A stretch of 48,184 bases of DNA from an uncultured Gammaproteobacteria bacterium (GTDB lineage Bacteria; Patescibacteriota; Microgenomatia; Levybacterales; UBA12049): NCBI GenBank assembly GCA_964460145.1, contig CAYWPH010000003.1, forward strand, positions 1 through 48,184, in the 5' to 3' direction. A program made the translations under genes and the position numbers. Shown piece after piece: positions 1 to 48,184 of this stretch (within the stretch, counting starts at the first letter, position 1; each line of letters starts with the position of its first letter). Under the pieces are notes generated by a model that saw nothing but the letters and a program-made list of their open reading frames with translations, was not told where the DNA came from and ran no database searches.

Positions 1-2425
1 GTGCATCTACTGTTACTAAAAATCCATAAATAGTTTTGCCATTTTGGTCAACTTTTTCTACCTCAAGTCCTGTTGGAGGAGTAAAATTTTTCTTCTCATA
101 GACAATCGGGTCTTTAACTGGGTCCACAATCGACTGCTCTCTCCCATCTATTTTAATACCTGTGATTGTTGAACCAAGAGGAACAATAACTCTTAAATAG
201 TTTTTATAAAATCCATTTTTACCTAAAAGTTTACTTGCATTATTTTTTAAACTAACCTTAACACTTTGAGTAATACTTCCATCATTTGCAATTGTTGAGC
301 TTTGAGAAAGACTTCTTGTAATAAAGTAGTTAACCTTATTGGCTGATAAATTTGCTTCATTTATACCAATAAAATCATTTATTTTTGTTTTATCGTTTTT
401 TCTGCTATCGACAAGCGTTGACCCAAAACCGTTTACGGAAAAAAGAGATTGCAAAGAAACGTCGTTAAATGCAAATAGAATATGTTTTTCATATAAAGAC
501 TTTGTTAATGCATCCAGGACATTTAAGTAGGAGATGTTTTTTTCTTGAGAAAGCTTTAAGCTTATTGAATTATATAAAGACCTTAAGAAGTCTTTTTTTT
601 GCGTAGACCCGGGAAAAAAGTTTTTCTCAACATGCGTACTTGTTACTGCAAAAAGATTATCTGCTGTTACGGTTTCGTTATAATCAACTACTTTTACAGG
701 ACCAATTGCTAAAAGCAGGTTTTTTACAAATGAAAGATCAACGCCAATTACTCCATCAACTCTTTGCCGCATTTCTGTATTTAAAAATACTGCGGAAGCC
801 AATGCCGACTTTGAAAAATCAACGTCAAAATTACTATCTCTTAAATACCAGTGAACCGACGGAAGATATCTTCTTATAGCAAATGGGGGCTCGACGTGTC
901 CTTTCAATTGCCCATCTGCATCATAGACGTCTAAAAGTTTAAAATTTTTTACTTTTCCTTTGTCTATATTTAAAATTGCAAAAGACCCAATAAATCCCCC
1001 GCCAGGTCTTAACTCCATATTATTTTGCAGTAAAACTAAATACGTTTTTTCACCACTAAATCCCACTATTTGCGGCCAAACATCTATAGTTGAGGATGCA
1101 AATGAAATAAGATCAGCTAGTTTGATATCAACTGATTTTGGAATATTGCCTAATTGTTTTTGTTTTTGGTAAATAGTCAGCGCGTTTTTAAAGTCGTCTA
1201 AGGCTTTTAAAAATTCCTTTTCATCTGTTTTGGAATCAGAAATTATATTTTTTATGTTTTCAAAGCTAGTTAATAAACTTGACGCTGTATATGAAATTTC
1301 TATTCCTTGATTTATCTTTTCTGACAAATTAGACAGGCTTTCCTCCATTCCTAAAATTTGCGCCTGCCTTTGTAAAAGGACTGATGAACTTTTGGCAAAA
1401 TTAAAAAAATTATAAGCATTCAATGCCGAAGATTTTGCTCTTACCAGGTTTTTGCTCTCAAGTGAGATTATTAAATCCTTTGCAAACAATCCTCCTACTG
1501 CCAAGAATGAAAATGTTGTTAAAGAAGGCAAAATTAAAAAAAATATTAAAGTAAGAAGCATTCCAAAAAAGATATTTGCAAATCTAAATTTAGAAAAGTT
1601 TTTTTGCTGGTCTTCTTCCCTTTTTATTTCCTCTATCTCCTTTTTGTTTAAATCTAATTTTTTAATTTTAGATTCAAGATCGTAATTTTCATCAATAAGA
1701 TATTTTCCATTTACAGACAGATCAAGTTGTTCTTTTTTCTCTTTTCCATTTCTTATAAAATCAATTTTTATAGAAGGCTCTATTTTTTGAAACATATGGG
1801 CAAGGGTTAAAAGACTGGGTTTTTGTTTCGGATATGCGAAAAATATTCTATTGTCTTCCCTTTCTATAAACCCTGCTTGCAAAACAGCTGTTACTACGTC
1901 ATCAAAAAAAACAGGGTTTGTTTGATTTGTTCCCTCATTTGGGATATTAATTTTTTTATCTTTAATTACAGAAGTAATAAATTGATTGATATATGCCTTA
2001 GGGTCGTAAATAACATCATTTGCAAAAATATCTGCAGTTATTACAATCTTTGCTTTTTCATATGAGCTAACATAGTTATAGATATAATCATCCGTAACTA
2101 AATTTATATTTATTGAAAGAGTAAGTACGGAGCCATCATGCTGCGCTTTTTTAATAAAGGAGGAGATAAATTCCTTTGAAATTACACCGTATTCATCAAT
2201 GATAAAAATGTGTGAGTAGGTATTATCCGGAATCGTTGGGATTTTTTTGACATAAGGAATATGAATAATGTTATCGTCTTGAATTTTTCTACTGCTTACA
2301 AAAATAACTAAAGACTCGCTAGATATCTCTTTAGCAAGAGCTTCTCCTAAAATACCAAGCTTATCTACGATCAAAATGGGGTATTCGTGTTTTTTTTCAG
2401 TGGTTTCAAAGGCAGGAATGTTCAT
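1..2425 (-). CDS. DUF4012-domain membrane protein, C-terminus cut by window edge (>808 aa)
   Basis: Absent from the ORF track because it runs off the window. Manual translation from ATG 2425..2423 (MNIPAFETTEKKHEYPILIVDKLG...) appeared open to nt 1 on a by-eye reading. The in-frame hallmark MELRPGGGFIGSFAILNID is encoded at about 962..1018. One mid-protein TM segment (FGMLLTLIFFLILPSLTTFSFLAVGG). The + strand ORFs 339..2065 are its shadows. Confidence 0.7.
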   Translation of the reverse strand, partial: MNIPAFETTEKKHEYPILIVDKLGILGEALAKEISSESLVIFVSSRKIQDDNIIHIPYVKKIPTIPDNTYSHIFIIDEYGVISKEFISSFIKKAQHDGSVLTLSININLVTDDYIYNYVSSYEKAKIVITADIFANDVIYDPKAYINQFITSVIKDKKINIPNEGTNQTNPVFFDDVVTAVLQAGFIEREDNRIFFAYPKQKPSLLTLAHMFQKIEPSIKIDFIRNGKEKKEQLDLSVNGKYLIDENYDLESKIKKLDLNKKEIEEIKREEDQQKNFSKFRFANIFFGMLLTLIFFLILPSLTTFSFLAVGGLFAKDLIISLESKNLVRAKSSALNAYNFFNFAKSSSVLLQRQAQILGMEESLSNLSEKINQGIEISYTASSLLTSFENIKNIISDSKTDEKEFLKALDDFKNALTIYQKQKQLGNIPKSVDIKLADLISFASSTIDVWPQIVGFSGEKTYLVLLQNNMELRPGGGFIGSFAILNIDKGKVKNFKLLDVYDADGQLKGHVEPPFAIRRYLPSVHWYLRDSNFDVDFSKSALASAVFLNTEMRQRVDGVIGVDLSFVKNLLLAIGPVKVVDYNETVTADNLFAVTSTHVEKNFFPGSTQKKDFLRSLYNSISLKLSQEKNISYLNVLDALTKSLYEKHILFAFNDVSLQSLFSVNGFGSTLVDSRKNDKTKINDFIGINEANLSANKVNYFITRSLSQSSTIANDGSITQSVKVSLKNNASKLLGKNGFYKNYLRVIVPLGSTITGIKIDGREQSIVDPVKDPIVYEKKNFTPPTGLEVEKVDQNGKTIYGFLVTVDA

Positions 2426-2432
2426 TTTAGTT

Positions 2433-2855
2433 TTATATTTTAAAATCAAGTGCCATATTAACTAAGGCATCTGCTTTTTTATTTTGCTCTCTGGGAACGT
2501 GCATGTAATAGGTATCAAAACCTAGCTCTTTTTCTTTTATTCTAATTTCAAAAAGCATATTACGAAGTACCGGGTTTTTTACTTTATATCTTCCAACAAG
2601 CTGAGAATAAGCAAGTTGCGAGTCCATATAAAACTCTACTCTTAAATCCTTAGGAAAACTTTGTCTGTTTTCCAAAAGCCAGTTAAAGCTCTCCATAACA
2701 GCTGAATATTCTGCTACGTTATTTGTTGCCTTTCCAATTCTTTTTCCAATTGATGCAAGTTCATTTCCATTCTCATCTGTAATATAAACTCCAAGAGCTG
2801 ATGGTCCTGGATTTCCTCTTGATCCTCCATCTGTATAGATAATCACCTTTGTCAT
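2433..2855 (-). CDS. rnhA: Ribonuclease HI
   Basis: 140-aa ORF with IIYTDGGSRGNPGPSA, NNVAEYSAV and REQNKKADALVN, the RNase H type 1 catalytic-region motifs. Confidence 0.8.
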   Translation of the reverse strand: MTKVIIYTDGGSRGNPGPSALGVYITDENGNELASIGKRIGKATNNVAEYSAVMESFNWLLENRQSFPKDLRVEFYMDSQLAYSQLVGRYKVKNPVLRNMLFEIRIKEKELGFDTYYMHVPREQNKKADALVNMALDFKI

Positions 2856-2927
2856 AGTATGTTTAGGTTCGCATTCTAAAAAAAATTTAAGAATTCAAAC
2901 TCAAATCCTATTTTCTATTCTAGCAGA

Positions 2928-4268
2928 TTATTCCTTGAGTAAGCAGTATGTAATCAAGATTGTAAATAGAATCTGGGTTTGCTGAATTGTTAAAAGATAA
3001 TGGTCGAAAATACCTATAAATATAATTGAGAATATTATTGAAAGCCTTATTACTTTCTTATCTTTAGACTTAATGGAGAGCTTCACTGCTTTAAAAAGCA
3101 AATAAATTAAAACTCCAAACCCTATTATTCCAACTTGTGCCAGGGTTAAAAGAAAAATATTATGAACTGGCTGAATTAAAACCGGAGTATTAAAGCTGGT
3201 CTTTAAATTATTTAGAAAATTATTTATCCCAACTCCAAATACAGGATTTTTTAAAAACATTTCTATGGATGAATTAATAAGACTTATTCTTTGCAAAACC
3301 GACTCATCTGAAAAACTTAGTAAAGTAAATCGTTCTAGAAAAATTGGGTTAAATAAAGTTAATAAAAAAATAATTATAATTGTTAATAAAACAAAAGAGT
3401 TGTTTTTCAAAAACTTGGGATTGAGTTTTAATTTCTTGTATTTTCTTACTATCGTAAGTACAAAGTAGATCAATAAAAACATTAACCAGCTAACGATTGC
3501 AATACGTGATAAAGAAACAAATATTCCAATTGTTGAGGAAAATAAAACAATAGCTAATAAATATTTGTTTATCAACTGCTTAAAGCTTAAAACAAAAATT
3601 GAAGACAAAACTAAAAAGCCTCCTAACACATTTGGATGGGAGAAAGTTCCATAGGGTCTTAAGACTAGTGCTCCATTTATTGAAGCGTTTGCGATTGCCG
3701 GAGTCTGCTGGTTAAAACTTCTCTCGCCCAAAAAATATAAAACTCCCTGAAAAGATCCTTGATTTAAATATTGCAAAAAAGAAAGTAGGGATTCAAAAAC
3801 AATTCCAAATCCCAAAAGAAAGACTATAACTTTTTTATTTAGTTTTTCAAAGTTAAAATAGATAAAAAGACCTAAATAAATAAATTCTAAAAATTTTATT
3901 ATTCCAAAAATGCCGCTTGCCGGATTTTTAGAAACACTAACTCCTACCAAAAGAAACAAAATAAAAAGTAAAAACAAGATGACGTTTCTTTTGTATTTCT
4001 TAATTAGTAATCTTAAAATATTTTTAAAACTAAGGAGAAAAATTAGAAATATTAAAATATCCGTTAGATAGATTGTCAAAGACAAATAGTCTACTCTAAG
4101 TCCATAAATAAAAGAAAATTGCGGGAAGAAATGTTTACCTAGCTGTGTGGGTAAAAATAAAATAAGAAGATAGAAAAAAACAAAGGGTAGGTTATTTTGG
4201 CCTAACGACCAAAACTCTCTCCCTGCCTTCTCCGCTTGATTCCGAAACAACTTCATCATCTTGTGCAA
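2928..4268 (-). CDS. O-antigen ligase/Wzy-like polytopic membrane protein
   Basis: 446-aa ORF with 10 or more hydrophobic segments and one large loop (GERSFNQQTPAIANASINGALVLRPYGTFSHPNVLGG), as in Wzy_C-type proteins. The first 77 nt overlap jag, so the real start is probably downstream. Confidence 0.5.
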   Translation of the reverse strand: MHKMMKLFRNQAEKAGREFWSLGQNNLPFVFFYLLILFLPTQLGKHFFPQFSFIYGLRVDYLSLTIYLTDILIFLIFLLSFKNILRLLIKKYKRNVILFLLFILFLLVGVSVSKNPASGIFGIIKFLEFIYLGLFIYFNFEKLNKKVIVFLLGFGIVFESLLSFLQYLNQGSFQGVLYFLGERSFNQQTPAIANASINGALVLRPYGTFSHPNVLGGFLVLSSIFVLSFKQLINKYLLAIVLFSSTIGIFVSLSRIAIVSWLMFLLIYFVLTIVRKYKKLKLNPKFLKNNSFVLLTIIIIFLLTLFNPIFLERFTLLSFSDESVLQRISLINSSIEMFLKNPVFGVGINNFLNNLKTSFNTPVLIQPVHNIFLLTLAQVGIIGFGVLIYLLFKAVKLSIKSKDKKVIRLSIIFSIIFIGIFDHYLLTIQQTQILFTILITYCLLKE

Positions 4269-4653
4269 GAATTAAATGAATAATTCTTCTTTCCCAGGGT
4301 TTTAACTCTTCAAGTATTACTTCTCTGCTTTGCGAAACTGCCTTTTCTTTTGCATCGCTCGCAAGCTTTCTTAACCATTCTTCTCTATTTTTTTTATAAT
4401 CTCCAACTTCTATTGAGACTCTTTTAAACGCTCCTTGTTTTTTAGCAAGAACTAATGCCAAAATAAGTTGCAAAGCATCAAGAGTTTCACCATGATAACC
4501 AATAATCATTCCGCTGTCTTGTGTTTCCAAAGTGAGCCTTATTTCCTCTTCTGCTTCTTCCATTTCAAATGAAGTCTCTATAGAAAGATTTTCAAAAAAC
4601 TCTTTTATGTATTCCTCTGTTGTTTTTTTTGTTGTTTTTTTACTTTTTGACAT
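4192..4653 (-). CDS. jag: Jag/KhpB-like RNA-binding protein (KH + R3H)
   Basis: 153 aa with a KH-like core (IIGYHGETLDALQLIL) and an R3H-type C-terminus (WERRIIHLILAQDDEVVSESSGEGRERVLVV). Sits in the conserved position after yidC. Confidence 0.75.
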   Translation of the reverse strand: MSKSKKTTKKTTEEYIKEFFENLSIETSFEMEEAEEEIRLTLETQDSGMIIGYHGETLDALQLILALVLAKKQGAFKRVSIEVGDYKKNREEWLRKLASDAKEKAVSQSREVILEELKPWERRIIHLILAQDDEVVSESSGEGRERVLVVRPK

Positions 4654-5452
4654 ATTTTTTTATTAAATCTTCAAGCCCGCCAAGACCTGAAACTTTATAC
4701 TGCTGCATGATACCAAAAATTGTGAACGTGTTCCAGTATAAGGAAAGGCCAATTGGGAAGGTATATGACAAAAATCCAATCATAACCGGGAAAATATAAA
4801 GCGACTGTGTTTGGAAAGCTGTTGCAAAATCCTCCTTTTTCTTTGCATCCTTTACTACCATTTTTTTATCGCCAACTGCTGCCATCATCATTTTTGATTG
4901 AACAAATTGAAAAACTCCGGTAAGAATTGGGACGAGTAGAATAACTGGTCCCATTGTTGAGATTAATTGTCCTGGGTTTTGTGCAAGGGGGATACTGAAA
5001 AAATATACATCCCAAGGCCTATCTAGTTTTAGGAAATCCGAGTACGCAAGTTTATTTACCTCAGCAACTGTATTTGATCCAAGATTTATAACTTTAATCA
5101 AAACTGAATAAAGTCCCCAGATTACCGGTAGCTGAATTAAGACGGGAAGGCATCCCGCAGCCGGATTAACACCAAATTCTTTATAAAGCTTCATTGTTTC
5201 CGCTTGCAGGGTTTTTGCATCTCCTTTGTGCTTATCTTTAAGTTTTGATAAGTGCGGCACAACATCCTGCATTTTCTTTGAAGCTTTAAGCTGAGCAGAA
5301 GTTAAGGGGTAAAGAACAAATCTAATTACAATTGTCAAAACAATAATGGAAAAACCTAATGCAAACGGAATTCCAAGACTTGAAAGAACTTTATATATTA
5401 AAAGAAGAATATTAATTATTGGATCAACTATTATTGTGTCAAAAATTATCAT
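4640..5452 (-). CDS. yidC: Membrane protein insertase YidC
   Basis: 270 aa, about 5 hydrophobic segments, GCLPVLIQLPVIWGLY and SLYWNTFTIFGIMQQY motifs of YidC/Oxa1. Part of the rnpA-yidD-yidC-jag synteny. Confidence 0.85.
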   Translation of the reverse strand: MIIFDTIIVDPIINILLLIYKVLSSLGIPFALGFSIIVLTIVIRFVLYPLTSAQLKASKKMQDVVPHLSKLKDKHKGDAKTLQAETMKLYKEFGVNPAAGCLPVLIQLPVIWGLYSVLIKVINLGSNTVAEVNKLAYSDFLKLDRPWDVYFFSIPLAQNPGQLISTMGPVILLVPILTGVFQFVQSKMMMAAVGDKKMVVKDAKKKEDFATAFQTQSLYIFPVMIGFLSYTFPIGLSLYWNTFTIFGIMQQYKVSGLGGLEDLIKKYVKK

Positions 5453-5458
5453 ATATTT

Positions 5459-5671
5459 TTAAGCAAACTTATAATAAGGCTGGCATTTTAAAAGCCTTGC
5501 CAGTGAAAGATATAGTCCTACTATCATACCTTTTTCTTTTATTGAAATTCTTGCATACTCAGAACATGTTGGCGTAAACCTACATACATTATTTGTTCCT
5601 GCAAGCTGACTCATAAAAGGAGAGAGTACGTTTTGATATATGGCTATTAGTAAATATAAAACTGTTTTCAT
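5459..5671 (-). CDS. yidD: Membrane protein insertion efficiency factor YidD
   Basis: 70 aa with the CRFTPTCSEYA motif. Overlaps rnpA by 4 nt. Confidence 0.85.
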   Translation of the reverse strand: MKTVLYLLIAIYQNVLSPFMSQLAGTNNVCRFTPTCSEYARISIKEKGMIVGLYLSLARLLKCQPYYKFA

Positions 5672-5997
5672 TTTAATAAATTATTTATTTTAAAAGTTTC
5701 TTTTAAGCTTTTTTCTATTTCTTCTTGTGATTTTTCCAAGATCTCCTTTTTTACTATAAAAACAAAGTTGTATCCTGGTTTTATCCCTATAAGTATTTCT
5801 TTAAGAACTCTGGCTAAGCTTCTTTTTATCTTGTTTCTTATTACCGCTTTTTTGTCAATCTTTTTTGAGATAATAAAGGCAAATTTTGACAAACTCTCTC
5901 CATTTTCCCAAAATCTTAAGGTAAACAGGGAAGAGATAATTGTTTTTGCGCCATTACTTCTTTTTAATACTTTCAGGCGGTAAATTTTTTTTAACAT
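5668..5997 (-). CDS. rnpA: RNase P protein component
   Basis: 109-aa basic protein directly downstream of rpmH, with typical size and position (KIDKKAVIRNKIKRSLARV). Confidence 0.8.
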   Translation of the reverse strand: MLKKIYRLKVLKRSNGAKTIISSLFTLRFWENGESLSKFAFIISKKIDKKAVIRNKIKRSLARVLKEILIGIKPGYNFVFIVKKEILEKSQEEIEKSLKETFKINNLLK

Positions 5998-6000
5998 TAA

Positions 6001-6135
6001 CTAGAGAGCAAGTTTTTTCCTACCCTTTAACCTTCTTTTCTTTAGAACTTTTCTGCCTGAATTCGTTTTGCTTTTTACTAAAAAACCGTGCTTTCTTTTC
6101 CTTTTGATTTTTTGAAGTTTTATAGATTTTTCCAT
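6001..6135 (-). CDS. rpmH: 50S ribosomal protein L34
   Basis: Too short for the ORF track. Manual minus-strand translation 6135->6001 gives MEKSIKLQKIKRKRKHGFLVKSKTNSGRKVLKKRRLKGRKKLAL*, which matches the L34 signature. Lies upstream of rnpA as expected. Confidence 0.85.
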   Translation of the reverse strand: MEKSIKLQKIKRKRKHGFLVKSKTNSGRKVLKKRRLKGRKKLAL

Positions 6136-6195
6136 TCAAAGTAGTATATCAGAGTTTACGCTTGTTTTAAAGAGTAAAATAAAAACGATCTAGTT

Positions 6196-6232
6196 TTATC
6201 CACTTTACCATCTTGACAAAAAGTTATCCACA
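6196..6232 (+). promoter_or_regulatory. DnaA boxes in the dnaA promoter region
   Basis: Perfect TTATCCACA at 6224..6232 and an 8/9 match (TTATCCACT) at 6196..6204. TTGACA at 6213..6218 lies between them, 34 nt upstream of the dnaA ATG. Confidence 0.6.
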
Positions 6233-6251
6233 TTATTAAACTCCATCTACC

Positions 6252-7607
6252 ATGAATGACTTAAAAAAGCTTTGGAATACAATCCTTGGAGAGCTAGAAA
6301 TAGAGGTTTCAGAAGCAAACTTTCTAACTCTTTTTAAAAGAACCAGTCTTATCTCTTTGGAAAACAATGTCGCTACGGTTGCCGCACCCTCTAATATGAT
6401 GATTGACCTTCTGCAAAGAAAGTTTTATGACATTATTAAAAAATCTGTTGATAAACATGTTGGGGGGGAAACACAAATAATTTTTGTTCCAAAGGTAGTT
6501 ATAGAGGTATTAGAAACTGCTTCTAAAGACGGTACTCTTTTTTCAGAGGATGAAAAAATAGACAAGCCAATTGGTCATCCTCCCAGAGTCAGAGCTGATT
6601 ACTCTTTTGAAAATATGGCTGTCTCGTCAAGTAATCAACTCGCTTTTGTTTCTGCGACAACTGTTGCCAAAAACCCAGGGGTTACATATAACCCTCTTTT
6701 TATTTATGGCCCAACGGGGGTAGGGAAGACACATTTGATGCAAGCTGTTGCAAATGAGGTCTATTTTAAAAATCCAAACAGAAAAATTCTTTACACAACG
6801 AGCGAAGAGTTCACAAATGAAGTGGTTGAGGCAATAAGAACAAACAATACGGCTAATATGAAAAGAAAGTTTAGGGAGCTGGATCTTTTAATAATAGATG
6901 ATATTCAATTCGTTGCCGGTAAAGAGAAGGTCCAGGAAGAACTTTTCCACACCTTCAATATACTTGTGGATAAAAGCGCGCAAATTGTTCTTTCTTCAGA
7001 TAGACCTCCTTCTGAGATTAAACAGGTAGAAAAAAGGCTTTTATCAAGATTTGCAGGAGGTCTCACTGTTGACGTACAATCTCCGGACTTTGAGTTAAGA
7101 ACTGCAATCTTGCTTATTAAGGCTAAAAAATATGAAGTAGGTCTTTCTATTGAGCTTGCAAAACTTATTGCCCAAAAAGAGCAAGACGCAAGGGGACTGG
7201 AAGGCCTTCTTCTTAGAATTATCACCCAAACTCAAACGCAAGGGGAAGATGAAATAACCGAGGATATTGTCTATTCTGTTTTGTCGCTAAGTAAAGATGA
7301 AAAGCCAGTAACGCATCATCCCGATGAAGTCATCGAGAGCGTTTGCAATTTTTATAACGTCAAGCTAACGCAGCTTCGAAGCGCAAAGAGAAACGCTTTT
7401 TTAGTTAGGCCCCGCCAGGTTGCAATGTTTTTACTTAAGAAAAGGCTGGGCCTGACATACGTTGAAATAGGGCATTTACTCGGGGGGAGAGATCATACAA
7501 CTGTTATGTATGGTGTGGAAAAGATTGAAACTATGCTTGAAAATTCCTTAATTCCTGATGATATCTTGGGGATAGTTTCTCCTAACCCGGGAAAAAATGT
7601 GAATTAA
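6252..7607 (+). CDS. dnaA: Chromosomal replication initiator DnaA
   Basis: 451 aa with Walker A GPTGVGKTHL, LLIIDDIQF, the sensor region, and a C-terminal DNA-binding helix (RDHTTVMYGVEKI). Confidence 0.95.
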   Translation: MNDLKKLWNTILGELEIEVSEANFLTLFKRTSLISLENNVATVAAPSNMMIDLLQRKFYDIIKKSVDKHVGGETQIIFVPKVVIEVLETASKDGTLFSEDEKIDKPIGHPPRVRADYSFENMAVSSSNQLAFVSATTVAKNPGVTYNPLFIYGPTGVGKTHLMQAVANEVYFKNPNRKILYTTSEEFTNEVVEAIRTNNTANMKRKFRELDLLIIDDIQFVAGKEKVQEELFHTFNILVDKSAQIVLSSDRPPSEIKQVEKRLLSRFAGGLTVDVQSPDFELRTAILLIKAKKYEVGLSIELAKLIAQKEQDARGLEGLLLRIITQTQTQGEDEITEDIVYSVLSLSKDEKPVTHHPDEVIESVCNFYNVKLTQLRSAKRNAFLVRPRQVAMFLLKKRLGLTYVEIGHLLGGRDHTTVMYGVEKIETMLENSLIPDDILGIVSPNPGKNVN

Positions 7608-7632
7608 ATGCCTTGTTTTTGTTATTAACTTT

Positions 7633-7706
7633 TTATCCACATTTTTATCCACACGATATCAACCTAATCTTAGGCACGAGCTCTTGCTTTTTTCCACTTT
7701 TCCATA
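7633..7706 (+). promoter_or_regulatory. oriC-type DnaA-box cluster (dnaA-dnaN intergenic)
   Basis: Two perfect TTATCCACA boxes (7633..7641, 7645..7653) and two 7/9 boxes (7690..7698, 7698..7706), all in the same orientation, followed by an AT-rich tract before dnaN. Confidence 0.7.
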
Positions 7707-7733
7707 TACACTACAACAACTACAAATAGATAT

Positions 7734-8840
7734 ATGTTAGTTTCTTTTCTTTCAGACAACCTTGTTAAAAAAATTTCCTTTTTAAATCATGCCGTATCTA
7801 TTAGAAGCCAGCTTCCTATTCTTTCTAACTTCCTACTTACTGCGGAAGACGGGAAATTAACGATTAGCGCAACTGATCTGGAAATGGGAATTATATCCTC
7901 AATTTCTGCAAACGTACAAAAGCCGGGATCGGTTACGGTTCCAGCCAAAAACTTCTCAGACCTTTTTTCAAACATCTTAAACCAAAAAATTACCCTTGAG
8001 GTGGAAGAAAACGTTTTAAAGCTAAAAGGAGAAAAGATAAAAGCAGCTTTTCAAACAATGCCCGCAGAGGATTTCCCAAAGCTTTATGACCAAAAAGGTG
8101 CGGAGATATTAAGTTTAGAAAAAAAAGAAATAGAGCAGTTTTTTACAAGAACTACGTTTGCTGCGGCAATTGATACGACTAGGCCAGCCTTATCCGGAGT
8201 GCTTTTAGAAAATCAAAGAACAGGCCTTGTCTTTGTTGCAACAGATTCATACCGCCTAACGCTGCAAAAAACACCCCTTAAAGCTTTAAAGGAACTGGAG
8301 AAGGCCATTGTAGTTCCGGCAAGAATAATTAAAGAAATGTCTTTTGTAAAAGAAGAAGATGGTAAAGTTAAGTTTTATGTTGCAAAAGAAAGTAACCAGA
8401 TTTTAATACTTCAGGGGGAGACAATAATAGTCGGAAGGCTTATAGATGCAAATTATCCCGAGTATTCCAAGATTATTCCTACGAATCAAGCAACGAAGAT
8501 AGAAATAGACAGGGAAGAGCTTCTAAATGCAATTAGAATTTGTTCTGTGTTTGCCAGAGAGACCGCAAATATTGTTAAGTTTACTATTCAAAAAGAAAAA
8601 CTGATTGTATCGGCAAATTCCCCAGCTGTCGGAGAAGACCTGGTTGAGGTAGAAGCAAAACTAACAGGAGAGGAAAACGAAATAGCCTTTAATGCAAAGT
8701 ATTTAATAGATATACTATCTATTCTTTCTGAAGAGATAGTAACTTTTGAAATGACAGGACCCTTAAATCCAGGAGTATTTAAGATAAAAGATGATAATAG
8801 TTTTCTCCATTTAATAATGCCTATAAGGGTTCAGGCATAA
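7734..8840 (+). CDS. dnaN: DNA polymerase III beta sliding clamp
   Basis: 368 aa directly after dnaA. Three-domain clamp-like sequence (LTISATDLEMG, ATDSYRL, MPIRV C-terminus). Confidence 0.9.
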   Translation: MLVSFLSDNLVKKISFLNHAVSIRSQLPILSNFLLTAEDGKLTISATDLEMGIISSISANVQKPGSVTVPAKNFSDLFSNILNQKITLEVEENVLKLKGEKIKAAFQTMPAEDFPKLYDQKGAEILSLEKKEIEQFFTRTTFAAAIDTTRPALSGVLLENQRTGLVFVATDSYRLTLQKTPLKALKELEKAIVVPARIIKEMSFVKEEDGKVKFYVAKESNQILILQGETIIVGRLIDANYPEYSKIIPTNQATKIEIDREELLNAIRICSVFARETANIVKFTIQKEKLIVSANSPAVGEDLVEVEAKLTGEENEIAFNAKYLIDILSILSEEIVTFEMTGPLNPGVFKIKDDNSFLHLIMPIRVQA

Positions 8841-9456
8841 ATTCTTGATCTATCTCCTCGTTTTTTGTTGTTAAGATATTTATTTCGTCTTTAAAATTGT
8901 TAAAGAAAGAAGCTTGATCTTGGGGCTTAAAATAAAGTATCTCCCGCAATACTCCAAGAGTTTTTACAGCTACCCCTTCTTCTAAAAAGACGTGCCACGC
9001 TCCTTCGTCTGTTGATTCATAGAATATAGCGTCTTCTTTGCCAAACTTATTAATGTACTTATTAAGAGTTCCTCTATAGTCGGCGAAAACATTTTCCAAA
9101 GCATAAGAGACAATTGAATTTTGTATTACGACAAAATTTGTAAAATTCTCAAATGGCGTATCATATATTAGGTATTTCTTTCCTTCAAGAGTAAAAATGC
9201 CTTTTGGTTCACCTAGTATTGCGACTGCTTCCTCTTCAGTGGTTTTTCCTGGGATAAGCAAGTTAATATCGGTGTATTCTGCATAGGGGACGTTTTTGTC
9301 GATTGTCTTAATGGGCGCACGATCAGCTGACTTAGTAGGTTTATCTTCGCTTGGGGTTTTTAAGAAAACAAGCAAAAAAATTCCAATAAATATAGCAACT
9401 CCTAAAAGGATAATCAAGATTAATTTTAATTTAGCTTTAATTAAATTCATAATCAT
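8821..9456 (-). CDS. Bitopic membrane protein (N-terminal TM plus ~170-aa ectodomain), last gene of the T4SS-like operon; possible VirB8-like role
   Basis: 211 aa with one N-terminal TM (LILIILLGVAIFIGIFLLVFL). The rest is soluble with no motif I recognise. Overlaps the upstream gene by 20 nt and the dnaN 3' end by 20 nt (convergent). The VirB8 analogy rests on topology and size only. Confidence 0.35.
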   Translation of the reverse strand: MIMNLIKAKLKLILIILLGVAIFIGIFLLVFLKTPSEDKPTKSADRAPIKTIDKNVPYAEYTDINLLIPGKTTEEEAVAILGEPKGIFTLEGKKYLIYDTPFENFTNFVVIQNSIVSYALENVFADYRGTLNKYINKFGKEDAIFYESTDEGAWHVFLEEGVAVKTLGVLREILYFKPQDQASFFNNFKDEINILTTKNEEIDQEFMPEPL

Positions 9457-10696
9457 TTCCGTACACCGCCCTCTTTATGTAATTATAAGTGCTTGAACAC
9501 TCTCTTTTAAAGTTGTAGATTGGTTTTCCTGCGCTTCCAGGCGCAAAACTGGTTTTTGAGTTCATTACATAGAGCATTGTTGCCTCGGCCATAGACTCGC
9601 TGGCAGGAATAGTTGTTCTTAAGGAGTAAGATTTTATAAAGCCTCTGTCGTAACACGTTTTATCTCCTCTGGCAAGGTTTCTTAGCCAAGACGTACTCAT
9701 AATAAGAGGTTGTGTTTGTTGTCTGATTTGATGTCCAGTTTCATGCAAAAGTAGAGGAGTTGGTCCATTTCTGTAAAAACAACTAAATCCAGACGAGTCA
9801 TTTACGACATAAAGCTTAATGTTGTTTGGTGTTAAAACATCCCCGCCGCAGCTATTTGTTCGGGCGCCGTTATAGACCCTAATCTTAAACGGTCCTGCTT
9901 TTTTTAACAAGTTATAATAATTTGAAGACTTGCTTGAAATCGCATACGTTCTATATATCGCTTGAAGATGATAACACGAAGAATCCTTAAATATTGTGTT
10001 TCCAAGATAAACAGATACGCCAAAAACACTCTTAAGCATATCCCATACTTGATTACAGGAGGGAACAGGAACCGGGCCAGGGCCAGGATCAGGAGAAGAG
10101 TTAGTAATTGTAATTTCAGGAGTGCTATATTGTGAACAGTTATCTTGATTAGATGAAGAGCAAACATTTACAAAAATATATATCTTTTGGTCGCTATTAA
10201 CTTTTGGCGGAGTATACGAGGTTGTTGTTCCTTGGGGTGCACTAAAAGTGCCTCCAATTTGAGGAAGATCCCAAGAATAAGTAACGTTTTCACTGCAGTT
10301 TTCAAGAGTAAGGACTGCAGGAACACTGTTGTTTATTGTCGTTGGGCTTGCGGTTAAACTCTTGCATGTAGGAGGCGCAGATACACCTGTAAAGATGACT
10401 ATAACTACAATAATAACCAATACAAAAAATCCTACGATTAAAGCAATTGGTCCCCAAACAGGAGCAGACGCTATGAGAGCAGATCCCGCAGCTACAACCG
10501 TTTGTCCGCCTCTAATTACAGTAGACGCAGTTCGTAATGTTTTTGCAGCTCCTTTTGCAGTTTTTACTCCTTTTTTGGCTGTTTCTAAAGTGCTTTTTGC
10601 ATTTCTTGCCGTATCAATTCCCTGATTTAGCCTGTCTATTGCGCTTTTTTGTTGCTTTTCTTGTCCTTGTCCCTCTTGTCTTTCGTTTTTATCCAT
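9437..10696 (-). CDS. Membrane-anchored ectoprotein with a C-terminal HExxH (zinc-metallopeptidase-like) domain
   Basis: 419 aa: charged N-terminus, one long TM (VWGPIALIVGFFVLVIIVVIVIF), a Cys-containing Ig-like stretch, a PDPGPGPVPVP linker, then LLLHETGHQIRQQ (HETGH encoded at 9731..9745). Confidence 0.5.
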   Translation of the reverse strand: MDKNERQEGQGQEKQQKSAIDRLNQGIDTARNAKSTLETAKKGVKTAKGAAKTLRTASTVIRGGQTVVAAGSALIASAPVWGPIALIVGFFVLVIIVVIVIFTGVSAPPTCKSLTASPTTINNSVPAVLTLENCSENVTYSWDLPQIGGTFSAPQGTTTSYTPPKVNSDQKIYIFVNVCSSSNQDNCSQYSTPEITITNSSPDPGPGPVPVPSCNQVWDMLKSVFGVSVYLGNTIFKDSSCYHLQAIYRTYAISSKSSNYYNLLKKAGPFKIRVYNGARTNSCGGDVLTPNNIKLYVVNDSSGFSCFYRNGPTPLLLHETGHQIRQQTQPLIMSTSWLRNLARGDKTCYDRGFIKSYSLRTTIPASESMAEATMLYVMNSKTSFAPGSAGKPIYNFKRECSSTYNYIKRAVYGNDYEFN

Positions 10697-10714
10697 AGAT
10701 TAATAATAACAAAA

Positions 10715-12547
10715 TTAAGGATTATTGGTTGATTCGCCAGCTTGGGGGTTGTTAGATTGTTCAGTTGATGCTTTTACCTGATCTAATATTTCCTGCGGAT
10801 TTGAGGTTATTGTTTCATGTTCAAAAGAAGCGGCAACAACCTGTATTGCAACATGGTTTTGTCCGGCAAAGAAAAGTCCTTCTCCAACGTTTGCAGACAA
10901 AAGCAGCTGTTTTTCACCGCTAGTTAAATAGAAAACATCAGATACAAGATCAATTTCTGAAGGGCTTTGTTTTAAAAGCATCTGAATAGATGAGTTAGAA
11001 AGTACTGCTTTTCCATAATCAGTTGAGAGAAAATCCCGAACGTCTTGGGTAATGGTTGTAAGACCTAGGTAATATTTTCTGCTTCTTTTAGCAATTGAAT
11101 AGACAAAAGAAGCTGAGTCTTCATATTTCATCATATACCAGGCTTCATCTAATATTAAAAGCCTTTTTTTAAGGTCTTTTTTAACCTTTGTCCAGACAAA
11201 ATCCAAGATTATGTGCATTGCAATCGGTCTTAGTTCGTCTTCCAAAGCTTTTATGTTAAATACGGTTAATGGATTTGAAATGTCAAAGTTGGATTGCTGG
11301 TTAAATATTCCGGACAATGATCCTTTAATAAATTTCTCAAGCATTAGAGCCAGTTCTTTTGCTTTTTCGTCTTCCATGCCAAGCAAAACTTTATATAAGT
11401 CTTCCATTAAAGGAGGCTGCTTTTTCTGCGTAGAGGGATCTGTTGTTATTCCTTTTTGTCTGTATGTTTCAACCAAGGCTCTATCTAATATTGCATCTTG
11501 GGTTGCGTTAAGTTTTCCCATAACGATTTTTAAAAGACCATGGAGAGAAAGTATTTTAAGTCCAAGTTCGTTTTCCCCCTCCTCATACATTCCGGATAAA
11601 TCAAAAGGATTGATTTTAATAGCAGAGGAGGCTGTAAAAGCAACTTCTTCTCCATCCAATTGTTTAGCAAGTTTTTCATATTCTCCTTCGGGATCAATGA
11701 CTATAACCTCAGTCCCAAACATAAACTGTCTGATAACCTCAAGTTTAATAAGATAGGATTTTCCGGCACCGCTTTTTCCCAAAATTACCTCATTTGCGTT
11801 TTCAAGGGAATACCTGTCAAAGATAATTAATGAGCCGTTTTGCTGGTTAATTCCATACATTACTCCTTTGTCTTGGGTAAGCATAGCTGAAGTAAAAGGA
11901 AAAGTTGAGGCAAGAGAAGTTGTATCCATATTTCTGGTAATATACAGCCTGTCTTCTCCAAGAGGAATGGTTGATTTAAACCCGTCTTCCATTTGTAAAG
12001 TAGCCACTTTTGGAAGTAAAAGAATTGAGCTTAAAGTCGCGTTTAGTCTTTTTGAAGCTTCGTTTAATTCCTGTAGGTCTTCAGAGACAAGAGATACGTA
12101 GAGGCTGAATTGAAAAAACCTTTCAATTCCTTTCGCAAGTTCCTCCTGAACGGAAAGAGCGTCTTCCAAGGATGCTTTTACCTTTGGATCTATATCCAGT
12201 CCCTCATCTTCATCTGAGGCAATTGTTGCTTCCATTTCTGCAATTTTTCTTCTTAGATCTGATAAAACGTCAGCAGTAAGCGAGGGATAAATAAACATTG
12301 AGATATCCATAGAGTGGTCAAAGTTAATCAAGGGCTCAAGCCAGTTTGGATTAACGTATCTTGGATAGCCTGCCACAAAAAATGTTTTATGAAGTTTTTC
12401 TCCGATTCTAATATTATTAAAATCAACCTCAATTGAGGAAGGGGATATGATGTCTGGAACAGAATTCATTCCTCTTTGCAAGCTCAGGATAGATTCCGGA
12501 ATGCTTGATACAGCTTGTGGTTTTTTGTTTTTCTTTCTTCCAAACAT
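10715..12547 (-). CDS. virB4: VirB4/TrbE/PrgJ-family T4SS ATPase
   Basis: 610 aa with Walker A LGKSGAGKS (11756..11779), Walker B RLLILDEAWYMM, TTITQDVRDF, and a C-terminal GEKQLLLSANVGEGLFFAGQNHVAIQVVAS, typical of monoderm VirB4 homologues. Confidence 0.85.
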   Translation of the reverse strand: MFGRKKNKKPQAVSSIPESILSLQRGMNSVPDIISPSSIEVDFNNIRIGEKLHKTFFVAGYPRYVNPNWLEPLINFDHSMDISMFIYPSLTADVLSDLRRKIAEMEATIASDEDEGLDIDPKVKASLEDALSVQEELAKGIERFFQFSLYVSLVSEDLQELNEASKRLNATLSSILLLPKVATLQMEDGFKSTIPLGEDRLYITRNMDTTSLASTFPFTSAMLTQDKGVMYGINQQNGSLIIFDRYSLENANEVILGKSGAGKSYLIKLEVIRQFMFGTEVIVIDPEGEYEKLAKQLDGEEVAFTASSAIKINPFDLSGMYEEGENELGLKILSLHGLLKIVMGKLNATQDAILDRALVETYRQKGITTDPSTQKKQPPLMEDLYKVLLGMEDEKAKELALMLEKFIKGSLSGIFNQQSNFDISNPLTVFNIKALEDELRPIAMHIILDFVWTKVKKDLKKRLLILDEAWYMMKYEDSASFVYSIAKRSRKYYLGLTTITQDVRDFLSTDYGKAVLSNSSIQMLLKQSPSEIDLVSDVFYLTSGEKQLLLSANVGEGLFFAGQNHVAIQVVAASFEHETITSNPQEILDQVKASTEQSNNPQAGESTNNP

Positions 12548-13206
12548 TATTTCCCCTCCTTTCCGCTTACTATTGATGACTTTTCTGATCCTTGGGTATG
12601 CGATGGATGAATAGCCTGCTCGTTAAAGATGTCATAGAAAAGCTTTATTAGTTTGTCTTTATCTAAGACTTCTGACTTTAAGCCAATTCTGTTTAGCTGA
12701 GACTTTATCGTATCTGCTTTAACGTGCAAGGCTGATCTTGCGGAAATGGCAAAAGCGTCTTTTGCGCCCTTACCCAAGGCTTGCCCTGCTCCCAAAGCCC
12801 CTTTTTCCAGGGCTGAATACGAAATGACAACGTAGAATTTTTTATCTAAAACAGTATTTATTTTAATAAGCTCTGCTACAAAGTTTCTATATAATTCGAT
12901 TTGTTTTGCAAGAGCTTGATTTTGGGTTTTTTTAGCTTCAGCTGCTAGGGAATTTAAATATGATGATATATCTACCTGTTTGCTTCTTACAACGATTTGA
13001 ATAGGGAAAGAAAGGGAATTTAATAAGGCAGAGTAGGAATATATTTTTGCGTCCTGTTCGTCAATTGACAAAAGTTCAAAGTTTGTAGCCTGGACTTCAA
13101 TTACTACGCAGGCATTTCCTCCATTTAAAACAACGATATCTTCATAAATATCACTTATTTCAATAAACTTTTGTGTTGAACTTTGTTTTAAGGCAGATTT
13201 TGCCAT
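12547..13206 (-). CDS. Hypothetical soluble protein translationally coupled between the PrgI-like gene and virB4
   Basis: 219 aa with no TM. TAATG stop/start overlaps at both ends (13204..13208 and 12545..12549). The N-terminal pattern (IEISDIYEDIVVLNGGNACVVIEVQATNFELLSIDEQDAKIYSY...FPIQIVV) loosely resembles N-terminal regions of conjugative ATPases. Confidence 0.4.
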   Translation of the reverse strand: MAKSALKQSSTQKFIEISDIYEDIVVLNGGNACVVIEVQATNFELLSIDEQDAKIYSYSALLNSLSFPIQIVVRSKQVDISSYLNSLAAEAKKTQNQALAKQIELYRNFVAELIKINTVLDKKFYVVISYSALEKGALGAGQALGKGAKDAFAISARSALHVKADTIKSQLNRIGLKSEVLDKDKLIKLFYDIFNEQAIHPSHTQGSEKSSIVSGKEGK

Positions 13207-14414
13207 TAGTTAAATAGAGACCTCCTTAGCTCTTCTCTTTTATCTACAGAAATAACTTCAATAGGCATAATGACCTGACCTGTTGCCTCAAAAGTAATGG
13301 TGTCAAACCTATTTTGTTCTTTAGGATCTTCAAAAGTAATTGTATATTTGCCGTTATTTAATGCTGTTGCTGAGGCAAAATGCCCAAGCGCGTTTGTTTT
13401 AAAAGCCCTGACTGCATTTCCTTCCGTGTCTTTTACTTCAACCAAGATGTTTCCCAAAGGATTTCCCCTTGGGTCTTTAATAATACCTGTCAGTAAATTT
13501 GGAAATTCAGGAGTTGTCGGAAGTCCTACGCTTTGAGTCATGTTTTGGGGAATACTCCGTACGTATTGCGTTTGTTTTGTGGGGTTTTCTTTTGCCATTG
13601 AAGGAGAAAACACTGGTCCCTGGGGTTGTCCTACTGTTTTTTGCATTTCAATAAGTCTTTTCTCAAGATCCTGTTTTTGGGAAAACATCTCATTTAGTTT
13701 TCCTTGAAGCTCTAACACTTTTTGGTGAGTTTCTAAAAACGCTTTTGAATCTATCCTATCTTCTTTTGCTTCTATTTGTTTTGCCTGAGCCAGCTCTTTT
13801 TCTAAAACAGCTGCGGTTTTAAGCAGGTTTTCCTGAGACAATATTTCATCAGGAGTTTTTACTGTTTGATCTTGTTTTTGGTTTTGCAATAGATTTGGTT
13901 GTTGGTTAGGAGCTTGTCTTGCAAAAAAATGTGATGGAATATTTCCAGGAGCTACATTCTCCTTTGGGATAGGAGCGGAGTACGAAGCTAAACTTTGAAA
14001 AAACACAGATTCTTTTTGATCGAGCTTATTTTTCCTTTTGGGAAATTTATTTAGAAATTGTCTAAACTGTTGATCCGATGACAACTTAGGATTAGCGCCC
14101 GGAGTTGTTTGCATAACAAGATTAGCTCCCTGTTTTTGATATACATATTGCGTTGGGCTAAAAACAGCCTTAAAAAAGTTTGCGATCATTGTATCAAGAG
14201 GTCTTCCTTCAATCGGAATAAACGCAAGAGCAACGCCTATTAAAACAAAAATTACTGCAAGAGGTATTTTTATAAAATCATTTAAGGGCGTTACGAAAAA
14301 AAACCAGCCTATTAAGACACCAACTGCAACGTAGGCAAACTGTTTTACAGTCATATCGCCTATAAGCTTAAACTGAAAGCCTGTAATGTCTTGTGGTATA
14401 GGATGGTTTTCCAT
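13206..14414 (-). CDS. PrgI/VirB3-like membrane protein fused to a Q/P-rich coiled-coil linker and a CarboxypepD_reg-like beta-sandwich
   Basis: 402 aa. The N-terminus (PIPQDITGFQFKLIGDMTVKQFAYVAVGVLIGWFFFV plus a second TM) matches the PrgI-family pattern. The C-terminus (GIIKDPRGNPLGNILVEVKDTEGNAVRAFKTNALGHFASATALNNGKYTITFEDP) matches the carboxypeptidase-regulatory-like fold pattern. Confidence 0.6.
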   Translation of the reverse strand: MENHPIPQDITGFQFKLIGDMTVKQFAYVAVGVLIGWFFFVTPLNDFIKIPLAVIFVLIGVALAFIPIEGRPLDTMIANFFKAVFSPTQYVYQKQGANLVMQTTPGANPKLSSDQQFRQFLNKFPKRKNKLDQKESVFFQSLASYSAPIPKENVAPGNIPSHFFARQAPNQQPNLLQNQKQDQTVKTPDEILSQENLLKTAAVLEKELAQAKQIEAKEDRIDSKAFLETHQKVLELQGKLNEMFSQKQDLEKRLIEMQKTVGQPQGPVFSPSMAKENPTKQTQYVRSIPQNMTQSVGLPTTPEFPNLLTGIIKDPRGNPLGNILVEVKDTEGNAVRAFKTNALGHFASATALNNGKYTITFEDPKEQNRFDTITFEATGQVIMPIEVISVDKREELRRSLFN

Positions 14415-14532
14415 ATATTAAGTAAATACTATTAATTAGTACCTATTACTATTGTTTACCGTGAAAAATATCATTTCAAGATTATCAAACTGGGTCAAAC
14501 TTGGATTAAAGTGGATAAAATTTGTGTGAAAA

Positions 14533-14874
14533 CTATACGCCTAGTTTAATATTTCTTATTGCATCAACTCCGGTAAAGTCTGCAATGAGGTTGATTATGA
14601 AAAAAGAAAGAAAAACTACAATAAGGCCAATAAGGGCAAAAGTAAGCATTTTTCTGGCGCTATCAACACTTTTTGGGTCTCCGCCTGAGTTAATAAGTTT
14701 AATTCCTGAATAAATTACTAAAAATAGGGCAAAAATTGTTGCAACAATTAAAGACCAGTTGATTACAACTTTAATTATTTGAGGAATACAGCTTAGGGTT
14801 GGGGCGTCAATTCCTTCAGGGATACAAGTCTTCCAATCAACAGATAAGAATTCCATATAAGGTAACAATAGCAA
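14533..14874 (-). CDS. VirB2/TrbC-like T4SS pilin (paralog 5)
   Basis: 113 aa with a two-helix hairpin (TM1 LIVATIFALFLVIYSGIKLI, loop NSGGDPKSVDSARKM, TM2 LTFALIGLIVVFLSFFIINLI) and a Cys-x11-Cys loop before TM1. Confidence 0.7.
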   Translation of the reverse strand: MLLLPYMEFLSVDWKTCIPEGIDAPTLSCIPQIIKVVINWSLIVATIFALFLVIYSGIKLINSGGDPKSVDSARKMLTFALIGLIVVFLSFFIINLIADFTGVDAIRNIKLGV

Positions 14875-14898
14875 AGTAATTATTTTACTTCAAGTGGA

Positions 14899-15300
14899 TT
14901 ATTGAGGATTTGGTGTATCAAGGGTTGGTAAAGTGAACTCGCTTAGACTAAATCCTGGAATAAAGAATCCTATTATAAAGTTAAGTATGAAATAGGAAAG
15001 GAAGATTACAACTAATCCTACAATTGCTGCAACAATATGTTCTCTTGCTCCCTGAACTGCTGTTTTATCTCCGCCTGATGTTAACCATTTAAATCCTCCC
15101 CAGATTAAGTAGAGAAGGGCAACTATAACAGACAGAATGAAGATAAGGTTTATAAGACCGACAATTATTTTTCCAATCTCGGGTTCACAAAGTGGTTGAA
15201 ATCTTGTTCCCTCAGCTGCGCATAGGGTTTCAGCAAAAGCAGAAGGGACAAAGCTTAAGAAAGCTACTAGTGGAGTTAATGCTACAAGTACTTTTTTCAT
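14899..15300 (-). CDS. VirB2/TrbC-like T4SS pilin (paralog 4) with signal peptide
   Basis: 133 aa with a signal peptide (MKKVLVALTPLVAFLSFVPSAFA), a C-x10-C loop, and the hairpin IVALLYLIWGGFKWLTSGGDKTAVQGAREHIVAAIVGLVVIFLSYFILNFI. Confidence 0.75.
   Translation of the reverse strand: MKKVLVALTPLVAFLSFVPSAFAETLCAAEGTRFQPLCEPEIGKIIVGLINLIFILSVIVALLYLIWGGFKWLTSGGDKTAVQGAREHIVAAIVGLVVIFLSYFILNFIIGFFIPGFSLSEFTLPTLDTPNPQ
14942..15168. repeat. Direct repeat copy A (pilin paralog 4 core)
   Basis: 227 nt aligns without gaps to 15509..15735 (offset 567 nt). About 16 mismatches fall in the first ~114 nt; 15056..15168 is then 100% identical to 15623..15735 (113 nt). Confidence 0.85.
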
Positions 15301-15311
15301 GTATTAATTAA

Positions 15312-15340
15312 ATGCTAGGTTGTTTTTTTTATTTTGTCAA
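15312..15340 (-). promoter_or_regulatory. Sigma70-like promoter of pilin paralog 4
   Basis: Minus strand: TTGACA (15340..15335), 17 nt, TAGCAT (15317..15312), 11 nt, ATG 15300. No SD in the gap. Confidence 0.45.
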
Positions 15341-15378
15341 GACCCACTTTATGTTTGAATTTATTAAAAGTTGATTAT

Positions 15379-15870
15379 CTATTTTTTACAATAACAAACT
15401 AAGGTTCCGCCTACTAAAGTACAGGATTCTTTTTGTGGAGGTCTGCAGGTTACATGTCCACCGGTATATTGCCCACTTGGATTAGTGAGTGTTGGTATTG
15501 TAAAATTTCTTAGGCTAAATCCTGGAATAAAGAATCCGATTATAAAGTTAAGAATAAAATATGACATAAATATTACAACTAACCCTACGATTGCAGCAAC
15601 AATGTGTTCTCTTGCTCCCTGTACTGCTGTTTTATCTCCGCCTGATGTTAACCATTTAAATCCTCCCCAGATTAAGTAGAGAAGGGCAACTATAACAGAC
15701 AGAATGAAGATAAGGTTTATAAGACCGACAATTATATCTCCAATTTGTGGGTCGCATAAAGCTTTAAATTGGCCTTTTTTTGAACAGAGACTTTCTTTGG
15801 CCGCAAACGAGTATGATGCAAAGCTTAAAAAACCTACGGCAGAAAAAATAAATGAAGCCAATTTTTTCAC
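15379..15870 (-). CDS. VirB2/TrbC-like T4SS pilin (paralog 3) with a Cys-rich C-terminal tail
   Basis: 163 aa, GTG start, signal peptide. Same hairpin as paralog 4, plus a C-terminal extension (GGHVTCRPPQKESCTLVGGTLVCYCKK). Confidence 0.75.
   Translation of the reverse strand: MKKLASFIFSAVGFLSFASYSFAAKESLCSKKGQFKALCDPQIGDIIVGLINLIFILSVIVALLYLIWGGFKWLTSGGDKTAVQGAREHIVAAIVGLVVIFMSYFILNFIIGFFIPGFSLRNFTIPTLTNPSGQYTGGHVTCRPPQKESCTLVGGTLVCYCKK
15509..15735. repeat. Direct repeat copy B (pilin paralog 3 core)
   Basis: Partner of 14942..15168; see that entry. Confidence 0.85.
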
Positions 15871-15879
15871 TTTAACTAA

Positions 15880-15908
15880 ATCGTAGATGAGTTTTTTTCA
15901 ATTGTCAA
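15880..15908 (-). promoter_or_regulatory. Sigma70-like promoter of pilin paralog 3
   Basis: Minus strand: TTGACA (15908..15903, overlapping the stop of the upstream pilin), 17 nt, TACGAT (15885..15880), 9 nt, GTG 15870. Confidence 0.45.
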
Positions 15909-16246
15909 GTTTTAGGAAAAGGAATAGCGTCTAAAAGTTTAAACCCAAAAAATCCTGTTACAAAATTGATTATAAAAAAAGATAGAAATACTACAATAAG
16001 ACCAACTAAAGCATAGGTCATTCTTTGTTTTGCTGAAGCAATCTTTTGCTTATCTCCAACAGAAGTCATCCATAACCAGCCTGAATATATTAAAACCAAA
16101 AGAGCAAAAATTATTGCAAAAATAAAAAGATAATTGATGGAAGCTTTTAATATATCAATTAACTTAGCTTCTCCACCTGTTGGAATATTTATTCCCGCCG
16201 GTGGGTTAATTTCTCCTCCTGGAAGCTTTATACTTAGTAAACCCAT
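15905..16246 (-). CDS. VirB2/TrbC-like T4SS pilin (paralog 2)
   Basis: 113 aa with the hairpin FAIIFALLVLIYSGWLWMTSVGDKQKIASAKQRMTYALVGLIVVFLSFFIINFV. No Cys pair and no obvious signal peptide. Confidence 0.7.
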   Translation of the reverse strand: MGLLSIKLPGGEINPPAGINIPTGGEAKLIDILKASINYLFIFAIIFALLVLIYSGWLWMTSVGDKQKIASAKQRMTYALVGLIVVFLSFFIINFVTGFFGFKLLDAIPFPKT

Positions 16247-16252
16247 ATCTAT

Positions 16253-17653
16253 TTATTTAGTCTTTGGAATATCTATTAGTATATCTTTTCCGCTAGTTAA
16301 AGTATCAATCTTAAAAAGGTCATTGATTATAAATTGTAAAAGCACAAAAGAGAAAATGATAAACAAAAGTCCTACAATCGCAGAAGTTAATTCTTCTTTT
16401 GCTTCCTGCACTTTTTCTGGATTTCCTTGGGAAAACATCAGCTTATATCCAGCCCTGATTATTAAAAGAACAACTATGCCTCCGGAAATACCAAGAATTA
16501 CTTCAAGAATTTTGGGAATTAACTCTAGGGGGTCTGTGGGTAACCGGCCTAATCCGCTAAAAACTCCCGTACATTCCTCGCCATCACTTACTGTTCCGCT
16601 TAGACTTTTTTCGCAGGGCGTTTTAAGAGGTTTTGCTTTCTCTTGTTCTGCTGGGGGTTGTTCTGTATTTTTTTGGCATCCCTTTCCTTGAGTACAGGAA
16701 GAGCCTTTTGCACAATAAGCTCTTAACTCAGGTGCTATACAAGTACCGTTGTTCGAATCAGCGCAATATTGACCATTCCATGTATATGCTGCTCCACATT
16801 TATAACAAACATCGCCTAATCTAGTTTGTGCCCTAACGCACTTATTGCTTTCATCTTGACATATTAGATTATCATTACAATCTCCAGGATCGCCATTTGC
16901 TGGATTACAAGTTGAGTTTAATGACCCATACGTTTTGCATGCCTGAGGCGGACCAGGATTAGAGCAATAGCCTTCTCCAGCATTACAAGTAGTTCCTTCC
17001 GCTGAACAATCTACTCTTCTAATTGAAGGCACGTAATCTGTTCCTTTTGAGCAACGGTTATATTGGTAATTCCATGCGTATCCATCAGGACATAAAGGAC
17101 AGCTTTTAGGAGTAGGAGGATCTTCTGCGGAAAAACCAGCTGCAATGTTAATGTATAATGTCGTACTAATTCTCGTTGGATCGTAAAAAATTTGTTGGCA
17201 TTTACTGTCCATGTTTATATCTGTAACTGCCATGCCATAATCCCCCCTCCTAAAGGGATCTAGGTGGTCTCCAACTGTATTGCCATTGTGATCAAAGGCA
17301 TAATTGATAATAATGTTTCCGCCACTATCTGGATGGAACAAAATGGGCCCATCATTACCACTAATTACTCCTCCTTGTCCTCCGTACCCATCGGTTCGTC
17401 TAATAAAAACGTAATATCCCTGGCTTGGATCTGCGTTACCATTGGTGTTAATTATTAGGCCTGCTGGAATTACGCGGTCTCCTTCATCAAGATTTGTTGG
17501 CTTGTTTGGTAGAGTACATTCTCCGAATTCATCTGTGGCAAGCGCAGACATTTTAAATAAAGGAGACGCCCCTAGAATTACAAAAAGAGTTAGGAGTAAT
17601 AATAACTTTCTTAGCACGCTTTTATCGTAACTCAAAAAATAGTTAAATTGCAA
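16253..17653 (-). CDS. Large secreted Cys-rich ectodomain fused to a C-terminal T4SS pilin hairpin (paralog 1)
   Basis: 466 aa with a signal peptide and about 22 Cys (my count), mostly between aa ~150 and 345. Repeated motif CPDGYAWNYQYNRC / CGAAYTWNGQYC. The C-terminal 95 aa form a pilin hairpin (ISGGIVVLLIIRAGYKLMFSQGNPEKVQEAKEELTSAIVGLLFIIFSFVLLQFI). Confidence 0.65.
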   Translation of the reverse strand: MQFNYFLSYDKSVLRKLLLLLTLFVILGASPLFKMSALATDEFGECTLPNKPTNLDEGDRVIPAGLIINTNGNADPSQGYYVFIRRTDGYGGQGGVISGNDGPILFHPDSGGNIIINYAFDHNGNTVGDHLDPFRRGDYGMAVTDINMDSKCQQIFYDPTRISTTLYINIAAGFSAEDPPTPKSCPLCPDGYAWNYQYNRCSKGTDYVPSIRRVDCSAEGTTCNAGEGYCSNPGPPQACKTYGSLNSTCNPANGDPGDCNDNLICQDESNKCVRAQTRLGDVCYKCGAAYTWNGQYCADSNNGTCIAPELRAYCAKGSSCTQGKGCQKNTEQPPAEQEKAKPLKTPCEKSLSGTVSDGEECTGVFSGLGRLPTDPLELIPKILEVILGISGGIVVLLIIRAGYKLMFSQGNPEKVQEAKEELTSAIVGLLFIIFSFVLLQFIINDLFKIDTLTSGKDILIDIPKTK

Positions 17654-17659
17654 GTAAAT

Positions 17660-25480: not shown

Positions 25481-27316
25481 TTATTTTTTTTGTCCTCGAA
25501 GCCTTTTTATAAAGTCTAAGAGGTCGAAAGACCCTTCTTGTGGTATCTCTGCTCCGGAAAAAAATAAAGCCAAAATTTTTGCCCAGTTTTTAGGGTATTG
25601 TTCTTGTAATGCTTGAAATCTTTCTTGATCAGCCATTCCAGCTTTGTCTAAAATTGCATCAATTTGTGTTTTTAGATCTTCGTCATTTCGTGCACTTTGA
25701 TTAACAGAAGTTTCTACGTGTTGCATCCAATTATATCTTTCCATAATACTTTGGTCTTCGACCGAAATCTCCTCTCCATTATCGAGACGTCTTGTTATTA
25801 AATTTACTAAATATTCTGATGTTGCATGAGCTGCAAAGTCGGGATCTGTATTAAGTCTTTTTCGTATTCTTACAACTTCAGCGTCGGCTTTTTCTCTTTG
25901 TTCCGTAGTGCTGAAAGCGGTTATGTTTCTTGTAATCTGCTCTGTAAACAAAAGTTCAACTTGAGCCAAGATGTTCCCACCGCTTGCCATAGCGTCTTTC
26001 CAATCTTTCTTAATTACATCTGGCTTACTTTCAATAGTTGATTTGCCGTCTGCGGCAGTTACGACTTCGTCCCATCTTGAGCCGAGCGCCTCATAAAGAA
26101 TTTTGTCATCTTCGTTTTCCGCAGTTTTTGCTTTTTCGGTTATTAATTCTTTGTGTAATTTCGCTCTATCGTCAACATCCTTATTGAGCGCCCTATTGCC
26201 AGCTTGGGTAATTATTCTTTCAATAACAGCAACAGTGTTCATTTCCCTTGCTCGCCTCTTTTGAATTAATGGATTAATCTCTGAATCTAGTAACGCTGAT
26301 TCAATAATTACAGCCTGCTGTCTCTGTGTTCGTTTTGCCATCTCAGCATTTAAGCTTGCTATTTCTTTAGGAAGATTCTTTTTCTGGTCTTTCATTCGGT
26401 CATATTCTGCTTGAGCATCCTCAAGTCTCATTAATTCCTTAACCTCTAATTCTTTAGGGTCAGTAATAATCTTTCCATCTTGCTCTCTTTGTCTAATAGA
26501 TTGTCTGGCTAGCTCAAGCCTTACTTTGTCTTTTCCATAAAAAGCAGTAAGCTCTATTCTTAACTGGGCCTCTCTTGCGCTATTAATACCTGCCTCAGCT
26601 AATGCCATTTCGTTGAAAAGTTGGCCTGCTGGTGTGCCAGCTGACTTGTCTTCTGGATTATATTTATCTAAGGTTTCCTGCAGTACTCTTAATTGGGCAG
26701 TAATATCGTCAATCTCTGCTGCCAGGTTCGTACTCTCTGCTTGCTTTGCTTCCCTCTCTCTCTTTTTAGCTGCTAAGGTTTTATCTTCATCTGTTTCGGG
26801 GTCTGCTTCAGGACCTAGCCTTTCTTTAAGTAAAGCAGCTATTATTATTCTTACTTCTTTTCTCCCTAATTCTAATCTTGCTATTGCTTCCTTTTCATCA
26901 GGAAAAAGACCTTTAAAACCTTCTCTAAGATTTAAGACATTGGTAACATAATTAGCTATAATTACATCTTGCCTGCCTGGTTCAGTAATTCCATCAATGC
27001 CTTGCTCTGCAATTATTTTTGCCTCTTTAGCAGCTCGTTCAGCATCAGGTCTTAGATCAGTAAGGCCAGTTTCTGGTGCTAAAATTCTTCTTCCGATTTC
27101 TCTCTCAACATCAATACTGGATAATTCGCTCAGTTCTTCCGGGGTTCTTAATGCTGCGTATGGGTCAGTTGCCTTAGTTGCTTCATATCTTAATCTAAGT
27201 TCTTTTGCTTCATCTCTTTGGGCTTGCTCTGCGGCGTTTATCCCTAGTGGAATTGCTGTTTCTGGAACGTAAGATTTAGCCACTACTTCTACTTTTGCTT
27301 GTGCATCTGGGTTCAT
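25481..27316 (-). CDS. 611-aa charged, coiled-coil-rich soluble ORFan
   Basis: Long ORF rich in E/A/R/K. I noticed no Cys, no TM and no signal peptide. Heptad-like stretches (REREAKQAESTNLAAEIDDITAQLRVLQETL). Starts 1 nt after the stop of the upstream 116-aa gene. Confidence 0.55.
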   Translation of the reverse strand: MNPDAQAKVEVVAKSYVPETAIPLGINAAEQAQRDEAKELRLRYEATKATDPYAALRTPEELSELSSIDVEREIGRRILAPETGLTDLRPDAERAAKEAKIIAEQGIDGITEPGRQDVIIANYVTNVLNLREGFKGLFPDEKEAIARLELGRKEVRIIIAALLKERLGPEADPETDEDKTLAAKKREREAKQAESTNLAAEIDDITAQLRVLQETLDKYNPEDKSAGTPAGQLFNEMALAEAGINSAREAQLRIELTAFYGKDKVRLELARQSIRQREQDGKIITDPKELEVKELMRLEDAQAEYDRMKDQKKNLPKEIASLNAEMAKRTQRQQAVIIESALLDSEINPLIQKRRAREMNTVAVIERIITQAGNRALNKDVDDRAKLHKELITEKAKTAENEDDKILYEALGSRWDEVVTAADGKSTIESKPDVIKKDWKDAMASGGNILAQVELLFTEQITRNITAFSTTEQREKADAEVVRIRKRLNTDPDFAAHATSEYLVNLITRRLDNGEEISVEDQSIMERYNWMQHVETSVNQSARNDEDLKTQIDAILDKAGMADQERFQALQEQYPKNWAKILALFFSGAEIPQEGSFDLLDFIKRLRGQKK

Positions 27317-27317
27317 A

Positions 27318-27668
27318 TTATTGATCGTTGATATTCTTAACTATTCGTCTTGCCGCTTCCAAAGCTTCATCTATTTTCCCCTCCTGCGTAAGATCTTCAA
27401 TCTGTTCAATAGCTTTATTTTCTTCTATTTTTTTGACTTCTCCATCTTCGAGCGTTAATACAAAAGAAAATATGCTCCAATTAGCTGTGAGCTCACGTAA
27501 AAAAATAACTAAGTCATGATGGGTTTGAATGCTTGGGTCTTTTTCCAAAATAAACTTGGAAATTGCATCAAAATCAGCCTTTTTAATCTCTAGTTTTTCA
27601 TAGGCAGTAAGAAGAGTTTCCATAATTCTTCTTTGTACTTCTTTCTTGTGTTCAATTGATAGATCCAT
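27318..27668 (-). CDS. Small acidic protein (116 aa from ATG 27668; the ORF track extends to TTG 27683)
   Basis: Acidic, helical (MDLSIEHKKEVQRRIMETLLTAYEKLEIKK...). A promoter hexamer pair upstream favours the ATG at 27668. Confidence 0.5.
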   Translation of the reverse strand: MDLSIEHKKEVQRRIMETLLTAYEKLEIKKADFDAISKFILEKDPSIQTHHDLVIFLRELTANWSIFSFVLTLEDGEVKKIEENKAIEQIEDLTQEGKIDEALEAARRIVKNINDQ

Positions 27669-27674
27669 AACTTC

Positions 27675-27703
27675 ATTATTCAATGTTACGGTTTATATGT
27701 CAA
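27675..27703 (-). promoter_or_regulatory. Sigma70-like promoter giving a leaderless 116-aa gene
   Basis: Minus strand: TTGACA (27703..27698), 17 nt, AATAAT (27680..27675), 6 nt, ATG 27668. Confidence 0.45.
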
Positions 27704-27715
27704 GTAAAATGGATC

Positions 27716-28261
27716 CTATTTCTTTTTCTTCTCTGTTTCAAGTGGAAAATTTGTAGACAGCCAATCAGCACTTTTTTCCATAAATGTGGGTTTTACATAT
27801 TCCCTGTAGGGAAGATAGGGTGTTAAGATGCTTAAAAGCTTTTCCTTATCTACATTTTCAAGAGTTAAGACCAATTCTCCGGGCAGAAAGCTTTCTGTTC
27901 TAATTCTTAAAGTTTCAATCCCATAAGCTTTAATAAAGTAAAAATCATAGAGCTCTTTCCATAAGAAAAATCTGTCTTCAATCATAATTCCCTCATTTGA
28001 AATTCTATAATGAAAATCCTTTGGGGCTACAGAGGCCAAAGCAAAAGAGACAAAAACCAAAGAAACAACAACGATCATTAAAAGGTATTGTCCAAAAAGA
28101 AATAAAATTACTTCTATAAAAAGAGCAATTAAAATTGCAGTTAGATAAAACTGTTTTGATCTTTGCTTAAATGGTCTTCCTGGAGCGCTCCATTCTAAAA
28201 CATGAGTATTTTCATGATGCTCTGCATGATGAGCTGGATGTTGTTTTTTGTCTTCGGGCAT
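27716..28261 (-). CDS. Two-TM membrane protein with a His-rich N-terminus and a PH-like C-terminal domain
   Basis: 181 aa with an N-terminal HPAHHAEHHENTH stretch, two adjacent TMs, then a ~100-aa soluble domain. No enzyme motif. Confidence 0.4.
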   Translation of the reverse strand: MPEDKKQHPAHHAEHHENTHVLEWSAPGRPFKQRSKQFYLTAILIALFIEVILFLFGQYLLMIVVVSLVFVSFALASVAPKDFHYRISNEGIMIEDRFFLWKELYDFYFIKAYGIETLRIRTESFLPGELVLTLENVDKEKLLSILTPYLPYREYVKPTFMEKSADWLSTNFPLETEKKKK

Positions 28262-28267
28262 AATTTA

Positions 28268-28296
28268 ACTTTAGAGGATTAAAAAAAATAAGTCAA
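28268..28296 (-). promoter_or_regulatory. Sigma70-like promoter of the 181-aa gene
   Basis: Minus strand: TTGACT (28296..28291), 17 nt, TAAAGT (28273..28268), 6 nt, ATG 28261. The -35 lies in a perfect 7-bp inverted repeat, AAGTCAA-N6-TTGACTT (28290..28309). Confidence 0.4.
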
Positions 28297-28354
28297 ATAA
28301 AATTGACTTTAAAAACTGGTAATTAGCCTTAAGTTTAAGTATAATATAATTTAA

Positions 28355-28441
28355 GGAGAGGTCGTATAGCGGACTAGTACGGCGGTTTTGAAAACCGCTA
28401 AGAACGCAAGTTCTTCGTGGGTTCGAATCCCACCCTCTCCG
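28355..28441 (+). tRNA. tRNA-Ser(UGA)
   Basis: Acceptor GGAGAGG/CCTCTCC, anticodon arm GCGGT-TTTGAAA-ACCGC, long variable arm, T arm GTGGG-TTCGAAT-CCCAC. CCA is not encoded. Confidence 0.85.
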
Positions 28442-28448
28442 CACCTCG

Positions 28449-28889
28449 ATGAAAATTAGACATAAAAACATCGTAGCCTCATATTTAGTTTTAATAAAAG
28501 ACAATAAGGTACTGCTTTGCGAAAGACAAAATACAGGTTATAGTGACGGTGATTACAGCGTAATAGCGGGTCACTTGGAACCAGGAGAAACCTTTACAAA
28601 AGCGGTTATTAGAGAAGCAAAAGAAGAAGCGGGAATAGATTTGGATCAAGACAAGTTAGTTATTGTGCACATCCAGCATTGCAAGTCAGATATAAATACA
28701 TCAGAGCGTGTACACGTATATTTTACTGCCAAGAAATGGAAGGGGAACATAATCAACAAGGAGCCAGAGAAATGTAAGCATTTCAAATGGTTTGATTTTA
28801 ATCATTTGCCTTCTAATATGGTTCTTCATGTTCGCGAGGCTATTTTAAATATAAAAAAGAATGTGTTTTATTCAGAGCAGGGTTGGTAA
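28449..28889 (+). CDS. NUDIX hydrolase (MutT-like)
   Basis: 146 aa with a canonical Nudix box (GHLEPGETFTKAVIREAKEEAGI). The ATG begins 8 nt after the tRNA-Ser(UGA) discriminator base. Confidence 0.8.
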   Translation: MKIRHKNIVASYLVLIKDNKVLLCERQNTGYSDGDYSVIAGHLEPGETFTKAVIREAKEEAGIDLDQDKLVIVHIQHCKSDINTSERVHVYFTAKKWKGNIINKEPEKCKHFKWFDFNHLPSNMVLHVREAILNIKKNVFYSEQGW

Positions 28890-28936
28890 GTAATTAATTC
28901 GGATATTTTCAAACAGACACCGCCATGCCAAGTCGC

Positions 28937-28965
28937 TTGACGAGAACAATAATATGTGCTATACA
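28937..28965 (+). promoter_or_regulatory. Sigma70-like promoter of the vapB-like gene
   Basis: TTGACG (28937..28942), 17 nt, TATACA (28960..28965), 8 nt, ATG 28974. Confidence 0.45.
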
Positions 28966-28973
28966 TTAGACAT

Positions 28974-29207
28974 ATGATACGAACACAAGTTTATCTACCA
29001 GAACAGTTATATCAAGAAATTAATCTTGTTTCAAAAAAGGAGAAAAAACCAGCAGCACAGGTTGTGCGCGAACTGCTCGAAGAAGGACTGTTGATTAAGA
29101 AGAAAGGTAACAATATTGGTAAAGCGCTTATTGCTCTTTCTAAAGTCAATGCGCGTGGGCCCAAAGATTTATCGAATAAAATCGATGACTATCTTTATGC
29201 AGAATAA
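28974..29207 (+). CDS. Ribbon-helix-helix antitoxin (VapB-like)
   Basis: 77 aa from ATG 28974 (MIRTQVYLPEQLYQEINLVSKKEKKPAAQVVRELLEEGL), a CopG/RHH pattern. Overlaps the PIN gene by 11 nt. Confidence 0.65.
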   Translation: MIRTQVYLPEQLYQEINLVSKKEKKPAAQVVRELLEEGLLIKKKGNNIGKALIALSKVNARGPKDLSNKIDDYLYAE

Positions 29208-29616
29208 AAACTCAATTATAGCTGATTCAAGCGGGCTCATTTCTCTTGCCTCATCCACCGATCAAAATCATCAAAAAGCCTTGGATATAAGTCAGGAATT
29301 GCTTCAAGCAAAAGGGTCGATTATCATTCCAAGTGATGTGTTTAGCGAAACCCTTAATGTCGCTGGAAAAAAACTTGGACATTCTGCTGCGGTTGGTACA
29401 GCAGAAACATTATTCACGACAAGCCCATTCGTAATCGTTGATTCAGATGAAAAAATACGAGAACACGCGTTCTCGCTTTTTAAAAAGCAGCCAGAATCAG
29501 TAAGTTTCACTGATTGTATTGTTATGGCAACTGCGGATCGTTATAAAACAAAAGAAATCTTCGGATTTGATAAGATTTTCAGCAAAAATGGATATAATCG
29601 TATCGGCTTAGATTAA
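29197..29616 (+). CDS. PIN-domain toxin (VapC-like)
   Basis: 139 aa from ATG 29197 (MQNKNSIIADSSGLISL). Conserved acidic positions are present (D near the N-terminus, FTDCIVMATADRY near the C-terminus). Confidence 0.65.
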   Translation: MQNKNSIIADSSGLISLASSTDQNHQKALDISQELLQAKGSIIIPSDVFSETLNVAGKKLGHSAAVGTAETLFTTSPFVIVDSDEKIREHAFSLFKKQPESVSFTDCIVMATADRYKTKEIFGFDKIFSKNGYNRIGLD

Positions 29617-29689
29617 TATGTAGGACTCTGTGCCCAAAAAGTTCGAACGTCATCTACGACACTCAAATTTTTAATAGAAGACAATAAGC

Positions 29690-30193
29690 TTAAACTCTTA
29701 AGTAGTATCCGACAGCAACACCTACGATTGTAGCAACTGAACCTATGATAAACAACTCAATGGCACTTCTTAGGGGTCTATGTTCTACAAGATGACCTTT
29801 TATATAACCAATAATGAAAAGCCCTACAAACGATGAAATAATTGCAAGGATTCTGGCAATTGGCTGATCAAAGATAAGTGTGGGAATTATAGAGAAAGAT
29901 CCTCCTATTAAATATGCAACAAACATAATGAGATCTCCAATATAAAGATTATCGGTATGTTTTCCCGTTTTATCCATTTGATGCACTGCCTTTTCACTTG
30001 AATATTGTCCGGCTGCCATTGATGAGGCCTCAACCATAACTGCAACTAATGCTGCCAAGACTATAATGTCTTTGTTATTTACTCCCGTAGATATTCCAAC
30101 GACAACTCCAGTAGTTGAGACTATTCCATCCTGAAGGCCAAACATTAGAGAGCGGAGATAGTCTTCGTGTAGAAAGGTTTTAATTCTTTGCAT
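29690..30193 (-). CDS. VIT1/CCC1-family iron/manganese transporter
   Basis: 167 aa with the FGLQDGIVSTTGVVVGIS motif and about 5 TMs. Confidence 0.6.
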   Translation of the reverse strand: MQRIKTFLHEDYLRSLMFGLQDGIVSTTGVVVGISTGVNNKDIIVLAALVAVMVEASSMAAGQYSSEKAVHQMDKTGKHTDNLYIGDLIMFVAYLIGGSFSIIPTLIFDQPIARILAIISSFVGLFIIGYIKGHLVEHRPLRSAIELFIIGSVATIVGVAVGYYLRV

Positions 30194-30197
30194 ATTT

Positions 30198-30288
30198 TGG
30201 CGGAGGAGGTGAGATTTGAACTCACGCGAGCTTATTCAGCTCAGGAATTTAGCAAACTCCCGCAATGGACCAACTATGCGACTCCTCC
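30198..30288 (-). tRNA. tRNA-Ser(GCU)
   Basis: Minus strand: acceptor GGAGGAG/CTCCTCC, anticodon arm GGAGT-TTGCTAA-ATTCC, long variable arm, T arm GTGAG-TTCAAAT-CTCAC. CCA is encoded. Confidence 0.85.
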
Positions 30289-30314
30289 ATGAATTTAATT
30301 ATATCACTTGGAAG

Positions 30315-30875
30315 CTAAATTTGATATTCAAAGATTTGTGCGGGAATATATTCGTAAGAACACATTTGATCAATACTTAAATGTTCAAAATATCTTCTCA
30401 TTGGTCTTATTGAATTCCCATGGGCTGAGACAAAAATAACGTCATCACTTTTCCAAGTAGGAACAACTTCTTCTAGAAAATCCAAAACCCTAACTTCAAC
30501 GTCTTTTATGCTTTCTCCATTTGGGGGAGCAACATCATAGCTTCTGTGCCAAAGTAGATAATCTTTCGGATCTAATCTTGCTATCTCATCTTTATTAAAC
30601 CCAGTTAAATCTCCATAATCTCTTTCTTTAATTCTTGAGTCTGTGATTATTTCTACATTTGGATGAAAACCTTTTAAGACAATTTCCAATGTCTGCTTTG
30701 AGCGTACTTGGTCTGACTGGTAGGCTTTAGTAGGGGTTATATCTTTAAGTTTTTCGGCAATTTGTTTTACCTGTTCAATTCCTTTTTCGTCTAATTCTAC
30801 GTCTCTGATTCCTGAAAAATCGTGCTCCTTATTATCCTCTGTCTCTCCGTGTCTGAAAATATATATCTTTGCCAT
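30315..30875 (-). CDS. Histidine phosphatase family protein (phosphoglycerate-mutase-like)
   Basis: 186 aa with the IYIFRHGETEDN (RHG) motif and a downstream SAHGNSIR. Confidence 0.7.
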   Translation of the reverse strand: MAKIYIFRHGETEDNKEHDFSGIRDVELDEKGIEQVKQIAEKLKDITPTKAYQSDQVRSKQTLEIVLKGFHPNVEIITDSRIKERDYGDLTGFNKDEIARLDPKDYLLWHRSYDVAPPNGESIKDVEVRVLDFLEEVVPTWKSDDVIFVSAHGNSIRPMRRYFEHLSIDQMCSYEYIPAQIFEYQI

Positions 30876-30907
30876 ACGAAATTAGTATATAGTATTTAGT
30901 AGTTAGT

Positions 30908-31513
30908 ATGCTATCGGGAATTTTAGACTATATTTTTCCAAAAAGATGCGTTAATTGCAAAGCATTAGGAGATTATCTTTGTGCAAATTGTTTTAATTTT
31001 CTTTCGTTTGATACTAAAAGTTTGTGCTTAGTTTGTAAGAAACAAAGCCTGAATGGTTTAACACACAAGAATTGCAAAAAAAAATATACAATTGATGGTT
31101 GTTTTAGCGCAGTTAGGTATAATTACATAGCAAGAAAGCTAATTTATAACTTTAAAAATAAACCCTACATTTTAGATCTACAAAATTTTTTATCAGAACT
31201 TTTTTATGAAAGCCTTATTCAAAACGAAAGCTTTATGAAATTAATACAAAAAGATAAATGGGTTTTTGTGCCAATTGCATTACCCTCAAAAGAACATAGA
31301 AAAAGAGGATATAACCAATCCCAAATTTTAGCAAAAAAACTTGGTCAGAAATTTAAGATTAAAGTTTTAGATATTAATAAATTGGATAGGGACGTTTCTA
31401 ATATTTTTTTATAAGATGCGGTAGTTAAAACGGTTTTACCTTTAAGAAAGGCTGCTGAATTAGTTAAGAGAAATGGAGTTAAAAAAGTTTTTGAATTAAC
31501 ATTTGCAAGATAA
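30908..31513 (+). pseudogene. comFC: ComFC-like phosphoribosyltransferase with an in-frame TAA and an eroded PRPP motif
   Basis: N-terminal double zinc ribbon (CVNCKALGDYLCANCF...CLVCKK). The ORF stops at TAA 31412..31414, but the same frame continues as DAVVKTVLPLRKAAELVKRNGVKKVFELTFAR* to 31513. This corresponds to the ComF C-terminus, with the expected DDVVTTG reading *DAVVKTV. Confidence 0.6.
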
Positions 31514-31528
31514 TAACCTTTTTCAATT

Positions 31529-31559
31529 AAAAAACCCTGAGTATATGGTCAGGTTTTTT
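31529..31559. terminator. Weak bidirectional hairpin terminator
   Basis: An A-run, then CCTGA (31536..31540), an 8-nt loop, TCAGG (31549..31553) and TTTTTT. The core stem is only 5 bp. Confidence 0.3.
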
Positions 31560-31696
31560 GTGGACACAAGTCAAATATCTTGGAACCGAATTGAAGACTA
31601 TATTTTCAAATGGCACCCAATACTACAGGGAATGAGTCTGGCTTCGCTTTGAGGAATTTAAGTAGTTACCACAAGGGGATATTGGAACAGGTGATG

Positions 31697-32440
31697 TTAT
31701 CTTTGTGGAGTCGCAGCAACTCTAAATGCTCCTTCAAGACTTAAAGTATCAACGTGTCGCGGATGGGGAACATCAGCATAAAAAAGTACTTGAAGTGTGT
31801 TTCCCTGGGGTCTATCTACCCGAGGAGCCATTGATAAGGGTTGTTGTTCATCAAGAGACGAAGTATAAGGGTTAACCCTGTGCCCTCTATCAAAAATACC
31901 TCCGCTTCTTTTTGGATCAAAACCAAGGTCTGTAAAAAGTCCGACTTGCTTCGCCCATATGCCTCGTTCTCCAACGGGATTTATTCCTTTTAATCCGAGC
32001 GTGTCCTCTAGTGGGGGCCAATGTGTTCCTCCGAGTGTTAATAGTGGAGTTCCAGGATAAAGACCTGCCCGAATAGTTGCATACAACTCATTTTCTGAAT
32101 TTCCCCAACCTAAAAAGAAGCCTACTCTAGATGGAGTATCTGTTGGAAGTGCAAATTGAACTAATGGTTCTGCGTCAAGACCCCGAGCTAGTTCAAAGGG
32201 AGCAACACTTGCTTGTCCTGCATCATTAATTCTTACAGCAGCTAGCATGGTTTCGGTTCCATTGGGGTTTAGTCCGTGAGCAACTCCTTTATCATCAACG
32301 ATTACCGCTTCAAGTAACGTTCTTCTTACTTCTTTTTCCCCAGGTTCTCCAGGGACTAAAAGTCTTCTATAGTCCCCTTTAGGAATGGGTCCTAGCTCTC
32401 TTGTGGGGATTATGCCCACCACTTCAGCTTGTGCTGCCAT
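31697..32440 (-). CDS. 247-aa Arg/Gly/Pro-rich ORFan, a compositional outlier
   Basis: Long ORF with 18 Arg versus 6 Lys (my count), while neighbouring proteins are Lys-dominated. Locally higher G+C (~40% in two 60-nt samples I counted). Near-consensus promoter upstream. No motif I recognise. Confidence 0.6.
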   Translation of the reverse strand: MAAQAEVVGIIPTRELGPIPKGDYRRLLVPGEPGEKEVRRTLLEAVIVDDKGVAHGLNPNGTETMLAAVRINDAGQASVAPFELARGLDAEPLVQFALPTDTPSRVGFFLGWGNSENELYATIRAGLYPGTPLLTLGGTHWPPLEDTLGLKGINPVGERGIWAKQVGLFTDLGFDPKRSGGIFDRGHRVNPYTSSLDEQQPLSMAPRVDRPQGNTLQVLFYADVPHPRHVDTLSLEGAFRVAATPQR

Positions 32441-32448
32441 AGAAGGGG

Positions 32449-32478
32449 ATTATATAACGTAGTATTGGGATTTGTCAA
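32449..32478 (-). promoter_or_regulatory. Near-consensus sigma70 promoter of the 247-aa ORFan
   Basis: Minus strand: TTGACA (32478..32473), 18 nt, TATAAT (32454..32449), 8 nt, ATG 32440. Confidence 0.5.
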
Positions 32479-32523
32479 CTATAAGTTGCTTATGGGCAAA
32501 AGCAGACGCAAGACCACCTAATT

Positions 32524-32543
32524 TAGATTGACATATCAATCTA
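32524..32543 (-). terminator. Perfect 8-bp hairpin 12 nt downstream of the ssrA 3' end
   Basis: TAGATTGA-CATA-TCAATCTA. No U-tract follows on the minus strand, so a terminator or processing role is uncertain. Confidence 0.3.
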
Positions 32544-32554
32544 AACTTTATTTG

Positions 32555-32961
32555 TGGAGATGTCGGGAAGTGATCCCGAGTCCAAGAAAACATTTTAAAA
32601 ATGTCTACAAGCTTAGTTTATTGTTTTTTGATCACTTTACTCTTTGAAAATAAACATCCATAAGTAAAGCCAAGGTTATAAATTCGATAAGGAACTAACC
32701 ATCTTCCTTATTATTTCCTAGGCTAAGTTTATGCCCAAAATATTCCACCTAAGAGAGAATATTAAGAACACTCTAAACAGGGCTTAGGCGTATGCCAAAA
32801 CTGGCTGTCTTTGAGAACTGGCAGGCTCGCGAAGAATCGCAAGCTTTTCAGCTAACAATGCTTTTTTAGCATTTATTTTTTGATTTTTGTTTAGCGTCTA
32901 CTAATCAAAGACGGCTTGCATTTTTTAAAGTGCGAAATCTTGTCGATGCAATTGCATCCCC
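32555..32961 (-). ncRNA. ssrA: tmRNA (ssrA), ~407 nt
   Basis: The minus-strand 5' end GGGGAUGCAAUUGCAUCGACAAGAUUUCGC resembles the tmRNA 5' consensus. The 3' end UCGGG-AUCACUU-CCCGA-CAUCUCC-A forms a T arm plus a 7-bp acceptor with GGGGAUG, including the G3:U alanine identity pair. An internal ...GUUUUGGCAUACGCCUAA GCCCUGUUUAGAG resembles the E. coli tag end and following helix. Directly downstream of smpB. Confidence 0.75.
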
Positions 32962-32971
32962 AATAACATGA

Positions 32972-33000
32972 AGCTTACCACCTCGAAGCTAAAATGTCAA
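32972..33000 (-). promoter_or_regulatory. Candidate ssrA promoter
   Basis: Minus strand: TTGACA (33000..32995), 17 nt, TAAGCT (32977..32972), then 10 nt to the mature 5' G at 32961. Confidence 0.4.
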
Positions 33001-33002
33001 GT

Positions 33003-33437
33003 TTACGAGGCTAATTCTTGGTCTAAATTCCTTTGGAGATCTTTCTTTTTAATACTTTCCTTTTTATCATATTTTTTCTTTCCGCGTCCTAATGCTACTT
33101 CTAGCTTTACAAATCCATTTTTTAAATACATTGAAACTGGGATTAGAGAAAGATTACTTCCTTCAGTTTTTGATTTTAAAGAAATAATTTCTTTTTTATG
33201 CATTAAAAGTTTTCTTGTTCTGTGCTGGTCATATCCTTCAATTTGACCCGGTTGATAGGGAAATATTTTTGCATTTACAAGATATGCTTCAGAGCCTAAA
33301 ATACGAACAAAACTGCCTGATAAGTCAGCTTTACCTCCCCTTACTGATTTAACCTCATGGCCATATAAAGTAATTCCTGCTTCAAAAAAGTCTTGCAATT
33401 GATAATCAAAAAATGCACGTCTATTTGTAATCTTCAT
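33003..33437 (-). CDS. smpB: SsrA-binding protein SmpB
   Basis: 144 aa: NRRAFFDYQLQDFFEAGITLYGHEVKSVRGGKADLSGSFV...LLMHKKEI...GRGKKKYDKK. Confidence 0.9.
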   Translation of the reverse strand: MKITNRRAFFDYQLQDFFEAGITLYGHEVKSVRGGKADLSGSFVRILGSEAYLVNAKIFPYQPGQIEGYDQHRTRKLLMHKKEIISLKSKTEGSNLSLIPVSMYLKNGFVKLEVALGRGKKKYDKKESIKKKDLQRNLDQELAS

Positions 33438-33475
33438 TAGGCTTTATGATACGGCAAACTGAGGGAAATGGCAAT

Positions 33476-35293
33476 TTATTTAAGGTCTATTTGAAAGATT
33501 TTATTGTTATTTAAAACAAAGATTTTTTTATCCTTTTCCAAAACTTCAAAATCTTTAGCATTTTTAACTACTCCTGCTAAATATTGAGCTTTAAAATTTC
33601 CAGTTTTATCAAAAACTACAATCCTTGAATTTCCTTTATCCAAAACGTAGATATTATCAAAATCAGTATTCGCATAGATTTTAGACGGATTTGACAATGG
33701 TTTATCCAATCCTTTTAATGAAAAGTCCTGAGCTTGACCTTTAAAGTATTTGACAACGTTTCCATCGCTAAATAAAACGTAGACATTATTATCTATCGCA
33801 ATTGAGACAGCTTTTGAAAAATCAGGAGTAACACTTTCCGAAAAATAATTGGATTTTTGATATTCAGATCCTGAATTTACAAATTTCAATATTTGGTTTT
33901 TATCTTTATCTACGAGATATAAATTTGTATTATAAACAGCAATTCCTCCGATATCTTTCCAATCTTTATCATTTTCAAAAAGCGTTTTAGACAAAGCTTG
34001 TCCATTTATAATTGAAGTAAGTTTTGATGCATTTATAAGATATGTATTTTTATCATCCTTAGTAAAGTCAAGAGCACTTTCTTTTGTTTGGGTTGAAAGA
34101 TAGGGACTTTCTGAAAGACTTACCTCTGCTGCATCTACAGACTCTGATATTGCAGAAGAACCCAAAGCTGTATCAATTTTTGCTAAAAGCTCCAAAACTT
34201 GTTTTTCTTGACTGGAATCTTTAGGAAGAGTAGATTTACCATCATTTAAAATTTTCTTTGCCTGCTGGAAACTATCTTTTGCAAGCGTTTGATTTAAATC
34301 CATTAGACTTTGACCTTCTTCATATTTTTTCAAAGCTTGCGGATAAATACTTGCAAACTGACTTTGAACTTTTTCAACTCCTTGTTTTTGAAGAGCAAAA
34401 AATACGCTGCCTACAAACAAAATTACGATGACAACAACTATTAAAAGTATTATTTTTCTAGGCTGGCTAAGACCTGAGGCAGTTGGCATTCTTAATCTTT
34501 TAAAAATAGCGAAAGGAGAAAGAATTTTTGTTAAAAAACTTGTCTTTGGTTGTCCATTTTCTGTTGCAAAGTATCCGGTTCTATTTTCGCTTTGGTCTTG
34601 TTGAGATATAGGTTCTTGATGTACTTGTTCTTGGCTTTTTTCCTCCGGCGCAAATTCTTCCACTTTTATCTGCTCTTTATAATTTACGATTACTGCAGAA
34701 GCTGTTGGATTTTCTTTTTCATGAACAAGCGGTGCAAGATTTTCTGAAGCGTCAGCTATAGTTGAATTTTCTAAAAACTCCAAAAGAGTTGAGTCTGAAA
34801 TTACTTCAGAAAATTTTCTTGTCTGTAGAATTAGAACATCATCGTCTTGTAAAAAGCCGGATGCTTCTTTTAATGAGTCATTTCCCTGATCACTTGCTTC
34901 AAGAAGTGTTCCCAAAGTTCCATCTCTTTTAATATCAGCTTTTCCGTTTCCTAAGATATACAAATATAAAACGTTTCCAACAATTGATCCTGCTACAAAG
35001 GAAAGTGATACATTTTGGGGAACTTTTTGTAAAGTGGTTGAAACAGCCTGTTTTATAGATTCTAAATCTTTTGTCTCAAGAGTAAAAAATTCCTGTTCAA
35101 GTGTATTTAATATTTCTTTTCCAACTACGTTTAGATAGTCTTTTTCTTCCAAGTCGGGCTCTTTTTCTAAAGAAATTACTGCAAAAAGCTTTCCTGCACT
35201 ATACGCCTGAGACCAGCCGTAGGGAGTCGGGTTGGCTACGATTTTAGCAAAGTTTAAGTTAGATTCTGCCATATTTCTTCTATAGTATAACAA
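33476..35293 (-). CDS. Single-pass membrane protein with a beta-propeller-like extracytoplasmic repeat domain
   Basis: 605 aa with a mid-protein TM (IILLIVVVIVILFVGSVFFAL). C-terminal repeats of the form NLYLVDKDKNQILKF / NVYVLFSDGNVVKYF / NIYVLDKGNSRIVVFD / KIFVLNNNKIFQI. The N-terminal cytosolic domain is vaguely PP2C/SpoIIE-like. Confidence 0.4.
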   Translation of the reverse strand: MLYYRRNMAESNLNFAKIVANPTPYGWSQAYSAGKLFAVISLEKEPDLEEKDYLNVVGKEILNTLEQEFFTLETKDLESIKQAVSTTLQKVPQNVSLSFVAGSIVGNVLYLYILGNGKADIKRDGTLGTLLEASDQGNDSLKEASGFLQDDDVLILQTRKFSEVISDSTLLEFLENSTIADASENLAPLVHEKENPTASAVIVNYKEQIKVEEFAPEEKSQEQVHQEPISQQDQSENRTGYFATENGQPKTSFLTKILSPFAIFKRLRMPTASGLSQPRKIILLIVVVIVILFVGSVFFALQKQGVEKVQSQFASIYPQALKKYEEGQSLMDLNQTLAKDSFQQAKKILNDGKSTLPKDSSQEKQVLELLAKIDTALGSSAISESVDAAEVSLSESPYLSTQTKESALDFTKDDKNTYLINASKLTSIINGQALSKTLFENDKDWKDIGGIAVYNTNLYLVDKDKNQILKFVNSGSEYQKSNYFSESVTPDFSKAVSIAIDNNVYVLFSDGNVVKYFKGQAQDFSLKGLDKPLSNPSKIYANTDFDNIYVLDKGNSRIVVFDKTGNFKAQYLAGVVKNAKDFEVLEKDKKIFVLNNNKIFQIDLK

Positions 35294-35513
35294 GGGCTGT
35301 CAAAAAAAGCGAAACAGAGCCAATAATTAAAGCAATAATAATAGATTTTAATAAAAAAGAATCAGTGGTATCTTTAACTAAAGATTGCATTAATGTGACT
35401 TGTCTGAAAACAACGATTAAAAAAAGAATAAACATGAGATCAGTTGCAAGAAAAAACACTTTGGTAAGCGCAAGTATTAAATTATTTGCAAAAAGTAAGT
35501 TAAAGATGTCCAT
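35280..35513 (-). CDS. Small two-TM membrane protein
   Basis: 77 aa with two hydrophobic helices. Overlaps both neighbours by 14 nt, consistent with operon packing. Confidence 0.4.
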   Translation of the reverse strand: MDIFNLLFANNLILALTKVFFLATDLMFILFLIVVFRQVTLMQSLVKDTTDSFLLKSIIIALIIGSVSLFLTALVIL

Positions 35514-36180
35514 TTGGTTTTCCTATTAAATCTTCAATAATGTGAACTGCGTTTTCCGGCTGGGGTGCTGCCTCAAACTCAAAATTTGTATAGGTTCCGG
35601 CTGTTTGAACAAAAACATCACCATAGTTAAAAAATGTTCTTACTGCTCCGGATTGAATAAGGCTTACGTCTTGGATAAGAGAAAGCTTTGTTGCTGCAAT
35701 GTTTTTATAGATTAGCCCTGAAAAATCTATGTCGACAACTCTAATATTAGTTACAAAAGCAATATTAAAATACCAGGTAATAAAGTTTACATAGATATAT
35801 GTAAAAACTAGTAAATAATAAAAAGCCAAGAAAAATAGAATATATTTAGTTGGGAAACTGATAATTTGTCCTCCAAAATTAACAAACAAATACGCTAAAA
35901 GGGGAAGTAGAAGAAAGATAATGCTTACAAGAACCCATTTAAAATTTGTAATAATAGATCTTCTTATAAATAAAAGTATTTTTTCATCCTTTTCCTGGTT
36001 TTTGAAATATATTCCTTGGGGATTTTTATAAAACGCTGAGAAAAGATGCGCTCGTTTTTGAGGGAAATTAGTCTCGTTTAAGTTTTCCAAATGGGCACTT
36101 TTCTCTTGGGTTAAAGGCTCACTTAAAGTTGTGGCAGGATTTACTGTTTGTTTGTCCGTGGCAACAAAAATGTCTGGCAT
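35500..36180 (-). CDS. Two-TM membrane protein with a PH-like C-terminal domain
   Basis: 226 aa with a TM hairpin (VLVSIIFLLLPLLAYLFVNF / YILFFLAFYYLLVFTYIYVNFITWYF) followed by a soluble ~90-aa domain. Confidence 0.4.
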   Translation of the reverse strand: MPDIFVATDKQTVNPATTLSEPLTQEKSAHLENLNETNFPQKRAHLFSAFYKNPQGIYFKNQEKDEKILLFIRRSIITNFKWVLVSIIFLLLPLLAYLFVNFGGQIISFPTKYILFFLAFYYLLVFTYIYVNFITWYFNIAFVTNIRVVDIDFSGLIYKNIAATKLSLIQDVSLIQSGAVRTFFNYGDVFVQTAGTYTNFEFEAAPQPENAVHIIEDLIGKPNGHL

Positions 36181-36183
36181 AAA

Positions 36184-37884
36184 TTATCTTTGCTCTATAT
36201 TATACAATGGACCGACAATTTGTATATTGGCAGGTGCTCTTAGATTAAACCAATCTTTAAATTCAGAGCCACTAATTGAAGTTGAACCGCCGTCTCCTGA
36301 AATATTAACTGTTGTAGTTTTGCCTGCCCCAAAGTCAGCTGAGATAGAAACGCTTGAGACGTTTGTGTATGGAGTAATATTTCTGTTTCTTAACTCCTGT
36401 TTTACCTTATCCTCATTCCACGTGTCTGTTCCTGCAGGATTTGCCTTATCAGTTTGGTATAAATGTTCACTTATTGATCCATCTTTCTTTGCAAGTAGTA
36501 TTATATTTGTAATATCTGCAACTTCAGATGATTTTAGCCAAGCAGTTTTATTATATTGGCTTCTTGATCCCCAGTCACAATAAAACCAGGGAGAATCTTT
36601 GTCATAGGCGTTGGAATTAAGTTCTGAAAATCCTCCCGCAGAACCATTTGTCGTATCAGTTGCGTGTTTAGTATAAGATGTCCCTCCTCCCCAAACTTCA
36701 GCCGAGGTAAATACGTAACCACCATGGGTTGAAGCATACCAGGCTTTAATAGGACTTCCACCGCTAGTCATGACCAAGCCTTCTGTATTTTTCACAGCCT
36801 TCCCCCAATTTCCTGTTTTAGGATTAGGCTGAAAGACTTGACAACTCTCGCTTGTACAAATTTCTCCGGCGCCATTATTAGTATAAGCAAGGGCAAACGA
36901 TCTTGCCGCTATGGCTTGCGCTTCCAAAGCAGCCATGGGCCAGCTTTCGGGCATCTCGTAAATTCTTAGAGTATAATCTTCCAAGAGGAACTCTCCTTGC
37001 CCCTGGACTTTTACCTTAATGTTTGTGTCCCATTTAGTTACCTCAAAATTTGCGTAATAAGCTTTTAGAATATCGTCTCTTCCTTGACCTGCATCAGCTC
37101 GTCCTTTTGCTCCGTATTGATTCATGCCGACCCTATGAGGTGCTCCGTAAGTAAAGAAAGCAAATCTTGGAGAAAAGCCCGGATCTTTATCTCTATCATC
37201 GACACATCCTGAAAGTCCTGTACTTGCGGATCTTGGAATATTAAGACTTGCTAATCTTTGGGACAATATTTCCTGTTGTCTTGCCGAAATTTTTGCGATT
37301 TGGGAAGAAAGAGTTGCTTGATATGTTTTTGCCTCCGCTACGACTTTATCAAGTTTTTCTTTAACAACAACAATTTCTTTTTTCTCATTTTCAAGTTCTT
37401 TTTGCCTTTGTTCAAGATTTGTTATCGAGATAACGATATTTGTAATTATTGCCTTATCTCTATCTGTTGCAACTTTTTGATACTCTAGAGTTTGGGTTAA
37501 TTCTGAAACAGAGTTTGAGGAAAGCAAAAGAAGGAGAGGCGAATTGTAGTAGGATTTAATGTAAAAATCTCTGATCGTTGAATATAAAATTTGTTGCTGT
37601 TTTTCCAAATTTTTATAACTCTCATTTATATTTTTTTCTTTTACGACTAAATCTTTTTCTATAAAGTTAACTCTTGCCGAAATTGCATTAACCTGATCTT
37701 CCAAAGGTTTTGTCGCTTTTTCAGATTGGTTTTTTGCCTGGTTTAAATCGTCAAGACATTTACCTATTTGATCTAAATCCAAAGACGAGGGGTTTTCACA
37801 AGTTGAGCTTTGTGCATTTACAAAATGCACAAAAGCAAAGAAAGTAAAGATGGTAAAGATAAGTAAAAAGAGCAGTCTTTTCAT
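36184..37884 (-). CDS. SpoIID/LytB-domain cell-wall protein with an N-terminal coiled coil
   Basis: 566 aa with a signal peptide and coiled-coil region, followed by MAALEAQAIAARSFALAY, CTSESCQVFQP and AWYASTHGGY, which are SpoIID-domain motifs. Confidence 0.7.
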   Translation of the reverse strand: MKRLLFLLIFTIFTFFAFVHFVNAQSSTCENPSSLDLDQIGKCLDDLNQAKNQSEKATKPLEDQVNAISARVNFIEKDLVVKEKNINESYKNLEKQQQILYSTIRDFYIKSYYNSPLLLLLSSNSVSELTQTLEYQKVATDRDKAIITNIVISITNLEQRQKELENEKKEIVVVKEKLDKVVAEAKTYQATLSSQIAKISARQQEILSQRLASLNIPRSASTGLSGCVDDRDKDPGFSPRFAFFTYGAPHRVGMNQYGAKGRADAGQGRDDILKAYYANFEVTKWDTNIKVKVQGQGEFLLEDYTLRIYEMPESWPMAALEAQAIAARSFALAYTNNGAGEICTSESCQVFQPNPKTGNWGKAVKNTEGLVMTSGGSPIKAWYASTHGGYVFTSAEVWGGGTSYTKHATDTTNGSAGGFSELNSNAYDKDSPWFYCDWGSRSQYNKTAWLKSSEVADITNIILLAKKDGSISEHLYQTDKANPAGTDTWNEDKVKQELRNRNITPYTNVSSVSISADFGAGKTTTVNISGDGGSTSISGSEFKDWFNLRAPANIQIVGPLYNIEQR

Positions 37885-37972
37885 TGAGTAATCATTATAT
37901 CAGATTAACTTTCATATCTTGTTGCAAATTTTAAACTTATATGCTATTGTAACGCTTAAGGAAAGATTGCAG

Positions 37973-38575
37973 ATGGAAGAAAATCAAAATTTTGAAACGC
38001 CTGCTCAATTTGTTCCTGCCCCAAAGAGGAAAATCAGTAAAAGATTTATTTATCTTATTGGTTTTATTATCTTTTTATTTGTTGCTTTTTTGGGATATAG
38101 CATTTTAGGTTCTCAAACCTCTACGAATAATCAAAAAACTTCTCAAACACCAACACCTACTGAATTTATAATCCCAACCGATACGCCAACTCCAAGCGTG
38201 GAAGCAGAAAAAACACCAACTCCAACAGAAAAACCAACAGAGACACCGACTCCAAGGCCAACGCAAAATCCAGTTGATAGTACGACGGGCTTAAGCAGAA
38301 GTAATTTAAAAGTTACTGTTCAAAATGGAAGCGGAGAGGCGGGAGTTGCTAAAAAAGGAGTAGACTTTTTAGTCAGCCTTGGATATGATGTTTCTGCTCC
38401 TTCCAATGCTGAAAAGCAAGATTATACGGGCGTTACTGTTCAGGTAAAGGCAGCAAGCAGTAAATACTTAATTCTTCTTAAAAATGATCTATCAAAAGAA
38501 TATACTGTTTCATCGTCCTCATCAGATCTTAGTGATAGTTTTTCCACGGACGCTTTGGTTATAATAGGAAAGTAA
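37973..38575 (+). CDS. LytR_C-domain membrane protein with a Pro/Thr-rich linker
   Basis: 200 aa from ATG 37973 with one TM, a TPTPTE-type linker, and NLKVTVQNGSGEAGVAKKGVDFLVSLGYDV (LytR C-terminal domain pattern). An AAGGAAAG SD-like element lies upstream. Confidence 0.65.
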   Translation: MEENQNFETPAQFVPAPKRKISKRFIYLIGFIIFLFVAFLGYSILGSQTSTNNQKTSQTPTPTEFIIPTDTPTPSVEAEKTPTPTEKPTETPTPRPTQNPVDSTTGLSRSNLKVTVQNGSGEAGVAKKGVDFLVSLGYDVSAPSNAEKQDYTGVTVQVKAASSKYLILLKNDLSKEYTVSSSSSDLSDSFSTDALVIIGK

Positions 38576-39015
38576 TGACTATTTTCTTAGGCGCTGACCA
38601 CAGAGGTTTTGAATTAAAAAAAGCTCTTATTGCTTGGCTTTTGGATAATGGTTTTGAGATTGAAGACCAAGGGGCAGACGAGTTTTTAGATAACGATGAT
38701 TTTGTAGAGTATGCAGTTAGTGTTGGGGAAAAAGTGTCAAAAGACGAAAACTCAAAAGGTATTGTTATTTGCGGATCAGGAGCAGGTGTTGAAATTGCAG
38801 CTAATAAAGTTAAGCTAGTTAGGTGTTCATTAGGTCAATCAGTAGGGCAAATTACAAAAGCAAGAGAGGCAGATGACATTAATATTTTGGCAATAGCGTC
38901 TGATTTTACCGATAGTCAAAAGGCAAAGAATTTAGTTGAAGCTTTTTTGAAAACCCCATTTATTCCAAACGAAAATCACCTCAGAAGAATTGAAAAGATT
39001 AAAAATATTGAGTAA
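38575..39015 (+). CDS. rpiB: Ribose-5-phosphate isomerase B
   Basis: 146 aa with LGADHRGFELKKAL and ICGSGAGVEIAANK. TAATG overlap with the upstream gene. Confidence 0.85.
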   Translation: MTIFLGADHRGFELKKALIAWLLDNGFEIEDQGADEFLDNDDFVEYAVSVGEKVSKDENSKGIVICGSGAGVEIAANKVKLVRCSLGQSVGQITKAREADDINILAIASDFTDSQKAKNLVEAFLKTPFIPNENHLRRIEKIKNIE

Positions 39016-39018
39016 TTT

Positions 39019-39648
39019 ATGCAAGTAATTCCAGGTATTTTGGAAAACAATTGGGGATTAGTTTTGGAAAAACTAGAAAAAGTAAAAAGTTTTTCAAATA
39101 CAGTCCATATAGATGTAATTGACGGGAAATTTTCTCCAAATACAAGCTTTTTGGATCCACAACCTTTCTTAGCATATACTAAAGAACTTTTTTTCGAAGT
39201 TCATTTAATGACAGATAATCCAATAGAGTATCTAGAGCCTTTTGCAAAAGCTGGCTTTAAAAGATTTATCGGACACGTTGAAAAAATGCCAGATGTAGCT
39301 GAGTTTGTAGCAAGAGGACAAAGCTTAGGTGAAGTAGGGCTTGGACTTGATCTTCCAACAGGTATAGATAAGATTAATGTTTCATTTGATGATTTAGATC
39401 TAATTCTAATAATGGGGGTAACAGCAGGCGCTTCAGGACAGGTTTTTATGCCCCAGATATTGGAAAAAATAAAGGCAATGAGGGCAAAAACTAATATCAT
39501 AATTGAAGTTGATGGAGGAATAAATGATAAAAACATTGCTGACATTAAAAATGCTGGTGCAAATAGGTTTGTAACAACGAGTTTTGTATTTAATAGTTCT
39601 GATTCAATAAGAGCATATAAAACGCTTGTTGATCTAACTATGCATTAA
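39019..39648 (+). CDS. rpe: Ribulose-phosphate 3-epimerase
   Basis: 209 aa with VHIDVIDGKFSPNTSF, EVHLMT, and VDGGIN near the C-terminus. Confidence 0.8.
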   Translation: MQVIPGILENNWGLVLEKLEKVKSFSNTVHIDVIDGKFSPNTSFLDPQPFLAYTKELFFEVHLMTDNPIEYLEPFAKAGFKRFIGHVEKMPDVAEFVARGQSLGEVGLGLDLPTGIDKINVSFDDLDLILIMGVTAGASGQVFMPQILEKIKAMRAKTNIIIEVDGGINDKNIADIKNAGANRFVTTSFVFNSSDSIRAYKTLVDLTMH

Positions 39649-41966
39649 AGGGGTTGTAACATTCCACTTGGAGTAGCTATTTGACTGCAGCTGACATTAG
39701 TTTCCGTTCCTTTTATAAAATATTCTACTCTTACCCCACATTTTTTCTGCACAACGTTATCAGGCATTTTATAAGAAACAGTATTAACATTTCCAAGCAA
39801 ATTTGACATTATTTTGTTCCAAATTGGAGCAGCGCCTGTAATACCCGAGGCAAGGCTTTGGCTCATTGGAGTATTGTCATTATTGCCAACCCAAACGGAA
39901 ACCAAGTAAGAAGGCGTAAAGCCAATTGTCCAGTTATCTCTTTTATTATCAGTTGTTCCTGTTTTAACAGAAACAGTGTGTCTTGGGATATTTAATGGAG
40001 AATTTGACCCAAATTCCCAGCTTCTTGCGTTATTATCCGCCAAAATATTTGAAATGATAAAAGCTACTCCACTGTCAAGCACCTGTCTTTTTTCTATTCC
40101 GTTCTTTTGATATAAAACTTCACCTGAATAATTAGTTATTTTTAAAATTGGATTTACATCAACTCTTTGGCCTTGGTTTGCAACCGTTCCATATGCGGTT
40201 GCCATGTCTGTCATTTTAACTTCGGCAGCACCAAGTGTAAGTGAAAGTCCATATCTTTGTGGATCGTTCCAAGTTGTGATTCCCATTTTTTTGGCTGTTG
40301 CAATCATAGTTGGAATACCAATTTTTGCAAGTGTTTTTACCGCCGGGATATTAAAAGAATTTGCAAAAGCAATTCTTAAAGGAACTCTTCCATGGAATGC
40401 TCCGTCATAATTTACAGGAGAATAATCAGGAGCTCCTGCTACTCGATAAGTTACAGGAGAGTCGTCTAATATAGTTGCTGCGGTAAAGCCGTTAGACATT
40501 GCAGCAGCGTATGTTACGACTTTTATAGAAGAACCAGGTTGTCGAAGACTAGTTGTAAGATTTACATTTCCTCCGTTTGGATCGTCATAGTCTCTACTTC
40601 CTACCATTGCTAAAATATCTCCATTTTTAGGATTTGTAACTAAAGCTGCTCCGTTTGTAAGATTTAAATAGGTGTTACTGTCCACTTCAGTTCTAACTAT
40701 TTCTTGTGCTGCGTCTTGGGTTTTTAGATCTAAAGATGTAGTAACAATCAGTCCGCCTTTTTCAACCATTGTAAGACCGTATTTTTTAATAAGGAGGTCT
40801 TTTACATACATTACAAAATGAGGAGCATAAATAGGAGTTTGTGGAGTTTCAAAAACCAAAAGTTCATCTAATGCTTCTTGTGCATTTTTTTTGGTAATGA
40901 AATTTAAAGAAACCATTTTATTTAAGACGTCTCTTTGTCTTCTCTTCCAAAGATTTGGGTTTTCTCCAAAAGGGGAATAGTCACTTGGGGCTTGTGGCAT
41001 TCCGGCTAAAAATGCACTTTGGGCAAGGGTTAAGTTTTTAACACTTTTACCAAAATAACTTTGGGCTGCTGACTCTACTCCCCAAGCAGTTCCTCCGTAT
41101 GCAACTTGGTTAAAGTACATTTCAATAATCTGGTCTTTTGTATAGATTTTTTCAGCCCAGAAAGCCAAAACTATTTCTTTGAATTTTCTTTCAATTGTCC
41201 GCTCAGGCGTTAGGAGAGTTGATTTAATAAGCTGCTGAGTTATTGTTGAGCCTCCTTGAATTGGCTTTCCTGAAAGATTAGCAATTGCAGATCTAATTAT
41301 GGCGTTAGTATCAAAGCCAGGATTTGTATAGAAATCCTTATCTTCAATCGCAATCGTTGCATTTATTAAATCTTTTGGAATAGAGGATAAGGGAACTAAC
41401 GTTCTATTCTCATTAGCATAAATTTGGTACAAAAGCTTTCCATTTCTATCATATATTTTGGTTGTTTGGGGAATTTGTCTATTAGCCAGTTGTTTTGGAC
41501 TAGGAAGGCTATTTAGGAAAAAATATGTTGAAATTGGAGTTAGTACAAAAACAATGCAGATTAAAAATCCAAATACAAAATATTTAAACTTTATCCGTAA
41601 GTATCTGGGTTTTGGATAAACTGAGACAGCATTTTTTTCGATTTCTTTTAGCTTTGCTTTCTCTTTTCCTTCAAGTCTTTTTTTCTTTCCTCTAAGTTTT
41701 CTTCTGAAAGCTTTTAAAGAAAGCAGGAGTCTAAATTTAGCAAGTTTTCCCTTTGTATCAAGTTTTTTAAAGCTAGAGGTTATTCTATTTTTAATTAAAC
41801 CAACAGTTTCCTTAGTCGTTTTAAAGATAGCTTTGGGAGTATTTAAAATTAATTTTATAAGCCAGAGAGAGATTATAGATAGCGCCTTGCTATAAAAAAG
41901 CACGAAGTCACCTATGGTTGCAAGACCAAATAATATTAGAGTAATAATGTACGTTAAAAACTTCAT
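39645..41966 (-). CDS. Class A penicillin-binding protein (glycosyltransferase + transpeptidase) with a ~130-aa N-terminal extension
   Basis: 773 aa. GT51 motifs: AIEDKDFYTNPGFD, GGSTITQQL, RKFKE. Transpeptidase motifs: PGSSIK, SFN, KTGTT. Confidence 0.85.
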   Translation of the reverse strand: MKFLTYIITLILFGLATIGDFVLFYSKALSIISLWLIKLILNTPKAIFKTTKETVGLIKNRITSSFKKLDTKGKLAKFRLLLSLKAFRRKLRGKKKRLEGKEKAKLKEIEKNAVSVYPKPRYLRIKFKYFVFGFLICIVFVLTPISTYFFLNSLPSPKQLANRQIPQTTKIYDRNGKLLYQIYANENRTLVPLSSIPKDLINATIAIEDKDFYTNPGFDTNAIIRSAIANLSGKPIQGGSTITQQLIKSTLLTPERTIERKFKEIVLAFWAEKIYTKDQIIEMYFNQVAYGGTAWGVESAAQSYFGKSVKNLTLAQSAFLAGMPQAPSDYSPFGENPNLWKRRQRDVLNKMVSLNFITKKNAQEALDELLVFETPQTPIYAPHFVMYVKDLLIKKYGLTMVEKGGLIVTTSLDLKTQDAAQEIVRTEVDSNTYLNLTNGAALVTNPKNGDILAMVGSRDYDDPNGGNVNLTTSLRQPGSSIKVVTYAAAMSNGFTAATILDDSPVTYRVAGAPDYSPVNYDGAFHGRVPLRIAFANSFNIPAVKTLAKIGIPTMIATAKKMGITTWNDPQRYGLSLTLGAAEVKMTDMATAYGTVANQGQRVDVNPILKITNYSGEVLYQKNGIEKRQVLDSGVAFIISNILADNNARSWEFGSNSPLNIPRHTVSVKTGTTDNKRDNWTIGFTPSYLVSVWVGNNDNTPMSQSLASGITGAAPIWNKIMSNLLGNVNTVSYKMPDNVVQKKCGVRVEYFIKGTETNVSCSQIATPSGMLQPL

Positions 41967-42029
41967 AAAACTGATACCTAAAATAGAGTTGATGGATTAT
42001 ACTATAGGTATAGATTTTTTAAAAGAGGC

Positions 42030-48184: not shown

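Follow-up and report, generated by a model that had tools for sequence, protein, structure and literature searches.

The gene described here, the first pilin gene of a T4SS locus of an ultrasmall groundwater bacterium (Candidatus Levybacteria) in the 48,184 nt stretch of DNA that was analysed (the window), is one intact gene and encodes a long pilin, in which a VirB2-like hairpin at the C-terminus is preceded by a modular, cysteine-rich ectodomain. The PF18895 pilin arrays themselves are already known, and it is the VirB2-like pilin with a modular ectodomain that appears to be new. On balance we favour the view that the protein is a minor pilin of a T4SS fibre, showing a disulfide-braced, strain-variable binding head to the partner cell, and a function of the long pilin as a host-contact protein is plausible. 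The role of minor or tip pilin in host recognition, proposed in the preliminary description, would fit the membership of an orthologous class that stands first in its array, the hypervariable ectodomain and the N-module cassette.

The locus corresponds to the Patescibacterial T4SS known from earlier work, which lies near the origin, lacks a relaxase and has an array of VirB2-like pilins (PMC12102498). The genes are arranged in the order NTPase-wHTH regulator, long pilin, four short pilins, PrgI/VirB3-like protein, TraC-like protein and VirB4 ATPase (Table 1), and the long pilin is encoded with VirB4, VirB3/PrgI and VirB6-like genes, the VirB6-like protein being 676 aa long. As first described, it is the first pilin gene after the regulator; a six-frame search of the genome (0.77 Mb, 82% complete) places all five of its PF18895 genes in this one array, at the head of which the long pilin stands. 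Synteny around the long pilin is kept in L001-L004. The named homologues come from Candidatus Levybacteria MAGs, and the sequence is found in runs from groundwater and rock metagenomes. A scan of the DNA for promoters and terminators gave results no better than those from shuffled sequence.

Table 1. Features of the long-pilin locus, in window coordinates; residue numbers refer to the 466-aa frame
Feature	Position	Strand	Remarks
dnaN and dnaA	6252-8840		
T4SS core: PrgI/VirB3-like, TraC-like 219-aa protein, VirB4-type ATPase	10715..14414	(-)	Order kept in L002
VirB4 ATPase	10715-12547	(-)	
Four short PF18895 pilins (113, 163, 133, 113 aa)	14533..16246	(-)	Downstream; three position-specific classes
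Long-pilin ORF	16253..17653	(-)	466 aa from TTG 17653; stop 16253-16255
Short extracytoplasmic C-terminal tail	16256..16327	(-)	Low pLDDT (AF2)
VirB2-like two-helix hairpin, PF18895 T4SS_pilin	16328..16525	(-)	aa 377-442
PPAEQEKAKP linker and pre-hairpin two-Cys loop	16526..16663	(-)	aa 331-376; C347...C361, FSGLG..PTDP
Cys module	16664..17122	(-)	aa 178-330; 18 Cys; repeat A, 5-Cys knob, repeat B
Cys-module repeat B	16664-16813	(-)	
Cys-module central 5-Cys knob	16814-16957	(-)	
Cys-module repeat A	16958-17107	(-)	
N module	17123..17536	(-)	aa 40-177; G/N/D/I-rich, beta-rich; one Cys pair, C46 and C152
Predicted Sec signal peptide	17537..17617	(-)	aa 13-39; MLRKLLLLLTLFVILGASPLFKMSALA then TDE; hydropathy; conserved in homologues
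P-loop NTPase with OmpR-type winged-helix regulator	17660..18982	(-)	Directly upstream; Trans_reg_C E-value 3e-21

The probable true start of the long pilin is GTG 17617, since its 11 full-length homologues begin with MLRKIL..., which corresponds to codon 13 of the 466-aa frame, and the protein is then 454 aa long; residue numbers given below are those of the 466-aa frame unless 454-aa numbering is stated. The preliminary description had allowed for two genes merged by a sequencing error. An uninterrupted single ORF is, however, kept in all 11 full-length homologues and is present in at least 10 independent assemblies (NCBI, JGI and Logan), and the domain junctions are spanned by contigs from other groundwater and rock runs. 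Since both the architecture and the gene order recur in independent assemblies, the ORF is not a merged one, and its dN/dS of 0.13 along the whole length in comparison with L004 identifies it as a functional coding sequence under purifying selection. Nothing was found in favour of a fusion of two genes through assembly or sequencing error, which the homologues already refute and which we regard as scarcely credible. Joints were seen in contigs of some other runs, from 16465 to 17659 in X3 and X4 and from 16704 to 17122 in X8, with short sides (139 and 22 nt); these may be either variants with a deletion or chimeras of the assembly.

The C-terminal pilin hairpin that was originally recognized by eye corresponds to Pfam family PF18895, which matches at 39.0 bits (cut-off 26.6, E-value 8.5e-10; 43.1 bits in the six-frame search), and NCBIfam NF045849, a family of pilin-like conjugal transfer proteins, matches at 42.2 bits (cut-off 40). 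The score to PF04956 is below threshold for the long pilin, with weak matches in paralogues and homologues. It had been suggested that the hairpin might fail to align with those of the other four pilins; when compared with a profile of the four short pilins using hhalign, residues 366-434 of the 454-aa protein align with a probability of 97% and an E-value of 1.2e-10, and the pairwise identities to the four neighbours are 26-31%. The AF2 model contains two long helices (363-395 and 400-434, 454-aa numbering), and hydropathy peaks are present at 376-407 and 420-450 in addition to the N-terminal h-region. The C...C loop that precedes helix 1 is also found in three of the four short pilins, and the long pilin thus resembles a short pilin to which 300 residues have been added just after the signal peptide. 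At 454 aa, with an ectodomain of 340 aa, it lies well beyond the size of a stand-alone PF18895 subunit (about 100-150 aa).

The signal peptide noted in the preliminary description is evident from hydropathy as an N-terminal hydrophobic, signal-like segment ending ...SALA|TDE, and cleavage at ALA|TDE is predicted from the AxA motif. It is followed by the N module, in which AF2 places strands at pLDDT values of about 70-85. The best Foldseek matches of this module are to SKICH/FN3 sandwiches and are non-significant (E-values 0.03-0.2, TM by target about 0.5); the module may be Ig-like, as judged from this weak resemblance of the model. When each ectodomain module was searched separately against Pfam, no match was found at E-values up to 10. 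The N module has weak sequence similarity to SprB-repeat proteins (E-value 2e-4, among 1.8 billion representatives), and we have not adopted membership of the SprB family.

The long pilin contains 22 cysteine residues, as previously counted, although the stretch that holds most of them (aa 176-365) has 20 rather than about 19, 18 in the Cys module proper and two in the pre-hairpin loop. The repeated Cys motif reported for this stretch is a genuine CxxC...W...C duplication, the profiles of aa 181-238 and aa 279-332 aligning over 45 columns, cysteine on cysteine, with a probability of 82% and an E-value of 1e-5, and the module is therefore ordered as repeat A, 5-Cys knob and repeat B. Seventeen of the 18 module cysteines are invariant among the 11 homologues, C305 being absent from the branch formed by P0008, P0009 and P0011; the aromatic residues W194, W292, Y284 and Y313 are invariant among the homologues, as are P346, C347, C361, G369 and T373 in the linker and loop.

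Folded alone with AF2, the Cys module has a pLDDT of 79 and consists of short beta-hairpins; in the full-length model (pLDDT 68) a beta-rich N module is followed by stacks of short hairpins in the Cys module and by a linker of low pLDDT. No relatives of the Cys module were found in Pfam, in the PDB or with Foldseek, for which the best E-value against the PDB is 0.3. A piece of 33-36 residues of the Cys-module model can be superposed on spider toxins of the inhibitor-cystine-knot type, with TM by target of 0.86-0.93 and rmsd of 0.7-1.3 A, but with E-values of 2 or more, and the knob here has five cysteines. The TNFR-like and knottin structures among the Foldseek matches are expected of any stack of Cys-rich hairpins. 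An exhaustive search with the ectodomain returned only its own small family and the weak SprB-repeat-like matches of the N module, and just four clusters among the 1.8 billion representatives contain the Cys module at E-values below 1e-10. The module would represent a small orphan disulfide-rich family without a solved relative. The full model gave nothing usable with Foldseek against the PDB (best E-value 0.026, generic Ig-like sandwiches) or BFVD (best E-value 0.057), no PDB sequence was matched at E-values up to 1 by a profile built from the family alignment, and the whole long pilin has no match in PHROGs.

Cysteine numbers are even in 104 of 120 long pilins (22 of the 23 in the sampled set described below), and the genome encodes two DsbA-like PF13462 proteins, one of which is membrane-anchored and has a CPFC motif; no VKOR was detected in it above threshold. 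With even cysteine counts and DsbA-like genes present, it is plausible that the ectodomain is braced or knotted by disulfides.

The fusion was initially thought to be exceptional, which it is not: more than 120 clusters of 270-814 aa, and at least 31 of the 81 genomes of the order, carry long pilins. A length-restricted search recovered 131 clusters of 269-814 aa, and all of these retain the C-terminal PF18895 hairpin, a point on which the preliminary description had advised a check; their ectodomains are varied and include FN3, PG_binding PF01471 and SdrD_B domains. PF18895 genes are present in 80 of the 81 genomes, and the figure of at least 31 with long pilins derives from 35 ORFs longer than 250 aa among the best 150 PF18895 matches listed. 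In the accounts of Patescibacterial T4SSs consulted here, the arrays are made up of small pilins and ectodomain-pilin fusions go unmentioned; the fusions are widespread in the order and appear to be undescribed in print.

The organization of these arrays was compared in a sample of 23, consisting of the window, L001-L004 and 18 further arrays chosen because they contain a long pilin. In all 23 the long pilin is the first pilin gene, and the pilins after it measure about 110 aa, about 135-145 aa (a gene that is sometimes duplicated) and about 100-110 aa. The regulator has a homologue beside the long pilin in all 18 further arrays and in L001-L004. Elsewhere in the order, at least three of the listed arrays have a short pilin ahead of the long one. 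When 93 hairpins were placed in a maximum-likelihood tree, based on an alignment of only 91 columns, the 23 long pilins and one tandem duplicate form a clade (SH-aLRT 99.9), and the other 69 hairpins cluster largely by array position. The clade and the clustering by position together lead us to regard the array as four old, ordered classes and not as a set of interchangeable variants. We refer to the long pilins of the Levybacterial class defined in this analysis as class A, and that of the window belongs to it, with its hairpin in the long-pilin clade and its gene first, beside the NTPase-wHTH regulator.

Within this class the hairpin is constant and the ectodomain is not. All 253 pairs of hairpins among the 23 long pilins are similar, with a median identity of 52.6%, whereas a BLASTP match at E < 1e-3 is found for 24 of the 253 pairs of ectodomains, so that the ectodomain, whose variability among relatives had been put forward for examination, is hypervariable. 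In L003 and L005 the flanking DNA on both sides is collinear with that of the window (79-92% nucleotide identity), but the similarity is lost over about 17120-17600, a segment that takes in the N module; this replacement has sharp limits, the 3' break being located at the first residues of the Cys module and the 5' break inside the signal peptide. In P0010 the N module of the window's protein is joined directly to the linker and hairpin, without a Cys module. L004 has a DNA identity to the window of 95-98% in the ectodomain and of 73-92% outside it (regulator 82-92%, next pilins 73-89%), and a dS of 0.20 in the long pilin compared with 0.55-1.2 in the flanking genes; an ectodomain that is almost identical between more diverged flanks argues for recombination. 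Taken together, the replacement in L003 and L005, the layout of P0010 and the contrast in dS and identity with L004 indicate that ectodomain cassettes are exchanged by recombination on a backbone that stays conserved. At the codon level, the dN/dS comparison proposed earlier points to purifying selection (0.13) and gives no sign of positive selection, values of 0.15-0.22 being obtained from one close pair with 26 non-synonymous changes and hence low power.

These observations can be accommodated in a scheme in which we infer export, cleavage, disulfides, filament incorporation, copy number, position and host binding. A Candidatus Levybacteria (Patescibacteria) cell would export by Sec the class A long pilin of its T4SS, which is origin-proximal and has no relaxase; the signal peptide would then be removed, and a VirB2-type hairpin would remain in the membrane, both of its ends facing outwards. 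The ectodomain of 340 residues, attached at the position of the mature N-terminus of the short pilins, would fold outside with about 11 disulfides, and the VirB4/VirB3/VirB6-like machinery would handle the protein by way of its hairpin, as for the three classes of short pilin. Since subunits that each bore a 35-kDa domain would be difficult to pack together, we assume that incorporation needs a sparse or terminal position, and propose that the long pilin enters as a low-copy subunit, minor and possibly first-assembled or distal, although its first place in the operon does not prove that it is the first to be assembled. From low-copy and possibly distal incorporation it would follow that the ectodomain faces the partner cell, where it could work as a surface-binding module. 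Binding is argued entirely from location and evolutionary pattern, because the ectodomain has no match among known adhesin or lectin families in the PDB profile, Foldseek PDB and BFVD, and Pfam searches. Specificity would be altered by recombinational swapping of the distal N module and, in the longer term, of the whole ectodomain, the hairpin remaining constant.

The main rival to this reading takes the hairpin for no more than a membrane anchor or docking handle, at the surface or on a VirB6-like platform. The protein would then stay in the membrane as a fixed adhesin or an accessory of the channel, with no filament involved. We consider this rather unlikely, although the T4SSs of monoderms are generally without pili (PMC12102498, PMC12857230), a pilus has never yet been seen in Levybacteria, and there is a weak match of the hairpin to mycoplasma ICE membrane proteins of larger size (Mbov_0396/MMCAP2_0566 type, E-value about 0.002). 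The presence of many unrelated ectodomains on the same hairpin is also what would be expected of a generic anchor. Such an anchor would, however, have no need of a dedicated, strongly conserved class of hairpin kept in fixed order with three others beside VirB3 and VirB4; the confinement of the genome's five PF18895 genes to a single array and the essentiality of the T4SS pilins of S. epibionticum (PMC10633639) likewise speak against it.

The ectodomain might also bind the cell's own peptidoglycan or S-layer and so brace or space the T4SS conduit as a structural element of the wall. The wall-related PG_binding PF01471 and SdrD_B domains of other long pilins point in this direction, as does the beta-sandwich extension of the neighbouring PrgI-like protein, and the four invariant aromatic residues of the Cys module are of the kind seen in carbohydrate-binding sites. 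A scaffold that binds to self should nevertheless be conserved, and the scarcity of similar ectodomain pairs, together with the swapping of the distal module between near-identical backbones, makes this interpretation improbable. Even less probable, to the point that we give it little credence, is an effector or toxin precursor from which cleavage at the PPAEQEKAKP linker would free a knottin-like Cys part for delivery to the surface or the interior of the partner cell. The superposition on the spider toxins and the predicted disorder of the linker (AF2) would agree with this, but matches at such E-values are expected for any small disulfide-rich hairpin, neither a protease site nor a processing enzyme is evident, and the conserved pilin module takes in both the linker and the pre-hairpin loop. 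We thus continue to prefer a minor pilin with an exposed binding head.

Epibiotic life depends on the T4SS in Southlakia epibionticum, the sole genetically tested Patescibacterium, whose T4SS pilins are themselves essential (PMC10633639, PMC11665869). A survey of Patescibacteria T4SSs found 2-11 pilin genes per array, with arrays abundant in Microgenomatia, and detected no adhesins (Quinonero-Coronel et al. 2025, PMC12102498); an order-wide pilin class that combines a constant polymerization handle with a strain-swapped outer domain is thus a candidate for the missing host-contact element. The pilin copies, treated as small proteins, have been suggested to be antigenic or host-range variants (PMC10633639, PMC12102498). 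Four ordered pilin classes argue against this idea of interchangeable variants and point to a multi-component fibre. A more specific proposal, which we put forward tentatively and hold to be doubtful, is that the four ancient, ordered classes build a heteromeric fibre in which class A is assembled first, as a distal cap replacing VirB5, and its Ig-like N module, a cassette swapped by recombination, sets host docking, and that this applies to Levybacterial and probably other Microgenomatia T4SSs; if so, the pilin array would reflect a division of labour and not a collection of antigenic variants.

The window's array shares PF18895 and a relaxase-less T4SS beside dnaA with the VirB2-like arrays published for Patescibacteria (Wang et al. 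2023, PMC10633639; PMC12102498), has with five pilin genes a number inside the surveyed range of 2-11, and differs from them in that one member carries an ectodomain of 340 aa and in having four conserved, position-specific classes. The long pilin resembles the classical VirB2/TrbC/TraA pilins (PF04956) in its signal peptide, in the short basic loop that joins the two helices of its hairpin and in the placement of both termini outside, although those proteins are about 70-120 aa when mature and lack an extra domain, and the present system belongs to a monoderm without an outer-membrane complex. The role that we propose, that of a low-copy, distal and adhesive subunit, is like that of the VirB5/TraC/CagL minor tip proteins of Gram-negative T4SSs, and the analogy is one of function only. 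VirB5 itself is soluble and helical and lacks a pilin hairpin, and the long pilin has no VirB5 match in Pfam or in the Foldseek search of the PDB. A model in which a VirB5-type subunit is assembled before the major pilin has been reviewed (PMC12857230).

PilB and PilC of Streptococcus sanguinis are modular type IV pilins in which a pilin polymerization module is fused to a bulky adhesive module, the binding domain thus being displayed by the filament itself. They differ from the long pilin in belonging to an unrelated filament system, that of type IV pili, in their N-terminal alpha-1 helix and in carrying the added module at the C-terminus. In the Trw T4SS of Bartonella, which has no coupling protein, a diversified pilus surface has been proposed to set host-cell specificity (PMC12857230, PMC12102498); variation there takes the form of tandem small-pilin paralogues of TrwL (VirB2), and also of copies of TrwJ (VirB5), whereas here it would arise by allelic replacement of ectodomain cassettes on a single class. 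We note, finally, that NF045849, which the long pilin matches above the cut-off, includes the pilin-like Mbov_0395/MMCAP2_0565 proteins of mycoplasma ICEs, and that the hairpin aligns inside the adjacent-numbered Mbov_0396/MMCAP2_0566 proteins (306-322 aa), with a score of 18 bits against cut-offs of 70 and 90 and with an unrelated ectodomain.

Extended pilins are found beyond the single first-position gene. One relative, L002, carries a tandem of two long pilins (464 and 330 aa, at 10001-12356 of that locus) with identical hairpins and different ectodomains, which makes this a duplication with a different head. Two other pilin arrays encode extended proteins at later positions, namely a 284-aa pilin at position 3 in L019 and a 243-aa pilin at position 2 in L024. 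Their hairpins group with their own positional classes, outside the long-pilin clade. Short-class pilins, too, can gain extensions. Joints skipping 1193 bases (16465/17659) and 417 bases (16704/17122) of the window are present in contigs of other groundwater metagenomes (runs X3, X4 and X8), and could be either alleles with an ectodomain deletion or chimeras produced by assembly at junctions that vary between strains.

Duplication is also evident among the short pilins. The hairpins of window short pilins 3 and 4 are nearly identical and are grouped together in the hairpin tree as a recent duplicate or gene-conversion pair. Short pilin 3 has in addition a C-terminal tail with four cysteines (VTCRPPQKESCTLVGGTLVCYCKK), and the class to which both belong has been duplicated independently in the arrays of L016 and L025.

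Locations of pilin-array, neighbouring and DsbA-like genes
Feature	Location	Strand	Remarks
Short pilins 3 and 4	window 14899-15300 and 15379-15870	-	
PrgI/VirB3-like protein	window 13206-14414	-	402 aa
1200-aa protein	window 19057-22659	+	no Pfam match; between regulator and presumed VirB6-like gene
Polytopic membrane protein	window 22661-24691	-	676 aa; no Pfam hit
DsbA-like protein	L008 1249-2019 (G000 contig C20)		membrane-anchored; CPFC active site

The PrgI/VirB3-like protein ends in a CarboxypepD_reg-like beta-sandwich. L002 (423 aa) retains this extension, as do several genomes of the order, with full-length tblastn matches in L013, L015 and L018. The 1200-aa protein has syntenic counterparts of 1169-1287 aa in the relatives' loci L001-L004 and diverges fast, with 72.6 % amino acid identity to that of L004 (dS 1.2), and its DNA similarity to L003 is confined to patches. 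The polytopic membrane protein is presumably VirB6-like and is conserved in L001, L003 and L004 (691-697 aa); a weak pilin hairpin HMM match within the L004 orthologue is spurious. The DsbA-like gene of L008 appears to be broken by an in-frame TAA, which may mark a pseudogene or a sequencing error. Contig C10 carries another DsbA-like gene at its start.
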